A stretch of DNA of 64,000 nt, from assembly GCA_964552045.1 (NCBI GenBank), contig CAZKFF010000003.1, forward strand, positions 11,880-75,879. The letters run 5' to 3'. Shown piece after piece: positions 1 to 64,000 of the stretch. The DNA comes from an uncultured Candidatus Saccharibacteria bacterium. Lineage in GTDB: Bacteria > Patescibacteriota > Minisyncoccia > Phycocordibacterales > UBA918. Under the pieces are notes generated by a model. That model was not told the origin of the DNA. It saw only the letters and a list, made by a program, of their open reading frames with translations, and did no database searches. Position 1 is the stretch's first letter. Each line of letters starts with the position of its first letter. Both the position numbers and the translations under genes were made by a program.

Positions 1-1010
1 TCGTCTGCTCCGGTGAATGCGGCGAAGAGCTTTATCTTCTCCCCCTCCTGATTCTCAGTAAAGACTATTTTCGGGATGCGCTGCTTGTTGTGCGCGATCA
101 CGTCGTTTGAGGCAGCGATGATGGTCTTTGTCGACCGGTAATTCTCTTCGAGGAAAATGGTCCGCGCGCCGGGAAAGTTCTTTTCAAACTGCAGTACATT
201 TTTTATGTCCGCACCGCGCCACGAATAGATGTTCTGGTCGACATCGCCGACCACGCAGATGTTCTGCTTCTCTCCGGCGAGCAATTTCGCGATCTCGAAC
301 TGTACTTTGTTCGTATCCTGATACTCGTCAATATGAATATAGGTGTACCGCTCACAGAGCACCTCGCGGACAACGGGATAGTTCTGCAGCAGACGGAGCG
401 TACGCAAGAGCAGGTCGTCGAAATCGAGCGCGTGTTCTTCCCGCATGATGCGCTCATACCGCTCCCATGTTTCCGCGGCCACTTTTTGCGGATAGCTTGT
501 TGCAGTCTCCAGGAAATCTGACCGCGAAAGCGCATCGCCTTTTGCGCGTGAGATAACGGAGAGTATCTTGCGCGGTTCAAACTGTTTCGCATCATACCCG
601 GCTTCTTCAATCGCTTTCTTTACTGCGCGGACGCTGTCGCTCCGGTCATAGATGGTGAAGTGCCGATGGAGGTCAAGTGTCTCATGGTGTTCCCGCAGGA
701 TGCGCACTCCGAGCGCATGGAAAGTAGTCACCGTCGGGCGCGAATCGAAATGTCCGAATGCTGTCTGCGGATACTTCTGAATGAGCGCGTAGACGCGTTC
801 GCGCATTTCATTGGCCGCCTTGTTGGTGAAGGTCACCGCGAGGATCTTGTGCGGAGGAACTCCTTTGCGTATGAGTTCAACAATGCGGTGCGTAATGACC
901 CGGGTCTTGCCCGAACCGGCTCCGGCGAGGACCAAAAGCGGCCCTTCAGTGTGCAGTACCGCCTCTTTCTGCGGATCGTTGAGCCCTTCGAGATGATCTG
1001 TACTCATAGT
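1..1010 (-). CDS. pcrA: UvrD/PcrA-family ATP-dependent DNA helicase, N-terminal ~336 aa; gene runs off the window start
   Basis: Minus-strand translation from ATG near 1010 reads MSTDHLEGLNDPQKEAVLHTEGPLLVLAGAGSGKTRVITHRIVELIRKG...TFTNKAANEMRERV...DEYQDTN (Walker A GAGSGKT, helicase motifs I-III). No stop before position 1, so it is absent from the ORF track. Confidence 0.85.
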
Positions 1011-1194
1011 GTTAGGAAGCATGCTACCGTATACACATATATATGTATAGGTATAACCTACTGCGAGCTCTGCCATAGAAAATGCGTCTTTTTACACAGT
1101 AATCTTCGTCCGATGTCAAGAGTTTAAAAATGCTGAAATAGAGGCCTGTAAATGAAGTTCACATGAAGGAAATGGGAAAAGTGCATTATGTCAA

Positions 1195-2463
1195 TTGACC
1201 CTCTTTTCCGCTTTAGTATCATTACTCCCATACCGTAGTGGTATCACAAGAGCGTTGACGCTCTTTTTGTTTGGAGCATTACTGTTCACGGAAGCAAAAC
1301 GGCGGCGAGTCCATAACGTCACAATTATTTTAAGCAGTACACCAGATTCTGATTCTTCTAAACGCAGCGTACAAGAACGCAAGGATCAGAAGCCATATTC
1401 AGGAAAGCATCTGCCTCACACGGCAACTTTCTTCCTCTACGAGCTTGTTCCGGCAGCTCTGCTTCTTTTGTTACCGCTTTCGGTGCATGCCGGATTTCTT
1501 TCAAAAATGATGGGTATCTTCTCTGAAGAAGTGGTTGCACAGGTTGCTTCCGAAGAGGTTGACCACTCACCGTCAAACACGCCGCTTTTAAGCGCCACAA
1601 CGAATCCAGATCCACTGCGGGCAGTGGGTGGCGGCGAAGTGTACTATGAGGACGGCGTGCTCATCTCAACGGGGCCGGTCGGAGCTGATGAGCAGGCAGC
1701 GTCATCCAAAAACAAAGGCGAGATCAGTATCTATACAGTAGGAGATGGAGGAGAATCTCTCTCCTACATAGCGCAGATGTACGGGGTGAGCGTGAACACC
1801 ATTGTGTGGGCCAATAATCTTGAAAGCGACACCGATATTCACCCAGGAGATACGCTCGTGATATTGCCTATTGCCGGTGTCCAGCACACAGTTAAAAAAG
1901 GTGAATCATTGGAGTCTATCGTCAAGAAATACAACACCGATCTTGATGAAGAAAAATTCAATGATTACATTAATGAGGTGATTGAGTATAACAATCTTGC
2001 CTCAGCAGACGACATTGTTGAAGGCGATGAATTGATCATTCCAGGTGGAGAACTGCATACTTCTAAAAAAGTGGTTTCAGGAGCAAAACCAACAAAGACC
2101 TCAGGTTCTGTCTCCTCAGGTTCAGGTTTCATACGCCCGGTACCGTCCTATGCACAGAGAACCCAGGGTATCCATGGATATAACGGTGTGGACTTGGCAG
2201 CTGCCATCGGTACCCCGATCTATGCAGCAGCCGGAGGAGAGGTCATCGTTGCGAAAAGTTCGGGCTGGAACGGAGGATATGGTAATTATATTGTCATCAG
2301 ACACAAGAATACGCAGACACTGTACGCTCACCTGAGCAAGTTGTATGTTGGTGTCGGCGACGTGGTTGCTGCCGGCGACAATATCGGCGCGATGGGATCA
2401 ACGGGTAAGTCAACGGGTTCACACTTGCACTTTGAGGTGCGCGGAGGAACCAATCCGTTCTAG
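1195..2463 (+). CDS. Secreted peptidoglycan endopeptidase with two LysM domains and a C-terminal M23 domain; true start uncertain (TTG at 1195, hydrophobic anchor near residues 85-105)
   Basis: LysM-like blocks (ISIYTVGDGGESLSYIAQMYGVSVNTIVWANNL; HTVKKGESLESIVKKYN) and M23 motifs (GIHGYNGVDLAA..., GYGNYIVIRH, GSTGKSTGSHLHFEV). Confidence 0.8.
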   Translation: MTLFSALVSLLPYRSGITRALTLFLFGALLFTEAKRRRVHNVTIILSSTPDSDSSKRSVQERKDQKPYSGKHLPHTATFFLYELVPAALLLLLPLSVHAGFLSKMMGIFSEEVVAQVASEEVDHSPSNTPLLSATTNPDPLRAVGGGEVYYEDGVLISTGPVGADEQAASSKNKGEISIYTVGDGGESLSYIAQMYGVSVNTIVWANNLESDTDIHPGDTLVILPIAGVQHTVKKGESLESIVKKYNTDLDEEKFNDYINEVIEYNNLASADDIVEGDELIIPGGELHTSKKVVSGAKPTKTSGSVSSGSGFIRPVPSYAQRTQGIHGYNGVDLAAAIGTPIYAAAGGEVIVAKSSGWNGGYGNYIVIRHKNTQTLYAHLSKLYVGVGDVVAAGDNIGAMGSTGKSTGSHLHFEVRGGTNPF

Positions 2464-2547
2464 GATTTGTAAAGGTTGGCTAGTATTTTGAGAGCAAAGC
2501 GAAACAAAATACTGACAACCTGTACAGAACGTGTAGGGTTCAAATCC
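2463..2547 (+). ncRNA. Unclassified conserved nested stem-loop element, copy A (3' UTR of the M23 peptidase gene, before its terminator)
   Basis: Outer stem ggatttg/caaatcc, middle stem aggttg/caacct, inner stem agtattttg/caaaatact. The conserved core aaaggttg...gacaacctgtac is shared with the copy at 31517-31602, with compensatory pair changes. Confidence 0.4.
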
Positions 2548-2562
2548 ATTCTAAGAATAAGC

Positions 2563-2597
2563 AAAAAGGCCGGAAGCGAAGCTTCCGGCCTTTTTGC
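2563..2597. terminator. Bidirectional Rho-independent terminator
   Basis: aaaaaggccggaagc-gaa-gcttccggccttttt: GC stem flanked by A/T runs, between convergent genes. Confidence 0.8.
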
Positions 2598-2606
2598 TTT
2601 TCCTCG

Positions 2607-2996
2607 CTATTCCATTCCGTGAAGTTTGCTCGCGCCACTTTGGACCATAGCCAAATACGTAGCAAAAGACTCGTTCGGTTCTTTCAGCCTGTCACCGATG
2701 AGGTTGAGTGTGAGCGCTTCAACATGCCCGAGGTCGCCGCTCTCCAGATTCTGCGAAGTCAGAAATCTCCTTATGGAGCGCAGGGTCTCTATATATTCCT
2801 GGTCCAGTTCCGCTCCCTCCTGTGTCATTTGTGCGGCAATATCTCCGTCTGTCAAATACTCCGCAACAGATCGGATGTTTTCGGCAAAGGCACTTTCGGG
2901 ATTCTGTTCATACATGTCCTCGAAGGTCTCTCTGCCAATATGGAGCGCACGTTCTTTGTTGCCTCCCAGATTTTCAAACATATATCTTCTATGCAA
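2607..2996 (-). CDS. Hypothetical protein (129 aa)
   Basis: ORF ends immediately at the bidirectional terminator. No recognisable motif. Confidence 0.45.
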   Translation of the reverse strand: MHRRYMFENLGGNKERALHIGRETFEDMYEQNPESAFAENIRSVAEYLTDGDIAAQMTQEGAELDQEYIETLRSIRRFLTSQNLESGDLGHVEALTLNLIGDRLKEPNESFATYLAMVQSGASKLHGME

Positions 2997-3045
2997 TTAA
3001 GTGAACAATATCTCCATTATAGCATCCAGTTCCGGGTCCAAAGTA

Positions 3046-4563
3046 CTACACCTTCACACGATACTGGAGCGCTTCAAATATGTGCTCGGGCGTTATGCGC
3101 TCCGCTTCATCCAGATCGGCTATGGTGCGCGCCACTTTGATGACCCGATGGTAGCTTCGGGGAGAAAGGTTGAGCTTCTGTGCGCTTGTCTTTAGAATGT
3201 CCTGCACCTCAGAGGAAAGTACGATGGTCTCCTCTATGTCGCGCGAAGACATTTCGGCATTGCTCGAAACGCCTCTCCTGTGCAGCCGCTCCCCCTGTAT
3301 CTGTCGAGCACGTTCTATCTGCGCTCGCGCTCGCGCAGTCTCTCCCTCCTTGGTCTGCATGCCGGTCAGCGTCTCGTAGGGTACATGCGGGACTTCAAGC
3401 CAGAGATCAATGCGGTCAAGTATCGGTCCGGATATTTTGTGCTTATACGTTTCAGTCATGGCAGCGGCGAAGTCCATGGTCCCATCCTCGCTTCCCCGGT
3501 ACGGGTTCATGGCAGCAAGCAGGATGAAGTCAGCCGGGAACAGCGCTGTTCCCTGGACCCGAGATATGGAGACCACTCGATCCTCGAGCGGCTGGCGCAG
3601 CGCATCAATGCTCCTGCGTTCGAATTCAGGAAACTCATCCAGAAAAAGCACGCCCTTATGCGCAAGGGTCACCTCTCCCGGTTTCGGATGGGTGCCGCCG
3701 CCCACCAACGAGGTATGACTTGCCGTGTGGTGCGGCGCACGAAAAGGAGGACACGACGAAACATCATTGGACAGTGCTCCGGCAACCGAGTGGATGCTGG
3801 TTACCTCAAGCGCATCTTCTCTGCTCAACGGCGGAAGCATGCCCTGAAACGCGCGCGCGAGCATGGTCTTCCCTGTTCCGGGAGGCCCTACCATGATCAC
3901 GTTGTGTCGTCCCGCTGCAGCGATGATGAGACCGCGTTTTGCGCTCTCCTGACCTTTTATGTCCTCAAGCCGCACACTGCTGTCCTTCCATGTGTGCGTT
4001 ATGTGGGTCATTGCCTCTTCAGAGAGCCGGGCATGGTCCGGCCGCTTCTGATCAATGTGCGCAATGATCTCCCGCAGATGCGAAGCTCCGTATACAGCAA
4101 TACCCTCGACAAGGGCTGCTTCCTTCGCGTTGGATTGTGGCACGATCACTTCAGCGAAGCCCTCTTTTTTTGCAGCGAGCACAACAGGAAGCACCCCGTT
4201 GACGCTGCGCACGCTGCCGTCGAGCCCCAGTTCGCCGACGAACATACGCTTTATTCCGTCTGGCACAGCTTCTTCCGCAGCATAGAGGTAGGCAATGGCC
4301 ATTGGCAGATCGAACAAAGGCCCCTCCTTCTTTAAGTCTGCCGGCGAAAGCGAGATGACGATCTTATGGTTCTTGCTCTTGGGAGACGGCAAACCGGAGT
4401 TTTTTATGGCGGCACTGACCCGATCCTTTGCCTCCTCGACCGCTTTGCCCGGCAGTCCGACGATCGTAAACGAATGCAGACCCCGCGAGAGGTCTGCTTC
4501 AATAACAACCGGTATGCCGCCCTGTACAGTTGGTTGAGCTGTGAAGACCGATGCAACTGACAT
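3046..4563 (-). CDS. comM: YifB/ComM-family Mg-chelatase-like AAA+ ATPase
   Basis: IVGLPGKAVEEAKDRV, Walker A MVGPPGTGKT, VLFLDEFPEF, and the C-terminal helical domain typical of ComM/YifB. Confidence 0.85.
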   Translation of the reverse strand: MSVASVFTAQPTVQGGIPVVIEADLSRGLHSFTIVGLPGKAVEEAKDRVSAAIKNSGLPSPKSKNHKIVISLSPADLKKEGPLFDLPMAIAYLYAAEEAVPDGIKRMFVGELGLDGSVRSVNGVLPVVLAAKKEGFAEVIVPQSNAKEAALVEGIAVYGASHLREIIAHIDQKRPDHARLSEEAMTHITHTWKDSSVRLEDIKGQESAKRGLIIAAAGRHNVIMVGPPGTGKTMLARAFQGMLPPLSREDALEVTSIHSVAGALSNDVSSCPPFRAPHHTASHTSLVGGGTHPKPGEVTLAHKGVLFLDEFPEFERRSIDALRQPLEDRVVSISRVQGTALFPADFILLAAMNPYRGSEDGTMDFAAAMTETYKHKISGPILDRIDLWLEVPHVPYETLTGMQTKEGETARARAQIERARQIQGERLHRRGVSSNAEMSSRDIEETIVLSSEVQDILKTSAQKLNLSPRSYHRVIKVARTIADLDEAERITPEHIFEALQYRVKV

Positions 4564-4574
4564 GGGACTGCGGA

Positions 4575-4952
4575 TTATGCAGGGAGGTCCTGCTCGTCGT
4601 TCATATGCGTTTTGCAGGTGCGCGCTGCAGGGTTTGCTTCAAGTCGGTCTTCCTCCAGTTCAGCGCCGCATATCTCGCAGGTGCCGAATGTGCCGTCCTT
4701 TATTTTCTGCAGTGCGCGATTGATGCCGTTGTAGCGCGTTTCAAGCGTGCCGAGTGTTGCGGTCCTTTCAAGCCACTGCTCTGCACGGTCAGCTCCCACA
4801 TTCGGATCAGCCTCCTGAACCTCGACACCTTCCGGGGTCGCTATCCAGTCCTCCTTGGCTTGCGGATTATGGATGCCGAGTTCCTTAAGGTCTTCAGTTA
4901 TTGCGCCGAGTTCCTGCTCAAGGCGGTCTTTGTATGCTGCTGTATCAATCAT
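4575..4952 (-). CDS. DksA/TraR-family C4-type zinc-finger protein
   Basis: C-terminal CEICGAELEEDRLEANPAARTCKTH zinc-finger spacing after a coiled-coil N-terminus. Confidence 0.7.
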   Translation of the reverse strand: MIDTAAYKDRLEQELGAITEDLKELGIHNPQAKEDWIATPEGVEVQEADPNVGADRAEQWLERTATLGTLETRYNGINRALQKIKDGTFGTCEICGAELEEDRLEANPAARTCKTHMNDEQDLPA

Positions 4953-4973
4953 ATGACCCTAGTATACACGATT

Positions 4974-6650
4974 TCAGCGTATAAGCGGCAGGAGTTCCTC
5001 AAGGGATTCGCGGGTGGTGGTAATGAGGATGGTGTTCTGGTCTACAAATGTGTAGATGATGCGGTCATCGCCCTTTTCATCAAGCAGCAGGCGCACATTC
5101 CTGTTGCTCGCGATCGTGTCCTTGAAGAACGCCTCGCGTACCTGGGTTGCTGTTCGCGCTGAAGGATCGAAGGTCTCCACCACCGGTTCACCGAACAATG
5201 GAGCGAGGTCTGCACTCATGGTCTTCTCCCATGCCAGCATGCCGGCGAAGGCAGTGTCGAATGTGGCAGTGTGCAGAACCATGAAAGGCGCCGTACGGCT
5301 TGATGCTCCAAAAACTATTTCGCGTATTGACCGGGTGAATGACCCCGGAGCCTGGAATGCGAGTTTTTGCAGTATATCGGAAGCAGGAGCTGGCTGCACG
5401 CCGTCTTCGTTTTCAATGGTCGGATAGATCTGCAGCGCGCCTGGCGCGTTCTGTATGAGCTGTTGCATATCCGCAAGCAGCAGACTGTGTTCCTGAAGTG
5501 TCACAGGCTGCTGGTCTGGCACGGTGATGAGTGATGGGATCGTGTACACTACCGCGATCTGCTGCGGCGCATCTTTCAGTACGAAAAAATAATAACTTGC
5601 CCCGATGCCGAGCGCTGAAGCGAGCACTACAACGCCGAGAAATGCAAGACCCAAATGCCGGGGTATAGCTTGGGGCATGGCGTATGTCCGCGCGGCAGCT
5701 GCCGGGCTGTGCACTTCCGGTTCGGGTACAGGTATATCGACTGTTGCAGGTTCGGGCGTTGTGTACTCAGCTTCCGCAGGCCCGCCTGTTTCATCGGCAG
5801 TTGGCTCGGCGCGTTCAAGTACCTCCGGTTCAATCGGGGCTTCCGACACGGGCATCTCCGGTTCTGTTTGGGCTTGTGGAACGACAGGCAGAGGTTCGTC
5901 CGGCGCATGCATCGGTCTCGCAGCAGCTCCTGTGTCCGACACAGGAATCTCCGCAGACTGCTGTCTATTTTCTTCTTCAAGGTATGTCCATGTGGGTTCT
6001 TTGACCTCGGCTTTTTTTTTGAATGTAAGGGCAGAGGTCGTGACCGTACGCTTCTTTCCTCTCATCCGCTCTGCAATCTCTTCAAAATCTTCCTTCGGAG
6101 CCTGTGCTCCGTGCTTCACCGCTTCCTCGATGACTTCTTTTCGCGCCTCTGCCTTTGTCACAGCATGATGGGGATGGCGGAATGTATCATAGGCTTTTTT
6201 CTGGTCATCCACCCACTGTGCGGCCGCTTCTGCCATTGCGGGGAAAAGACGGAACCGTTTGCGCTTTGTATCCCTGATGATTGATCCGCCCTGCTGCGGA
6301 TTGACCTCGAATGGATCATCCTTTTCGCTCAAAAGCGATTCTTTTTCGGGTTCAAGCGATTGCAGTTCCTCTGCGATGTCTAGATGCTTCGCAGAGATGT
6401 GCGAAGCTGGCGTTGGTTGCTCATGCGGTTTCTTGGGAATCGAAGTAGAAGATTTTTGTTTTGTGCGGGAAGGGATGGATGTCCGCGGCTGCTCTGCGAC
6501 AGCCGCAATCGTGCGCTGCGGTTTCGGCGGCTCTGGTTTTTCGGAAGCCGGCCCGGGCTGGTGGATCTGCGAATCACGCGAGCGCGCCAACGCAGCATCG
6601 AGCGCAAATGTTCGAATGTTTTGTATGTCCTTAGAGCCGCCTCGCGCCAT
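4974..6650 (-). CDS. Hypothetical single-pass membrane protein: about 330-aa Pro/Glu-rich acidic N-terminal region, one TM (LGLAFLGVVVLASALGIGASYYFFV), and a ~200-aa C-terminal domain
   Basis: Long ORF with a clear TM segment. Composition-biased PEPEV/PEPT repeats. No enzyme motif recognised. Confidence 0.55.
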   Translation of the reverse strand: MARGGSKDIQNIRTFALDAALARSRDSQIHQPGPASEKPEPPKPQRTIAAVAEQPRTSIPSRTKQKSSTSIPKKPHEQPTPASHISAKHLDIAEELQSLEPEKESLLSEKDDPFEVNPQQGGSIIRDTKRKRFRLFPAMAEAAAQWVDDQKKAYDTFRHPHHAVTKAEARKEVIEEAVKHGAQAPKEDFEEIAERMRGKKRTVTTSALTFKKKAEVKEPTWTYLEEENRQQSAEIPVSDTGAAARPMHAPDEPLPVVPQAQTEPEMPVSEAPIEPEVLERAEPTADETGGPAEAEYTTPEPATVDIPVPEPEVHSPAAAARTYAMPQAIPRHLGLAFLGVVVLASALGIGASYYFFVLKDAPQQIAVVYTIPSLITVPDQQPVTLQEHSLLLADMQQLIQNAPGALQIYPTIENEDGVQPAPASDILQKLAFQAPGSFTRSIREIVFGASSRTAPFMVLHTATFDTAFAGMLAWEKTMSADLAPLFGEPVVETFDPSARTATQVREAFFKDTIASNRNVRLLLDEKGDDRIIYTFVDQNTILITTTRESLEELLPLIR

Positions 6651-6734
6651 TGGTACTAGTATCGCATGTTTGCGGATACTTTGAAGTTCACACTATGAAA
6701 AACGCAGCACTGTATGCTGCGTGTGTGCACTGTG

Positions 6735-8870
6735 CTATTCCTTCTTGGGCGGATGTGCGGGAGGTCGCAACCCTTTCCGCGCCGCGAAATCAGGGTCTGC
6801 CTGTTTTATCGAGAGGCCGATCTTTCCATTTTCGATCTTAGAGATCACCGCAGGGACCGTCTCGCCTTCGTGGAAGACACCCGCAAGCGATTCCAGCCGC
6901 CACGGTGCTATTTCAGAAATATGGATGAGACCCTCATTGAGGTCGTCGATCTTTGCGAAAGCGCCGAAGTCGGCAATGCGTGTTATGGTTGCGGTTACCC
7001 GTTCACCGAGCGTATACACTTTCGTCAGTGCGGCGATCCGCGCAGCTGCTTTCTCTGCGCTGCCGTCTTTGCCGGTGATGAATACAGTACCGTCGTCTTC
7101 AATGGTGATCTCTTCTACGCCAGTATCATCCTTGATGCCGTTTATGGTCTTGCCGCCGCCGCCGATGACCAACCCGATCTGCTCAGGCAGGATCTTCAGC
7201 GTGATGATCTTCGGTGCACGCGGAGAGATGTCCGGACGGGGCGAGGCTATGGCTTCCTGCATGACCTGCAGAATCTGCAGCCGAGCAGCTTTTGCCTTCT
7301 GCAGCGCCTCACTCAGCACGGGAACCGGCACTCCGTCCACCTTCACATCCATCTGGATCGCGGTCACTCCCTGGGTGGTGCCGGCAACCTTGAAATCCAT
7401 ATCGCCGTGCTCGTCCTCAGGGCCCTGTATGTCAGTAAGGAGGACATACGCATCCTTACTCATCATGAGGCCCGATGCGATGCCGGCAACCGGCCGCTTG
7501 ATAGGAACTCCTCCATCCATGAGTGCCAAAGACGAGGCGCAGACCGACCCCATTGAGCTTGAGCCGTTGGAGGACATTGTCTCGGAGACGAGCCGTATGG
7601 TGTACGGGAATTCCTCCTGTGCGGGAATAACCGGCAGCAGCGCCTTTTCAGCGAGCGCACCGTGCCCCACCATACGCCGGTTGAATCCGCCCACACGCCC
7701 TGATTCTCCAACTGAGAACGGCGGGAAATTGTAGTGGTGCATGTATCGCTTTTTTGAACTCTGCTCGATGCTGTCGATAAGCTGTGCGGCTTCAGGACCG
7801 CCGAGGGTCAGCGCTGTGAAAATATGGGTCGCGCCGCGGTAGAATATGCCCGTCCCATGCAAGACCGGCGAGATCCCGCCTGCTTGAGCATACAGCGTAC
7901 GCAGCTCGTCGAGACCTCTGCCGTCGGCGCGCTTCTTCTCCTCAATGACGCCGCGATGGAGCTCTTTGTCCACCTCGTGCTCGAAGTAAGCATCCGCACG
8001 AGCCCCATCTACTTCCGGCAGCTCAAGCGCCTGCGCGATAAAGATATCCTTCAGTTCGTGTATATGGTCCTTTCCTGAGCGGCCGGAAAAAAGCGTCTGG
8101 CTGAGCTGCGCTTTGAACTGGCGTTCGAAGAGGTCAGAGAGTGCCTCGGGCGTTTCCGGAAGCACCAATGCACGCTTGTGCTTGCCTATGTCTGTGACGA
8201 TCTGCTTTTGGAACGCCTCCAGTTTCTGGTGGACCTGTACGCTCGCTTCAAGCACCGCCACGATATCGTCTTCGGGCACTTCATTCGCCGCGGTTTCGAT
8301 CATGTTGATCGCGCCGTTTTTGCCGCAGGCAAGCACTTCAAAAGAAAGATTCCCTGCCGCCCGGTCTGTGTATGAGGGGTTGATGATGATCTCGCCGGTA
8401 TCCTTCTTCCTCCCGATGCGCACAGCTCCTACCGGCCCGTCCCATGGAATGTCCGATACGCACAGCGCAAGTGAGGCACCGATCACGCCGAGTACATCCG
8501 GATCGTCTTCTCCCATGGCGAGCACGGTTGCGATGACCTGTATGTCGTTGCGTATCTGATGGTTGAACAACGGGCGGATCGTACGGTCAATAATGCGCGC
8601 TGAGAGCACCGCCTCGTCCGTCGGCTTTCCCTCGCGCCGCACGAAGCGGCTTCCAAGGATCTGCCCTGCGGCGTAAAACTTCTCCTCGAACTCAACCGAT
8701 AACGGAAAATATGACGAGTTTCCTGCATGTCTGTTCATAACTGCGGTCACAAGGATCACCGTTTCGCCCAATCGGAGTAGAACCGAACCGCTTGCCTGCT
8801 CGGTAAGATCGGAGAATTCCGCTACTAATTTCTTCCCTCCGAGCTCCATCTCATACGTCTTCTTCTGCAT
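6735..8870 (-). CDS. pnp: Polynucleotide phosphorylase (PNPase)
   Basis: Two RNase PH domains (GRREGKPTDEAVLSARIIDRTIRPLF; FSVGESGRVGGFNRRMVGHGALAEKAL), a KH domain (GGGGKTINGI) and an S1 domain at the C-terminus. Confidence 0.95.
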   Translation of the reverse strand: MQKKTYEMELGGKKLVAEFSDLTEQASGSVLLRLGETVILVTAVMNRHAGNSSYFPLSVEFEEKFYAAGQILGSRFVRREGKPTDEAVLSARIIDRTIRPLFNHQIRNDIQVIATVLAMGEDDPDVLGVIGASLALCVSDIPWDGPVGAVRIGRKKDTGEIIINPSYTDRAAGNLSFEVLACGKNGAINMIETAANEVPEDDIVAVLEASVQVHQKLEAFQKQIVTDIGKHKRALVLPETPEALSDLFERQFKAQLSQTLFSGRSGKDHIHELKDIFIAQALELPEVDGARADAYFEHEVDKELHRGVIEEKKRADGRGLDELRTLYAQAGGISPVLHGTGIFYRGATHIFTALTLGGPEAAQLIDSIEQSSKKRYMHHYNFPPFSVGESGRVGGFNRRMVGHGALAEKALLPVIPAQEEFPYTIRLVSETMSSNGSSSMGSVCASSLALMDGGVPIKRPVAGIASGLMMSKDAYVLLTDIQGPEDEHGDMDFKVAGTTQGVTAIQMDVKVDGVPVPVLSEALQKAKAARLQILQVMQEAIASPRPDISPRAPKIITLKILPEQIGLVIGGGGKTINGIKDDTGVEEITIEDDGTVFITGKDGSAEKAAARIAALTKVYTLGERVTATITRIADFGAFAKIDDLNEGLIHISEIAPWRLESLAGVFHEGETVPAVISKIENGKIGLSIKQADPDFAARKGLRPPAHPPKKE

Positions 8871-9130
8871 AATATATCTCGATTGGAGATCTGCAGGCTT
8901 CAGATTCCAGAGGAACGTTATTCCGCTGCAAACCTACCTGCCTGAAGACCTCGTCTGGTAATACAGAGAAGTGTAACAAACGGCAGTCCTCCACAAAAGG
9001 GTGGTTTGACTCGAATGGGCAGTTGTGTCATTCTTCTCGCCGATAAATGCTCTTCAGGAGAGGGCTCAGCAACGCTCACGGTGCATACAACCGTACACAA
9101 AAAGGCGCTCAGAGTCCTGAGCGCCTCGTA

Positions 9131-9736
9131 TTATTCCATATCGTCGGTGTCTGTTCCCACCACTTTGCGTATCTGCTTTTTCAATGGCGACGATTTTTGA
9201 CTGGTTCGTTTACGGCTATTGCTTCGGGGACGATATCCGATCAGGAATTCCTGGGGATGTTCGTCCATATCAATGAAATCATCGACTTTCTCTTTGAATT
9301 TCGCTGACGCTGAACGGCCGAAGGTGATACCCTCCACCTGGCAGCCCTGCGACTTCAAATACTCGACCAGTGGCAGGAAATCCCCGTCACCGGTAACGAG
9401 AACGATTGCGTCCACTTTTGCGGACAGCTTGATCGCATCCACAGCGAGTCCCACGTCCCAGTCCGCTTTTTTCGCTCCGCCATAGAAGATCTGCAGATCT
9501 TTGGTCTTGATCTCGATGCCGATCTTTTCCATCGCTTCAAAGAACGGAAGTTCCTCTCCGCTTTCGGTATTGACCACATAGGAGAGCGCACGGATGAGTT
9601 TGCGTCCGCCGAGCGCCGTTTTCAGCACTCCCGCAAAATTGACTTTGCATTTGTAAAGATTCTTCGCGCTGTGATACAGGTTCTGTGTATCAATGAGCAC
9701 GGCTACCCGCTGATCCGGGTGTTTAACTACTGACAT
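9131..9736 (-). CDS. NYN/LabA-like (DUF88) domain protein
   Basis: VAVLIDTQNLYHSAKNL ... VLVTGDGDFLPLVEYLKSQGCQVEGI, typical of the LabA/NYN fold. Lies between rpsO and pnp. Confidence 0.75.
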   Translation of the reverse strand: MSVVKHPDQRVAVLIDTQNLYHSAKNLYKCKVNFAGVLKTALGGRKLIRALSYVVNTESGEELPFFEAMEKIGIEIKTKDLQIFYGGAKKADWDVGLAVDAIKLSAKVDAIVLVTGDGDFLPLVEYLKSQGCQVEGITFGRSASAKFKEKVDDFIDMDEHPQEFLIGYRPRSNSRKRTSQKSSPLKKQIRKVVGTDTDDME

Positions 9737-9851
9737 AAAAATATGATGTAAATATTAAAAATATAAAGTTTCTACGTATGAAATGCGTACACCCCCTTCC
9801 AGTATACCGCGATACCAAAACATGCTCCAACGGAGCATGTTACGTGAATGG

Positions 9852-10118
9852 TTATTTCTTGAGTCCAAGCTTTTTGACAAGATTCTCGTATCCCTTCTCA
9901 TCCTTGCGGGCGAGATACTTCAGGTGCTTTCGGCGATCTGCCACCATCTGGAGCAATCCGCGTCGGGAATGAAAATCTTTCTTGTGCTTCTTAAGGTGCT
10001 TCGCGAGCTCATCAATCTGGCGAGTGAGCAGCGAAACCTGTGCTTCAGGAGATCCGGTATCGGTATCGTGACGCTTGGTATCCTTAATAGCGTTCGCTTT
10101 TTTCTGTTTGCTTAACAT
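9852..10118 (-). CDS. rpsO: 30S ribosomal protein S15 (88 aa, from the internal Met of the 118-aa track ORF)
   Basis: MLSKQKKANAIKDTKRHDTDTGSPEAQVSLLTRQIDELAKHLKKHKKDFHSRRGLLQMVADRRKHLKYLARKD is full-length S15. A terminator hairpin follows at about 9817-9841. Confidence 0.9.
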   Translation of the reverse strand: MLSKQKKANAIKDTKRHDTDTGSPEAQVSLLTRQIDELAKHLKKHKKDFHSRRGLLQMVADRRKHLKYLARKDEKGYENLVKKLGLKK

Positions 10119-10247
10119 GCTGCAAGTCTTTAATGATGCGCTGTCTTTGTGTAGATGGCACAAAACAGTGCGGATTAACCTGCGAAGGTTCATAACACTA
10201 TAGCACAAAAAAATAAATTTGCAAGGTTATGTCTACTTTTTTTACTT

Positions 10248-11216
10248 TTGTCAAAAAGCATCGCAAATGTGCCAGGATGCGTGCGTTATACTTATATATG
10301 TATGGATCTGCAGGAGCTCAAACGACAATTTTTGGAATATCTCGAAATAGAACGCGGCCGCAGCGTCAAAACCATTGAAAATTATGACCGTTATCTTGAA
10401 AAATTCCTCGCGTTTGCAAAAGTACAGTCGCCTGCAGATGTAAGCGAGGAGCTGGTGCGCACTTTCAGGCTGTACCTCAACCGCCAGCCGGGAACCAAAA
10501 GTGGCAACCGCACAGAACCGATGAAGCGGCGGACCCAGAACTATTACCTCATCGCAGTGCGTGCATTCCTGAAATATATACGGAAACGGGGCATTGCCTC
10601 CCTCTCCCCTGAGTCCATCGAGCTTGCGAAAGTACCCGAGCGATCGCTCGATCTTATTACAGAACAGGAATTGAGCCGGCTCATGGATGCTCCAAACAAA
10701 GCAAATAGACAGGGACTTCGTGACCGTGCGATCCTCGAACTGCTGTTCTCAACGGGGCTGCGTATTTCGGAGCTGTGCAACCTGTCTGTTGACGATGTCG
10801 ATCTCTCACGCGATGAGTTCTCCGTGCGGGGAAAAGGAGACAAGATCCGCGTTGTCTTTCTTTCCGACAGCGCCAAGGATGCGGTGCGGGCATACCTGCA
10901 GTCACGCAAGGACATGGATGACGCGTTGTTTGTGCAGTATGGGAAAAACGCCAAAGATGCGAAGAGTTTGCGTCTCTCCCCTCGTGCCGTACAGCGTATG
11001 CTCAAAGTTTATGCAGCAACAGCCGGCATCACGCGCAAGGTGACGCCGCACGTCATCCGCCATAGTTTTGCGACCGACCTCTTAAGCAATGGCGCAGACC
11101 TGCGCTCTGTGCAGGCGCTGTTGGGCCACGCGAACATTGGCACGACGCAGATATATACGCATGTCACCGACAAGCACCTGCGCGATGTACACAAGAAATT
11201 TCACGGCCGAAAGTAA
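10248..11216 (+). CDS. xerC: Tyrosine site-specific recombinase XerC/XerD (likely start MDLQELK near 10302)
   Basis: N-terminal core-binding region (LEYLEIERGRSVKTIENYDRYL), catalytic residues R...HVIRHSFATDLL...GHANIGTTQIYTHV with Tyr. Confidence 0.85.
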   Translation: MSKSIANVPGCVRYTYICMDLQELKRQFLEYLEIERGRSVKTIENYDRYLEKFLAFAKVQSPADVSEELVRTFRLYLNRQPGTKSGNRTEPMKRRTQNYYLIAVRAFLKYIRKRGIASLSPESIELAKVPERSLDLITEQELSRLMDAPNKANRQGLRDRAILELLFSTGLRISELCNLSVDDVDLSRDEFSVRGKGDKIRVVFLSDSAKDAVRAYLQSRKDMDDALFVQYGKNAKDAKSLRLSPRAVQRMLKVYAATAGITRKVTPHVIRHSFATDLLSNGADLRSVQALLGHANIGTTQIYTHVTDKHLRDVHKKFHGRK

Positions 11217-11243
11217 ACAGCTCCCAATCGGGAGCTGTTTACT

Positions 11244-12050
11244 TTAGAAATAACTGCTTGCACGCAGCTGTTCGCGGAGCTTTATGAGCTCAGGATACCC
11301 GTAGAGGAACCGGACCTTGTCAAAGGATACGCCCCGCTGCTCTGGTTTGTCTGCTGTCACAAAGTAGACGAATGATTCAGCCATGTCCTCTGTTGCGTTG
11401 TTGGCAGCATATTGCGTTATAAAGTCGGAACTTCGCTGCGTGCCTGTCCAAAACTCCTGTTTAAAGTCCGTTTCAATGCTCGGATTGCTGAAAAAGAAAA
11501 TATGGCCATATTCATGCAGGAGCAGCTCCACTACCGATTCGTCGTCATAGATCTCCGAGATCTTATTGCCTTCCCTGTTGAATCCCAAGATCCACGTGTG
11601 ATCTGGCTTCTCTTCGACAAAGGCGCTGATCTGGCTTCGGGTATCGCTATAGATGCGGAATTCGCTGATATCGGCTTTCGCAAACGATGCTCCGGCGATG
11701 TCTATAAGTGTATTCCAGAGAAGCTGATCGCCTGCCCGTACGCCTGCATGTGTTGACGGTATGAGCTTCTTGCCATCCACGAGATAGAGAGCTTCGTACG
11801 TGCCCGTATAAAATTTAGTCTTATAAGAAAACTCAGACGCTTTCGCTTTCTGGCCTTTTGCCTCAAGCAATGCCAGTTGCTTCTGCAGCTTTTCGACCTG
11901 TGTAACTAATATTTCAATGCGGTCGCGTATCGCTGCTTTTTGCGAAGCTGTATATGTCTGTGCGTGGGTAAATGGTGCGGCAGTGAACAAACTGATCACT
12001 ACAAAAAATACAATAAATGGTTTCACGGAATCTACTACGTTCATACCCAT
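11244..12050 (-). CDS. Putative secreted HExxH zinc-metallopeptidase-like protein
   Basis: Signal peptide (FIVFFVVISLFTAAPFTHAQ) and LLLHEYGHIFFF (HExxH). Family not identified. Confidence 0.5.
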   Translation of the reverse strand: MGMNVVDSVKPFIVFFVVISLFTAAPFTHAQTYTASQKAAIRDRIEILVTQVEKLQKQLALLEAKGQKAKASEFSYKTKFYTGTYEALYLVDGKKLIPSTHAGVRAGDQLLWNTLIDIAGASFAKADISEFRIYSDTRSQISAFVEEKPDHTWILGFNREGNKISEIYDDESVVELLLHEYGHIFFFSNPSIETDFKQEFWTGTQRSSDFITQYAANNATEDMAESFVYFVTADKPEQRGVSFDKVRFLYGYPELIKLREQLRASSYF

Positions 12051-12101
12051 ATATTATTTCATACTATCTTCACTTCGAATTTGGCTATTCCCAGGATGAG
12101 T

Positions 12102-12130
12102 TTGACATGAATAATTTATTACTGTGTAAT
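12102..12130 (+). promoter_or_regulatory. Sigma-70-like promoter (TTGACA-17 nt-TGTAAT) upstream of a small ORF
   Basis: Consensus -35 hexamer and a 5/6 -10 hexamer with 17-nt spacing in an AT-rich spacer. Confidence 0.35.
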
Positions 12131-12160
12131 GAATATGCAGATGAAGCAAAGGAGGAGTAA

Positions 12161-12295
12161 ATGAAGAAAGCCCTTCATTTATTCATCAGGTTCCTCGCAC
12201 AGATTCTTCACCCTATACCCATTGAGGACGGACTCTGTGAGTTCTCTGCCGGAGACCCGCGCATGAAGGAGATTCTCAACCCGGATCGCGGATGA
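12161..12295 (+). CDS. Candidate small protein (44 aa: MKKALHLFIRFLAQILHPIPIEDGLCEFSAGDPRMKEILNPDRG)
   Basis: Strong RBS (aaggaggag) 3-5 nt before the ATG, an upstream promoter, and a terminator-like hairpin plus T-run at about 12311-12345. Below the 60-aa track cutoff. Confidence 0.3.
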   Translation: MKKALHLFIRFLAQILHPIPIEDGLCEFSAGDPRMKEILNPDRG

Positions 12296-12370
12296 GAGAG
12301 TGTGCAACAGTAGAGCCGCCCTACAGGACGGCTTTTCTTTTTTGGTACACTATAGGAAAATCAAAAATAT

Positions 12371-13162
12371 ATGAAAATCTTTTCCTGGAACGTCAATGGT
12401 ATTCGTGCGGTCATAAAAAAGGGCGAATTTCAGTCGTTTATTAAAAAATACGAGCCCGATGTGTTGTGTCTGCAGGAGACAAAAGCCCAGGAGGGCCAGG
12501 CTGAGCTTGATGTTCCGCACTATGAAGAGTATTGGAATTCCGCAGAGAAGAAAGGATATTCAGGCACAGCCATTTTTACTAAAATACCGCCAAATGAAGC
12601 CATATATGGGATACCGAAGGTTATAACCAAGAAATTCGCACTTCTTGATGACTATGGCGACACCACAACCGAAGGGAGGGTCATAACGCTTGAGTTCGAA
12701 CAGTTGTATGTGACTTCGGTCTACACCCCCAATGCCAAGGATGACCTCTCGCGCATTCCGATGCGCCTGCAGTGGGACCCGGCTTTTCTCACGTTCATGG
12801 CAACCCTTCAAAAAAAGAAGCCAGTTGTCTTCTGCGGCGATCTCAATGTCGCCCATACAGAGATCGATCTTGCCCGCCCGAAAGAAAATGACGGTAAGAA
12901 GGGCTTCACAAAGGAAGAACGTGGGGGAATTGATGCCATGCTCCAGTCGGGTTTCGTCGACACATTCCGGATATTCAATAAGGAGGGCGGCAACTACTCC
13001 TGGTGGTCGGCCTGGGGTGGTGCGCGCGAACGGAATGTCGGCTGGAGGATCGACTACGTGATGGCCTCAGAGACACTTGTCCCGCTCATCAAAAGCGCCC
13101 GCATTCACGCCGATGTAATGGGAAGCGATCACTGTCCGGTTTCAATCGATATTGCTGTGTAA
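12371..13162 (+). CDS. xth: Exodeoxyribonuclease III (AP endonuclease)
   Basis: MKIFSWNVNGIRA...LCLQETK...WRIDYV...GSDHCPV, the full ExoIII motif set. Confidence 0.9.
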   Translation: MKIFSWNVNGIRAVIKKGEFQSFIKKYEPDVLCLQETKAQEGQAELDVPHYEEYWNSAEKKGYSGTAIFTKIPPNEAIYGIPKVITKKFALLDDYGDTTTEGRVITLEFEQLYVTSVYTPNAKDDLSRIPMRLQWDPAFLTFMATLQKKKPVVFCGDLNVAHTEIDLARPKENDGKKGFTKEERGGIDAMLQSGFVDTFRIFNKEGGNYSWWSAWGGARERNVGWRIDYVMASETLVPLIKSARIHADVMGSDHCPVSIDIAV

Positions 13163-13261
13163 CACACGTCAATGAGCGAAAAAACAATCACACGAAAGTA
13201 GATCATGTCAACTATCAGTGTTGAGCACTCAAAAATATGGCTCTACAGAGCCTCATAAACT

Positions 13262-13305
13262 AACTGCACAACGCGTGTCCTTTATAAAGGACACGCGTTG
13301 TGCAG
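13262..13305. repeat. 44-bp perfect palindrome (actgcacaacgcgtgtcctttat|aaaggacacgcgttgtgcagt) containing the TGTCCTTTATAAAGGACA core
   Basis: Read directly. A second inverted pair atgtccttta/taaaggacat lies at about 13328-13357. Confidence 0.6.
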
Positions 13306-13934
13306 TTATGCACAGTTATACACATGCATGTCCTTTACACATTATTATAAAGGACATAGTATATATGCAGGCCCAGAGAGGGCGAGCAGAGGTATCCCAA
13401 GTTCTCTTCTGAAGTTCACCGCTTCACAAAAGAACTTGGGATATTTCACTCAAAGAGTTCATTCAAAACAAAGCGAAGAGAGTAAGATCTCTTCAAGAGT
13501 TAATACCTCCAACTCTAATAGTTCATAACATCCCACCTTTTAAAGCTCACTGTTGCGATGAGTTGCAATGAGGATAAGAACAACCGTTCGCGTCCTCATA
13601 GCAGCTCATACAACAATATGTGAAAAATCTAAAGTACATAGAGCTTTAAACACAACGAGCCACAAAAGCGGAAATCTCAATAAGGAGATGACCACCTTGA
13701 GACAAAGTCTCACCAATAGGCTCATCAATAAGGCCTAGGGCAGTTGCTAGACGATACGATCGCCTACCAACTACCCTAGGTCTTTTTTTTATTTCCAAAC
13801 TTATTTCTGGAACCGGGTTTTCTGCGCATTAAGAAGACGCTCACAGACGGATGTTTATAGTTATCCCCACAATCCAGCAAAAAAGACGCAAAAACTCATG
13901 TTTTTGCGTCTTTTTGGCGGAGTGTCGGACGTTC

Positions 13935-15407
13935 TTAACCCACTCTGTGCTCGCGGGAGATGTCTTTCAGTGCTGCCGCTTCTTCTTCTTCCTGTTTGCG
14001 TTTTCCAGCCTCTGCGAGTTTTTCTAGCTCAGATTCCGGTAGCTCAATGAGCTCTAAAGCCCGCCCTTTTAGGCCATTTTCTGTATTTTTCCCCGGGTTA
14101 TCCAATACCTCTTCCAGTAGTGCGTGCAGTATATATCCCAGCTTTTTCCCCGGCTTTTCCCCAGTGATATCCATAATGGTATCCCCGTCTATTTTGAGCA
14201 TCCGGACAGAGATCGGGTCACGGAGCGCCTGGTCGACCATGGCCTTGTACTGTCTGAAACGGAACGGCTGCTCCTTAGGACGGCCGGTGCCGATGCGGTC
14301 GCAGACGCGGAGGTTGAGGAGATCATCTATATGTTCTTTCCCCACGCGTACAATCGTTCGGCGAACTGCAGAGAGTGTTATCTCTTCCGGATCGGAGAAG
14401 AACATGTGGTTGCGTACCAGTTTTTCGACGATACCTACAGTTTCACGCGGCATTTTCAGTCGCTGCAGTATTTTCTTGGCCATTCGGGCGCCCACGACCT
14501 CATGCCCGTAAAAGGTATATTCTTTGTTTTTGCCGCCGGTGCGGCGGGTTGCAGGCTTTCCTATATCGTGGAGCAGTGCGGCAAGGCGAAGTTCGGTTGA
14601 AAAACCCTTATCTGCTGCGGCCTGAAGCGTGCGCAGGATGTGCTCATAGACATCAAATGCGTGCGCGCCTCCCTGCTGACAGCCGATCCCCTCTGTGATC
14701 TCTGGAATGATGTGCTCGATGAGCCCGAGGCGCTCCAAGAGCACGATGCCCTGCATCGGGGTCGCACTATTGATGATTCGAATGAACTCCTCAGCAATGC
14801 GCTCAGAAGAAATACGGCTCAGATTATGGGCATTTCGAGTAATCGACTGCAGGGTCTCTGACTCGATGGCAAAATTGAGCTCCGCAGCAAGACGTACCGC
14901 GCGCATCATGCGCAACGCGTCTTCGCCAAAGCGCTCATCGGGTTCTCCTACGGTTTTAAGCCGTTTTTTTGCGATATCACTGACACCGTCAAACAGGTCG
15001 GTGATCTTTTCATCTCTGATGCTGAATGCGATGGCATTGACTGTGAAATCACGTCGTTGGAGGTCTTCTTCCAGCGACACGCCGAAGGTCACAGAATCGG
15101 GACGCCGCGCATCGCTGTAGCCGGATTCGCTCCGGTATGGTGTCACCTCAATAACCTTGAGGGTAGGGTCTTCCGTATCATCAATAACCACGCCGACCGT
15201 ACCGTAGTCATTGTTGCAGTATGTTTCAGGGAAGAGACCCTCAATCTCCTCGGGGTGCGCATCGGTCGTGATATCCCAGTCTTTGGGGGTCTTGCCAATA
15301 AGGATATCCCGCACGCATCCGCCGATGAGGTACGCTTCAAAACCCGCTTTGTGCAGGGTGTCGGAGACATACTGTACTTCCTTGGGGATGTCATTACGGA
15401 CGATCAT
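13935..15407 (-). CDS. cca: CCA-adding tRNA nucleotidyltransferase with HD domain
   Basis: GGCVRDILIG...DWDITT...RRDFTVNAIA (pol beta-like NTase) and an HD domain (LLHDIGK). Adjacent to a tRNA gene. Confidence 0.85.
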   Translation of the reverse strand: MIVRNDIPKEVQYVSDTLHKAGFEAYLIGGCVRDILIGKTPKDWDITTDAHPEEIEGLFPETYCNNDYGTVGVVIDDTEDPTLKVIEVTPYRSESGYSDARRPDSVTFGVSLEEDLQRRDFTVNAIAFSIRDEKITDLFDGVSDIAKKRLKTVGEPDERFGEDALRMMRAVRLAAELNFAIESETLQSITRNAHNLSRISSERIAEEFIRIINSATPMQGIVLLERLGLIEHIIPEITEGIGCQQGGAHAFDVYEHILRTLQAAADKGFSTELRLAALLHDIGKPATRRTGGKNKEYTFYGHEVVGARMAKKILQRLKMPRETVGIVEKLVRNHMFFSDPEEITLSAVRRTIVRVGKEHIDDLLNLRVCDRIGTGRPKEQPFRFRQYKAMVDQALRDPISVRMLKIDGDTIMDITGEKPGKKLGYILHALLEEVLDNPGKNTENGLKGRALELIELPESELEKLAEAGKRKQEEEEAAALKDISREHRVG

Positions 15408-15472
15408 TGCAGATAAATTGTATCAGAGATTCATTGCTTTTTATGCATCTTAGCCGTATGATGTCGCGTATT

Positions 15473-15547
15473 GCACCCGTGGTGAAATGGATATCATTAC
15501 TGACTTCGGATCAGTCGTTGGGGGTTCGAGTCCCTCCGGGTGCACCA
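15473..15547 (+). tRNA. tRNA-Arg (anticodon TCG), CCA encoded
   Basis: Manual cloverleaf: acceptor GCACCCG/CGGGTGC, D-stem GTGA/TCAT, anticodon stem ACTGA/TCAGT, loop CTTCGGA, T-arm GGGGG-TTCGAGT-CCCTC, then ACCA. Confidence 0.85.
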
Positions 15548-15589
15548 GTTTATGCATGGCATGCATACGATCGCTGCCAAAGGACAGCT

Positions 15590-16363
15590 ATGACCGACCA
15601 GGCAAAGACAGTTTTGGAATGGACCTACGATCCGAAAAGCTTCTTTGAAGAGACCGTCTCATTTCCGGTTGAGAACGGCTCTATCACAATTGCAGAGGGC
15701 AAGGTCCGAGGTGAATTTGATGAAGCTTGCTATGATTACGGAAGGCAGTTTCGTGATGAGGTCGATCTGCAGGTCCGTGCGCTATTCATGGCACAGCAGG
15801 TTCAAGTGCATTCGAGCTTCAATCTCTCTGCGGCTTTGATGTCTCGCGAGCACAGTGATGGTCGGCGTGATGTAACGCTGTTTGCAGAGCCGCTCGCGCT
15901 TAAACTCAGCGGCGGTAAGGCCTATTTCGTAATCAAGGATGCCAACGGCAACATTACGCATGACAGCAGGGCGGAAAGGCTCGCTAAGCATCACAGTTTC
16001 CGCGAAGCTGTTGCGACCCTTTTGTCGAGAGACCGCATTCTCAAGCGGCTCCTCCAGAGCTTCCATGCGGCACTTTCGGACGAGGATAATTTGCTCATTC
16101 ATCTCTATGAAGTGCGCGACGCTCTGGTGTCTGAGTTTGGGAGCCATGAGGCTGTGCGAGACGCACTAGGTATTTCGGGGACTAGTTGGAGCAAGTTTGG
16201 GAGGCTTGCAGACAACGAACCTTTCTTGGAAGGAAGGCATCGGGGCCAACACGAGGTCCTGAGGCCAGCGGCAGCCTCTGAAATAGAATGGGTTCTTACT
16301 TTCTCGCAGGGTCTGATTGAAGCTTACGTCCAGTACCGAAATGAGCACCCTTCTGGGAGCTAA
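15590..16363 (+). CDS. Hypothetical protein (258 aa, starting at MTDQAKTVLEWTY downstream of the tRNA)
   Basis: The track ORF 15407-16363 overlaps the tRNA. The internal ATG gives a clean start just after it. No motif recognised. Confidence 0.5.
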   Translation: MTDQAKTVLEWTYDPKSFFEETVSFPVENGSITIAEGKVRGEFDEACYDYGRQFRDEVDLQVRALFMAQQVQVHSSFNLSAALMSREHSDGRRDVTLFAEPLALKLSGGKAYFVIKDANGNITHDSRAERLAKHHSFREAVATLLSRDRILKRLLQSFHAALSDEDNLLIHLYEVRDALVSEFGSHEAVRDALGISGTSWSKFGRLADNEPFLEGRHRGQHEVLRPAAASEIEWVLTFSQGLIEAYVQYRNEHPSGS

Positions 16364-16584
16364 CGTTGAGCCATCGAGCTAACGCTCATCACGCCACAAA
16401 CCTTCCCCGCTCATCCCATTTCAGCGGTCTCTTCGGCTTGTTGTCGTTGCCTGGGATCGGTGGCAAATGCCTGTCGACAACCTTTGCTATTCGCTCCGTC
16501 TCCGGCAACAGTAAGAGCTCGAACAGATCCATAATGACGTTGTCTTTCATAATCTCGCTGGTTCGAGTGGTGTCCTTATCTGGG

Positions 16585-16632
16585 GCACACATGGCCGGCC
16601 GGAAATGCATCTGCATTTCCGGCCGTTGCCAT
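16585..16632. terminator. Very long near-perfect hairpin (catggccggccggaaatgca-tc-tgcatttccggccgttgccatg); a second 10-bp hairpin follows at about 16660-16692
   Basis: Read directly. About 20 bp of pairing with no strong T-run, so it may be a processing or regulatory structure rather than a simple terminator. Confidence 0.5.
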
Positions 16633-16785
16633 GTGTAAGCAAAGCTTTCTTGAACTGCACTCAGAAAACACATGTATGCGGGCATTCATGTGTTTCTTCG
16701 TTTGTTCAGGTAGCACCCGGAGGGACTCGAAATATTACAGAGTGCATCAATTTCTTCCCCATACTCCACTGATACACTAAAATAA

Positions 16786-17949
16786 GTGCACATGCGCTTT
16801 GCCCCGTACAAAAACCTTTTCATCTTTGCAGCGCTTGCGGTGCTTGCTGTAGGCTCAATGATCGTACTTTCCATTCTGTGGCAATCCGCACCGGAGCCCT
16901 CCCCTTCTGTCACTTCGGTCAAAGAGGAATACCTTCACTGCATCACTCTGCCGGAAGATGAGGATGTCGCACAGTGTCTCGATGAGGTTGCATCGATCGC
17001 CTACAACCGGTATCCGACCAGAGACATAGCCGCAGTCCTCGACAGCCTTTCCTACCAGGAAAAGAATCGCTGGTGCCACGAGATCATGCATTACATGGGG
17101 TGGGAAGCCTATGCGCAGGAAGACAGCATCGCTGACGCCTTCCTGCATTCCTCTGAACTCTGCGACAGCGGTATGTACCACGGCGTTATGGAAGCATATC
17201 TGCGATCCGAAGGGCTCGCCGGAGATATCGAGACCCTCATTCGGACCGTATGTACCGATGCGCTTGCATCGCATCCGGGCCTCAGCGAGGGCGTGCTCGC
17301 GCTGTGTTTCCATGGTCTCGGACACGGCCTTATGTACGTCACCGCTTCCGATCTTGGGCGTTCACTGGAGTACTGCGAAATACTGCAAGAAGGTGCACCT
17401 GCATGCTACGGCGGCGTATTTATGGAATTTACGACAAGTAAAGAGATCGGACCGCTCCACAACAATCGGAACCTCACGGAAAATTTTTGCGTCACGCTGA
17501 ACGAAAAGTACTGGAACATGTGCTATTACCGGATGGGGCTCAATTTTTTCTCCGCGACAAACGGCTCTGTAGGTGAAGCGATGGAGCTGTGCAGCACGGT
17601 GCCAAAGGAACACCAGGGAAACTGTTTTTTGGGCGTGGGCGGCAACAACCCTTCCCCGAGTAAGTCGCACAGCGATGCGGGCGCAGCGTGCCTGGAAGCG
17701 CTCCGTGTCTCCGAAGATGCCTATGAGGGATGCATAAGCGGCAGTTTGGGGTTCGTACTGAGCCTTGAATGGGGCGATATGCGGGGAGCAGTTGAGTTCT
17801 GCAGTGCGGTAGACGAACAGTATCAGCGTTTCTGCTACGCAGAAGCCGGCCGCGCGGCGCTCGCATGGGTGAAGCCGGAAGAAACGCTTGCAGAGAAATG
17901 CAGTGTCCTCCCCGCTTTCGAAGCGGAAGCAGCATGTATGGAGCAGTAA
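16786..17949 (+). CDS. Hypothetical membrane-anchored Cys-rich repeat protein (eight-fold C-x2-G-x2-[HY]-G-x-[ML] repeats; one HEIMH motif)
   Basis: N-terminal TM anchor. Repeats CHEIMHYMGW, CDSGMYHGVM, CFHGLGHGLM, CYGGVFMEF, CYYRMGLNF, CFLGVGGN, CISGSLGFV, CYAEAGRAAL. Confidence 0.5.
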   Translation: MHMRFAPYKNLFIFAALAVLAVGSMIVLSILWQSAPEPSPSVTSVKEEYLHCITLPEDEDVAQCLDEVASIAYNRYPTRDIAAVLDSLSYQEKNRWCHEIMHYMGWEAYAQEDSIADAFLHSSELCDSGMYHGVMEAYLRSEGLAGDIETLIRTVCTDALASHPGLSEGVLALCFHGLGHGLMYVTASDLGRSLEYCEILQEGAPACYGGVFMEFTTSKEIGPLHNNRNLTENFCVTLNEKYWNMCYYRMGLNFFSATNGSVGEAMELCSTVPKEHQGNCFLGVGGNNPSPSKSHSDAGAACLEALRVSEDAYEGCISGSLGFVLSLEWGDMRGAVEFCSAVDEQYQRFCYAEAGRAALAWVKPEETLAEKCSVLPAFEAEAACMEQ

Positions 17950-18025
17950 CTCCGTTGTTATTCTCCCCAGGACACACGCGTACCCAATAATGAACAGACG
18001 TTATGATATATAATAGACATACCCT

Positions 18026-18691
18026 ATGATACGTTTAGAGGAACAGTATGAGCAGGCACTGCAATTCCGCAGGCGGGGGTTCACTTATTCTGAGATCGCG
18101 AAGATCGTCGGTGTGTCGAAGAGTTCAGTAAGCGCGTGGGTCTCGAAGAAACCATTTTCAAAAAAGATACGGGCAGAAAACGCCGCCCGCGCTGCACGTG
18201 AAAATGTAAAACGTATCGGCCTGATCAACAAGGCCCGTGCCGCTGAACGAAAAGCGCGATATGCGGAAGCGAAGCGAAGCGCTGAAACTGAATTCACACA
18301 TTACAAAAAAGATCCGCTTTTCATCGCCGGACTCATGGCGTACGCGAGCGCGGGCGATCGTGCAGTTGATTCCCGGATCCGCCTTACTTCGCCTGACGCA
18401 TTCCTTCAGAGGACGTTCCTGCAGTTTGCTCTTGCGTATCTTGGCGCTGAAAAGAACCGGATACATTTTTGGCTGCTTTTGTATGCCGGCCACAATGAAA
18501 AGAAGTGTCTTTCATTCTGGGCAAAGACTACTCGTCTCTCGCTTGCCCAGTTCCACAAATCCCAATTTGTTTCCCAGCGGGCAAAAGCGGGAGGATTGCA
18601 ACATGGCACCGGAAATACTATAATCGGCAGCACTGTTCTGAAGCTGAGATTGCTGCGATGGATCGAACTTCTGCAGAAAGAACTTTCATAA
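18026..18691 (+). CDS. Hypothetical helix-turn-helix DNA-binding protein
   Basis: N-terminal RGFTYSEIAKIVGVSKSSVSAWV is an HTH. The rest is unassigned. Confidence 0.5.
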   Translation: MIRLEEQYEQALQFRRRGFTYSEIAKIVGVSKSSVSAWVSKKPFSKKIRAENAARAARENVKRIGLINKARAAERKARYAEAKRSAETEFTHYKKDPLFIAGLMAYASAGDRAVDSRIRLTSPDAFLQRTFLQFALAYLGAEKNRIHFWLLLYAGHNEKKCLSFWAKTTRLSLAQFHKSQFVSQRAKAGGLQHGTGNTIIGSTVLKLRLLRWIELLQKELS

Positions 18692-18693
18692 AA

Positions 18694-18764
18694 GCGGCCA
18701 TGGTTAAGTGGTATAATGAGTCCTTGCCAAGGATTAGTCGGGAGTTCGATTCTCCCTGGCCGCA
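18694..18764 (+). tRNA. tRNA-Gly (anticodon GCC), no encoded CCA
   Basis: Acceptor GCGGCCA/TGGCCGC, D-stem GTTA/TAAT, anticodon stem AGTCC/GGATT with loop TTGCCAA, T-arm GGGAG-TTCGATT-CTCCC. Confidence 0.85.
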
Positions 18765-18766
18765 CT

Positions 18767-18806
18767 ACAATGAAAAAGCCGGACTGCATGTCCGGCTTTT
18801 TCATTG
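18767..18806. terminator. Bidirectional terminator after tRNA-Gly(GCC)
   Basis: acaatgaaaaagccggac-tgca-gtccggctttttcattgt. Confidence 0.7.
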
Positions 18807-18846
18807 TGCTGGAGAATTGAAAAGGCTTTGCTCTCGGGTATTCTCC

Positions 18847-19275
18847 TCACTTCACCTCGAACAGGAGAACTTTAGGCATTATTCCTGCTGCTCTGCACAC
18901 CATAAGACGCGTATTTCCAGAAACTAAATGGTACCCCTCGGCATGTTTGTATATAATTGGCGCACTGATTGATCTCCCTGCATCAAGATCATCTTTGTAG
19001 CCTCTCCATTCCCGGTCTGCTTGGCGTGATAATGCATCAACCTTATCCCACTGCCCTGCTTCGATATCTTTTGAGTCAGTATTTTCTAGTTGATCCCATA
19101 TCGATGGGTCAAGGAGTACCATAGTGCCGCCTTCTGCTGCAAACAAGAGGTCCAGAGTTGTCATGTTGAACAATGCACCTACGCGTTCAAACTCACCATG
19201 TTCTTTTTCGAGAATTGGGTACTTGAACTGGTTACTTTTTTGTTCAAAGGACTCCATGCGATTATTATAGCTCAT
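18847..19275 (-). CDS. Hypothetical protein (about 142 aa from MSYNNRMESF; RBS ggagagg upstream)
   Basis: ORF with a reasonable RBS. No recognisable domain. Confidence 0.45.
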   Translation of the reverse strand: MSYNNRMESFEQKSNQFKYPILEKEHGEFERVGALFNMTTLDLLFAAEGGTMVLLDPSIWDQLENTDSKDIEAGQWDKVDALSRQADREWRGYKDDLDAGRSISAPIIYKHAEGYHLVSGNTRLMVCRAAGIMPKVLLFEVK

Positions 19276-19316
19276 GCCATAACCTCTCCTCACTTTAATC
19301 TGTTATCATACTCACC

Positions 19317-20471
19317 ATGTCACGAGTTGCGATTTCGGAGTACGCGGCCAAGAAGCTCATTCTTGGCGAGGCGTATACGGGTATTACGGTTACACATGAA
19401 ACCATTGATGATGCTGTTTCTCAACTGGCAGATAGCAGAAAATATATCATCAAAATTGACGTTGGTATAAAAAAACGCGGAAAACAGGGCCTTATTTGGC
19501 TCAATGTCAGCAGATCTGATGCCAAAAAAGCGATACAGGAACTTTTTGACCTTGGGCACGGCCGTTGCGTGATCGAGGAGATGGTTCCACATGAAACCAA
19601 CGATGAGCGTTATGTGAGCATTGATCTGCAGCGGGAAGGGGCTTTGGTCCTGTATTCACACAAGGGCGGCGTCGAAATTGAAGATAATGCTGCGGAAATG
19701 CAGCGTTTTTCTGCACCACGCGCAGAAGTCCTTGCCGGGGAAACGACCCTTGTTACCCCCGATGTTCCGCTCAATTTCCTTTTGCGCGCCATGCAGCAGT
19801 TCCACTTCTCCTTTCTCGAGATCAATCCTTTCGTGGCTCTCAATAAAGATTTTCTGCCACTCGATATGGCTGTAGAGATTGATGATGCGAAAGCAGGCAG
19901 ATTGCCACAGTGGGCGCAGTCGCACATCATCAAGAAAGCTGATACTCCAGAGGAAAAGGCGGTACAGGCACAGGACGAGACCACTGCGGCAGCTTTGACT
20001 TTGAAGATACTCAATATAAATGGCTCTATTCTCACTCTTTTGTCGGGCGGCGGCGCGAGTCTGGTCACGATTGATGCGCTTGTGACGGCAGGACTACAGG
20101 AAAAAATCATTAACTATAGCGAGTACAGTGGTGCCCCGACACGTGATGAGACCCATGCATATGTGCATACCCTTTTAAAGGTTTTGTTTGCTTCAGAAGC
20201 ATCAAAAAAAGTTGTGCTCATTGCAGGGGGCGTCGCTAACTTTACCGATATTATGGCCACCTTTGAGGGCATTGTTGATGCTTTTACTGAGAATCTTGCG
20301 GAACTGAAGCGTCAGCACGTCTACGTCTGTGCTCGTCGCGGCGGCCCCAATCAGGAAAAGGGCCTTTCGCATTTGCGCAATTTCCTTGCGGAAAATGGTA
20401 TAGCGCATGATATTCATGATCCCTCCCTTTCGCTGGGTGATATTGCAACACTCGTGACACCACATCTATAG
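19317..20471 (+). CDS. aclB: ATP-citrate lyase small subunit (ATP-grasp, SucC-like)
   Basis: Collinear with ACLY N-terminus: MSRVAISEYAAKKLIL; IIKIDVGIKKRGKQGLIWLN; SHKGGVEIED; FLEINPFV; LLSGGGASLV; NYSEYSGAPT; VLIAGGVANFT; ARRGGPNQEKGL. Confidence 0.85.
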   Translation: MSRVAISEYAAKKLILGEAYTGITVTHETIDDAVSQLADSRKYIIKIDVGIKKRGKQGLIWLNVSRSDAKKAIQELFDLGHGRCVIEEMVPHETNDERYVSIDLQREGALVLYSHKGGVEIEDNAAEMQRFSAPRAEVLAGETTLVTPDVPLNFLLRAMQQFHFSFLEINPFVALNKDFLPLDMAVEIDDAKAGRLPQWAQSHIIKKADTPEEKAVQAQDETTAAALTLKILNINGSILTLLSGGGASLVTIDALVTAGLQEKIINYSEYSGAPTRDETHAYVHTLLKVLFASEASKKVVLIAGGVANFTDIMATFEGIVDAFTENLAELKRQHVYVCARRGGPNQEKGLSHLRNFLAENGIAHDIHDPSLSLGDIATLVTPHL

Positions 20472-20474
20472 ACT

Positions 20475-22196
20475 ATGATCAATATAATACGTGAAAAAGA
20501 GGCTAAAATAGTGGTTGCAGGCAACCATACAAAGATCATGCAATCCATTTTGGACTTTGATTATGCCGCAGGGAAAGCTCAGCCGAGTATAGTGGGCATT
20601 ATTTCAACGGGACGGAAAACCCAAAAGCTCTTCTGGGGTGATGGTGAGGTTCTCATTCCCGTATTTGAAACAGTAGAGTCGTCAAAAAAACTCGGAATAG
20701 AGCCAGATTTTCTGCTGTGTATCACTTCAGCCTCGAGCACACCCGTTATGGTTGATGCGTTTTTCACTGCATATCCCGATGCGCTCGGTGCGCACCTCTT
20801 TGCTGAAGGCGTGGCAGAGCGTGACGCCTTGTCGATCATTGAAAAATACGGAGATAAGCTCATTGCCGGCCCCTCAGGAGTCGGTCTGTGTATACCGGGA
20901 AGCCTGAAATTAGGTGCCGTTGGCGGTATTTTGGGAGAACGGCTTGCACAATTGGGATCCACCCGTGGATCGGTTGCAGTCGTGTGCAGTTCCGGCGGCA
21001 TGGTCAATGAGCTCATGTATCAGATAGTTGCCTCAGGTTCAGCGATCAGTTTCGCTACTGCTTTCGGTGGCGACCGTTTCCCCATCACTTCTCCACTCGA
21101 GTGGATCACAGAAGCCGAACATGACCCTGAAACAAAAGCGATCGTTTATTTCGGCGAGCTCGGCGGACGCGATGAGTACGATATTGTGGCTGCAATCAAG
21201 AATAAAGAGCTTACAAAGCCTGTTTTTGCCTATATAGCGGGACGTTTTGAGTCAAAGGATGAGAAGATCCAGTTCGGTCATGCCAAGGCTCTGGCTAAGG
21301 CCGAAGATGAAACCGCACAAGCAAAGATGGAAGCGCTCCGCAACGCCGGAGTGCATGTCAGCGATACCTTCGCTGAGTTCATGGCCTCGTTCGCTTCCCT
21401 TCCGAAGGATGTTACACGTGTAACAAACGCTCGGGAGTGGACCATGCGCAGAGCTTCTGTACGCCCGACTCATTTTTCTGCTCGAAAATACACTGGGGAA
21501 CAGGCTCCCAGCTTTACCGAGGCTATTATGCAGCGAATTCTTGGGAAAGAGACGGTTTCACGAGAAACAGTCGCGTTTGTGGATACAATTTTCGCTGAAC
21601 TTATCGACCATGGGCCTGCGGTCTCTGGCGCAGTAAATACTATGATCACCGCTCGGGCTGGCAGAGATATGGGCGCGAGCATTGCTTCGGGGATCCTCAC
21701 CATCGGTGACCGGTTCGGCGGTGCGATCAACAATGCGGCAAAAGTGTGGCATGAATCTGTTTCACATGGAACTTCCCCTCTTGATCTTGTAGCAACCTAC
21801 AGTAAGAATCGAGAATATATTCCTGGGATTGGCCATAAAAAATACAGCATTTATAAACCTGATCCTCGCGTAAGAACGTTTATTGAAGCTGGGAAACAGG
21901 CTCTGCGATACGCAAAGCACATGCAATTTGCCGAAGAAGTTGCACGTGAAACATCAAAAAAGCGGGCAAATCTTATATTAAATGTAGATGGAACCATTGC
22001 GGCGCTGCTTCTTGACTACCTATCTGAAAAGGAAATGTTCGACGTGGAACAAATTGAAGCGCTGCTTGAAATTGAATTCTTTAATTCACTCTTTATTATT
22101 CCCCGAACGGTAGGGTTTGTTGGACACTATCTCGACCAAAAGCGCATAGATGAAGGATTATTCCGGCTCGGCGATGGCGATATCTACGAGTATTAG
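20475..22196 (+). CDS. aclA: ATP-citrate lyase large subunit (CoA-binding/SucD-like domain with phospho-His, plus a C-terminal citrate-synthase-like citryl-CoA lyase domain)
   Basis: SucD-like VVCSSGGMVNELMYQ...FGGDRFP...FGHAKAL (catalytic His). C-terminus DHGPAVSGAVNTMITARAGRD...GIGHKKYSIYKPDPRV...ANLILNVDG...VGFVGHYLDQKRIDEGLFR closely matches the ACLY C-terminus. Confidence 0.85.
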   Translation: MINIIREKEAKIVVAGNHTKIMQSILDFDYAAGKAQPSIVGIISTGRKTQKLFWGDGEVLIPVFETVESSKKLGIEPDFLLCITSASSTPVMVDAFFTAYPDALGAHLFAEGVAERDALSIIEKYGDKLIAGPSGVGLCIPGSLKLGAVGGILGERLAQLGSTRGSVAVVCSSGGMVNELMYQIVASGSAISFATAFGGDRFPITSPLEWITEAEHDPETKAIVYFGELGGRDEYDIVAAIKNKELTKPVFAYIAGRFESKDEKIQFGHAKALAKAEDETAQAKMEALRNAGVHVSDTFAEFMASFASLPKDVTRVTNAREWTMRRASVRPTHFSARKYTGEQAPSFTEAIMQRILGKETVSRETVAFVDTIFAELIDHGPAVSGAVNTMITARAGRDMGASIASGILTIGDRFGGAINNAAKVWHESVSHGTSPLDLVATYSKNREYIPGIGHKKYSIYKPDPRVRTFIEAGKQALRYAKHMQFAEEVARETSKKRANLILNVDGTIAALLLDYLSEKEMFDVEQIEALLEIEFFNSLFIIPRTVGFVGHYLDQKRIDEGLFRLGDGDIYEY

Positions 22197-22210
22197 AGGA
22201 AGAAAATAAG

Positions 22211-22259
22211 GCACACATGAAACCGCCGAGCTTATGGCTCGGCGGTTTCATGTGTGCCA
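22211..22259. terminator. Strong terminator after aclA (22-bp perfect stem)
   Basis: ggcacacatgaaaccgccgagc-ttatg-gctcggcggtttcatgtgtgcc. Confidence 0.85.
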
Positions 22260-22452
22260 GTACCCGAGTGTACTCTTGGGTTGGGGAAAATTGTTGATAA
22301 GTCGGTGGATATGTGTATAAAGGACAGACCTTTATGGTATACTCGTCCTATAATGCAGCCAATATTTTCTTGATATTATTAGGATTGCGTATGCATTAAT
22401 ACTCTAGTTGGATGTAATTTCAGGTTTCACGTGAAACGTCCACGAGCTTACT

Positions 22453-22857
22453 ATGACTCAGTCATACACCACAAAGGAGATTGGAATATTGGGTGAGAAG
22501 ATCACTGCATTGTTTCTCATGAAACGAGGGTTTACCATTCTGGAACGCAACTACTGGAGAAAATGGGGGGAACTTGATCTGGTTGCCTCAAAAGACGGTA
22601 TGGTACATTTTATAGAGGTAAAGACTGCTTCATATGAATCGAGAGAAAAGCTTGAGTATGCTGTTTCCCATGAAACATGGCGGCCGGAAGAACGTGTGCA
22701 TCAGTTTAAGATCCACCAGATACATAAGGCTCTTGAAACATGGACCATGGATAATGCCTTTGAAGGGGAATGGGTCATTGATGTGGCCGCTGTTCGGGTT
22801 GTGCCACGTGAAACATACGCGTCCGTACGTTTTATCGAAAATATAGTGCAGGAATGA
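22453..22857 (+). CDS. yraN: YraN/UPF0102-family endonuclease-like protein
   Basis: GILGEKITALFLMKRGFTILERNYWRKWGELDLVASKDGMVHFIEVKTAS matches the YraN family signature (G..GE..A..YL...G..IL.RN.R...GEIDLIA...FVEVK). Confidence 0.7.
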   Translation: MTQSYTTKEIGILGEKITALFLMKRGFTILERNYWRKWGELDLVASKDGMVHFIEVKTASYESREKLEYAVSHETWRPEERVHQFKIHQIHKALETWTMDNAFEGEWVIDVAAVRVVPRETYASVRFIENIVQE

Positions 22858-22866
22858 GCTGCGCAG

Positions 22867-22892
22867 CTATAAAGGACATATGTCCTTTATAG
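22867..22892. repeat. 26-bp perfect palindrome ctataaaggacatatgtcctttatag immediately after the yraN stop
   Basis: Read directly. Shares the TAAAGGACA half-site with the 13262 and 13328 palindromes and with a copy overlapping a -10-like TATAAA at about 22316-22335. Confidence 0.6.
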
Positions 22893-23888
22893 CGAGGAAG
22901 CCAACGGGGGAGTCACGATCTCTTTACCGGCGCCGATATCGTCTTCATCCTGTATCTCGTACTGAATGATCTCTTCAATGATATCTTCAAGGGTGATCAC
23001 CCCGACGCACGCATCTTCTGTGGTATATACCACCGCCAGGTGTCGTTTTTGTTTAAGCATCCGTGAAAGCACCTCATCAAGCAGCTGATGAGCCCGTACC
23101 TTGAGAAATCTTCGTTCGAACGCCGCTTCAGTATCTTTGACCGCAATATCCTCATCCTCAACAAGGAGGTCTTTGGTATACAAAATACCTATGATATTAG
23201 CTCTTCTTTTTTGATAGATAGGGTAGCGGGAGTAGCCAAGATTTGCAGCCTCCTCGATAAAAGCACGCGTAAGCCGCTGCTCACAATCAAACATGGCAAC
23301 CGCATCAAGCGGAGTCATGACCTCAGACACTTTCCGGTGGGAGAATTTCAGTGCGCCGTGCAAAATACGTTCCTCATCGGCATCTATGGGGCTGTGTTCA
23401 GATTCCTCATGTTCAGAAATAATGTGCATGAGTTCGTTCTTGCTGTACATGCGCGGCAATTCATTCCCAAGGACCATATCTAAAATATAGGAAATAGGCC
23501 ATGCAACAGGGTAGAATACGAATATTGCCAGACGCACCAGGGGAGAGGCAAGGGCGCACAACCGCATGGCGTGGCGGGAGAAGATGGCCTGCGGCGTGAT
23601 CTCTCCAAAGACGAAAATAACTGCCGTAGCAATAAATCCTGCGGCAACACTCTCAAAAAGCGTTCCAAGATAGACCGCCAGGGCGGTGTTCACGGTTACG
23701 TTCCCAAGAAGCAGCGTTGTAAGCAACAGATTTCCCCTTTGTCGCAAAGGGTAGATCTTCGCCGCCTGGGTGTCGCCAAGTTCCGCCCGGCGCTTAAGCG
23801 TGTGCGGATCGAAGGTAAAAAGCCCAAGGGTCAAGCCGGAGAAGAGGGCCGAGAGGGAAATAAGCACGAGTGCTATAAGGTAGTCCAT
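22887..23888 (-). CDS. CNNM/CorC-family transporter (DUF21 TM domain, CBS pair, CorC-HlyC domain)
   Basis: N-terminal 4-TM DUF21 region, then CBS-like segments and a C-terminal transporter-associated domain (HLAVVYTTEDACVGVITLEDIIEEI). Confidence 0.8.
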   Translation of the reverse strand: MDYLIALVLISLSALFSGLTLGLFTFDPHTLKRRAELGDTQAAKIYPLRQRGNLLLTTLLLGNVTVNTALAVYLGTLFESVAAGFIATAVIFVFGEITPQAIFSRHAMRLCALASPLVRLAIFVFYPVAWPISYILDMVLGNELPRMYSKNELMHIISEHEESEHSPIDADEERILHGALKFSHRKVSEVMTPLDAVAMFDCEQRLTRAFIEEAANLGYSRYPIYQKRRANIIGILYTKDLLVEDEDIAVKDTEAAFERRFLKVRAHQLLDEVLSRMLKQKRHLAVVYTTEDACVGVITLEDIIEEIIQYEIQDEDDIGAGKEIVTPPLASSL

Positions 23889-24071
23889 TGAGGAATATGA
23901 AGTATAGCATATTTTGGGGTTTTTGAAGGAGAGGGAGTTTCCTCAACGGGCGGAAAGGCGGGAATCTTTCTCTACGGGAACGGTATAGTCTTCACATCTC
24001 ATTTCCCAGAGGCTCGTTGCGATATGCTCAGGCTCTTCGATTCCCGGACACAAGCAAAGCAGTTTGCTTGT

Positions 24072-24129
24072 GCTCCCCGACAAATAATAAAGGCTCTCTT
24101 TCGAGAGCCTTTATTATTTGTCGGGGAGC
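24072..24129. terminator. 58-bp perfect palindrome (27-bp arms) forming the tRNA-Pro terminator; its arm includes the last 9 nt of the tRNA
   Basis: gctccccgacaaataataaaggctctc-tttc-gagagcctttattatttgtcggggagc. The right arm overlaps the tRNA-Pro 3' acceptor end. Confidence 0.6.
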
Positions 24130-24191
24130 CGGGAATCGAACCCGGACCACACGGTCCCAAACCGCGTACACTACCACTATGCTACACCCCG
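24121..24191 (-). tRNA. tRNA-Pro (anticodon TGG), no encoded CCA
   Basis: Reverse complement folds as CGGGGTG-TA-GCAT-AGTGGTA-GTGT-A-CGCGG-TTTGGGA-CCGTG-TGGT-CCGGG-TTCGATT-CCCGG-CTCCCCG-A, with one acceptor T-T mismatch. Confidence 0.8.
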
Positions 24192-24409
24192 ATGCAGCGA
24201 GAGTCGTGGCGTGCGAATGTCAAACGAAAATTATGGCTGGAAGAAAGATTACTTTCTTTTTAGCCATAATTTTCGTTTGATGCACGCTTCGCGTGCAGCA
24301 CGACATGACCGAGCAAAGAGAGGGTGCACGCTCTGCTTACACCCCGACTTTTTGCCGCAAAATCATACCACTGTAATCTAAAAAATGCGAGTATTTCGAG
24401 GCTAATTTT

Positions 24410-25030
24410 TTGTCTGCTACAATGTGTCGTGTGAATGTAACTGTCGATACATACAACAAAGCAGCCCGAGCGTATGCTGATAAATTTGATACCATTGGCT
24501 CACGTCGGACAGATATAGAGCGGGCATTCGCTTTGCGCAATAAGGGTTCAGAGTGTTCGGTTGTTGAGTGGGGTTGCGGTAACGGGCGCGATGCTCAGGT
24601 GATCTTGGAATTCACCAGTCGATTCATCGGGATCGATGCATCAGCAGCAATGATCGCGCTTGCAAAAGAGTCTTTGCCGGATGCGGATTTGAGAGTGGCA
24701 GACATACGTGCATTTGAAATACCTCAAGACACCGATATTATCATTGCTTTCGCTTCGCTACTGCACCTCAATAAAGAAGCAGTTACGGTGATATTGAGTG
24801 AGACCCATCCGCGTATGGCTCAAGAGGGGATAGTGTACATCTCCCTCAAGCGCGCTGGATACGAAGAACGTATAGTCACGGATGAACATGGGCCACGCGT
24901 CTTTTATTTCTATGAGCGTAAAGATATTGAGGAAATGATAAGGGGATTGTATGAAGTTATCTGGTACGAAGAACAATTGTTAAAAGGTGTAGAATGGCTT
25001 ACTGTCGCGTTAAGAAAAAATGACAAATGA
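24410..25030 (+). CDS. Class I SAM-dependent methyltransferase
   Basis: Motif I VVEWGCGNGRD and a post-I acidic residue (IGIDAS). Confidence 0.7.
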   Translation: MSATMCRVNVTVDTYNKAARAYADKFDTIGSRRTDIERAFALRNKGSECSVVEWGCGNGRDAQVILEFTSRFIGIDASAAMIALAKESLPDADLRVADIRAFEIPQDTDIIIAFASLLHLNKEAVTVILSETHPRMAQEGIVYISLKRAGYEERIVTDEHGPRVFYFYERKDIEEMIRGLYEVIWYEEQLLKGVEWLTVALRKNDK

Positions 25031-25950
25031 TCACCCATTATTTCAAGACAATAAAAGATACGGAACTGAAAGTACTCGACGCGGTACGCACCGGCGTATG
25101 GACGCATGTGGTTGCGCCGTCTGACGAGGAAGTAGTGCAGATCGCCCAGCAGTATGCGCTTGATGATGCAGTACTTGAGGACGCACGGGACTTTTTCGAG
25201 GTGCCTCGCCTGGAGCGTTCTGGGGGATTCACGTATTTCTTCACCAGGTATCCGTTCGATGAAAAGGATGAAGACAGCGGAACAGCGCCGCTTCTGGTAG
25301 TGATGGGCGAGTCATTCGTGCTGACTTTTGCGCTCCGCGAAGTGCCACAGTTCAGGCCATTCATTGAAGGGAAGACCGATGTGGTAACCACGCAAAAGGC
25401 AAAGTTCTTCATACAAATAATGGATAGCATCACGCGTTCGTATGAACGTGACCTCGTGAAGTTCCGCAAATCCGTGCAGAAGGACCGGGCGCGGCTGCGC
25501 AAGATCGGCTCGCGCGAGATCGAACGTCTGGTGAACTTCGAAAACGATCTCAACGATATCATCACGGCGCTTGTGCCGACCAACAGTTCGCTGCAGCAGA
25601 TAACCAATGGCAATTACATGCAGCTCTATAACGAGGATGTTGAGCTTATGCAGGATTTGATGATCGCCAACAGCCAGCTTGTGGATTCCGCGCGTTCGGT
25701 GCTCAAGACCATACAGAATATTCGCACGGCAGCGGAATCGATCCTAACGCATAAGCTCAACACGACCATCCGCACGCTGACGGTCCTCACGATCCTGCTC
25801 ACCATTCCCACGATCATCGCGTCGTTGTACGGCATGAATGTGCCGCTTCCGTTCGGCAATCACCCGTATGCATTTTTCTTTGTTATGGGGGCTATTCTTG
25901 CAGCAGTAGGAATGACGGTTCTGTTGTTCAGACATCATAAATGGCTATAG
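25027..25950 (+). CDS. corA: CorA-family Mg2+/Co2+ transporter
   Basis: Two C-terminal TM helices with the signature YGMNVPLP (GMN motif). Confidence 0.85.
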   Translation: MITHYFKTIKDTELKVLDAVRTGVWTHVVAPSDEEVVQIAQQYALDDAVLEDARDFFEVPRLERSGGFTYFFTRYPFDEKDEDSGTAPLLVVMGESFVLTFALREVPQFRPFIEGKTDVVTTQKAKFFIQIMDSITRSYERDLVKFRKSVQKDRARLRKIGSREIERLVNFENDLNDIITALVPTNSSLQQITNGNYMQLYNEDVELMQDLMIANSQLVDSARSVLKTIQNIRTAAESILTHKLNTTIRTLTVLTILLTIPTIIASLYGMNVPLPFGNHPYAFFFVMGAILAAVGMTVLLFRHHKWL

Positions 25951-26561
25951 ATACCATGCAACAAGTCATTTTCATCCATGGGGGAGAGGCGTTCAGTGAT
26001 TACGGCGTATTTTTGGAATATCTTAAGAATGAGACAATTGATCCCTATGAGAAGCCGTCAAAGCGCTGGCATAAGGCGTTGCCTGAGGATCTCGGTGACA
26101 CATATGAGGTATTTCTGCCCCAGATGCCGAACGCAGAAAATGCTCACTATGCTGAATGGAAGATCTGGTTTGAAAAGTATATTCCGGTCCTGCGCGACGG
26201 AGTGATTCTGATCGGCCATTCGCAGGGCGGATACTTTTTGGTGAAATACCTCACAGAAAACGGGTTCCCCGTCTCCATCAAAGCACTGTATCTGGTTGCT
26301 GCGCCATTTGAGGCTGATACCTTCGAAGGCGGGGAGGACGGCGGCGACTTCGCATTCGATACATCCCGTGTTCCAGAATTGCAGAATATGGCTGAAAACA
26401 TAGGCATTTTTCACTCAAAAGATGATTTCGTCGTGCCGTATGCGCATGCCCTGAAGTATGGAGAGGCGCTTCCGCAGGCCAAACTTCGCCTGTTTGAAGA
26501 CCGGGTCCACTTTTGGCAGGAGTCGTTCCCTGAGCTTATTGCGGACATCAAAGCGTTGTAG
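25941..26561 (+). CDS. Alpha/beta-hydrolase, YdeN/RBBP9-like serine hydrolase (probable start MQQVIF near 25956)
   Basis: Nucleophile elbow GHSQGG, then a later Asp and His (FHSKDD...VHFWQE). Confidence 0.7.
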   Translation: MAIDTMQQVIFIHGGEAFSDYGVFLEYLKNETIDPYEKPSKRWHKALPEDLGDTYEVFLPQMPNAENAHYAEWKIWFEKYIPVLRDGVILIGHSQGGYFLVKYLTENGFPVSIKALYLVAAPFEADTFEGGEDGGDFAFDTSRVPELQNMAENIGIFHSKDDFVVPYAHALKYGEALPQAKLRLFEDRVHFWQESFPELIADIKAL

Positions 26562-26691
26562 CTCAGCATGGCTTCTGCTTCGGGACATTATGCAAAAGAG
26601 CTTTGATTTTTGAGGTTTTTTGGCAGTTGCACACAGGATTCTCGTGTAAGAAAGGAGTATTCACCCCGTCTTCACGTATAATGGTTCACAT

Positions 26692-27276
26692 ATGCGGCGT
26701 AGCGAGAGCAAAGACAGCATAAAAGTGGGCCACGAAGAGCGTTTTTTGAAAGCTTTCGAGGAATATAGTGATGCCTTGTTCAGGCACGCATTTCTCCGTA
26801 TAAGCGATCGCGAACGGGCTATTGATGTCGTCCACGATACATACACAAAGGTGTGGTCGTATGTGCGTTCGGGACACGATATCGAGTCGTTCAGGCCTTT
26901 TTTGTATAAAGTGCTCAACAATCTCATTATTGACGAGTACCGCAAGACCAAAGAAGCCTCACTGGACGCGCTGTTCGAGATCGAGGGAGTGGATGAAGGA
27001 TCATTCGATGATCTGACCTCCGACAATGTTGAATCACTCGCTGCAACGCTGGACGGGAAACAGGCGTTTGCAATGCTCGAAGAGCTTCCAGACACCTATC
27101 GTGAAGTGCTCATTCTCAGATTTGTCGATGAACTTGGTCCAAAAGAGATCAGCAACCTCATTGAAGAATCTGAAAATGTCGTCTCGGTACGTCTGCACAG
27201 AGGACTTCGGCTACTGAGAGAGCGTATCGAAGCCCGAGAGAAAGAAATCGAAAAGGGACGCACAAAGAAAACATAA
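26692..27276 (+). CDS. ECF-subfamily RNA polymerase sigma-70 factor
   Basis: Region 2 (FLRISDRERAIDVVHDTYTKVW) and region 4 HTH (YREVLILRFVDELGPKEISNLIEESENVVSVRLHRGLRLL). Confidence 0.8.
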   Translation: MRRSESKDSIKVGHEERFLKAFEEYSDALFRHAFLRISDRERAIDVVHDTYTKVWSYVRSGHDIESFRPFLYKVLNNLIIDEYRKTKEASLDALFEIEGVDEGSFDDLTSDNVESLAATLDGKQAFAMLEELPDTYREVLILRFVDELGPKEISNLIEESENVVSVRLHRGLRLLRERIEAREKEIEKGRTKKT

Positions 27277-27283
27277 TTTTATA

Positions 27284-28777
27284 ATGAAGCGTTTTAGCGA
27301 ACAATTTAAGAAACAGTCCGATTCCATCAGCATGAAGGCGTCGGAGCGGAATGCGCTTAAGGAGCGCGTGCTCTCGTATATGGAGTATCATCCGCTTCCG
27401 CTGGAGTTGCAGCAGGCGGCAACGGCGACACGGAAGGAATACATTGCTTCCGAGCCGTTCCGTGCGCTTCACCTGAATTCCCTGTATGTCCGCAGTTTGG
27501 CGGGCGTGTTCGCCGTGGTGATGATCGTCGGCGTGCCATTTATCGCAGAACGGTCTATGCCCGGAGATGTGCTCTATCCGGTGAAAGTGCAGTTCAATGA
27601 GGAGCTTCGATCCTCTCTTTCGCTTTCACCGTATGCGAAGGTCGCGTGGGAAACCGAGCGCCTAGAGCGGCGGCTTGCTGAGGCCCGCCTGCTCGCAAGC
27701 GAAGGCAAGTTCACTCAGGAGGCTGAAGATAAGGTCGCGCAGGCGGTGAAGGATCATACCGATGCGGCACAGCGGGAGATCGCACAGATACGGCAGAATG
27801 ACAGCGACGAGGCGGCCATCGCAGAGATCACGTTTGCATCCGCTCTGGCCGTGCAGACCGAAGTGCTCGAAGGACATCTTGAGAAGGACAATACAGACAA
27901 CAACAGCGACGGTTCAGTTGCGGCAATCGCACAAGTGGTAGCAGAAGCCCGCAATACCGCAGTAGCAGCACAGAGCGACGCCCATCCTTCGTACGCGAAG
28001 CTCCTGGGGCACGTTGAAGCGGAATCAACGCATGTGTATGAACTCTTCGCGTCGGTAGAAAACGATGCTTCGCGCGAAGAGGTGGAGGACGTGAAGCGCC
28101 GTATCGCGGATATCGAGCGGAAAGTGGCGCAGGCAGCAGCCATCAAAGACGGCAAAGCCGCCGATGCGGAAGCAGTCGCACCGGCTCTTATGTCCACGAT
28201 GTCGTCTGCAGCGACAGATACGAGCACATCGACTCTCCCGGAAGAAACCGCTTCGTCTGCTTTGGATACTGCACAGGAGGAAGCTCCGATGAAAAAGGAA
28301 GCGGTGCCTGAAGAAGCGGTCTCTGAAGCCGATGCGGAAGCGGAATCCATAGCCCTGCTGCGTTCTGCGCTCACTGATATCCAGAAACTGTTGAGCTATA
28401 TGACTCATATTGATGTGCGTGAGAATGTTTCGATCGAAGAACTGGTGCCCATAACGCTGACCCCGCAGGAAGAGGCTGAAGCCTTCACAGAACTGCTCAA
28501 TAAGACCGTCGCCATACAGGAGGAGGTCGGCGCGCGCGAGGTGAAGCCGCAGCAGCTTGAAAAGATAACGGCAGGACAGCAGGAGCTCGAAATACAGATA
28601 GCGGAAGCAGTCGCCCGTATGGAAGCAGGCGATACTGAAGGGGCATATGCACAGCTTGAAGAGGCGTACGCACTCGCTTCTGATCTTGATGCGCTTACGA
28701 AACATGCTCCGCTGAAGGAGGCTCCGGTTCTGGAGGCACAGGAAGGGACATCAACTCCAGAAGAAACTCTGCAATAG
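27284..28777 (+). CDS. Putative membrane-anchored anti-sigma factor-like protein with a long acidic Ala/Glu-rich extracytoplasmic domain
   Basis: Immediately downstream of the ECF sigma. Single TM (LAGVFAVVMIVGVPFI). No conserved catalytic motif. Confidence 0.5.
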   Translation: MKRFSEQFKKQSDSISMKASERNALKERVLSYMEYHPLPLELQQAATATRKEYIASEPFRALHLNSLYVRSLAGVFAVVMIVGVPFIAERSMPGDVLYPVKVQFNEELRSSLSLSPYAKVAWETERLERRLAEARLLASEGKFTQEAEDKVAQAVKDHTDAAQREIAQIRQNDSDEAAIAEITFASALAVQTEVLEGHLEKDNTDNNSDGSVAAIAQVVAEARNTAVAAQSDAHPSYAKLLGHVEAESTHVYELFASVENDASREEVEDVKRRIADIERKVAQAAAIKDGKAADAEAVAPALMSTMSSAATDTSTSTLPEETASSALDTAQEEAPMKKEAVPEEAVSEADAEAESIALLRSALTDIQKLLSYMTHIDVRENVSIEELVPITLTPQEEAEAFTELLNKTVAIQEEVGAREVKPQQLEKITAGQQELEIQIAEAVARMEAGDTEGAYAQLEEAYALASDLDALTKHAPLKEAPVLEAQEGTSTPEETLQ

Positions 28778-29699
28778 AATCCTTTAAACAAAGCGTACAA
28801 TACGCTTTGTGTTTTATATGAAGAACGGGGACAGAAATTGTTGACAGCGTATGTGTGGGGTGTATATTCAGGGAATGGTAGATATGAGTTTAGTTAGCTT
28901 GTTTGCGTTCACCGCAGCATACCTTCTATGGAATCTAAAGGATGTCATCATCCCCGCGTTCTGTACGGTTGGCGTGCGCAAGTAAGTTTGTGAAAAATAA
29001 AACGCCGGCCTTACAGGCCGGCGTTTTATTTTTCACTTTCATTGTTCGAAGTGCCAGTTTGTTCGTGCAACATGGCGGTACTCCGAACCGTGAACCCGGT
29101 CGGTGTCGTACCTCACAAGGAGGACGGATGCGGCAAATGCAGTACACAAAGGGGAATACTATGTCTAAGGATACTCCAGGCGGGGACATACCCTCATCGG
29201 AGGGCAGCGTCTCGTTCGATCACCTGCTGACAGCGGGAGGCCTGTGCAGCGACGGGGAAGACTTCCCGCGGGGATACCCTCCTCTTTCGGGGGTATATCG
29301 GGAATCACGCGGCCGATGCTGGGATTTCGACAGCGTAGGGCGAGCGCTGACCATTGCAGGCGGGCGGAAGTGAGTTTGGGGGACGCATACGTGCGTCCCC
29401 GCTTTTGTGTCTGTCTTCATTTGACTCTTCAGCTCGGGGAAGATACAGTAGACACATGCATACCGCATACACAGCATCATATTACTTCTTTTGGTTTAGA
29501 AGCGGGGAGACCCGTGGTGCGTTTGTGAGTGCGTAAGTACAAAATCAGAAAACCGCCGCGCGTTTCCCTGAGAGGAACGCGCGGCGTTTCTTGTTTGTGT
29601 TCCGAGCAAAGCACGCACCATTTGTTTTGCTCGGTACGCAAGTATCGAAAAACCGCCGCGCTTTGCGTGGAAGGGTATGTACATCAATGGAGAACAGCT

Positions 29700-29984
29700 A
29701 TGGCCTATGCATGTGCGCTCAACGGCAATGCGCCGCTTGACCCGCCCCAAACGGATGCGGTTCAGGAGGAGTGTACACTCGAATGGTTCAAACAGCGGCT
29801 TATCGAGGCCGGTGTGAGTGGCCTCCACATCACGTGGGGCAACTACAGGGAGGAATTCCCCGAGGTTCCGAAGCACCTCATGCATGCGTATCTGCATCAT
29901 CGCAGACGTCTCCTGCACAGGCAGGCGCTTGCACTCGCAAAGGAAGGATATGCTGCGCTCGAAGAGCATCCTTTTGCTCTGTGA
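29700..29984 (+). CDS. Hypothetical small protein (94 aa from MAYACALNG; RBS ggaga 6 nt upstream)
   Basis: In-frame internal start of track ORF 29529-29984. Preceded by two GC-rich hairpins and followed by a perfect hairpin at about 29993-30015. Confidence 0.35.
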   Translation: MAYACALNGNAPLDPPQTDAVQEECTLEWFKQRLIEAGVSGLHITWGNYREEFPEVPKHLMHAYLHHRRRLLHRQALALAKEGYAALEEHPFAL

Positions 29985-30208
29985 ACGCACCAAGGCGCGC
30001 ACTCTGCGCGCCTTTATCTGTGGCTTTTGAAGCTGTACATACCAAAAAATGCGCTCACAGAAGAGACGCATTTTCGGTCCGGTTCCGTACCCCTACGGCA
30101 CCGTAGAAAAGAACAGATTTTGTCGACAAACGTGCCCCTTCGATCGGAGCACGAAGTGATATCTTAACTAATGATGAGTTCAGTGGCAAAAAATGCCTGT
30201 GCATAGCG

Positions 30209-31267
30209 CTACAGTTGCTGCTGGAGCACAAGCTGCAGGAATGGTACGAGCGTATCTTTGAACACCTGCGCACGGTAGGGGAGATCACCGCTTATGTTCT
30301 GCAACAGTGAGAATCCGGTCTCTTCCTTGATGGTGCGGTCAATATACGACAGTGAAAGCGCGCGCAGGCTTCCTTCGCCGAACTCCGCATCATCACCCTT
30401 GGTACTGATGATGCCGATGGCGTTGCCGTGCGCATCGACCACCGGGCCGCCGGAGGAGCCGTGTTCGCCGATCTGCGAGCCGCGAATGGTGAATATATCG
30501 ACGTAGTTGGATGCAAAGGTCATGAGATCACCGATGGTCGTGGTTGCCTGCTTGGGGACAAGCGGGGCAGTGATGTCATGCACAAGCGCCTGTGCAGGGT
30601 AGCCGGTGGCAAAGACCTCGGTATCGACGATATTGAGCTTGAGAAGGTCAGTGTCGAACGGAAGGGCGGCGAATTTGCCGGGCATGGGTTTGTTGTTGAG
30701 TGCAGCGGTCACATACAGAAGCGCGTAGTCGCGTTCGCCGGTACCCTTCGGAGCAGCGTCGTTTATGAGCTGTGCATGGTCACGTATCCATGCCGGTGAG
30801 ATGTACAGAAGCTCCGCCTCGTACTGCGGTGTCGCTGGATTGCCGGTACGGATGACGCACTGCGCCTGTCCCATAACGCCCTCAAGGAGCAAAAACTGGG
30901 CAACATGGGCATTGGTGAGGATGACGCCGTCAGTATCAATGAAGAATCCTGTGCCGGTGGTCGTTTTGGTATAGGTGTCGGTGCTGAATGAGCAGTAGAT
31001 ATTGACCAAGGCCTCAAGCGCTGTTGCGGGAGCGGTCTCTGGGTCGATACTTCCTACGATCGAAGCCTTCTGATACGCCGCATTCTTGATGAGTATATCG
31101 GGGATGCCTTGGAGCCTGGATTCAACCTGTGCCAGACGCTGCGTGGTCTGCGCTGTGTGCGTCTGTGGTGCTCCGGGCACGAGTGCCTGCAGCTGCGCTG
31201 CTGCGCTTCCTGACAGGGCCAGATAGCCACTGAGTATCGCCACGGCAAGATCGAGCAGGAATTGCAT
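30209..31267 (-). CDS. Secreted trypsin-like (S1/DegP-like) serine protease
   Basis: Signal peptide; catalytic His (VILTNAHV), Asp, Ser (GSSGGPVVDAHGNAIGI). Confidence 0.8.
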   Translation of the reverse strand: MQFLLDLAVAILSGYLALSGSAAAQLQALVPGAPQTHTAQTTQRLAQVESRLQGIPDILIKNAAYQKASIVGSIDPETAPATALEALVNIYCSFSTDTYTKTTTGTGFFIDTDGVILTNAHVAQFLLLEGVMGQAQCVIRTGNPATPQYEAELLYISPAWIRDHAQLINDAAPKGTGERDYALLYVTAALNNKPMPGKFAALPFDTDLLKLNIVDTEVFATGYPAQALVHDITAPLVPKQATTTIGDLMTFASNYVDIFTIRGSQIGEHGSSGGPVVDAHGNAIGIISTKGDDAEFGEGSLRALSLSYIDRTIKEETGFSLLQNISGDLPYRAQVFKDTLVPFLQLVLQQQL

Positions 31268-31356
31268 GGTTACTGCAGTATAGCAAAATAGCCTAGAAAT
31301 TCAGAAGAATAAGTGCTAGAATGGCGCGCACCAATTGCTGAATTAAGCAATCAACT

Positions 31357-31427
31357 GCGGGTGTGGTTTAGTGGTAAAACGACTGCCTTCCAAGCAGTAG
31401 TCGGGGGTTCGATTCCTCTCACCCGCA
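31357..31427 (+). tRNA. tRNA-Gly (anticodon TCC), no encoded CCA
   Basis: Acceptor GCGGGTG/CACCCGC, D-arm GTTT-AGTGGTA-AAAC, anticodon stem ACTGC/GCAGT with loop CTTCCAA, T-arm GGGGG-TTCGATT-CCTCT. Confidence 0.85.
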
Positions 31428-31490
31428 CACATATGTTCCAGAAAAAAGCCCGTCAAGGGCTTTTTTCTTTGGAACATAGTGTGCGGGTGA
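31419..31490. repeat. Inverted repeat of the tRNA-Gly 3' end (tcacccgcacacatatgttcca / tggaacatagtgtgcgggtga) enclosing a terminator hairpin at 31442-31468
   Basis: Read directly. 21-22-nt arms with one indel. A further 10-bp hairpin gtaacctgct-ggg-agcaggttac follows at 31492-31514. Confidence 0.6.
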
Positions 31491-31516
31491 AGTAACCTGC
31501 TGGGAGCAGGTTACGT

Positions 31517-31602
31517 GAGGAATCGAAAAGGTTGACTGCTATTTTGTGACGGAGGATACAAAATAGCGACAACCTGTACTGATCCTGTAAGGATCGATTC
31601 CT
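31517..31602 (+). ncRNA. Unclassified conserved nested stem-loop element, copy B (between tRNA-Gly(TCC) and the low-GC gene)
   Basis: Outer stem aggaatcga/tcgattcct, middle aggttg/caacct, inner gctattttg/caaaatagc. Same core as copy A (aaaggttg...gacaacctgtac) with compensatory changes in both outer and inner stems. Confidence 0.4.
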
Positions 31603-31621
31603 ATAAAATGAGTGATAAAAT

Positions 31622-32161
31622 GTGCTTATGAACACAGAGCCTAAGAAATATATATTTCATGTAGAGCCTGCAATTGCTGCCATAACACCATACGGGATGG
31701 CCACTATCTCCGAGGACTTATTCAAAATGGCTTCTTATTTTGAAAATGATAACAAAATATCACTTGCACAGTATTATATTTACTGTGCATCTATGGAAAT
31801 CGGATTAAAGGCGGCAATTCTTGCTAGAGATTGCACAAAAGAGAGCAAGGAAACGATTAAAAATTTTGGACACAACTTACATACTGTAAAAAATAAATTT
31901 GAAGATTTGTACGACCCAATTTGGGATAAAGATGATATAAAAGCTATTGAGAAAATTAATCCTTTTTTCAAAGATAAAGATTTAGAATACTTTAAGATTA
32001 ATGTAATGGGTGAAATGTTAAAAGGGTTAAAACAGTTCCCGTCTCTTGACTCGATAGAAAATGCTGCCCGGAAAGTAAATCAGTTTGTGAATCAAGAAAA
32101 ATTCTTTATTAACGCCAAAACGTCTCAAAAACCAGGTAAAGGATTTATAAATTTTGTATAA
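31622..32161 (+). CDS. Hypothetical protein encoded by a markedly low-GC (about 35%) gene; likely horizontally acquired cargo next to the tRNA
   Basis: The composition shift against the ~57% GC background is visible by eye. It lies just downstream of the tRNA and the inverted copy of its 3' end. No domain recognised. Confidence 0.55.
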   Translation: MLMNTEPKKYIFHVEPAIAAITPYGMATISEDLFKMASYFENDNKISLAQYYIYCASMEIGLKAAILARDCTKESKETIKNFGHNLHTVKNKFEDLYDPIWDKDDIKAIEKINPFFKDKDLEYFKINVMGEMLKGLKQFPSLDSIENAARKVNQFVNQEKFFINAKTSQKPGKGFINFV

Positions 32162-32164
32162 AAC

Positions 32165-32557
32165 ATGACCCCTCACATCTCCCTCATCACCCTCGGCGTT
32201 TCCGACCTTCCAAAATCAACCGCCTTCTACAAAGCACTCGGTTTTCCTGCTGAGGGCGACGGGGAAGGGGTGACCTTCTTCAAGCTCCAGGGCACCTGGC
32301 TCTCGCTCTTCCCAAAAGAGGAACTCTCCAAAGACGCACAGACACCAATGGGTACAATTGCGCCCACATTTTCACTTGCACATAATGTCGCAAGCAAAGA
32401 AGCGGTACACGAAGTCATTGAGCTTGCTCGGAGTATCGGAGCTGTAATCATAAAGGAACCGCAGGATACCTTCTGGGGAGGATACGCCGGGTATTTCAAA
32501 GATCCCGACGGGTATCTGTGGGAAGTTGCCTGGAATCCGTTTATGGATCTCACCTAA
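32165..32557 (+). CDS. VOC/glyoxalase-bleomycin-resistance-family protein
   Basis: Two beta-alpha-beta-beta-beta modules (ISLITLGVSDLPKSTAFYKALGF ... FKDPDGYLWEVAWNP). A terminator follows at about 32560-32590. Confidence 0.75.
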   Translation: MTPHISLITLGVSDLPKSTAFYKALGFPAEGDGEGVTFFKLQGTWLSLFPKEELSKDAQTPMGTIAPTFSLAHNVASKEAVHEVIELARSIGAVIIKEPQDTFWGGYAGYFKDPDGYLWEVAWNPFMDLT

Positions 32558-32586
32558 CATAAACCCCCGGACAAGCCGGGGGTTTT

Positions 32587-32946
32587 TCACTTGCGAAAGA
32601 TAGTTTCGCCGATCCTGACCGCATTTACGACATGCTCCGTACCGTATCGCATTAATGCGAAGGCGATGCCGATATAGCGGATGGGTCGTGACTTGAATCT
32701 GCTGTGGAGTGTGATCAGGAAGTGGAGGGCTTCCAGCTCGATCGTCCATTGGCGCAGGGTTTCCCGCACAAGTTCCGCGTCATAGATCCTCATCAGCTCA
32801 ATGAGCTGATGTATGGCCATTTCTTCGACATAGGCGAGCTTAGCTTCGTCTGAGGCACCTTCGTATTTCTCCTTCAGTTCGACGGCGGTCTTCGCTATCA
32901 TTCGTGAAAGGATGTGTTTGATAAGACCCTTGCGTGACTGGTTCAC
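32587..32946 (-). CDS. Hypothetical protein (119 aa)
   Basis: ORF only. No motif. Confidence 0.4.
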   Translation of the reverse strand: MNQSRKGLIKHILSRMIAKTAVELKEKYEGASDEAKLAYVEEMAIHQLIELMRIYDAELVRETLRQWTIELEALHFLITLHSRFKSRPIRYIGIAFALMRYGTEHVVNAVRIGETIFRK

Positions 32947-33201
32947 TTTCGTAGCTCCAAGAACGGTTTACCGTACTCAATCATAGTCCCGTCATAAAAG
33001 CAAAAAGCCCCGGCTAAGGGCTTTCTGCTTTGTGATGGGAAATAGCGGGAATTACTCCTTGTATTTCCACATAGCGTAATACCTCCGCTACGTGTGTCAG
33101 TATAGCAGATTTCAAAACGGAATGGGAAGAGTGCACATCCTGTTCATAACTCGGACACAAAAAAGCTGCGGTGTACCGCAGCTTTTTTGTGTGGGGAGTG
33201 A

Positions 33202-33474
33202 TTATTTCACCGCATCCTTCAGTGCTTTCGCAGCACGGAACTTTGGAACGCGCATTGCTGGAACTTCGATGGTTTCACCAGTGCGGGGATTTCGTGCAGT
33301 TCTCTTGTTGCGCATCTTTGCTGAGAAGATACCCAAGCCCGCGATCGATACTTCCTGTCCTGCAACAAGCGTATCAACAATGGATGAGAGTACTGTCTCT
33401 ACAGCCTTTTCAGCATCAGCTTTTGTGACGCCCAGCTCTTCATGCACTTTGTTAATGATGTCTGCCTTATTCAT
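33202..33474 (-). CDS. hup: HU-family nucleoid-associated DNA-binding protein
   Basis: MNKADIINKVHEELGVTKADAEKAV...GLGIFSAKMRNKRTARNPRTGETIEVPAMRVPKFRAAKALKDAV. A terminator follows at about 33156-33190. Confidence 0.9.
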   Translation of the reverse strand: MNKADIINKVHEELGVTKADAEKAVETVLSSIVDTLVAGQEVSIAGLGIFSAKMRNKRTARNPRTGETIEVPAMRVPKFRAAKALKDAVK

Positions 33475-33711
33475 AATTCCATTATTATTCTAAATGGCGA
33501 GTAAAGTGTGCTTTGGCTCCGGGTGATGCAGAGATGAGACTGTTCTCATTCCGTTGTTCGCCGCAGAGTACGTTTTTGCATCAGCTTGAATTCTGATACG
33601 GTGCCTTATTAAATGGCTTCAAATAATTATATAGCAAGGTTTTTTACCTGCAATGACTTGTAAACTGAACAATATGTGTTGTAGTGAACAGTTCAAAAGA
33701 CGCTGCACCGG

Positions 33712-34293
33712 TTGTGGTATGATGGCGGACATATGAAGATTGGCGTCATGGGGGCACAGGGCAGCTTTTCAGAGAAAGCAGGCGAGCAGTATATCGCACA
33801 GCAGGCGCTTAAAGACGGAGAAATCATCCCGCTTATCAGCGCCGAAGCGGTGCTCGATGCGGTTGAAAATGGGGCTTGCGATAAGGGTATTTTCCCGATT
33901 GAGAACTCAAATGGAGGTATTGTCATAGAGGCGGTCCATGCTATGGCCAGGCACAAGTTCGCCATTGAGCGCATGTTCGAGCTCGATGTCCATCATATGC
34001 TTCTGGTAAAGCCCGGTATAACCGCTGCACATATAGCAACGATCGCATCACATGATCAGGCGCTGAAGCAGTGTCGTATGTACCTTAAGCGTGTACATCC
34101 TGATGCAGAGATCGTGCCGTACGCGGATACCGCCAAAGCAGCCGCAGATCTGGCAGAGGGGGTATTGCCGGACACGACTGCGGTCATTGCCCCGCGCGGA
34201 TGCGCTTCCCTCTACGGTCTTGATATTCTCGAGGAATCAATACAGGATCTGAAGTTCAACTACACAACGTTCGTGGTTGCAGTGAAGCTATAG
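33712..34293 (+). CDS. pheA: Prephenate dehydratase (PDT domain only; probable start MKIGVMG near 33733)
   Basis: GAQGSFSE...PIENSNGGIV...TRF-like core and ASLYGL typical of PDT. No ACT domain. Confidence 0.8.
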   Translation: MWYDGGHMKIGVMGAQGSFSEKAGEQYIAQQALKDGEIIPLISAEAVLDAVENGACDKGIFPIENSNGGIVIEAVHAMARHKFAIERMFELDVHHMLLVKPGITAAHIATIASHDQALKQCRMYLKRVHPDAEIVPYADTAKAAADLAEGVLPDTTAVIAPRGCASLYGLDILEESIQDLKFNYTTFVVAVKL

Positions 34294-34355
34294 AAGGCAG
34301 GAACTGTGCAAAAAGCGGCGGAGGCTTCGCCTCCGCCGCTTTTTGTGGTGTATTT

Positions 34356-35885
34356 TTAACGTGCGTAACTGATGACGCGGGTCTCCCGTATGACGTGCAC
34401 TTTTATCTCTCCCGGATAGCGGAGCTGCGCTTCGATATTGAGCGCGATCGTGCGCGCTAGTTCGTTGCTTTCAAAGTCAGACAGCAGAGCCGGATTGACC
34501 AGGACGCGTATCTCACGCCCGGCTGCGATCGCAAATGCCTTTTCAACGCCCGCAAGACTTGTAGCGATTGATTCAAGCTCAGTAAGGCGCTTGATGTAGT
34601 TCTCAATGGAATCGCGCCGTGCGCCGGGACGTCCTCCTGAAAGCGCGTCGGCGACCTGGACGATGATTGCCTCCGGCGTCTCATATGGATACTCTTCGTG
34701 ATGCGCGCGCATAGCCAGGATGACTTTCTCATCAACGTTGTATTTCTGGAGGATGCGAATGCCGATCTCAACGTGCGTGCCTTGCACTTCGTGGCTCACA
34801 GTCTTGCCGATGTCATGCAAGAGCGCTCCGGCGCGTGCAACCGCCACATCAGCGCCGACCTCTTCGGCGATCATTGCCGCGATGTGCGACATCTCAACAG
34901 AATGAGCGAGCACGTTTTGTCCATAGCTCGTTCGGAAATGGAGACGGCCGAGAATGGTGACCAGGTCGGGGTGCAGATTCGGTACATTGGCCTCGTACGC
35001 TGCCTTCTCCCCCATTTTGCGGATGGTGGCACCCACTTCTTTGCGCGCGAGTTCGACCGTTTCCTCGATCTTCGCCGGCTGGATGCGCCCGTCTTTAAGC
35101 AGCATTTCAAGCGCCGTGCGCGCGATCTCGCGGCGGATCGGATCGAATGATGAGAGGGTGATGTAGCCGGGGGTTTCATCAATGAGCACATCAACGCCCG
35201 TAGCGCGCTCGAACGCGCGCACGTTGCGCCCCTCCTTGCCGATGACCTTTCCTTTGAGGTCGTCGCTTGGGAGTTCGACGTTCGCCGTCATGATGTTGGT
35301 CGGCATGTTGTTGCCAACCCGGTGAATGGCCGCAAGGAGGATGTTCTGCGCTTTCTGTTCGTATGCTTCGTCATTCTGCAGCGCGAGCTTCTGTATGCGC
35401 GCAGCAAGATCCTCGGAACGCTCCTCCTCCATCTTATGGACGACCAGTGCATACGCCTCATCCCGGGAAAGGCTGGCCATCTCTTCAAGCTTCGCGTCGA
35501 TCTCGTTGCGGCGTTCGTCGAGTCTTCCTTTGATCTCCTTGACCTCGTCGATCTTCGCACGGACCGCTTCCTTTTCCGAGTCGAGGGTGATCTGGCGCTC
35601 ATCAAGAAGCTCCTCTTTCTTTTCAAGGCGCTCTTCCTTCCGCTTGATGGTATCCTCCGACTCTTTGAGGATCTTTTTTGCTTCTTCCTCGATCTTCTCA
35701 GCTTTCGCTTCAGCCTTTTCGACGATCTTCAACGCTTTTTCCTCCGCCTCGAGCTCACGTTGCTTCAGCTCAAGCTCTACCGATGATTTTTTTGAAAGCG
35801 CATGCAGGTAACGCAGATAGTATCCAGAAGCTATGCCGATAAGTAGTGCTGCAGCGAGTGCTGACAGTAGTATCAAGAGTGGCAT
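34356..35885 (-). CDS. rny: Ribonuclease Y
   Basis: N-terminal TM, coiled coil, KH domain (VIGKEGRNVRAFE), HD domain (LLHDIGK...HH). Confidence 0.9.
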   Translation of the reverse strand: MPLLILLSALAAALLIGIASGYYLRYLHALSKKSSVELELKQRELEAEEKALKIVEKAEAKAEKIEEEAKKILKESEDTIKRKEERLEKKEELLDERQITLDSEKEAVRAKIDEVKEIKGRLDERRNEIDAKLEEMASLSRDEAYALVVHKMEEERSEDLAARIQKLALQNDEAYEQKAQNILLAAIHRVGNNMPTNIMTANVELPSDDLKGKVIGKEGRNVRAFERATGVDVLIDETPGYITLSSFDPIRREIARTALEMLLKDGRIQPAKIEETVELARKEVGATIRKMGEKAAYEANVPNLHPDLVTILGRLHFRTSYGQNVLAHSVEMSHIAAMIAEEVGADVAVARAGALLHDIGKTVSHEVQGTHVEIGIRILQKYNVDEKVILAMRAHHEEYPYETPEAIIVQVADALSGGRPGARRDSIENYIKRLTELESIATSLAGVEKAFAIAAGREIRVLVNPALLSDFESNELARTIALNIEAQLRYPGEIKVHVIRETRVISYAR

Positions 35886-35978
35886 ATGGTGTATCTATGG
35901 TAATAATGACAGTGGAAACCGTGACCGAAATACTGTTATGAAGAACAGTATCAGAAGAGCTCTCTTTAGGGAAGACCT

Positions 35979-36016
35979 AAAAAAGCGCGGAAGGCTGTGC
36001 CTTCCGCGCTTTTTTA
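35979..36016. terminator. Bidirectional terminator between clpP and rny
   Basis: aaaaaagcgcggaaggc-tgt-gccttccgcgctttttt. Confidence 0.8.
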
Positions 36017-36197
36017 AACCGATTTTTACGCATCCACCTCATCAACGAGGGTCTATTTGTGTACTTCGTCGATCAGCGCAGATTACTACGCTTGCTTTAC
36101 TCGCTAAGTACCTGCTGCCCTGCCTCGCGGTTCGTCGCATGGGAAGGGCTCCCCACAGCGCTCCGGACCCTCATTGATGAGGAGAATAGAAAATAAA

Positions 36198-36797
36198 TTA
36201 TTTATGTACCTCATCAATGAGGCCATATTTCTTGGCTTCCTGCGCATCCATGAAGAAGTCCCGGTCTGTATCCTTCTCGATCTGCGCAAGCGGCTTTCCT
36301 GATGCTTTTGCAAGCATTCGGTTCAGACGTTCACGTGTCTTGAGGATATGCCGTGCGGTTATTTCAATATCGCTTGCCTGTCCCTGTGCGCCACCCCACG
36401 GCTGATGGATCATGATCTCGGCGTTCTGCAGAGCAAACCGCTTGCCTGGCGCTCCCTGCGAAAGGATGATCGAGCCCATTGACGCTGCCATACCCACGCA
36501 GACCGTCGCAACATCGGGCTTGATATGGTTCATGGTGTCCACGATGCCCAAGCCCGCTGAGACGCTGCCGCCGGGCGAGTTCACGTAGAGCGAAATATCC
36601 TTCTTAGGATCCTCAGCTTCAAGGAACAAAAGCTGGGCGATGACCAGATTTGCCATATGATCGTCGATCGGTCCGGTTACAAAGATGATGCGCTCTTTCA
36701 GCAACCGTGAAAAAATGTCGAACGCGCGTTCCCCCTGCTGTGTTTTCTCGACCACCATAGGGACGAGAAAATCGTTTATGTGTGATTGTTTTTCCAT
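36198..36797 (-). CDS. clpP: ATP-dependent Clp protease proteolytic subunit
   Basis: [10 protein letters not shown]...GMAASMGS (Ser)...IMIHQP (His)...[19 protein letters not shown]. Confidence 0.9.
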
Positions 36798-36945
36798 AAT
36801 GCTTAATTAATTCTATCGTGACTGCACAGTGTGTAATGTAACAGATAGCATGGGCAAAAGGAAGACGAGCCTTCGCAACGGCTGTGTTTGTCATTTTGGA
36901 CAACTCGACTATAGTAGGAGGAGAAACGTTCCATGGGAGGTTTGT

Positions 36946-37272
36946 ATGGGAACAATGATCATTTCCGTGGTATTCATGCTTGTGTTCTGGGGAGGCCTCG
37001 TCTTTTTCCTGGGAGAGGCGATCATTCTCTCCTTCGTGAAGGGGCAGGAGCTCCTCCTCCGGCGTATGAGCGTCTTCGATCACCACGAATACTACAGGCG
37101 GAGCTTTTTCGAGAAGATCGGGTCGATCTTCATCTACAGCAATCTGCGGATGAAGATCATTCTGTGCGCGCTTGTGTGCGTGTACATTGTGCTCTCGGCG
37201 CTGGTGAGTGTCACCGACAGCGCGGTCTCGATCCTCGAGCAGCTGCAGGCATTCTCCGTCCCATATACTTAA
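36946..37272 (+). CDS. Hypothetical small membrane protein (about 108 aa, 2-3 TM)
   Basis: RBS ggagg upstream of the ATG. Hydrophobic helices. A terminator follows at about 37275-37305. Confidence 0.5.
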   Translation: MGTMIISVVFMLVFWGGLVFFLGEAIILSFVKGQELLLRRMSVFDHHEYYRRSFFEKIGSIFIYSNLRMKIILCALVCVYIVLSALVSVTDSAVSILEQLQAFSVPYT

Positions 37273-37300
37273 GAAAAACGGCGCCGCTGGCGCCGTTATC

Positions 37301-37531
37301 TTATAATTTTTCAATTTCCTTGAGGTCTTTGTCGGGAATGTAGAGGATCGCCAGGCCGATGACGACCCCCGCTGCTGCGGTGATGAGGTGTTCACCCTCA
37401 AAAAAGACGAGGTCAACTTCGTCGAGCAGATGCCAGATGCCGCGCCAGATCAATACGAGCCCGAGTACGACCGTTAGATTCTTTGTAAAATACCGCACGG
37501 TTGCCATGCGTGTCCGTTGTGATTTTCTCAT
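37301..37531 (-). CDS. Hypothetical small membrane protein
   Basis: Two predicted TM helices. No motif. Confidence 0.4.
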   Translation of the reverse strand: MRKSQRTRMATVRYFTKNLTVVLGLVLIWRGIWHLLDEVDLVFFEGEHLITAAAGVVIGLAILYIPDKDLKEIEKL

Positions 37532-37593
37532 GCATACATGATACTACAGGTGCGTTTGCGCAATAGAAAAGACCCGCACTGCGGGTCAGTTTC

Positions 37594-38775
<1,182 letters not shown>

Positions 38776-38863
38776 GTGTGGTTGATGAAATAGTACAGGG
38801 GGTAGTGTACCTATATACGAAGAAAAAGCAATAAAAAAAGCCGGGGTACATCCCCGGCTTTTT

Positions 38864-39244
38864 TTATTGCAGTATTTCAGCTTCAATGGCCGGTATCTCC
38901 TGGTTGAGGGTATCGAGCCGTGTGGCGTCGATATCTGCCTGTATCGCTTCCAATTCGTCCGATGGACTCAATGCTGCCGCTGTTTCCACATCACTCTCAG
39001 CATTGGTGCTTTCTGGTTCATTGTTCTCCTCTGCTGTCGGACGTTCAGTATCCTGCGTCGGCACGGGAGACATCTCAGTTTGCATTGATCGGCCCCAGAG
39101 GTACAGTCCGCCGAGTATAAGCATGAGTACCAATACGAGAACGCCCAGTATGACGCCTAAGTGTGACGGCTGCTCGGTCTGTGCATTCTCTCCAAACTGT
39201 TCCTCCGGCATTTTGAACCCATTTTTTGAAATTTTGTCGTTCAT
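38864..39244 (-). CDS. Hypothetical single-TM protein with an acidic C-terminal tail
   Basis: TM LGVILGVLVLVLMLILGGLYLW. A terminator follows at about 38828-38862. Confidence 0.45.
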   Translation of the reverse strand: MNDKISKNGFKMPEEQFGENAQTEQPSHLGVILGVLVLVLMLILGGLYLWGRSMQTEMSPVPTQDTERPTAEENNEPESTNAESDVETAAALSPSDELEAIQADIDATRLDTLNQEIPAIEAEILQ

Positions 39245-39265
39245 AGATAGTGTGTAGTTTAGGGA

Positions 39266-39784
39266 TTAATTGGAAGTAAGGGGATCGACAGGTCGTGTCA
39301 TTGAGGCATTATTTTCCTTCTCTCTAAGGTCGCGGGCGGTATTGGTGATCAGCTCTTGTGCGCTTTCAAGCACTGCTTTTGCTTCAAGGAAACTGTCCCG
39401 GACAGCAAACCACTGCAATACGAATTCGCGGGCATTGACGAATTCTGTGATGCGTACGTCGATATTGTTCATCTGCTCCTTAGCTGCAGTGACGTTCTTC
39501 TTCGCCTCTTCAATGTAGAAACGCTCGTCTGTTGTGGTGACGCCGGCGAGTTCGAGCTTCACCATGCGTGACTCAAGCCGCTGCAGGATATTTTCGAATC
39601 GTGCGATGACTGACTCGGTCCGGTTCGCCATGTTTGAGGATAGATTGATCACACGGGTCTTTTCTGCTTCAGTGAGAGGGGGCACGTAGTCCGCAGTCTC
39701 CTGCGCGAACGCGAATGTCGCTGCAGATAATGCAGCTAATGCCATCATTCCTATAAGTGCTAACGATATTTTTTTGCTGTGCAT
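39266..39784 (-). CDS. Hypothetical secreted protein (signal peptide)
   Basis: N-terminal ISLALIGMMALAALSAATFAFAQE. No domain recognised. Confidence 0.5.
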   Translation of the reverse strand: MHSKKISLALIGMMALAALSAATFAFAQETADYVPPLTEAEKTRVINLSSNMANRTESVIARFENILQRLESRMVKLELAGVTTTDERFYIEEAKKNVTAAKEQMNNIDVRITEFVNAREFVLQWFAVRDSFLEAKAVLESAQELITNTARDLREKENNASMTRPVDPLTSN

Positions 39785-39881
39785 ATTTTTTAAACCGGTT
39801 AAGTGCTCCGTAAAATGTACCTATAGTATAGCCCCGTAACACGTACGTGTTACGGGGCTATACACAGTATGCATGGGCGGT

Positions 39882-40400
39882 CTACTTCTTTGATTCGTAC
39901 ATGTGCCGGCTCCGTTCGAACGCTTCCTGTGCGGAAACTGCATTGTGCCACTCCCCGACAGTCACTTCCTTTTTCTGCACTTTCTTGTACGTCTCGAAGA
40001 AGTGACTCATTTCTTTAATGAAGTGCGGATTGATATCGTCGAGATCCTTCACTGTTTCGAACCGAGGATCATCAACCGGCACGGCAACTACCTTGTCATC
40101 CCGCTCGCCGCCGTCGATCATCTCCATGATAGCCACCGGCCGTGCCTTTACGAGAATGCCTGGAGCAAGCGGATACGTGGTGAGGAGCACCACATCAAGC
40201 GCGTCGCCGTCATCAAACAGCGTCTGCGGCACGAATCCATAGTCAAACGGATAGTCCTGGGCTGTGTGCATCACACGATCAAGCGCGATAATGCCCGTTT
40301 CCTTGTCGATCTCATATTTGTTCTTAGAGAACTTGGGAATCTCGATGATAACATTCATCTCCTCTTTGCTGCCTGCAGGAATGTCGTGTAATAGGTTCAT
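39882..40400 (-). CDS. ppa: Inorganic pyrophosphatase (family I)
   Basis: IEIPKFSKNKYEID...DYGFVPQTL...DGDALDVVLL...DDKVVAV. A terminator lies at about 39828-39861. Confidence 0.9.
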   Translation of the reverse strand: MNLLHDIPAGSKEEMNVIIEIPKFSKNKYEIDKETGIIALDRVMHTAQDYPFDYGFVPQTLFDDGDALDVVLLTTYPLAPGILVKARPVAIMEMIDGGERDDKVVAVPVDDPRFETVKDLDDINPHFIKEMSHFFETYKKVQKKEVTVGEWHNAVSAQEAFERSRHMYESKK

Positions 40401-40460
40401 ATATATGTGTTAATGCGATAATGACAGAGCATATCATAGACTATGATTCTGTTAAGGCAA

Positions 40461-40487
40461 AAAGCGCGGCCCGTAGGGCCGCGCTTT
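40461..40487. terminator. Terminator after nusA (gcgcggccc-gtag-gggccgcgc); a near-identical hairpin (gcgcggccc-atcg-gggccgcgc) sits in the nusA leader at about 41897-41919
   Basis: Both hairpins read directly. T-rich tracts follow on the minus (transcribed) strand. Confidence 0.7.
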
Positions 40488-40489
40488 CC

Positions 40490-41845
40490 TTATGTATTTT
40501 TTTGATCCTCCGCTTCTTCGATGGCTTCTTCAGCTTCTTCAGGAGTATCCACAGCGCTCGATTCTCCGAGGCCGAGTGCATCACGGTCGCGTGTTTCGTC
40601 GTTAAACACCTCGAGGTCAGGCTTTTCTGTGGTGCTGTCTTCGCGTTCAAGTACGTCCTGATCCTCCGTGTCTTCGGACACCGCCTCTTCAGTTCCGCCG
40701 ACCGAGACGATATCAATCTTCCAACCGGTAAGCTTTGCGGCAAGGCGGACATTCTGCCCTCCGCGGCCGATGGCAAGCGACTGCTGATCGGGTGCGACTT
40801 CCACACGCGCGTGTCCGCGTGCGTCGTCTGCGCCTTCTTTGTCGCCCGGTTCGGCCTCAATGACGACATTGAGCACCTGTGCAGGCGATAGTGCGTCTTC
40901 AATGAACGTCACCGGATCCTCAGACCACTCGATGATATCGATCTTTTCGCCGCCGAGCTCGCTCATGACCGTTGAGACGCGCACTCCGCGCTGTCCGACG
41001 AGCGATCCGACCGGATCAATATGCTCGTCATGGGCGAACACCGCGATCTTTGAACGCGCTCCCGCTTCACGAGCGACCGCTTTTATTTCTACTGCGCCGT
41101 TCTGCAGCTCGGGAGTCTCAAGCGTGAAGAGACTCCTCAGGAATTCCGGATGCGAACGCGAGAGCTTGAGGAATATCCCCCGTGGTGTTTCGTCGACGGT
41201 AATAAGCGACGCACGGATGCGTTCTCCCGGTTTGAACCGCTCGCCGGGGATCTGCTCATCATAGGGCATCACACCGGTGACGCGGCCGAGATCGACATAG
41301 AGATTGCCGCGCTCAAAGCGCTGCACATGTCCGATGACAATATCGCCCTCCTTCTGCCCGAATTCTGCAAGCGCCGATTCCTTCTCAGCTTCGCGGATCT
41401 TCTGAATGATGACCTGCTTGGCGGTCTGTGCAGCGATGCGTCCGAAATCGTCCTTGCTTTCAAGCGGGAATACGAGCTCGTCGCCGAGCTGCACGTCCTT
41501 CTTTATGAGGCGGGCGCTTTCGATCATGATGTGCTTTTCCGGATCGAACCGCACTTTCCGCTCCCCGTCAGCAACCGGGATCTCGTCCTCGGTCTCGGTG
41601 CCCTCATCTTCCTCGTCCTCTGCCTTGAGCATGGATTCATCGACGACGATCTTGATCTGGTCGAATGTCGTCGTTCCGGTTGACAGGTCAAATGCCGCAC
41701 GGACGATCTGTCCGCGCTTTCCGTACTCTTTCTTGTATGCGGTCGCAAGCGCCTGTTCGATAGCGTCCATCATCTTCTCGCGTGAGATGCCGCGCTCTTC
41801 TTCCATTTCGCTCAGAACCGAGTTGATCACTTTTAGGTCAAACAT
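40490..41845 (-). CDS. nusA: Transcription termination/antitermination factor NusA
   Basis: N-terminal RNAP-binding domain, S1 domain and two KH domains (GQRGVRV...; IGRGGQNVRLAAKLTGWKIDI), plus an acidic C-terminal tail. Confidence 0.9.
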   Translation of the reverse strand: MFDLKVINSVLSEMEEERGISREKMMDAIEQALATAYKKEYGKRGQIVRAAFDLSTGTTTFDQIKIVVDESMLKAEDEEDEGTETEDEIPVADGERKVRFDPEKHIMIESARLIKKDVQLGDELVFPLESKDDFGRIAAQTAKQVIIQKIREAEKESALAEFGQKEGDIVIGHVQRFERGNLYVDLGRVTGVMPYDEQIPGERFKPGERIRASLITVDETPRGIFLKLSRSHPEFLRSLFTLETPELQNGAVEIKAVAREAGARSKIAVFAHDEHIDPVGSLVGQRGVRVSTVMSELGGEKIDIIEWSEDPVTFIEDALSPAQVLNVVIEAEPGDKEGADDARGHARVEVAPDQQSLAIGRGGQNVRLAAKLTGWKIDIVSVGGTEEAVSEDTEDQDVLEREDSTTEKPDLEVFNDETRDRDALGLGESSAVDTPEEAEEAIEEAEDQKNT

Positions 41846-42089
41846 ATGTATGTGTACGGGGGTATGCCCCCTTAAATGCTAATTGCCTTAAAAGAGAGCG
41901 CGGCCCATCGGGCCGCGCTATCAGTAAGTAGCATCACTCTACCGCCCGGCTCATTTTTTGTCAAAAGAGGACAACGTGTGCATTTCTTTTTGCATATTGA
42001 TGCGGCGTAGTGGATAACAGATCAGTGAGCGGACCATGCTCGTGAGGTATACTAAGTTTAAGAAAAATTTTCTTGGAGGTCTTTTATCT

Positions 42090-43841
42090 ATGCGAATACA
42101 GGATGAGCAACTCAAGCGATTCATAACCGACTCAGGTTTGGTACCTAAAGCCGACCTCGCAACCGCAGAGAAGATCGCGAAGGAGGAGAAACGCACGCTT
42201 GCGGAGGCGCTCATAGCCGGTGGCCACATCACCGAAGACGACATGCGTAAGGTGGAGTCGTACGTGCTCGGCATTCCGTTCGTGTCGCTGAAAGGAACGA
42301 AGATCGATTTCGATATTCTCTCCATGATCCCCGAGCCGGTTGCGCGCAACCACAATATCATCGCGTACAAGAAGAACGCTGATTCGCTTGAGGTTGCGAT
42401 GCTCGATACTGCCGATCTGCCAGCGATCGACTTCATTAAGAAGAAAGTGGGCCTTAAGATCTATCCGCGCCTGACCGATACAGAATCCATGCGCGATTCG
42501 CTCCGCCAGTACCAAAAGACGCTCAAGGACGAGTTTGGCGACATCATCATGAAAGAGACCTCCGCGCTTAAGGTCATCGCACAGGAAACAGGCGAGGAAG
42601 CGTCTGAGGCGGATCTGAAGAAAATGGCCGAAGATCTGCCGGTTGTTCGCATTGTTGATACGCTTTTGCGGCACGCGATCATCCAAGGGGCGTCTGACAT
42701 CCATATCGAGCCCATGGAGAACGAGGTTCTGGTACGGTACCGCATCGACGGCATCCTCCACGACGCGATGACGCTTCCGAAACATGCTGCTTCAACGATC
42801 GTGGCGCGCCTGAAGGTGCTTTCCAATCTCAAGCTCGACCAGAAGCGACTGCCGCAGGACGGCCGCTTCAAGATGGAGATGGACGGTCAGAAGGTGTCGT
42901 TCCGCGTGTCAGTGCTCCCGATCTTCTTTGGAGAGAAGGTGGTTATGCGCCTGTTGCGCGAGAACCGCTCGGGCTTCACGCTTGAAGGCATGGGCTTCCA
43001 TGGTATGACGCTTGAGCGCCTTCATGACGCCATGAAGCAGACCACCGGCATCATCCTCGTGACGGGACCGACCGGGTCGGGCAAGACCACAACACTCTAT
43101 ACCGTGCTTGACCTTCTTAATACGCCCGAAGTGAACATATCGACCATTGAGGATCCAATCGAGTACCAGATGCCGCGCATCAACCAGACACAGGTCAAGC
43201 CGGATATCGGGTTCACATTTGCAAACGGACTGCGCTCGCTTATGCGCCAGGATCCGGACATCATCATGATCGGGGAGATCCGTGATCAGGAGACAGCGAA
43301 CCTCGCCATCAACGCGGCGCTTACCGGACACCTGGTCCTGGCTACCGTGCACACGAACTCTTCTTCAGGAACCATCGCCCGGCTCATGGACATGGGCGTA
43401 GAGTCGTTCCTCCTTGTATCCACACTCAAGGTTGCGGTCGGACAGCGTCTGGTGCGTCGTTTAACCGACAGCAAGGAGGCGTATACACTTTCGGCAAATG
43501 AAAAATCAGAACTGAGCAAGCACGCTGATCTCGACCATATCCTGAAGACCCTCAAAGAGGAGGGCGTAGTCAAAGAATCCGCAACATGGAACAATATTCC
43601 GTTCTATCACCCCAAGGCTTCGGGTGATCATGATGACGGGTACAAAGGCCGGGCCGGTATCCATGAAGTGCTGCCGATGTCCGCGACCATAAAGGAGATG
43701 GTCATGGCCAGCGCAACCGCAGACGATATTGAAGCGCAGGCCCGCAAAGAGGGTATGCTCACCATGCTTGAGGACGGCATCTATAAGGCTGCGCGGGGAT
43801 TAACGAGCATCGAGGAGGTGCTCCGCGTTATCAATGAGTAA
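42090..43841 (+). CDS. pilB: Type IV pilus assembly ATPase PilB/GspE family (start MRIQDEQL with RBS ggagg; the track ORF starts 18 codons earlier)
   Basis: N-terminal GSPII domain, Walker A GPTGSGKTTTLY, Asp box, Walker B IMIGEIRD, His box (ATVHTNSS). Confidence 0.9.
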   Translation: MRIQDEQLKRFITDSGLVPKADLATAEKIAKEEKRTLAEALIAGGHITEDDMRKVESYVLGIPFVSLKGTKIDFDILSMIPEPVARNHNIIAYKKNADSLEVAMLDTADLPAIDFIKKKVGLKIYPRLTDTESMRDSLRQYQKTLKDEFGDIIMKETSALKVIAQETGEEASEADLKKMAEDLPVVRIVDTLLRHAIIQGASDIHIEPMENEVLVRYRIDGILHDAMTLPKHAASTIVARLKVLSNLKLDQKRLPQDGRFKMEMDGQKVSFRVSVLPIFFGEKVVMRLLRENRSGFTLEGMGFHGMTLERLHDAMKQTTGIILVTGPTGSGKTTTLYTVLDLLNTPEVNISTIEDPIEYQMPRINQTQVKPDIGFTFANGLRSLMRQDPDIIMIGEIRDQETANLAINAALTGHLVLATVHTNSSSGTIARLMDMGVESFLLVSTLKVAVGQRLVRRLTDSKEAYTLSANEKSELSKHADLDHILKTLKEEGVVKESATWNNIPFYHPKASGDHDDGYKGRAGIHEVLPMSATIKEMVMASATADDIEAQARKEGMLTMLEDGIYKAARGLTSIEEVLRVINE

Positions 43842-43843
43842 TC

Positions 43844-45076
43844 ATGCCAAAGTTCACCTACACGGGAGAAACACAGACAGGAGAGAAAGTCGTCAACACC
43901 GTTGAGGCTACCGACCGCTTCGCCGTGTATGAGATAGCACGCACTGAGGGCCACACCGTCTCGTCCATCGCTGAAGGCAAGAATTTCTCAGTAAAGTTCA
44001 AGCAGCTGCTTGATGTCAACAAGATCAATTACTACCTGAGCCGGGTGAAGGAAGACGAGCTTGTGATGATGACGCGAAACCTCGGTTCAATGCTCAAAGC
44101 AGGATTGCCGCTGTCGCGGTCGCTTTCGGTCATTGAGCGGCAGAGCAAGAATCCGCGTCTCAAAGGCGTACTCATTGATATTCAGGAACGGATCAACAAG
44201 GGCGACCCCTTCAATGAAACACTCGCCGCATATCCGAAAGTGTTCGATGATCTCTATGTTGCCATGGTCCGCGCAGGGGAGGAAAGCGGCAGTCTTGCTG
44301 ATGCGTTGCACATTCTGAGCGTCCAGATGGAGCGGTCGTCGTCGCTTCGGAAGAAGATAAAGGGGGCAATGATCTATCCGACCATTGTGCTGTCGGTTAT
44401 GGTCATCATCGGTATCCTGATGATGATCTATGTCATGCCGTCGATCACCGGCACGTTCAAAAATCTCGGCGCGGACCTTCCGCCCACCACGCGTGCGCTT
44501 ATCGCTGCAAGTGACTTCATGAACGAGCATACGATCCTCGTTATCGGCAGCATGATCGCGGGCGTGGTCGGCTTCATGTATGCGCTCCGCACGCGCATTG
44601 GCCGAAGGGTCACTTCACTGGTTGTCGTCAAGTTGCCGGTCATCGGCAAGATCGCCAAAGAGGCGAACTCGGCCCGGACAGCGCGAACGCTCTCCTCGCT
44701 TCTGTCCTCGGGCGTGGATATGCTCCGGGCGATCGCCATCACGCAGGATGTGGTCCAGAACTTCTACTATAAGCGTATTCTTGCGGAGGCAGGCAAGCGG
44801 GTCGAAAAGGGTGTGGCACTGTCTGAGACGTTCATAGAGCGCAAGGACCTCTACCCGGTGTTGGTGGGCGAGATGATCGCCGTGGGCGAGGAGACGGGAC
44901 AAATATCCAATATGCTTGAAGAGCTTGCCTCCTTCTATGAAAACGAGGTCGAGCACAAGACCAAAGACCTCTCCACGATCATCGAACCGATCCTGATGGT
45001 GGTCATCGGCGGCACTGTCGGCTTCTTCGCACTTGCGATGATCGCGCCTATCTATTCGATCGCCGACAGCATATAA
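43844..45076 (+). CDS. pilC: Type IV pilus inner-membrane platform protein PilC/GspF family
   Basis: Two T2SF repeats and 3 TM segments. Confidence 0.9.
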   Translation: MPKFTYTGETQTGEKVVNTVEATDRFAVYEIARTEGHTVSSIAEGKNFSVKFKQLLDVNKINYYLSRVKEDELVMMTRNLGSMLKAGLPLSRSLSVIERQSKNPRLKGVLIDIQERINKGDPFNETLAAYPKVFDDLYVAMVRAGEESGSLADALHILSVQMERSSSLRKKIKGAMIYPTIVLSVMVIIGILMMIYVMPSITGTFKNLGADLPPTTRALIAASDFMNEHTILVIGSMIAGVVGFMYALRTRIGRRVTSLVVVKLPVIGKIAKEANSARTARTLSSLLSSGVDMLRAIAITQDVVQNFYYKRILAEAGKRVEKGVALSETFIERKDLYPVLVGEMIAVGEETGQISNMLEELASFYENEVEHKTKDLSTIIEPILMVVIGGTVGFFALAMIAPIYSIADSI

Positions 45077-45079
45077 TCC

Positions 45080-46837
45080 ATGCGTCAGTTTTTTAATTAC
45101 AACAAAAGCGGCATGAGCCTCATTGAGCTTTTGATCGTTATCGGTCTTGTGACGCTCGTCTTTGGCTCTCTGCTCGGTACGTTCCAGTTCATGGTCGCGC
45201 TTATAGGCTCCTCAAAGGCACAGGCAGGAGCAATTGCGCTTGCGAATGAAAAAGTGGAGTACATCCGTTCGCTTGGGTATGACGATGTTGGAACCATAGG
45301 CGGCATTCCCGAGGGAGTGATCCCGCAGTACAGCACGACAACGCTCAATGGCGTCGAATTCCACGAGCGCGTGTTCATCCAGTATATCGATGCGCCGCAG
45401 GACGGGGAGGGTGGAGATGATGAGAACGGCATCCTTGCGGACTACAAGCAGGTGAAGGTTGAATACAGCTGGGATTTCAACGGAGAGACGAAGACCATAT
45501 CGCTCATTTCCAATATCGTGCCGGAGGGGATCGAAACAACCGCCGGCGGCGGCACGCTCACGGTCAATGTGTTCGATGCCGGAGTACAGCCGGTGTCTGG
45601 CGCATCGGTGCGCGTATACAACAATACGGGCACCAGTACCATCGATGTGACCCGCAACACCAATGCCAACGGCGTCGCGATGTTCTCCGGCGCTCCGGCG
45701 CTGGCGGGCTACGAGATAACGGTGAGCAAATCCGGTTTTTCCTCCGAAGGAACCTACACTGCAAGCAGCACCAATCCTAACCCGACCACGCTCCCGGTTG
45801 CGGTGCTTGAAAGCCAGGTTTCGACAATGAACTTCCAGATAGACGAGCTGTCGGATCTTTCTGTACAGACCATCGGCGAGCCGACCACCGATACCTTTGA
45901 GGATCTGTTTGATGATGCGGTGCAGGTGGAGCACATGAACAATGTCACGGTTGCAGGAGGAGAGGCGGTCCTTGCAGGAGCTCCGGGAAGCTACAGTGCC
46001 AATGGCGAGATCGCATCGGTGGCGTTTGCTCCAGGTACCATTGATTCATGGGATACGGCGGCAGTCGCTGCGCGCACTCCTGTGAACACTTCGCTTCTGG
46101 TACATGTGTATGATGCTTCAAGCAGTACGCTGCCGGTACTTGTCTCCGATACCGATCTTCCGGGAAACAGCACGGGTTTCGCTGCAGGAGCGGTTGATCT
46201 CCGGACGCTTGACCCCGCAGCATATCCGGCGCTCTCGCTGCAGGCAGACCTTGCGACTGCGGATGCGGCGACTACGTCGGCGCTGTTGGAATGGAGTATC
46301 TCATACACTGTGTCTGCACCGGTGCTTGCGGATATCCCCTTCACGCTCACGGGAAGCAAGACCATCGGGACCAATGCCTCAGGCACGCCGATCTATAAAT
46401 ATGAGGAGTCATTTACAACCGGAGCTGCTGGCACGCAGTCCATCAGCGATCTGGAGTGGGATGTGTACGAGGTGGACATAACCGACTCAGCGTACGATGT
46501 CGCGGAAGCCTGTGAAAACATCCCGTACGCGCTTGATCCTGGAGTGGATGAGACACTTGTCCTCACGCTTGCGCCTGCTTCACCCTATTCCCTGCGTGTG
46601 CGAGTGGAGAACAGCGCAGGAGATGCGATTCCGAACGCCTCGATCACGCTTGCACGTAGCGGATTCAATGATAGCGCCGCCTCCTCTGCATGCGGAAGCG
46701 CATTCTTCAACAGCGGCGTCTCTTCTGCAAGCGACTACGCGGTTAGTATACAGGCATCGGGGTACGCCGACCAAACGATTAATAATGTCGTGATCGCAGG
46801 CAACGATGCGCTTACCATAGTAATGACAGCTCTATGA
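45080..46837 (+). CDS. Large (585 aa) type IV pilin-like protein with prepilin class III signal and carboxypeptidase-regulatory-like beta domains
   Basis: N-terminus KSG|MSLIELLIVIGLVTLVF (Gly at -1, Glu at +5). Segments such as GASVRVYNNTGTSTIDVTRNTNANGVAMF...GYEITVSKSGF. Confidence 0.65.
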   Translation: MRQFFNYNKSGMSLIELLIVIGLVTLVFGSLLGTFQFMVALIGSSKAQAGAIALANEKVEYIRSLGYDDVGTIGGIPEGVIPQYSTTTLNGVEFHERVFIQYIDAPQDGEGGDDENGILADYKQVKVEYSWDFNGETKTISLISNIVPEGIETTAGGGTLTVNVFDAGVQPVSGASVRVYNNTGTSTIDVTRNTNANGVAMFSGAPALAGYEITVSKSGFSSEGTYTASSTNPNPTTLPVAVLESQVSTMNFQIDELSDLSVQTIGEPTTDTFEDLFDDAVQVEHMNNVTVAGGEAVLAGAPGSYSANGEIASVAFAPGTIDSWDTAAVAARTPVNTSLLVHVYDASSSTLPVLVSDTDLPGNSTGFAAGAVDLRTLDPAAYPALSLQADLATADAATTSALLEWSISYTVSAPVLADIPFTLTGSKTIGTNASGTPIYKYEESFTTGAAGTQSISDLEWDVYEVDITDSAYDVAEACENIPYALDPGVDETLVLTLAPASPYSLRVRVENSAGDAIPNASITLARSGFNDSAASSACGSAFFNSGVSSASDYAVSIQASGYADQTINNVVIAGNDALTIVMTAL

Positions 46838-47451
46838 CCAGTCATTGCATACCTATGTCCAGCATACGCGCGTTTACGCTCACTGAAGCAGTGATGACCG
46901 TTGCCATATTTACGCTTGTTATGTTTGCAGTCTTCCAGAGCATCATCACGTTCTACCGGTACAATGCGTATTCCATGGCGCAGTCATACCAGGTTGCCCA
47001 GGCACGCCGGGGGATCGACCTTCTGGTCCGCGATGCACGCGAAATGACACTTGCAGACGACGGCACCTTTCCGCTTACGCGCATGGAGGAACATCTTGTC
47101 GGTTTTTACAGCGATATCGACCGGGACGACAGTGTTGAATACGTCGAGTATGAGCTTTCCACAACGACGCTTGAAAAGCGCATCTATGGGGCAACCGGCA
47201 CACCGCCGGTGTACAGCACAACTCCCGAGGAGACGCACATCATTTCACAGTTCGTGCAGAATATACCGCAGGGCACGAGCACATTCTTCTACTATGATAC
47301 GAACGGAAATCTGGCGACTGCAACCACGACGGTAACTGATATAGTATATATAGCTGTGCAGATCATCGTAAATATTGACCCGGTCCGCGATCCGGGGGAG
47401 TTCATGCTCAAAAGCAGCGCAGCGTTACGCAACCTGAAGGAGTCGCTATGA
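46834..47451 (+). CDS. Minor pilin/pseudopilin-like protein
   Basis: N-terminal RAFTLTEAVMTVAIFTLVMFAVF (prepilin methylation-site-like motif with Glu+5). Confidence 0.6.
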   Translation: MTSHCIPMSSIRAFTLTEAVMTVAIFTLVMFAVFQSIITFYRYNAYSMAQSYQVAQARRGIDLLVRDAREMTLADDGTFPLTRMEEHLVGFYSDIDRDDSVEYVEYELSTTTLEKRIYGATGTPPVYSTTPEETHIISQFVQNIPQGTSTFFYYDTNGNLATATTTVTDIVYIAVQIIVNIDPVRDPGEFMLKSSAALRNLKESL

Positions 47452-48854
47452 TGCAGCATATGCACAACAAAAGAGGATATCTGCTCGTTCTGGTCATGGT
47501 ATTCGGCGCGGTCTTTTTCACTATGTCCGTTGCGTTCGTCGGCTATCTCGTGACACAGCATCGGTCGCAGGTGTTCAGCTATAACCGCGAACGTGCGCTC
47601 GAGATCGCTGAGGCAGGACTCAACTATTACAAATGGTACCTAGCGCACAACCCGAACGACGTCACCAACGGTACCGGACTGCCCGGCCCGTATGTGGGCG
47701 TGTATGAGGATCCTGAAGACGGACCCATCGGCGAGTATTCTCTTTCAATTGCTAGCTCCACAACCTGTGGAGACATGTATGCGGTTGATATCTATTCAAC
47801 CGGCCATACCTATGAAGAGCCAGACGCGGGCCGGCAGGTGTATGCGCGCTATGCCCGACCGACCGTTGCTGAGTTCGCCTATATCCTGAATGCAAATGTG
47901 TGGGCGGGAGAGGATCGCGTCATCACCGGTCCTTACCATTCCAACGGCGGCATCCGTATGGACGGGACCAATAACTCGACGGTCAGCAGCGGACAGGAAA
48001 CATGGTCGTGTGATTCCAATTTCGGGTGCAGCCCGACCTCAGAAGAGGACGGCGTATTTACGAGCACTTCGAATTCCAATCCCGATCTGTTCTCCTTCCC
48101 GACTACGCCGATCAATTTTACCGGCATAACCATCGATCTTGCGGCTATGCAGGACAAAGCGGAGAACGCCGGAGGTGACTACTACGGCCCGTCGGGAAAA
48201 CAAGGATATCAGATCATATTCAAATCTGACGGCACGTACGACCTGCGCCGCGTCAATTCAAAAGAAAACGAACCGCACGGCTATGCGTGGGGCCGGTACA
48301 TGCATATTCTCAAGGGCAGCACATTCCTGGGCAATTATCCTATTCCGGAAGAATGCCCGGTCATTTATGTCGAGGATCAGGTGTGGGTCGAAGGGGAGGT
48401 CAACGGGAAAGTGACTATCGCAGCGGCAGACGTCGATACCACCGGCGTTGATCCATCAATTATCCTCAACGATAACATCACCTATGCCAACGATGAGTCG
48501 GGACTGCTTGCTGTTGCGGAATATGACGTGCTCATACCGCTCGTGGTTCCCGATGATATGACGCTTAACGGCATTTTCATAGCGCAAAACGGACACTTTG
48601 GAAGGAACCACTACGATACGACCATGCCCAATGCGTGGGAGGAATACATCAAGCGCAATTCGCTTACGCTCAACGGCACGATCGTCTCCAACGGACGCGA
48701 AGGTACCAAATGGGTCTCAGGCGGCGGCACGTATCTTTCCGGGTTCAATTACCGTTACAATTCCTACGACCGGGACCTTGTTGCCGATCCGCCGCCGTTA
48801 ACCCCCGAGGTCTCGGACACCTTCGAATTCATCGAATGGAGAGAAGTGAACTAG
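47448..48854 (+). CDS. Hypothetical N-terminally anchored pilus-associated protein (PilX-like?)
   Basis: Hydrophobic N-terminus RGYLLVLVMVFGAVFFTMSVAFVGY. Translationally coupled to the upstream pilin genes. Two hairpins follow (48842-48867 and 48896-48929). Confidence 0.45.
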   Translation: MMQHMHNKRGYLLVLVMVFGAVFFTMSVAFVGYLVTQHRSQVFSYNRERALEIAEAGLNYYKWYLAHNPNDVTNGTGLPGPYVGVYEDPEDGPIGEYSLSIASSTTCGDMYAVDIYSTGHTYEEPDAGRQVYARYARPTVAEFAYILNANVWAGEDRVITGPYHSNGGIRMDGTNNSTVSSGQETWSCDSNFGCSPTSEEDGVFTSTSNSNPDLFSFPTTPINFTGITIDLAAMQDKAENAGGDYYGPSGKQGYQIIFKSDGTYDLRRVNSKENEPHGYAWGRYMHILKGSTFLGNYPIPEECPVIYVEDQVWVEGEVNGKVTIAAADVDTTGVDPSIILNDNITYANDESGLLAVAEYDVLIPLVVPDDMTLNGIFIAQNGHFGRNHYDTTMPNAWEEYIKRNSLTLNGTIVSNGREGTKWVSGGGTYLSGFNYRYNSYDRDLVADPPPLTPEVSDTFEFIEWREVN

Positions 48855-48929
48855 TGTTCACTTCTCTCCATTCCGCACAGCAGCAGCCGATCTGAGGAAG
48901 AAAGAGCGGCCAGTGGCCGCTCTTTCTTC

Positions 48930-49742
48930 ATGGTACAATCGAAAATAATGAAATCAGTACGCATCGGAAAGAAACAGACGCCCCTGGTGGTGGGCAATTG
49001 GAAGATGAACCCGGCTACACTGCAGAAAGCAGTCGACCTTGCGGCCGCTATTGCAAAAACAATCCCCAAGAAGCGGACCAAGACAGACGTTGCCCTCGCT
49101 GTGCCGTTCCCGTTCTTGTCTGCCGTGGAAAAGAAACTGACCAAAACGAGGATGCGCCTCGCTGCCCAGGATGTGAGCTTCGAAGATCAGGGGGCGCACA
49201 CTGGAGAGGTCTCACTAGCCATGCTCCGCAGTGTCGGTGTCGAACTCTGTGTAATCGGTCATTCCGAGCGGCGGGCACAGGGGGAGACCGATGAAACAGT
49301 CGCGCGAAAAACGGGACAGGCGCTCAAAAGCCGCAGCAGCGCCATTGTATGCGTCGGAGAGCGGTCACGCGACAAAGAAGGAGAGTATTTCACCGTTGTG
49401 GAGTTGCAGCTGCGGTCGGTGCTGAAAGGACTGAAACTGTCCTGGCTTTCACGCCTGGTGATTGCATATGAGCCGGTATGGGCTATCGGCACCGGGAAGC
49501 ATGCGAGTGCGGATGATGTTCAGGAAATGAAGCTTTTCATACAGAAGGTCATCGCAGACGTCCACGGACGGAGCGCAGTCGGGAAAGTGCGCATACTGTA
49601 CGGAGGGTCGGTCACCAAGGACAATGCTTCAGCATTGCTCACACAAGGACATGCAGACGGTTTCCTCGTCGGAGGCGCAAGCCTGAAGGCACCTGAATTC
49701 TGTGAGATTATACGCATAGCTGACGCATATGGCACAGCATAA
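48930..49742 (+). CDS. tpiA: Triosephosphate isomerase
   Basis: VVGNWKMN...VIGHSERR...AYEPVWAIGTG...GGS. Confidence 0.9.
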   Translation: MVQSKIMKSVRIGKKQTPLVVGNWKMNPATLQKAVDLAAAIAKTIPKKRTKTDVALAVPFPFLSAVEKKLTKTRMRLAAQDVSFEDQGAHTGEVSLAMLRSVGVELCVIGHSERRAQGETDETVARKTGQALKSRSSAIVCVGERSRDKEGEYFTVVELQLRSVLKGLKLSWLSRLVIAYEPVWAIGTGKHASADDVQEMKLFIQKVIADVHGRSAVGKVRILYGGSVTKDNASALLTQGHADGFLVGGASLKAPEFCEIIRIADAYGTA

Positions 49743-50871
49743 TATCCCGAACATAGTAGATGTCACTGATCTCGAAGGCACATACGTGCTGGTGCGTGTT
49801 TCGCTCAATGTGCCAGTGGCGGACGGAAAAGTAACCAACAGCTTCCGTATTGAGAAGTGCCTGCCGACCATCAAACATCTCATGAGCAAAGGGGCGCGTG
49901 TGATCCTGTGCAGCCACATCGGACGGAAAGAAGATGAAAGCCTCGCTCCGGTCTACGAGGCTCTGCGGGAGTTTGTCCCGGTCAGGTTCTCTCCTGAAGT
50001 TGTGGGAGAGACAACGACCCGTATGTGCAATGAACTCCAGAATGGCGAGGTGCTGCTGCTTGAGAATGTGCGCAGCGATGCACGCGAGGTGCAGAATAGT
50101 CCGGCATTCGCCGCCGAGCTTGCCGAGCTTGCGGATATCTTCGTCAATGATGATTTTGCAGCTTCCCACCGCACTCATGCCTCGCTTCACGCCATCTGCG
50201 CCCTGCTGCCGTCATATGCCGGACTCAATTTCATCCATGAATACACTGAACTCTCGAAGGTCATGCACCCTGAATCGCCGTCGCTGTTCATACTCGGCGG
50301 CGCGAAGTTCGAGACGAAAATGCCGCTCGTAGAAAAATACCTTGATATTTACGACCACATCTTCATAGGCGGCGCGCTTTCCAATGATTTCTTCAAAGCG
50401 AAAGGATTCGAGGTCGGCACATCGCTGGTCTCAGAGATGAGCCTCCATGACAATCATCTCTTAAGCCATCCGAAGATACTGCTGCCGGTTGATGTCACTG
50501 CAGTAAAAAATGAGGTACCGCGTGTCACGCAGCCGAATATGGTCGGGAAAGACGAGTCAATCCTCGACGTCGGTCCGAAGACCATTGAAATGCTCACCAC
50601 ATATGTAAGGCAGGCGCGGACGGTTCTCTGGAACGGCCCAATGGGCAACTATGAGAACGGTTTCCAGCGCGAAACGCTCGCGTGCGCGAAGCTTGTGGCA
50701 GAAGCGGAGGCATATACCGTGGTCGGCGGAGGCGATACGGTCGCCGCCATTGAATCCCTGCACGTTGCGGATCGCTACAGTTTTCTCTCGACAGCAGGCG
50801 GCGCGATGCTCATGTTCCTCGAAGAGGGAACGCTTCCGGCACTTGATGCACTCTGTGCCGCAAAAAAATAA
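49729..50871 (+). CDS. pgk: Phosphoglycerate kinase
   Basis: RVDLNVP-like VRVSLNVPV, LLENVR, FVNDDFAASHR, GGGDTV. Overlaps the tpiA end by 14 nt. A terminator follows at about 50872-50905. Confidence 0.9.
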   Translation: MAQHNIPNIVDVTDLEGTYVLVRVSLNVPVADGKVTNSFRIEKCLPTIKHLMSKGARVILCSHIGRKEDESLAPVYEALREFVPVRFSPEVVGETTTRMCNELQNGEVLLLENVRSDAREVQNSPAFAAELAELADIFVNDDFAASHRTHASLHAICALLPSYAGLNFIHEYTELSKVMHPESPSLFILGGAKFETKMPLVEKYLDIYDHIFIGGALSNDFFKAKGFEVGTSLVSEMSLHDNHLLSHPKILLPVDVTAVKNEVPRVTQPNMVGKDESILDVGPKTIEMLTTYVRQARTVLWNGPMGNYENGFQRETLACAKLVAEAEAYTVVGGGDTVAAIESLHVADRYSFLSTAGGAMLMFLEEGTLPALDALCAAKK

Positions 50872-50905
50872 AACAAAAGATCGGGCGAATGCCCGATCTT
50901 TTGTT

Positions 50906-51328
50906 TTATGCCTCGTCTACGTCCTCCTCCTGGAGCGCTGCCAGTATCTGAGTTGCGACAACCGAGAGTTCATCATCGGTCGCCTCCCTCCCTTCTGCCA
51001 TGATGGCGCCGAGCGCTTTCTGCGTATCCTGCATGGGGTATATCTTTATGTGGACATGCGGGACTTCGAATCCCTCAACCGCAAGACACGTGCGCGCAGC
51101 CCCCAAAGCTCGGTCGGACGCTTTGGCGATCTTCTTGGCTATTCTAAAGAGATGGATATATGAATCGTCGTCGAGATCGAATGCATAATCGATGTCTTTC
51201 TTCGGGATGACAAGCGACTGCCCTTTGACTGCAGGGAATTTGTCCAGAATGGCGACGCAGAATTCATCTTCATAGATGAAATGTCCAGGGATCTCCCGAT
51301 TGATGATCTTGGTGAAAATTGATGTCAT
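50906..51328 (-). CDS. HIT-family (histidine triad) hydrolase (140 aa; the C-terminal part of the longer track ORF)
   Basis: IFTKIINREIP...EGFEVPHVHIKIYP (HxHxHxx). The upstream extension of the track ORF overlaps recJ and is taken as spurious. Confidence 0.8.
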   Translation of the reverse strand: MTSIFTKIINREIPGHFIYEDEFCVAILDKFPAVKGQSLVIPKKDIDYAFDLDDDSYIHLFRIAKKIAKASDRALGAARTCLAVEGFEVPHVHIKIYPMQDTQKALGAIMAEGREATDDELSVVATQILAALQEEDVDEA

Positions 51329-51367
51329 ACGTGTAGAGTACCGCTTCATGGTACCATAATCCTGTTT

Positions 51368-53077
51368 ATGGTCACCTACACTCCTCCGCGCAGCATTCCC
51401 AATGACGTCCTCAAAGAGCTTGCGGCATACAGTCCGCATCTGCAGCAATTGCTGTATGGCCGGGGCATTACTACGCAGCACGATGCGCATGCTTTCCTTC
51501 ATCCGTCGTATGAGGATCACCTTCATGATCCGTTTCTCCTCCACGATATGGACAAAGCGGTAAATCGCATCATGGAAGCGATGCGTACAGAAGAACACAT
51601 CGTGATCTACAGCGATTATGACTGCGATGGCATCCCTGGGGCGGTCGTGCTCCACGATTTTTTTCGTGCCATCGGCTATGAACGCTTCTCTAATTACATA
51701 CCGCACCGGCATTACGAAGGGTTCGGTCTGAGCGCGGCGGCTGTTGTAAAGCTCAAGGATGAGGGTGCATCGCTCGTGATCACCATTGACTGTGGCACAA
51801 GCGACGTCGAGGCTGTAGAGAAGGCCACTGAGCTCGGGATTGATGTCATTATCACGGATCATCACGAGGCAAAGGAGGTGCTGCCACAGGCGTACGCCGT
51901 AGTGAACCCGAAGGTCGGTATCACGTATCCATTCGACGGGTTGTGCGGCAGCGGCGTGGTGTACAAGCTGGTGCAGGCGCTCATCCTGAAGAACGACGCG
52001 ACGCATCAGTTCACGCTCACGCCGGGCTGGGAGAAATGGTGGCTCGATATGGTGGCACTTGCAACCATTGCGGATATGGTCCCGCTTGTAGGGGAAAACC
52101 GCGCGCTTGCCTACTATGGTTTGCAGGTGCTCCGTAAATCGCGGCGGCCCGGGCTTCAGCAGCTTGTTTCCAAACAGCGGGCGAGCATGATCCATCTCAC
52201 TGAAGACGATATCGGATTCACCATCGGCCCGCGCATCAATGCAGCCTCACGCATGGATACGCCCGAGGATGCGTTCCTGATGCTTTCGTGCAGCGATATC
52301 TCGCAAGCGGGAGCATATGTCGAGCATCTGGAGAAACTCAACAACGAACGCCGCGGGATCGTCGCCTCCATGACCAAGGAGATCAATAAGCGCATCGCGC
52401 AGCTTCCGGAACTGCCGCCGGTTATCGTGCTCGGCAATCCACTCTGGCGCCCGTCACTGGTGGGCCTGGTAGCCAATAAGCTCGCCGAAGAACACAACCG
52501 ACCGGCATTCCTGTGGGGACGCGACGGCAACGGGGTCTATAAGGGTTCATGCCGCTCGGAAGGGGTTACGAGCGTGGTCGCGCTTATGAATGAAGCAGCA
52601 CATGTGTTCGTCGAGCACGGCGGACATCATTTCTCAGGAGGATTCGGCGTGCGCGAGGATCACATCCATACATTCGGTGAAACGCTCAATGAGGCGTATC
52701 TGCGCATGGGGGAACAAGCGCATTTTGTTATGGAAGAACAAGTTGATGCTCTTTTGCAGCTTGATGACGTCACCGCCGCATTTCTCCGCGACCAGGCGCT
52801 GCTCGCACCGTTCGGCGAAGGTAATCCCAAGCCCCTGTATCTTTTCACCGGTGTGGTCCCCGCAGAGGTTGGAGTGTTTGGAAAGGCGAGAGAGCATACC
52901 AAGCTCTTCCTACAGACGCAGGGTCTTGCGCGTGAAGCCATCGCATTCTTCAGAATGCCGGAAGATTTCACAAGAGAGCCCAAGGCAGGCGAAGCGGTCG
53001 ATCTGTATGCACACGTCGAACAGTCGTACTTCATGGGACGTCTGCAGACGCGCCTGCGCATTGTTGACGTGGTATGA
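51368..53077 (+). CDS. recJ: Single-stranded-DNA-specific 5'-3' exonuclease RecJ
   Basis: DHH motifs (IYSDYDCDGI; ITDHH), DHHA1 domain (GGGH..AAG) and OB-fold C-terminus. Confidence 0.9.
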   Translation: MVTYTPPRSIPNDVLKELAAYSPHLQQLLYGRGITTQHDAHAFLHPSYEDHLHDPFLLHDMDKAVNRIMEAMRTEEHIVIYSDYDCDGIPGAVVLHDFFRAIGYERFSNYIPHRHYEGFGLSAAAVVKLKDEGASLVITIDCGTSDVEAVEKATELGIDVIITDHHEAKEVLPQAYAVVNPKVGITYPFDGLCGSGVVYKLVQALILKNDATHQFTLTPGWEKWWLDMVALATIADMVPLVGENRALAYYGLQVLRKSRRPGLQQLVSKQRASMIHLTEDDIGFTIGPRINAASRMDTPEDAFLMLSCSDISQAGAYVEHLEKLNNERRGIVASMTKEINKRIAQLPELPPVIVLGNPLWRPSLVGLVANKLAEEHNRPAFLWGRDGNGVYKGSCRSEGVTSVVALMNEAAHVFVEHGGHHFSGGFGVREDHIHTFGETLNEAYLRMGEQAHFVMEEQVDALLQLDDVTAAFLRDQALLAPFGEGNPKPLYLFTGVVPAEVGVFGKAREHTKLFLQTQGLAREAIAFFRMPEDFTREPKAGEAVDLYAHVEQSYFMGRLQTRLRIVDVV

Positions 53078-53120
53078 ATTTCAGGCACAATAGCTGCGGT
53101 TAGCACGAAAGGGGAATGCG

Positions 53121-53486
53121 GTGCATACAAAGATCGGCATAGTGACCAAAACGCCTGTTGCGATCGCCACGCACAGCGGGCAGGAGCTCGTCTGGCTCCA
53201 GTACAGCCTGCAGCATCTGCTGGGTCGACAGGTGGAACTGCTCGACCTGAAAGCGCTGCCGCCTGATACTGCGGGGTATGCGTGGATCATTCTCGACTGT
53301 TGCGGGGTCCGCATTGACCGCGCATATGTGGAGGAGCAGCTTTCGCAACTGCAGTGGCGCAAGGGCAGGGTGATCGTCCGGCTCTCTTCCATGCGGGAAT
53401 TGGAAGGAGAGATCGACGGTGTGCATGTGCTTAAAGGCCATGCGAAATCGCCGGAATTTGCGGCGATCATAGAAGAGGCTCTCTAG
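53121..53486 (+). CDS. Hypothetical protein (121 aa)
   Basis: ORF only. Confidence 0.4.
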   Translation: MHTKIGIVTKTPVAIATHSGQELVWLQYSLQHLLGRQVELLDLKALPPDTAGYAWIILDCCGVRIDRAYVEEQLSQLQWRKGRVIVRLSSMRELEGEIDGVHVLKGHAKSPEFAAIIEEAL

Positions 53487-53531
53487 GTGAGGGATACGCG
53501 TGAGGACGCCACATAGGCGTCCTTTCTTATT

Positions 53532-53972
53532 GTGGTGTATAGTACGGGTATGGAAACAATCATTGCCTATACTGACGGCGGCGCGCGGGGCAACCCCGGC
53601 CCGGCAGGCATCGGCGTACAGATACAGGACGCGGACGGGAACGTTCTGAAGGAGGTTGCCCAATTCCTGGGGAATGCCACCAATAATTTCGCCGAGTACA
53701 ATGGGGTGCTTGTCGCACTCCAGACGCTGAAGGCGATGTACGGAAAGAAGACGAGAGAGATGCATATCGAGCTGCGCATGGACAGCGAACTCATCAAGAA
53801 GCAGCTCAACGGCGAATACCAGATCAAGGAGCCGGGTCTGGTGCCGTACTTCATCGAGATCCATAATCTCCGCGTATCCAATTTCCCCAATCTGACGCTC
53901 ACACATGTCCCCCGGGCGCAGAATAAAGAGGCAGACCGCCTCTCAAATGAAGCGATGGATAAAGGTTCGTAA
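53532..53972 (+). CDS. rnhA: Ribonuclease HI (probable start METIIAYTDG near 53550)
   Basis: YTDGGARGNPGPAG, NNFAEY, ELRMDSEL, NKEADRL (the DEDD catalytic set). Confidence 0.85.
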   Translation: MVYSTGMETIIAYTDGGARGNPGPAGIGVQIQDADGNVLKEVAQFLGNATNNFAEYNGVLVALQTLKAMYGKKTREMHIELRMDSELIKKQLNGEYQIKEPGLVPYFIEIHNLRVSNFPNLTLTHVPRAQNKEADRLSNEAMDKGS

Positions 53973-54208
53973 GTACGAACCCTTATCCGTTTTACACGAG
54001 GTGTAAACATACTGTTGCGAATTTATGAGCAGGCATGAGGCGGAGGAAGGCGCACGAGTATGCGCCTTTGTCTGTTCCTGTAGGGACATACCGTTATGAG
54101 CGAAGCGAATAGGTATGAGGTGGGAGCAGGGCGCTCGTGCATAAGCCCAGTTGACCGCTACACGGCGCTGTAGTAACGTGCTATCGCTGTTGCAATAGTG
54201 CGCAGCAC

Positions 54209-54643
54209 ATGGAGGAAACTCATTTGTTCATTTTCTGCGAGGTGCCCGACGGGGCTGTTTTTTCACGGCAGATGCCAACCAAAGGCACACTGCCGAAGTC
54301 GGATATCATCGGGGGCGCGTACGCGCATTCTTTCATGCTCACGGGAGACGCGAACGTGCGCGTGACCCTGCACGCCAAGGTCGGGTCACGCAAGGAACTG
54401 CGCAGTACCCTGAAGTGGCACATGAAGAAGCTGCAGCGTGAGAGCGATCGCGTCGAATTGCTTCTGGAGCCGGCTCCGAAGAATGCCCGCGTGACCATTT
54501 GCGCCCTGAGCGCCGAGAATACTACAGACCCGAATGCAGTACGGGTCCAGTTCAAAGGTCCGGAAACGGCGAATCTGCGGGACAATCAGATGATCTCGAC
54601 CCGCCGGGTTCGTCTTGCGATGGCTCAGGCGGCTCGGATCTAG
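54209..54643 (+). CDS. Hypothetical protein (144 aa) followed by a classic terminator (cccaggc-gcgaacgt-gcctggg-ttttc) at about 54664-54690
   Basis: RBS ggagg before the ATG and a terminator after the stop. No motif. Confidence 0.4.
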   Translation: MEETHLFIFCEVPDGAVFSRQMPTKGTLPKSDIIGGAYAHSFMLTGDANVRVTLHAKVGSRKELRSTLKWHMKKLQRESDRVELLLEPAPKNARVTICALSAENTTDPNAVRVQFKGPETANLRDNQMISTRRVRLAMAQAARI

Positions 54644-55010
54644 CTTTCATCCGCATTCGAGTACCCCAGGCGCGAACGTGCCTGGGTTTTCTTTTTCAAC
54701 TATCCGTATTGACCCGGCTCGGCTTTCGGCGTATTTTTAAATAAGCACGTTCACGATCACTGGCGTGCTTTTGTTCCACTAATCCTCAGAGGAGAGAGTC
54801 TATGGGCACTGTTCGCATTCGAAGTACGCGCAGGCCACTCCTCATCTACGACAGTATGGGGGCCGCAGGCAGTTAGCGCCATGTCTCTGCTGACGACAGA
54901 GACTTCCGGCCGAACATGGCTCGTCACATTCCTCTCATGAACGCCTATGGGCGTTACGTGAGTGAGGGTTGCTCTGACCCGTAACCCAAGAACTACAGGT
55001 CAAACCCCGG

Positions 55011-56612
55011 TTGCGCATGCGCAACCGGGGCGAATTGTTTCTGCTACACTTCAGATATTGCATGCGGGATATATTCGTATATGCAGGAGTCTTCGGTTTT
55101 GTATTCGGCATCTTTTCCCGGTCGTTTCTTCCCGTCCACCTGCCGGAGATACTGCTCCTTTTGATCATCAGTCTTGCAGTATGCCTCATAGGGCGCAGAG
55201 GAGGCGCCGCTTCCTCTGCGCCCTATGTGCTCTGTGCCGGCATTTTTCTTTTTCTGTTCGCGTGCGGAGCACTGCGCATGGAGCATGCAAGCTGGAGCGA
55301 GCGCAATCCGGCGTTTGAAGCGCAGCTTGGAGAAATTCATTCGTTCAGCGGCATTGTTGTCCGAGAGGTGGAGGAGAAAGAGCGTACAGTCCGTGCATAC
55401 GTTGCGGTCGGTGATGAGCTCCTTTTGGTCACGGCCCACAAGGGTACGCAGCTCGCATATGGGGATGGAGTGGAGGTGAGAGGAACGCTCGCACTCCCTG
55501 AGAAATTTGCAACAGAGCTCGGACGCACCTTCGATTACCCGGGCTATCTGCGGGCGCGCGGCGTACACTATGTGCTTCCGTTTGCGCAGGTGAAGGTCAC
55601 GCAGAAGGATGCAGGCAATCCTGTTTTGGGAGCATTATTCCGATTCAAACAGCGCTTTCTACACAATATCGAATCTGTGGTGCAGGAACCGGAAGCAGGA
55701 TTGTCTGCTGGCTTACTGCTCGGAGTGCGACAGTCGCTTCCGCAGGAACTCGAAGCGGTGTTCCGTACCTCCGGTATCACGCACATCGTTGTGCTGTCCG
55801 GGTACAACATCATGCTCGTGGTGATATTTGTCACATACGTCCTCTCGTTTTTGCTCCCACAGAAAATGCGTCTTATATTCGGTCTGATTGCCATAGCGCT
55901 GTTTGCCTGCATGGTCGGCCTTTCAGCAACGGTTTTGCGTGCGAGCATTATGGCTGGCCTTATACTCGTTGCGCAATTTTTGGGCCGTACCTACGCCGTG
56001 TTGCGGGCGCTTGCAGTGTGTGGATGCCTCATGCTTGCTTTTAATCCCTACCTGCTGGTGTTTGATGTCGGCTTCCAGCTTTCATTTGTTGCGACGCTCG
56101 GACTGATCCTTCTTGCGCCACATCTGCACTCCTATGCGCGGTTTCTGCCCGAAGCGTTGGGGCTGCGCGAATTTTTTACTGCGACGCTTGCAACGCAGAT
56201 CTTCGTACTGCCGATACTGCTCTACCAGATAGGCCAATTTTCAGTGGTGTCCGTTATCGTAAACCTGCTAGTGCTCCCCATGGTGCCGCTTGCTATGTTC
56301 CTCACGTTCACAACGGGCATGCTCGGCTTCATAGCTGTCCCGCTTGCAGAGGCGTGCGCATATCTGGCGTATGCATCGCTCTGGTACATCATTGCCGTTG
56401 CTCGCTTCTTTGCAGGACTGCCGTTCGCCTCGTTCACCTTTCCGCCGTTCCCCTTTGTCTTTGTAGTGGCAGCGTACATCGGGCTCTGCCTGCTGTTGTA
56501 CAAGCTCAAGTCCCGCACCCGCGAAGCGTTCGACGACCTGAAGGGATGGACGATCGTCGCCGAGGTCGAGCTTGAAGAAACACGCAGGGAGACGCCCGTC
56601 TTTTTCAGATGA
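55011..56612 (+). CDS. comEC: ComEC/Rec2 DNA-internalisation channel (DUF4131 plus competence domain; no MBL domain in this ORF)
   Basis: N-terminal OB/DUF4131 region (VRGTLALPEKFATELGRTFDYPGYLRARGVHY), multi-TM competence domain (GLLLGVRQSLPQEL...SGITHIVVLSGYNI). Confidence 0.8.
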   Translation: MRMRNRGELFLLHFRYCMRDIFVYAGVFGFVFGIFSRSFLPVHLPEILLLLIISLAVCLIGRRGGAASSAPYVLCAGIFLFLFACGALRMEHASWSERNPAFEAQLGEIHSFSGIVVREVEEKERTVRAYVAVGDELLLVTAHKGTQLAYGDGVEVRGTLALPEKFATELGRTFDYPGYLRARGVHYVLPFAQVKVTQKDAGNPVLGALFRFKQRFLHNIESVVQEPEAGLSAGLLLGVRQSLPQELEAVFRTSGITHIVVLSGYNIMLVVIFVTYVLSFLLPQKMRLIFGLIAIALFACMVGLSATVLRASIMAGLILVAQFLGRTYAVLRALAVCGCLMLAFNPYLLVFDVGFQLSFVATLGLILLAPHLHSYARFLPEALGLREFFTATLATQIFVLPILLYQIGQFSVVSVIVNLLVLPMVPLAMFLTFTTGMLGFIAVPLAEACAYLAYASLWYIIAVARFFAGLPFASFTFPPFPFVFVVAAYIGLCLLLYKLKSRTREAFDDLKGWTIVAEVELEETRRETPVFFR

Positions 56613-56872
56613 GCTGTACAAAAAATGGAATGTATGGCGCAACTGTGAGTATGTGCTCTGGGCGGGGTACAATAGGCCCACTACAACGTTGGAGGTAGCA
56701 CATGAGCACCGCCGCACGGAGTACATTGCCGAAGTGGCCATTGAAGACGATTGCTGCCGTGCTGGCAACAGTCGTCTGCATGGCTATGCCATTGGCTGTC
56801 CTGCTGCAGTCGCTGTAGCAGGCGCACAAAAAAGACCGTCGGGGTTTTCTCCGGCGGTCTCTTTCTTTCACT

Positions 56873-57454
56873 TTAGTTCATGCGGTCCGCGACCGTTTCC
56901 CAGTTGAGGTTCTTGAAGAACGCGTCAATGTATTCTTTCTTTTGGCTTGGCGGATAGTCGAGCATGAATGAATGTTCCCACATATCAAGCGCGAGTACGA
57001 TCTCTGCAGTAGCGAGCTGACCCAGATGCTGCTCGTCAACCCAGCCCATCACCAGCCGCTTCGCCTCCCGGTCAAAATAGAGCATCGCCCAGCCGATGCC
57101 GCGGGTCATGGCAGTTGCCTTGAATTGGGCCATGAAAGCATCCCACGAGCCCCAGAGGTATGCGCAGCTTTTGTAGAGTTCGCTGTTCTGATCGACCTCC
57201 TTCGCTCCGCCTTCGAACTGCGCGAAGTATGCTTCGTGGTTCTTCATGCCGCCGAACTCAAACCCCAGCCGGCGCTGCACTTCAGCAAGCGCATACGCAT
57301 TTTTCTCAGAGTCCTGCTTGAGTTCATCAATCTTCTCGTGAATAAGATTCACATGTTTTACGTAGCCCGCATAGAGCTTCAGGTGCTCATCAATAGTCTG
57401 CTGCGAGATGCCCGCAAGGGCAGGAATATCAAATGTTTTAGCTTCGTATGTCAT
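56873..57454 (-). CDS. sodA: Fe/Mn superoxide dismutase
   Basis: HH..HH N-terminal helices (DEHLKLYAGYVKHVN), WEHSFMLDY, QKKEYIDAFFKNLNW. Confidence 0.9.
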   Translation of the reverse strand: MTYEAKTFDIPALAGISQQTIDEHLKLYAGYVKHVNLIHEKIDELKQDSEKNAYALAEVQRRLGFEFGGMKNHEAYFAQFEGGAKEVDQNSELYKSCAYLWGSWDAFMAQFKATAMTRGIGWAMLYFDREAKRLVMGWVDEQHLGQLATAEIVLALDMWEHSFMLDYPPSQKKEYIDAFFKNLNWETVADRMN

Positions 57455-57506
57455 AGTTTCACGCTATTCTGGTAATGGTGAAAGTGTATCATAGAGACAA
57501 TGAACT

Positions 57507-58373
57507 ATGAGTGATGCCGCCGTACGCGCCCGCATATCCTTCCTGCTTGTGTTTGGTGTATTGTCGCTTGCGACGCTGCTCTTTTCCTATACCGTATCTT
57601 CAGCACGCACGCCGTACCTGCAGGTGCATTTTCTTGACGTGGGGCAAGGGGACGCGATCTTCATCGAGACGTATGGAGGCACGCAGGTGCTCATTGACGG
57701 GGGGAGCGGCTCGCAGGTGCTCTCGGAACTTGCATCGGTGATGCCGTTCGGCGACCGGGACATTGATATGGTGGTCGGTACCCATCCGGATCTCGATCAC
57801 ATCGGCGGCCTCACCGATGTTCTGGAGCAGTATGAAGTGAAGACCATTCTCAAGACAGAGAACAAGGGAGACAGCGATACTGCGCAGCTCTATGAGGCGC
57901 TCACCCAGGCAGAAAATGCCCAGGTTGTCTTTGCACGGCGCGGACAGGAGTTCGCGCTTGATGCGTCGACGACCCTGCGCGTCTTATTTCCTGAAACGAA
58001 CCCCGTAGCGCTTGAAAGCAACACGTCGTCGATTGTGCTGCAGCTCTCCTACGGCAGTTCGACATTCCTCTTCACCGGCGATTCGCCGAAGAGCATTGAA
58101 GAGTATCTGGTGCTGACCGAGGGAGCGCAATTGCGCAGCGATGTGCTCAAGGTGGGACACCACGGCTCGCGCACCTCCACCTCGGAGCTTTTTCTCGATG
58201 AGGTGCAGCCTTCGTTCGCGGTGATATCGGCGGGGAAAGACAACAGCTACGGCCATCCGCATGTGGAAGTGACCGACTTACTATTCAACAGCAACGTGGA
58301 GACGTTCAACACCGCTCAGGAAGGGACGATCACATTCCTCGCTGATGAGACAAAAGTCTGGCGAAAAGAATAA
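57507..58373 (+). CDS. Membrane-anchored metallo-beta-lactamase-fold protein of the ComEC C-terminal-domain type
   Basis: HFLDVGQGDAIFIE, GTHPDLDHIGG, HHGS motifs typical of the ComEC MBL domain; N-terminal TM. Confidence 0.75.
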   Translation: MSDAAVRARISFLLVFGVLSLATLLFSYTVSSARTPYLQVHFLDVGQGDAIFIETYGGTQVLIDGGSGSQVLSELASVMPFGDRDIDMVVGTHPDLDHIGGLTDVLEQYEVKTILKTENKGDSDTAQLYEALTQAENAQVVFARRGQEFALDASTTLRVLFPETNPVALESNTSSIVLQLSYGSSTFLFTGDSPKSIEEYLVLTEGAQLRSDVLKVGHHGSRTSTSELFLDEVQPSFAVISAGKDNSYGHPHVEVTDLLFNSNVETFNTAQEGTITFLADETKVWRKE

Positions 58374-58430
58374 GGGATTGAAGAGCAACCTCTTTTCATG
58401 TATATGTGAAGTACTGGAAAGGAGATACCT

Positions 58431-58565
58431 ATGAATACGATCCAGCAGTTCTTCTATCGGCTGTCACCGGCATGGGTGCGCATGCAATTGTGGGGCATCA
58501 ATGACAAGCGTCTTCTGCTGCCGCAGGACAACCTGTTCCGCTTTATGCGCGACGGGACAGACTGA
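58431..58565 (+). CDS. Candidate small protein (44 aa: MNTIQQFFYRLSPAWVRMQLWGINDKRLLLPQDNLFRFMRDGTD)
   Basis: Strong RBS aaggag 7 nt upstream. A terminator follows at about 58575-58605. Below the track cutoff. Confidence 0.3.
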   Translation: MNTIQQFFYRLSPAWVRMQLWGINDKRLLLPQDNLFRFMRDGTD

Positions 58566-58609
58566 ACAAAAAAGAGCCCGGCACCTTTGGTGCCGGGCTC
58601 GATTTCTAT

Positions 58610-58852
58610 TTAGATGAGATTCGCTCCCTTGAGTGTCGCGTATGCTCCGTTCTTCGCAATGGTACGGAGTCCCTTTGTCGAAACCTTGATAGTGATGTGC
58701 TTATCAAGCTCTGCAACGTAGATGCGCCGCTTGTGGAGGTTCGGAGCGCGCTTTGTTTTACCGGAAGGGTTAAACTGCGTCGCACGTGTGCGGTTGCTGT
58801 ACTTGCCTCCAATCTGGGTCTTCTTGCCCGTGATGTCACATTGCTTTGCCAT
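58610..58852 (-). CDS. rpmB: 50S ribosomal protein L28 (start MAKQCDITGKK)
   Basis: MAKQCDITGKKTQIGGKYSNRTRATQFNPSGKTKRAPNLHKRRIYV is typical of L28. Confidence 0.85.
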   Translation of the reverse strand: MAKQCDITGKKTQIGGKYSNRTRATQFNPSGKTKRAPNLHKRRIYVAELDKHITIKVSTKGLRTIAKNGAYATLKGANLI

Positions 58853-58950
58853 ATAGTTTGTTTTTAGCCCCGCCATACTACCATGGGCTTCATATAATGC
58901 AAGCCCTTATTCCTTTTATGGAGCCGTGGTTTAGCGTACTATAGGAGCAT

Positions 58951-59586
58951 ATGGAACAGGTAATCATCATCGTTGCACTTATCATATCGATCATTCTCCA
59001 TGAAATGGCTCACGGCTATGCAGCCAATGCGCTCGGAGACCCGACCGCCCGACTGCAGGGCCGGTTGTCGCCCAATCCGCTGGTACACATTGATCCTCTG
59101 GGTTCGGTCATTATCCCGGCCTTCCTGTTTCTCACTCAGGCAGGTATCCTCTTTGGTTGGGCAAAACCGGTTCCGTACAATCCGTACAACCTCAGCAACC
59201 AGAAATGGGGGGAGGCGCTTGTGGCGGCAGCAGGGCCGGCAACCAATGTGCTCTTGGCGGTTATTTTTGCGCTCATTATCCGTTCCGCTGACGCGCTTGC
59301 GCTGTCTGAGTCGTTCCTGCAGATATCGCTCTACATCGTCTATATTAATATCCTTCTGGCGTTCTTCAATATGATACCGATCCCCCCGCTCGACGGCTCG
59401 AAGATACTCACCGCGGTTCTGCCGTTTTCAGCACAGATGCAGTATCGGAAGTTCGCGCAATGGGTAGAACGGTACGGCCTGTTCATTATGTTTGTCTTCA
59501 TCTTCGTGTTCATCACGTTCCTCTCCGACCCGTTCTTTGTCCTGGTCTCCTCTGTGGTAGAGCTTCTCACCGGCTTTTCGCTCTAG
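58951..59586 (+). CDS. Site-2-protease-family (M50) membrane zinc metalloprotease
   Basis: HEMAHGYAA (HExxH) in TM1 and NMIPIPPLDGSKIL (the LDG motif). Confidence 0.75.
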   Translation: MEQVIIIVALIISIILHEMAHGYAANALGDPTARLQGRLSPNPLVHIDPLGSVIIPAFLFLTQAGILFGWAKPVPYNPYNLSNQKWGEALVAAAGPATNVLLAVIFALIIRSADALALSESFLQISLYIVYINILLAFFNMIPIPPLDGSKILTAVLPFSAQMQYRKFAQWVERYGLFIMFVFIFVFITFLSDPFFVLVSSVVELLTGFSL

Positions 59587-59815
59587 GTATTGCATGGGAA
59601 GGACAAAGCAGGTATACTCCAGACAGTACTGGAGCATCCTCTTCTTCCCTTGCCACGGCCCCGCTGACTGAAGGAAGGGCGGGAGATGCAAACCTGGAAG
59701 TCTCGGACTTCCCGCTCCAGAGGATCTTGTTCTCCCGCCCACCTTTCGCGGCCTCGTTTGGGGCCGTTTTTTCTTGCAAAAAAAGATAAATATAGTATTG
59801 TGTGCAGGCTTATTT

Positions 59816-60229
59816 ATGGCAACAATTAATCAATTAGCACGAAAAAGTCGCGCGTCTAAGACCAACAAGTCCAAGACGGGTGCGTTGCAGCTTGGCTTCA
59901 ACTCTATCGAGAACAAGCCAAACCACTACAACTCGCCGTTCAAGCGAGGCGTATGTACGCGTGTGACCACCAAGACTCCGCGCAAGCCGAACTCTGCGAT
60001 CCGAAAGATCGCGCGTGTTCGTCTTTCGAACGGTCAGGAGATCACTGCGTACATCCCGGGTATCGGCCACTCACTGCAGGAACACTCAGTGGTGCTCGTC
60101 CGCGGAGGCCGCGTGAAGGACATCGGCGTACAGTACACGATCGTTCGTGGAAAGTACGACGCAACGGGAGTAGATGCTCGACGCATGGGACGATCACGCT
60201 ACGGCGCGAAGCGACCTAAAGGTGAGTAG
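59816..60229 (+). CDS. rpsL: 30S ribosomal protein S12
   Basis: [13 protein letters not shown]...[10 protein letters not shown]...[22 protein letters not shown]. The structured GC-rich leader at 59590-59810 ends in a hairpin plus T-run. Confidence 0.9.
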
Positions 60230-60592
60230 AGACTAAATGTCTCTACGCAAGACCTTGCCTGATATTTTCTGAGCGAGCGAAAGAAAATATCGACGAGGTG
60301 TACAGCTTCTGTAAGAAGAATAATTTCTTCATCGTACAGAACCGGCACATTACTAATAAATAGTCTATATTCGCTACAGATAACGGATGAGGTTCAAGCC
60401 AGAAATGGCTTCGGAACCGCACTATGCGAAGAATGAAATGTGGCATTGTCATATTCTCATTTGTTTGCATGTAAGTTACTCATGCGGGTTGGGGCATATT
60501 GTGGGAGTGCGTGATCTGAAAATGCATTAGGAATAGCATTTTGAGATTTACAAGTTTTCTACAATTCGCTCCGCTCATTAAGAAAACTAATA

Positions 60593-61066
60593 ATGCGACG
60601 ACCAATTAAAAAACGGAATGTTGTCGAACCGGATGTCGTGTTCGAATCAACAGAGGTCTCAAAGCTCATCAACTACGTGATGCTCCGGGGCCAGAAGGAG
60701 ACTGCACGCAAGATCGTGTATGCAGCCTTCGAGGAGATCAAGAATGCAAAAGACGGCGGCGGAGATCCGCTCGTTATCTTCGACACTGCGCTGAAGAACG
60801 CAGGTCCGCAGATGGAGGTGCGCAGTCGGCGTGTTGGTGGAGCGAACTACCAGGTGCCGCGCGAAGTCCGTCCAGAACGGCGTCATGCTTTGGCCCTGCG
60901 CTGGATCATCAGCGGCGCACGCGGACAGAAGGGGGTACCTATGCACGCAGCGCTTGCAAAGGAGATCATGCTTGCAGCCAAAGGAGAAGGAAATGCGGTC
61001 AAGAAGAAGGATGATACGCATAAGATGGCGGAGGCGAACCGAGCATTCGCGCATTTTGCCTGGTAA
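60593..61066 (+). CDS. rpsG: 30S ribosomal protein S7
   Basis: MRRPIKKRNV...LINYVMLRGQKETARKIVY...VRSRRVGGANYQVP...AKGEGNAVKKKDDTHKMAEANRAFAHF. Confidence 0.9.
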   Translation: MRRPIKKRNVVEPDVVFESTEVSKLINYVMLRGQKETARKIVYAAFEEIKNAKDGGGDPLVIFDTALKNAGPQMEVRSRRVGGANYQVPREVRPERRHALALRWIISGARGQKGVPMHAALAKEIMLAAKGEGNAVKKKDDTHKMAEANRAFAHFAW

Positions 61067-61182
61067 TATTGGAGCCGTTTAGGCGAACACTGTTCCAGTT
61101 GCAAATGCGGTGATGCCCTTGCGGGTGTGTCCACTTCGCCAGGTAAACCTCATTTTGAACGAATTACTTCGTTGAGCACGCA

Positions 61183-61228
61183 AAAAAAGCCGCTCGTCGT
61201 ACAGCAAGTACGCCTCGCGGCTTTTTTG
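61183..61228. terminator. Terminator directly after rpsG (no fusA or tuf follows)
   Basis: aaaaaaagccgc...gcggctttttt. Confidence 0.8.
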
Positions 61229-61273
61229 CTATTCGCCTCGTCCTTCATTTCAAGATTTACCCGAACCTCTTAC

Positions 61274-61495
61274 TTAAGCGTCTGATGTGCCAAGGTGTTC
61301 ATGATTTCTCCTTTTAGCCTCGGGCGACATGTGGTCGGCGTCATACTCTTCTTCAGCGAAGAGCCCGAACATGAAGCCGAGCAACAGAAAAGTGACGATC
61401 TTGTCAGTGAGTACGCCTATAATAAGACCTATAAAGAGGCCGAGCGCAACTCCTGGACCTTTGAACAGAAACTGATTTTTCATAGAGGCACTCAT
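61274..61495 (-). CDS. Candidate small membrane protein (73 aa; the C-terminal part of the longer track ORF)
   Basis: MSASMKNQFLFKGPGVALGLFIGLIIGVLTDKIVTFLLLGFMFGLF with an acidic tail. The upstream part of the track ORF overlaps a plus-strand gene. Weak RBS. Confidence 0.3.
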   Translation of the reverse strand: MSASMKNQFLFKGPGVALGLFIGLIIGVLTDKIVTFLLLGFMFGLFAEEEYDADHMSPEAKRRNHEHLGTSDA

Positions 61496-61558
61496 AGCAT
61501 CCGTACATGAACCTGCTGTGAAAATCCTTCCCGAATACGGCCATGCTAAAATAAGCGG

Positions 61559-61990
61559 ATGGAAAGCTTGGGAAATAATGAGAAGCCGCTGTCGATGGTA
61601 GAGCGCAAACGGCAGGAGGCGTTTGCCGCAGTGTGCGATGTGCTCGATGAGCGACTCAACCGTGATATCGGCCGGACATTCGAATCGCACGGGCGCGAGT
61701 ACGAGCTCACTTCGCCCGAAGACTGCATGGTCGCGTTTGCGCAGATGATGCAGCAGGAGATACGCCGTCTCTACCAGGAGATCGTCGCAAAGGAGGACTA
61801 CCGGGAGGAGCAGGCCGCAGCGAAACTTCTGGAACTGATCAATACGTACGAGCGCCTGATCGCGCTCTATGCGGAGCTGCGCAGCTACTATCCGAGCGCA
61901 GCGTCGCGCATCGAGGCGCATATCCCATCATTGCAGGAGATCGCTGCACATGGAGAGAAACTGTGGGTGGGCATGCAGGATAACGCATAG
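61559..61990 (+). CDS. Hypothetical protein (143 aa)
   Basis: ORF only; helical and charged. Confidence 0.45.
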   Translation: MESLGNNEKPLSMVERKRQEAFAAVCDVLDERLNRDIGRTFESHGREYELTSPEDCMVAFAQMMQQEIRRLYQEIVAKEDYREEQAAAKLLELINTYERLIALYAELRSYYPSAASRIEAHIPSLQEIAAHGEKLWVGMQDNA

Positions 61991-61994
61991 AAGT

Positions 61995-63047
61995 ATGGAT
62001 ACTGATCTTCAAAAAGAGATAGCGGCGCACGGTGCGCAGATACGGAAGCTCGAAAAGGCTCCGGGCATCTACACCGCTTCGGCGCATACGGTTGCAACCG
62101 GATACGACAAGGCATGGCTGCGCGATATCTATTTCATCGTCCTTTCCTTTCTTGAGACAGGGGACATCGCTACTGTGAAGCGCTCGGCCCGTGCGCTCCT
62201 CGACGTGTTCATAAAACACAAGGATAAGATCAGCTGGGCCATAGAGCACAAGCCGCATGAGACATGGCAGTACATCCACGCGCGTTTCCATCCGGAAACC
62301 TTCGAGGAGTTCTGGGAGGAATGGGGTAACCGGCAGCATGATGCAGTGGGCGAAGTCCTCAACCTCATTTGCGAGATGGAGCTTCGCGGAGAGAGTGTTG
62401 TTGCCGGCGATGAAGATAAGGACATGGTGCAGAAGATCGTCGATTATCTCATTCGCGTTGAGTATTGGAACGATCCGGACAACGGCATCTGGGAGGAGAA
62501 CTTGGAGATCCACGCCTCGTCAGTGGGATCGGTTGTGGCAGCGCTCCGCAAAGCACAAGAGATCTCATGGTTGTCTGTTCCCGACTGGGATATACAGAAA
62601 GGAGAGGAGACGCTCCGCTCGCTTCTGCCGCGTGAATCGCAGGGGAAGTTCGCCGATCTGGCGCTCATGTCGCTTATCTATCCGTTCGACGTGGTCACGC
62701 AAGAAGAAGCTGATGAGATCCTCAGCAACGTCGAGTATCACCTCACGCGCGATAAAGGAGTCATTCGCTACAAGAACGACCGCTATTACAATGCCAATGA
62801 AGACGGATACAGCGAAGAAGCGGAGTGGTGCTTCGGATTGTCGTGGCTTTCAATCATTTATGCGCTCCGCGGCGAAAAAGAAAAAGCGCTGCGGTACCTA
62901 CAGCGAGCCAGAGAGACGGTCACAAGCAGCGGGGAGGTGCCGGAACTCTACTACTCACATTCGAACAGGCCCAACGGTAATACGCCGCTTGGATGGGCGG
63001 AAAGCATGTACGTCATTGCACTTCAAAAGGTGCACGATATGAAATAA
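61995..63047 (+). CDS. Glycoside hydrolase family 15 (glucoamylase/glucodextranase/trehalase-like) catalytic domain protein (start MDTDLQK)
   Basis: (alpha/alpha)6 barrel signatures: WLRDIYF, NGIWEEN, EYSGEV-like VPELYYS, and LGWAESMYV near the C-terminus. A terminator follows at about 63049-63078. Confidence 0.7.
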   Translation: MDTDLQKEIAAHGAQIRKLEKAPGIYTASAHTVATGYDKAWLRDIYFIVLSFLETGDIATVKRSARALLDVFIKHKDKISWAIEHKPHETWQYIHARFHPETFEEFWEEWGNRQHDAVGEVLNLICEMELRGESVVAGDEDKDMVQKIVDYLIRVEYWNDPDNGIWEENLEIHASSVGSVVAALRKAQEISWLSVPDWDIQKGEETLRSLLPRESQGKFADLALMSLIYPFDVVTQEEADEILSNVEYHLTRDKGVIRYKNDRYYNANEDGYSEEAEWCFGLSWLSIIYALRGEKEKALRYLQRARETVTSSGEVPELYYSHSNRPNGNTPLGWAESMYVIALQKVHDMK

Positions 63048-63077
63048 AACAAAAGCCGGCACAAGTGCCGGCTTTTG

Positions 63078-63644
63078 TTACACCTGCAGGTACTGCGAGA
63101 TCTCCTCAAATATTTCTTCAGGGATGCGGCGGTTGGTGTCCAGATAGAGTCCTTCATGGCTGAATATCTCACGAAGCTGCTTTAGCTCATCTTCAGCACC
63201 GTTGCGCTCAAGCTCCATGAACGCATCATAACTGATCGGACGTTCGCCATGTTTTTCCAGACGGTTATTGTACCGCGCAAACCGCGTATCGACATCGGCG
63301 TCGATATACAGGAGGAGGAGGCGGTCATTCTTCTGTGCGGTGATGAGCCGCAGCGTATCAACATCCACCAAACGCCGGTTGCCCTCAATGATGATGTTGG
63401 GATAGTCCACCGCAGCAACTTTCTCCGCAAGCGCTTTGCTCAGGAAATCCTCGCCCCGCGTTTCCCGTTCTGAGAGAAAGAGGTTCTGAAGCGTTGACTT
63501 ATCCTCCGGGTCAAGCCCGCGCTCGAATGCGATGGTCGAAAGAATGTCCGAGTACTTGATGCGGAATGCATCAGTCTTCTCTGCAAGCATGTGTGCAATG
63601 GTCGTCTTGCCGCTGGCGGTTGGTCCCGCAATACCGATGATCAT
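63078..63644 (-). CDS. P-loop NTPase, putative nucleoside/nucleotide kinase (CoaE/dNK-like fold)
   Basis: Walker A GIAGPTASGKTT at the N-terminus; lid-like RRL/DR region. Exact substrate family not assignable. Confidence 0.55.
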   Translation of the reverse strand: MIIGIAGPTASGKTTIAHMLAEKTDAFRIKYSDILSTIAFERGLDPEDKSTLQNLFLSERETRGEDFLSKALAEKVAAVDYPNIIIEGNRRLVDVDTLRLITAQKNDRLLLLYIDADVDTRFARYNNRLEKHGERPISYDAFMELERNGAEDELKQLREIFSHEGLYLDTNRRIPEEIFEEISQYLQV

Positions 63645-63725
63645 AGTGTGTCCATTATAGGGAAGTTCTGCTTCCGGGCAAGAGAAAGGCGCCGCGAACG
63701 GCGCCTTTGATATGTGAAGCGGAGC

Positions 63726-64000
63726 TCAGTTTGCTGTGAAGATGTCGAGTTTCCCCTCGACGATCTCAGTGATGAGGCCGATCTCCTTGGCCTCCTGTGC
63801 GGTGAGAGAACTGTTGAAGCGCTGATCGCCGCGCTCGAGAAGTACATCGATCTTCTCTTCGGGCAGGTTGAGCTTGCGCACATAGAGCTCGGTGACCAGC
63901 CGTGCCACGGTGGTGGTCTCATTCAGCAGGTCCTCCAGGTTCTTGGGCGTCATCTTGTCCATCTTGAATTCGACGCCGCCGGTAGTGCCTGAGTGAATGA
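63726..64000 (-). CDS. Second ClpP-like protease paralog, C-terminal part only (gene runs off the window end)
   Basis: The frame continues upstream of the track Met as ...IHSGTTGGVEFK MDKMTPKNLEDLLNE...RFNSSLTAQEAKEIGLITEIV, resembling the ClpP MIHQP..GGAQG...RDRFLSAEEA..GLID C-terminal region. Confidence 0.5.
   Translation of the reverse strand, partial: IHSGTTGGVEFKMDKMTPKNLEDLLNETTTVARLVTELYVRKLNLPEEKIDVLLERGDQRFNSSLTAQEAKEIGLITEIVEGKLDIFTAN

Follow-up and report, generated by a model that had tools for sequence, protein, structure and literature searches.

tRNA and tmRNA genes are integration sites, and the islands that tyrosine integrases form there are bounded by direct repeats (attL and attR). 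REP/BIME sequences and Correia-type MITEs are interspersed structured repeats. The RtT repeats, reportedly first described in the late 1970s, are found behind tRNA-Tyr in enterobacteria, and we know of no relatives beyond that group. Our reference for them was the tyrT-tyrV operon of E. coli (NC_000913; RF00391), on which the RF00391 model scores 133-137 bits. There, 178-nt units stand in tandem directly behind tRNA-Tyr and on the same strand. Each holds a 19-nt direct copy of the tRNA-Tyr end and, about 100 nt upstream of it, a 10-nt complement; the Rfam consensus structure closes on the helix between the two, and the tRNA trailer is duplicated as well. Two reports describe RtT RNA as a processing product of the tyrT transcript, whose function has yet to be clarified (bioRxiv 10.1101/2024.07.17.603846; PMC3318445, citing Bosl and Kersten 1991). 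The 2024 preprint still calls the mode of action of RtT unknown.

Here we analyze the DNA behind a tRNA-Gly(TCC) gene in a stretch of 64,000 nt (the window), whose features are collected in Table 1. A sequence-only reading had seen in this locus one small mobile islet, integrated or remnant. We consider it probable that two unrelated layers are superimposed instead: a resident structured element (31479-31602), built like RtT around an unrelated core, and an acquired segment (31603-32164).

Table 1. Features of the tRNA-Gly(TCC) locus and further copies of element B in the window
Feature	Position	Strand	Evidence or remark
Promoter-like site of the tRNA-Gly gene, TAGAAA-17 nt-TAGAAT with TG	31294..31322	+	Consensus match only
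tRNA-Gly(TCC)	31357..31428	+	ARAGORN; Rfam tRNA 73 bits; CCA not encoded
X, copied tRNA 3' segment (T-loop, T-stem 3' strand, acceptor 3' strand, discriminator, 3 nt of trailer)	31408..31430	+	
Terminator-like hairpin, AGAAAAAAGCCC / GGGCTTTTTTCT, centre of the long palindrome 31419-31490	31440..31468	+	Sequence reading
X'a, perfect inverted copy of acceptor 3' strand, discriminator and trailer (GTGTGCGGGTGA)	31479..31490	+	
Hairpin H, 10-bp perfect stem 31492-31501 / 31505-31514, GGG triloop (C-UGGGA-G)	31492..31514	+	
Element B core, three-way junction	31516..31606	+	CM R1 91.5 bits, E 1.6e-23
X'b, perfect inverted copy of T-loop and T-stem 3' strand (GAGGAATCGAA); 5' strand of helix P1	31517..31527	+	
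Element B helix P1 (closing)	31518-31524 / 31596-31602	+	
Element B helix P2	31529-31534 / 31570-31575 plus 31537-31548 / 31557-31568	+	GUAC linker next
Element B helix P3	31581-31586 / 31590-31595	+	
X'', direct copy of the tRNA T-arm (GGATCGATTCCT)	31591..31602	+	Partial, cut short by insertion
Inserted low-GC segment, 0.56 kb, 31.9% GC	31603..32164	+	Window against L008 and L001; GC
177-aa orphan gene, family with sub-threshold HEPN similarity	31628..32161	+	
Resident glyoxalase/VOC gene, conserved right flank	32165..32557	+	PF00903, 7e-18; syntenic in L001 and L008
Second element B copy, between M23 peptidase gene and terminator 2554-2604	2460..2552	+	70.1 bits
Third element B copy, diverged, after rpsL	60239..60330	+	38.7 bits, E 1.4e-8

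The tRNA-Gly(TCC) trailer

The promoter-like block upstream of the tRNA gene is kept in the relative L001. Downstream, 23 nt of tRNA and trailer are copied inversely, in two pieces split by a 26-nt insert that carries hairpin H. The first piece is a 12/12 match (31419-31430 against 31479-31490). The second, a perfect match of 11 nt (31408-31418 against 31517-31527), had been overlooked in the sequence-only reading, as had the direct copy X''. The inverted copy of about 21 nt of tRNA end reported there does exist, but only about 10 nt of the 22-mer quoted are tRNA, the rest is trailer, and the match contains one indel. The copies flank the terminator, as had been noted: the terminator-like hairpin sits at the centre of the palindrome, in which 31432-31447 and 31463-31478 are inverted at 88%. 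It is absent from the list returned by a consensus terminator scan because the stem itself contains its T-run. Matches of this kind, exact over 11 or 12 nt and no more than about 100 nt apart, are far above chance (an estimated ~1e-5 per 12-mer).

Hairpin H is the perfect 10-bp hairpin already recognized in the sequence-only reading. It stands between the acceptor part and the T-stem part of the inverted copy. The element family conserves it as a module, with the same type of hairpin at the same position in many metagenome units; L001 has no hairpin H, and its inverted copy is an unbroken 19 nt. In the relative L008 the direct copy of the tRNA end is intact (18 nt, GGTTCGATTCCTCTCACC). The copy in the window is truncated, so the outer acceptor-like helix of this unit cannot form. 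An inverted copy of the gene's own 3' end is present at all four tRNA genes of the window, and at tRNA-Arg a 19-nt complement lies 1.17 kb away. A 9-nt direct match behind tRNA-Arg (GGTTCGAGT) is compatible with chance. The repeat had been taken as a mark of integration, with a search of other tRNA loci as the check. Since the same arrangement is common to the tRNA genes of the window and recurs at dozens of tRNAs on unrelated metagenome contigs, the islet reading of the repeat falls.

The core of element B begins 88 nt past the tRNA, on the same strand. The fold of 31476-31606 has a predicted energy of -50.1 kcal/mol (z -5.8). The second copy in the window closes on the helix GGATTTG / CAAATCC, and the diverged third copy keeps P2a (ACCUU/GAGGU) and P3 (CUUC/GAAG) via compensatory changes. 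The unit behind tRNA-Gly is single. No Rfam family was found for 31479-31606, either at the gathering threshold or at E<=10; miRNA and Thr-leader matches were rejected as long-hairpin and terminator look-alikes. Element B, hairpin H and the inverted copy of the tRNA end (31479-31602) make up one resident, strand-specific structured element.

A family of structured elements behind tRNA genes

The family was sampled by an exact 18-base pattern in at least 120 metagenome stretches, which gave at least about 130 matches; with such sampling the core columns are in part invariant by construction, and the statistics on tRNAs apply to loci chosen by the pattern. A covariance-model search gave 143 matches in 549 kb. 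Among the pattern matches listed, 75 of 134 are preceded by a same-strand tRNA or tmRNA gene whose end is less than 400 nt away, and the elements listed lie downstream of more than 20 anticodon types and of tmRNA too. About a quarter of the copies are away from any tRNA, so a tRNA-specific role cannot hold for all copies. Units are frequently arranged in tandem; arrays with periods of 134-185 nt occur, among them those in L084, L038, L072, L064, L026 and L034. The hosts are apparently Patescibacteria-type genomes, judging from one named relative at 50% protein identity. The core was not found in 2.9 million viral contigs, and no description of the element was found in the literature searched. 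The family is large and real, and it has no Rfam entry.

A block equivalent to X'a is present in 65 tRNA-linked loci. Median lengths in these are 10 nt for the longest exact copy of the locus's own tRNA end, with a maximum of 24, and 11 nt for the longest complement, against 5 for both when mismatched tRNAs served as a control. The repeat extends at least 10 nt beyond the tRNA end in 28 of 61 loci; passing in this way into the trailer, it is a duplication at the DNA level.

An alignment of 76 sequences supports the fold. Paired cells make up 91.4%, compared to 80.5% in shuffles, and the covariation score of 0.321 (0.124 when shuffled) was reached by none of 500 shuffles. When the partner is slid by 1-3 columns, covariation drops to 0.08-0.11. 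At pair 74-84, UA (50), AU (16) and CG (10) alternate and there are no mismatches. G-U pairs number 92 and A-C pairs 17, which places the fold on the tRNA-sense strand. This bias and the covariation suggest that the element acts as RNA, although folded single-stranded DNA would look alike.

Comparison with known systems

Like RtT, the tRNA-linked units of this family follow the tRNA gene on its own strand, pair a direct copy of the tRNA end with a complement upstream, close on the helix between them and often duplicate the trailer. Their length (134-185 nt) is similar, and tandem units occur in the family, though the locus behind tRNA-Gly has only one. The core sequence and fold are unrelated, however, and RF00391 has no match in 31300-31700 at E<=10, nor in the whole window at the gathering threshold. 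RtT copies an encoded CCA, whereas the tRNA genes with the element mostly lack it; RtT is known behind tRNA-Tyr, while the element occupies many tRNA types, tmRNA and tRNA-free sites. Where acceptor and T-stem parts meet, the family has a further conserved hairpin that RtT lacks, and no small tpr-like ORF was seen with it.

As in attL/attR islands, the tRNA-end copy runs from the T-loop through the end of the gene, and tmRNA is used too; the serial partial tRNA-end copies in the locus L007 are att-like, as is the start of the HEPN-like insertion inside such a copy. But the segment between the element's repeats is only about 110-160 nt long, non-coding and conserved in fold. The element also holds an inverted copy, which is not an integration product, it has no integrase, and the inserted gene has a tRNA-end repeat on one side only. 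With REP/BIME sequences and MITEs the element shares its multi-copy, intergenic and hairpin-rich nature, its frequent position after genes, its arrays and its occurrence in both orientations. It differs in that its arms vary by locus to match the neighbouring tRNA, with no constant terminal inverted repeats, and in that its core, instead of being a simple palindrome, forms a three-way junction in which unpaired nucleotides are conserved. Neither a RAYT nor a transposase partner was identified.

Read on the tRNA strand, a unit runs from the complement of the acceptor 3' strand through the hairpin, the complement of the T-stem and T-loop and the three-way core to the direct copy of the tRNA end. 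The latter, which often includes trailer and terminator, pairs with the complement to close the unit as one long helix. The unit would be transcribed as RNA in the tRNA orientation, and tRNA end-processing enzymes probably excise it via the tRNA-like closing helix and the trailer, as reported for rtT. The repeated tRNA end may also make the locus prone to recombination. More tentatively, and with some doubt, we propose that complement-core-copy units could form a general class of tRNA-personalised trailer RNA, with E. coli RtT as the only described example, which would have spread to most tRNAs and tmRNA in Patescibacteria-type genomes. The closing helix, similar to an acceptor/T-stem, carries the exact 3' strand of the neighbouring tRNA, and the GGG hairpin, placed at the D-arm position, may dock on the UGUAA loop. 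The product would be a mimic of the top half of a tRNA, which RNase P and RNase Z would cut and which might receive a CCA tail.

The unit might instead be selfish DNA: a miniature integrative, REP-like or MITE-like element that multiplies at tRNA 3' ends by T-loop recombination or unequal crossing-over, with single-stranded hairpins read in trans by a recombinase or transposase. This deserves attention, even if we judge it unlikely. The element is multi-copy within a genome, on both strands, its arrays consist of identical units, and copies occur away from tRNAs. Trailer and terminator are part of the repeat at roughly one locus in two, the copy begins at the T-loop like att sites and is partially serial in L007, and G-T wobble is tolerated in folded single-stranded DNA as well. 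However, the "terminal repeats" differ for each tRNA, which a transposon with fixed ends cannot explain, no recombinase is linked to the unit, and 135-185 bp is very small for a double-stranded circle. The absence of the core from the viral contigs also counts against this reading, as does the resemblance of the conserved junction and loop nucleotides to an RNA tertiary core.

Several other candidates were rejected. A retrovirus-like primer-binding site does not fit a complement that tracks the genomic trailer and not the CCA end. A second tRNA or tRNA-like gene on the opposite strand would lack a partner for its T-stem, and the excess of G-U pairs favours the sense strand. The arm is no copy of the tRNA 5' strand: at tRNA-Pro it reads CGGGGAG, the complement of the 3' strand, and the 5' strand reads CGGGGTG. 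A hammerhead-type ribozyme would need the GAAA and CUGA-like motifs in another order, the unit size and the lack of a partner gene do not suit a TIGR or bridge-RNA-like guide, and arms that vary with the adjacent tRNA do not suit a fixed-end MITE.

The 177-aa protein

The sequence-only reading gave the low-GC gene a product of 179 aa. An ORF from GTG 31622 exists, but the database copy and the homologues favour ATG 31628 and thus 177 aa. The protein belongs to a family of 177 cluster representatives (E<=1e-3). Only three close homologues were found among 5.8 billion clusters, all in unrelated contexts. The family is found in mobile or variable surroundings: homologues follow tRNA-Leu and tRNA-Met at a distance of 0.9-1.2 kb, and the one in L005 is in a tRNA-Met islet bounded by 24-nt direct repeats, with a sharp GC step. 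The family is absent from viral contigs.

That the protein has no recognizable domain still holds at curated Pfam thresholds, and searches of Pfam, PADLOC and PHROGs returned only noise (PDC-M12B E 0.002; phrog 0.39). A HEPN/Abi-like fold had been guessed. Within the family, 50 of 118 members do have weak Pfam HEPN matches (E<=0.05), and the relatives score 15-18.5 bits on PF05168, whose cut-off is 22; the protein encoded in the window gives no hit. The residues Y49, E57, K61, L65, H82, K117, E120 and Y121 are invariant, and in many members the motifs E-x3-K-A...L and G-H-x-L are co-linear with PF05168. HEPN domains of this type (HepT-type toxins, Csm6) are small and all-alpha, and the AF2 model of the 177-aa protein is likewise all-helical (pLDDT 86.8). 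Foldseek gave no significant match, with HEPN structures among the top non-significant ones. The canonical Rx4-6H motif is absent, since H82 is invariant but no upstream arginine is conserved, and unlike HEPN toxins the gene has no MNT or antitoxin partner. These sub-threshold similarities suggest a HEPN-like family with putative nuclease activity.

The low-GC segment, a probable insertion

The composition break had been described as a gene of about 35% GC against a background of about 57%. The gene is indeed the lowest-GC 534-nt stretch in the window, but the figures are 32.2% (GC3 30%) and a window mean of 52.1%; the flanking genes have 51-57% GC and GC3 of 56-67%. The drop is limited to 31603-32164. 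Presence or absence in related genomes had been proposed as a check. The gene is missing from L001 (75-83% nucleotide identity) and L008 (79-88%), where tRNA-Gly or its trailer element is joined directly to the glyoxalase gene, and it is not syntenic in these relatives. Both empty sites retain the inverted copy, hairpins and the direct copy, that of L001 being largely intact. In L008, about 23 nt stand in place of the insert. L007 has a different arrangement again, with serial partial copies of the tRNA end. Thus the mobile islet stands for the gene alone, which is absent from L001 and L008 and low in GC, and not for the inverted repeat, hairpin and element B, which are kept at the empty sites.

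This comparison of sequences supports a lineage-specific insertion beside the tRNA. The comparison is unrooted, and composition and the truncated repeat suggest a gain in the window lineage rather than a loss in two relatives. The left border of the insert lies inside the tRNA-end copy of the element. The HEPN-like orphan gene would have been acquired horizontally, as 0.56 kb inserted in this copy at the T-stem/acceptor boundary, which is the usual crossover of tRNA-targeting recombinases. The event seems to have left neither an integrase nor a second repeat, and the insert now abuts the glyoxalase gene, which begins 3 nt after the stop codon in the same orientation. No further tRNA-end copy of at least 9 nt was found within 3 kb downstream, and there is no right-hand direct repeat. 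The insert has a single ORF, of no Pfam family, and no integrase or recombinase; the neighbours encode a protease, a glyoxalase and HU. An integron was considered and rejected: there is no attC-like site after the gene, whose stop codon is 3 nt from the next ATG. Neither target duplication nor recombinase nor second repeat is seen at the insertion.

The gene could conversely be ancestral and have been deleted, once or independently, in the L001 and L008 lineages, with a low GC content due to its own constraints. We give this little credence. In its favour, the unrooted comparison has only two empty sites, and the gene abuts the glyoxalase gene as in an operon; but its GC3 is far from that of its neighbours, and the tRNA-end copy preserved in the two relatives is cut exactly at the gene border in the window. 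The rarity and scattered contexts of its close homologues and the further arrangement in L007 also argue against an ancestral gene.

Still less credible is that the whole of 31430-32165 is one integrated or remnant islet, to which element B and the hairpins would belong and whose integration the inverted repeat would mark. The tRNA adjacency, the composition break and the tRNA-end repeat would suit it, and members of the protein family do travel in tRNA islets, as in L005. However, gene-free relatives keep the non-coding parts, an inverted copy accompanies all four tRNAs of the window, the same non-coding unit stands behind dozens of other tRNAs, and the GC drop is confined to the insert; moreover, integration yields direct and not inverted repeats. 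Finally, the inverted copy is hardly likely to be an over-extended terminator palindrome, made by neutral template switching at the hairpin and unlinked to element B: the palindrome is continuous from the terminator loop to the acceptor strand in the window, at tRNA-Pro and in L001, but the complement extends past the conserved hairpin into T-stem and T-loop, at the same junction in tRNA-Gly and tRNA-Pro, many loci (such as L056) have a complement with a non-palindromic trailer, that of tRNA-Arg is distant, and the E. coli RtT complement comes without any palindrome.

Implications

With the resident element and the acquired segment set apart, a design like that of RtT, with an unrelated core, is now seen behind more than 20 kinds of tRNA, among the matches listed, and behind tmRNA in many uncultivated bacteria. 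More than 100 naturally varied examples are available for comparative and biochemical tests of the purpose of tRNA-trailer repeats and of their personalisation to the tRNA. For genome scans, repeats of a tRNA end in such genomes do not alone prove an integrated island. The HEPN-like gene appears as an ordinary small acquisition, and it illustrates how DNA can insert at a tRNA-end copy of the element and leave the tRNA gene itself intact. If the units are indeed tRNA-mimic RNAs, their specific task could lie in the metabolism of tRNA 3' ends; alternatively, they may act as decoys or guides for factors that recognize tRNA ends, such as toxins and tRNA-targeting integrases.

The tRNA-Gly(TCC) locus and the other tRNA genes of the window

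Downstream of tRNA-Gly(TCC), the 3' portion of the tRNA recurs in three copies rather than one, two of them inverted and one direct (see the table). The inverted blocks are contiguous within the tRNA gene itself, and downstream they are split by a 26-nt insert that holds a perfect hairpin. A terminator-like hairpin forms the middle of a long palindrome (31419-31490). The region 31476-31606, which includes the structured non-coding core called element B (helices P1, P2 with P2a, and P3), is predicted to fold into a hairpin and a three-way junction (-50.1 kcal/mol, z = -5.8). The inverted copy, the perfect 10-bp hairpin and the low-GC gene noticed by the sequence-only reading are confirmed, with corrected numbers and an extended repeat. 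The inverted repeat is not peculiar to this locus: each of the window's tRNA genes (4/4) has its own 3' end copied in inverted orientation.

Features of the tRNA-Gly(TCC) locus and of related units in the window
Feature	Position	Strand	Remark
Promoter-like site TAGAAA-17-TAGAAT	31294-31322		upstream of tRNA-Gly(TCC)
tRNA-Gly(TCC)	31357-31428	+	
Terminator-like hairpin	31440-31468		
Inverted copy, perfect, 12 nt	31479-31490		acceptor 3' strand, discriminator and three trailer bases
Perfect 10-bp hairpin	31492-31514		GGG loop; inside the 26-nt insert
Element B	31516-31606		
Inverted copy, perfect, 11 nt	31517-31527		T-loop and T-stem 3' strand
Direct copy of T-arm	31591-31602		11/12 bases
Element B, copy 2	2460-2552		between M23 peptidase gene and terminator; T-arm-like end GGGTTCAAATCC; away from tRNA genes
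Element B, copy 3	60239-60330		diverged; right after rpsL; away from tRNA genes; found by covariance model
tRNA-Pro(TGG) region	24036-24191	-	

At tRNA-Pro(TGG), a perfect 27-bp hairpin (24072-24129) takes in the last 9 nt of the tRNA. It is followed by a 22-nt hairpin, ACAAGCAAACTGCTTTGCTTGT (24071-24050), and then by CCGGGAATCGAA, the complement of the T-loop and T-stem (24047-24036), so that the acceptor/T-stem junction is the hairpin position at both tRNA-Pro(TGG) and tRNA-Gly(TCC). The tRNA-Pro hairpin GCAAACUGCUUUGC recurs at the same position in several metagenome units (loci L084, L128, L072 and L094), and the core after it differs from element B. Reading the tRNA-Pro copy as one of the 5' strand was rejected, because it reads CGGGGAG, the 3'-strand complement, and the 5' strand is CGGGGTG. 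tRNA-Arg(TCG), in the region 15473-16731, has an encoded CCA and a perfect 19-nt inverted copy of its 3' end 1,166 nt downstream (16713-16731). An orphan 257-aa ORF without a Pfam family (15590-16363, 52.6% GC) lies directly 3' of the tRNA, before the inverted copy, and a long palindrome (~16584-16637) separates the two. At this locus, a gene appears to have been inserted so that it separates the tRNA from its trailer element. The inverted copy at tRNA-Gly(GCC), GGAGAATTGAA, is degenerate: on the 3' side (18811-18846), a terminator is followed by a unit, GGAGAATTGAA-AAGG...ATTCTCC, that is likewise degenerate and has been shortened internally. Beyond it is a gene for 148 aa (18847-19293, - strand, 44.7% GC) with no Pfam family.

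The window has further repeats. A tandem hexanucleotide run of about 70 nt, (TCGTGG)n, at 38120-38220 is probably a coding repeat, and perfect palindromes without a spacer occur at 13261-13308 (24+24 nt) and 39826-39863 (19+19 nt).

Empty sites in relatives

A protein-seeded scan of species-representative genomes yielded L001, an uncultured-bacterium MAG with 75-83% nucleotide identity to the window, and L002, a MAG of Ca. Nomurabacteria with a protease at 50% identity. Look-up of the identical HU protein yielded L006, L009-L010, L008 and L007. L006 and L009-L010 are 100% identical to the window and thus represent the same organism in other samples; nucleotide identity is 79-88% for L008 and about 71-75% for L007. 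L011, found by look-up of the glyoxalase protein, is also 100% identical to the window.

In L001, a long hairpin comes after tRNA-Gly, then a 19-nt inverted copy with no interruption, a pair of hairpins, a direct copy CGATTCCTCTCA and finally the glyoxalase gene, with a tRNA-to-glyoxalase gap of 234 nt compared to 736 nt in the window. The L008 locus ends in ...CGACAACCTGTACTGATCCTGTAA-GGTTCGATTCCTCTCACC-tttgctatactttccct-ATGACCCCTCAC, which corresponds to element B, an intact 18-nt tRNA-end copy and the glyoxalase start codon. At the same site the window reads ...CTGTAA-GGATCGATTCCT/ATAAAATGAG...(gene)...TAAAAC/ATGACCCCTCAC, where slashes mark the junctions. Comparing the two shows that 562 nt (31603-32164) stand in place of about 23 nt. 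The left junction of the insert falls within the tRNA-end copy, where the T-stem meets the acceptor. No second tRNA-end copy is present in the 3 kb searched downstream of the 177-aa gene, and Pfam searches of the window genes place no recombinase near the insert. Presence or absence in relatives, the check put forward along with the islet proposal, gives a divided answer: the gene is missing from L001 and L008, but the element and the inverted tRNA-end copy are kept there.

In L007 (898-1376, - strand), which shares the HU protein, the 3' end of tRNA-Gly recurs twice in series behind the gene, as partial direct copies (CGATTCTCCCATCCCG and AATTCTCCCATCCGCA) with non-coding hairpin modules between them. 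Both the glyoxalase gene and the 119-aa gene are absent, and this locus is a rearrangement hot spot.

A family of tRNA-trailer units

The family was sampled with an 18-base degenerate pattern from the core common to the copies at 31516-31606 and 2460-2552, yielding at least 120 metagenome stretches. Once a simple repeat (L014) and a few chance hits are set aside, the matches listed have the architecture of 31479-31602 in full: a complement of the tRNA end, a conserved hairpin, the core, and a tRNA-end copy in direct orientation. In 75 of the 134 matches listed, a same-strand tRNA or tmRNA gene ends less than 400 nt upstream, with more than 20 anticodon types represented; a few other pattern matches have a tRNA just downstream. 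For 65 units linked to a tRNA, the exact match to the neighbor's 3' end was measured at its longest: the median is 10 nt for the direct copy (maximum 24) and 11 nt for the complement. Pairing units with tRNAs from other loci lowers both medians to 5. In 28 of 61 loci the direct repeat extends at least 10 nt past the tRNA end, taking in trailer and terminator sequence, and in 19 it extends at least 25 nt. Duplication of the tRNA 3' end and trailer accounts for the unit's copy, but not for its complement or for the conserved hairpin at the acceptor/T-stem junction.

The fold is supported by covariation. In an alignment of 76 units, with 500 shuffles and slid partners as controls, the proposed helices are 91.4% paired (80.5% in shuffles) and the covariation score is 0.321, compared to 0.124 in shuffles (reached by 0/500) and 0.08-0.11 with slid partners. 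These figures carry a qualification: core columns that the search pattern specifies cannot vary, and the pattern itself selected the loci. One P3 pair is found as UA 50, AU 16 and CG 10 times, free of mismatches. G-U pairs outnumber A-C pairs by 92 to 17 in the family alignment, which places the fold on the tRNA-sense strand. Within the window, the outer helix of the two copies used for the pattern shows compensatory changes (GGAATCG/CGATTCC vs GGATTTG/CAAATCC), and copy 3 has others in P2a and P3.

The covariance model gives 143 matches in 549 kb of retrieved loci; many contigs have several, and both strands are represented. In L008 it identifies a second copy. Roughly one copy in four has no adjacent tRNA. 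Identical units occur in tandem, such as three in L084 with a 152-nt period, and clusters of four to six copies within about 2 kb form convergent arrays on both strands (L064 5804-7734; L106 605-1956; L047 99-672). In L028 (1338-1911), the unit follows a tmRNA gene and carries its T-arm complement, GCGAGAATCGAA, and end copy, ATCTCCAC. Rfam 15 has no family for element B, a literature search found no description of it, and the core is absent from the viral contigs searched.

The closest parallel was computed on the 178-bp RtT repeats of the E. coli tyrT operon (NC_000913). Each unit scores 133-137 bits with the Rfam model RF00391, and ends in a 19-nt copy of the tRNA-Tyr end, with a 10-nt complement, GGGGAAGGAT, 100 nt upstream. 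In the Rfam consensus structure, the unit is closed by exactly that copy/complement helix, and the tRNA trailer is duplicated there too. The architecture is the same as in element B units, but the core is unrelated and RF00391 has no match in the window, so the element is an analogue of RtT rather than a member.

The low-GC gene

The preferred reading of the ORF is 31628-32161 (177 aa). Its GC content is 32.2% (30% at GC3) against a window average of 52.1%, and no other stretch of this size in the window is as low. A word-indexed protein search finds only three homologues, 44-50% identical, while an exhaustive search gives 177 cluster representatives at E<=1e-3. A profile search adds 162 proteins, one named "HEPN domain-containing" by JGI, and none of the 162 has a Pfam domain. 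Residues Y49, E57, K61, L65, H82, K117, E120 and Y121 are invariant. Pfam HEPN (PF05168) matches 50 of 118 members co-linearly, below threshold (15-18.5 bits vs a cut-off of 22). The AF2 model is confident and all-helical (pLDDT 86.8, pTM 0.81); Foldseek returns no significant match, with several HEPN structures among its top hits. As for the Rx4-6H motif, the family has no conserved arginine.

One close homologue lies 1.2 kb downstream of tRNA-Leu and another adjoins a GIY-YIG gene. The third, in L005 (locus at 2910-4562), is 0.9 kb downstream of tRNA-Met, within a 1.55-kb segment that also holds a YopX gene. There, GC steps from 68% to 48% after the tRNA, and a 24-nt direct repeat of the tRNA-Met end lies 1,553 nt downstream: this is a miniature tRNA islet of the classical kind. 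More remote family members stand alone at varied sites, in one case next to integrase fragments, and the viral contigs searched contain no member. We take the family to be genuine and mobile, made up of HEPN-like orphans of putative activity; the 177-aa protein would be an RNA-directed enzyme.

Interpretation

The islet reading holds for the gene and fails for the non-coding part. Anatomy, family, covariation and strand of the element are directly observed, as are the empty sites and the composition of the gene. The segment 31603-32164 is a probably horizontally acquired HEPN-like gene, inserted into the element's tRNA-end copy, which may have served as the recombination target. The segment 31479-31602 is a resident RtT-like tRNA-trailer element. 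The unit would be transcribed with or after the tRNA, and could then be freed by the enzymes that process tRNA ends. The 177-aa gene is an ordinary small acquisition, and the non-coding element is the more interesting object: a widespread variant, absent from Rfam, of an element type that is itself rare and poorly understood.
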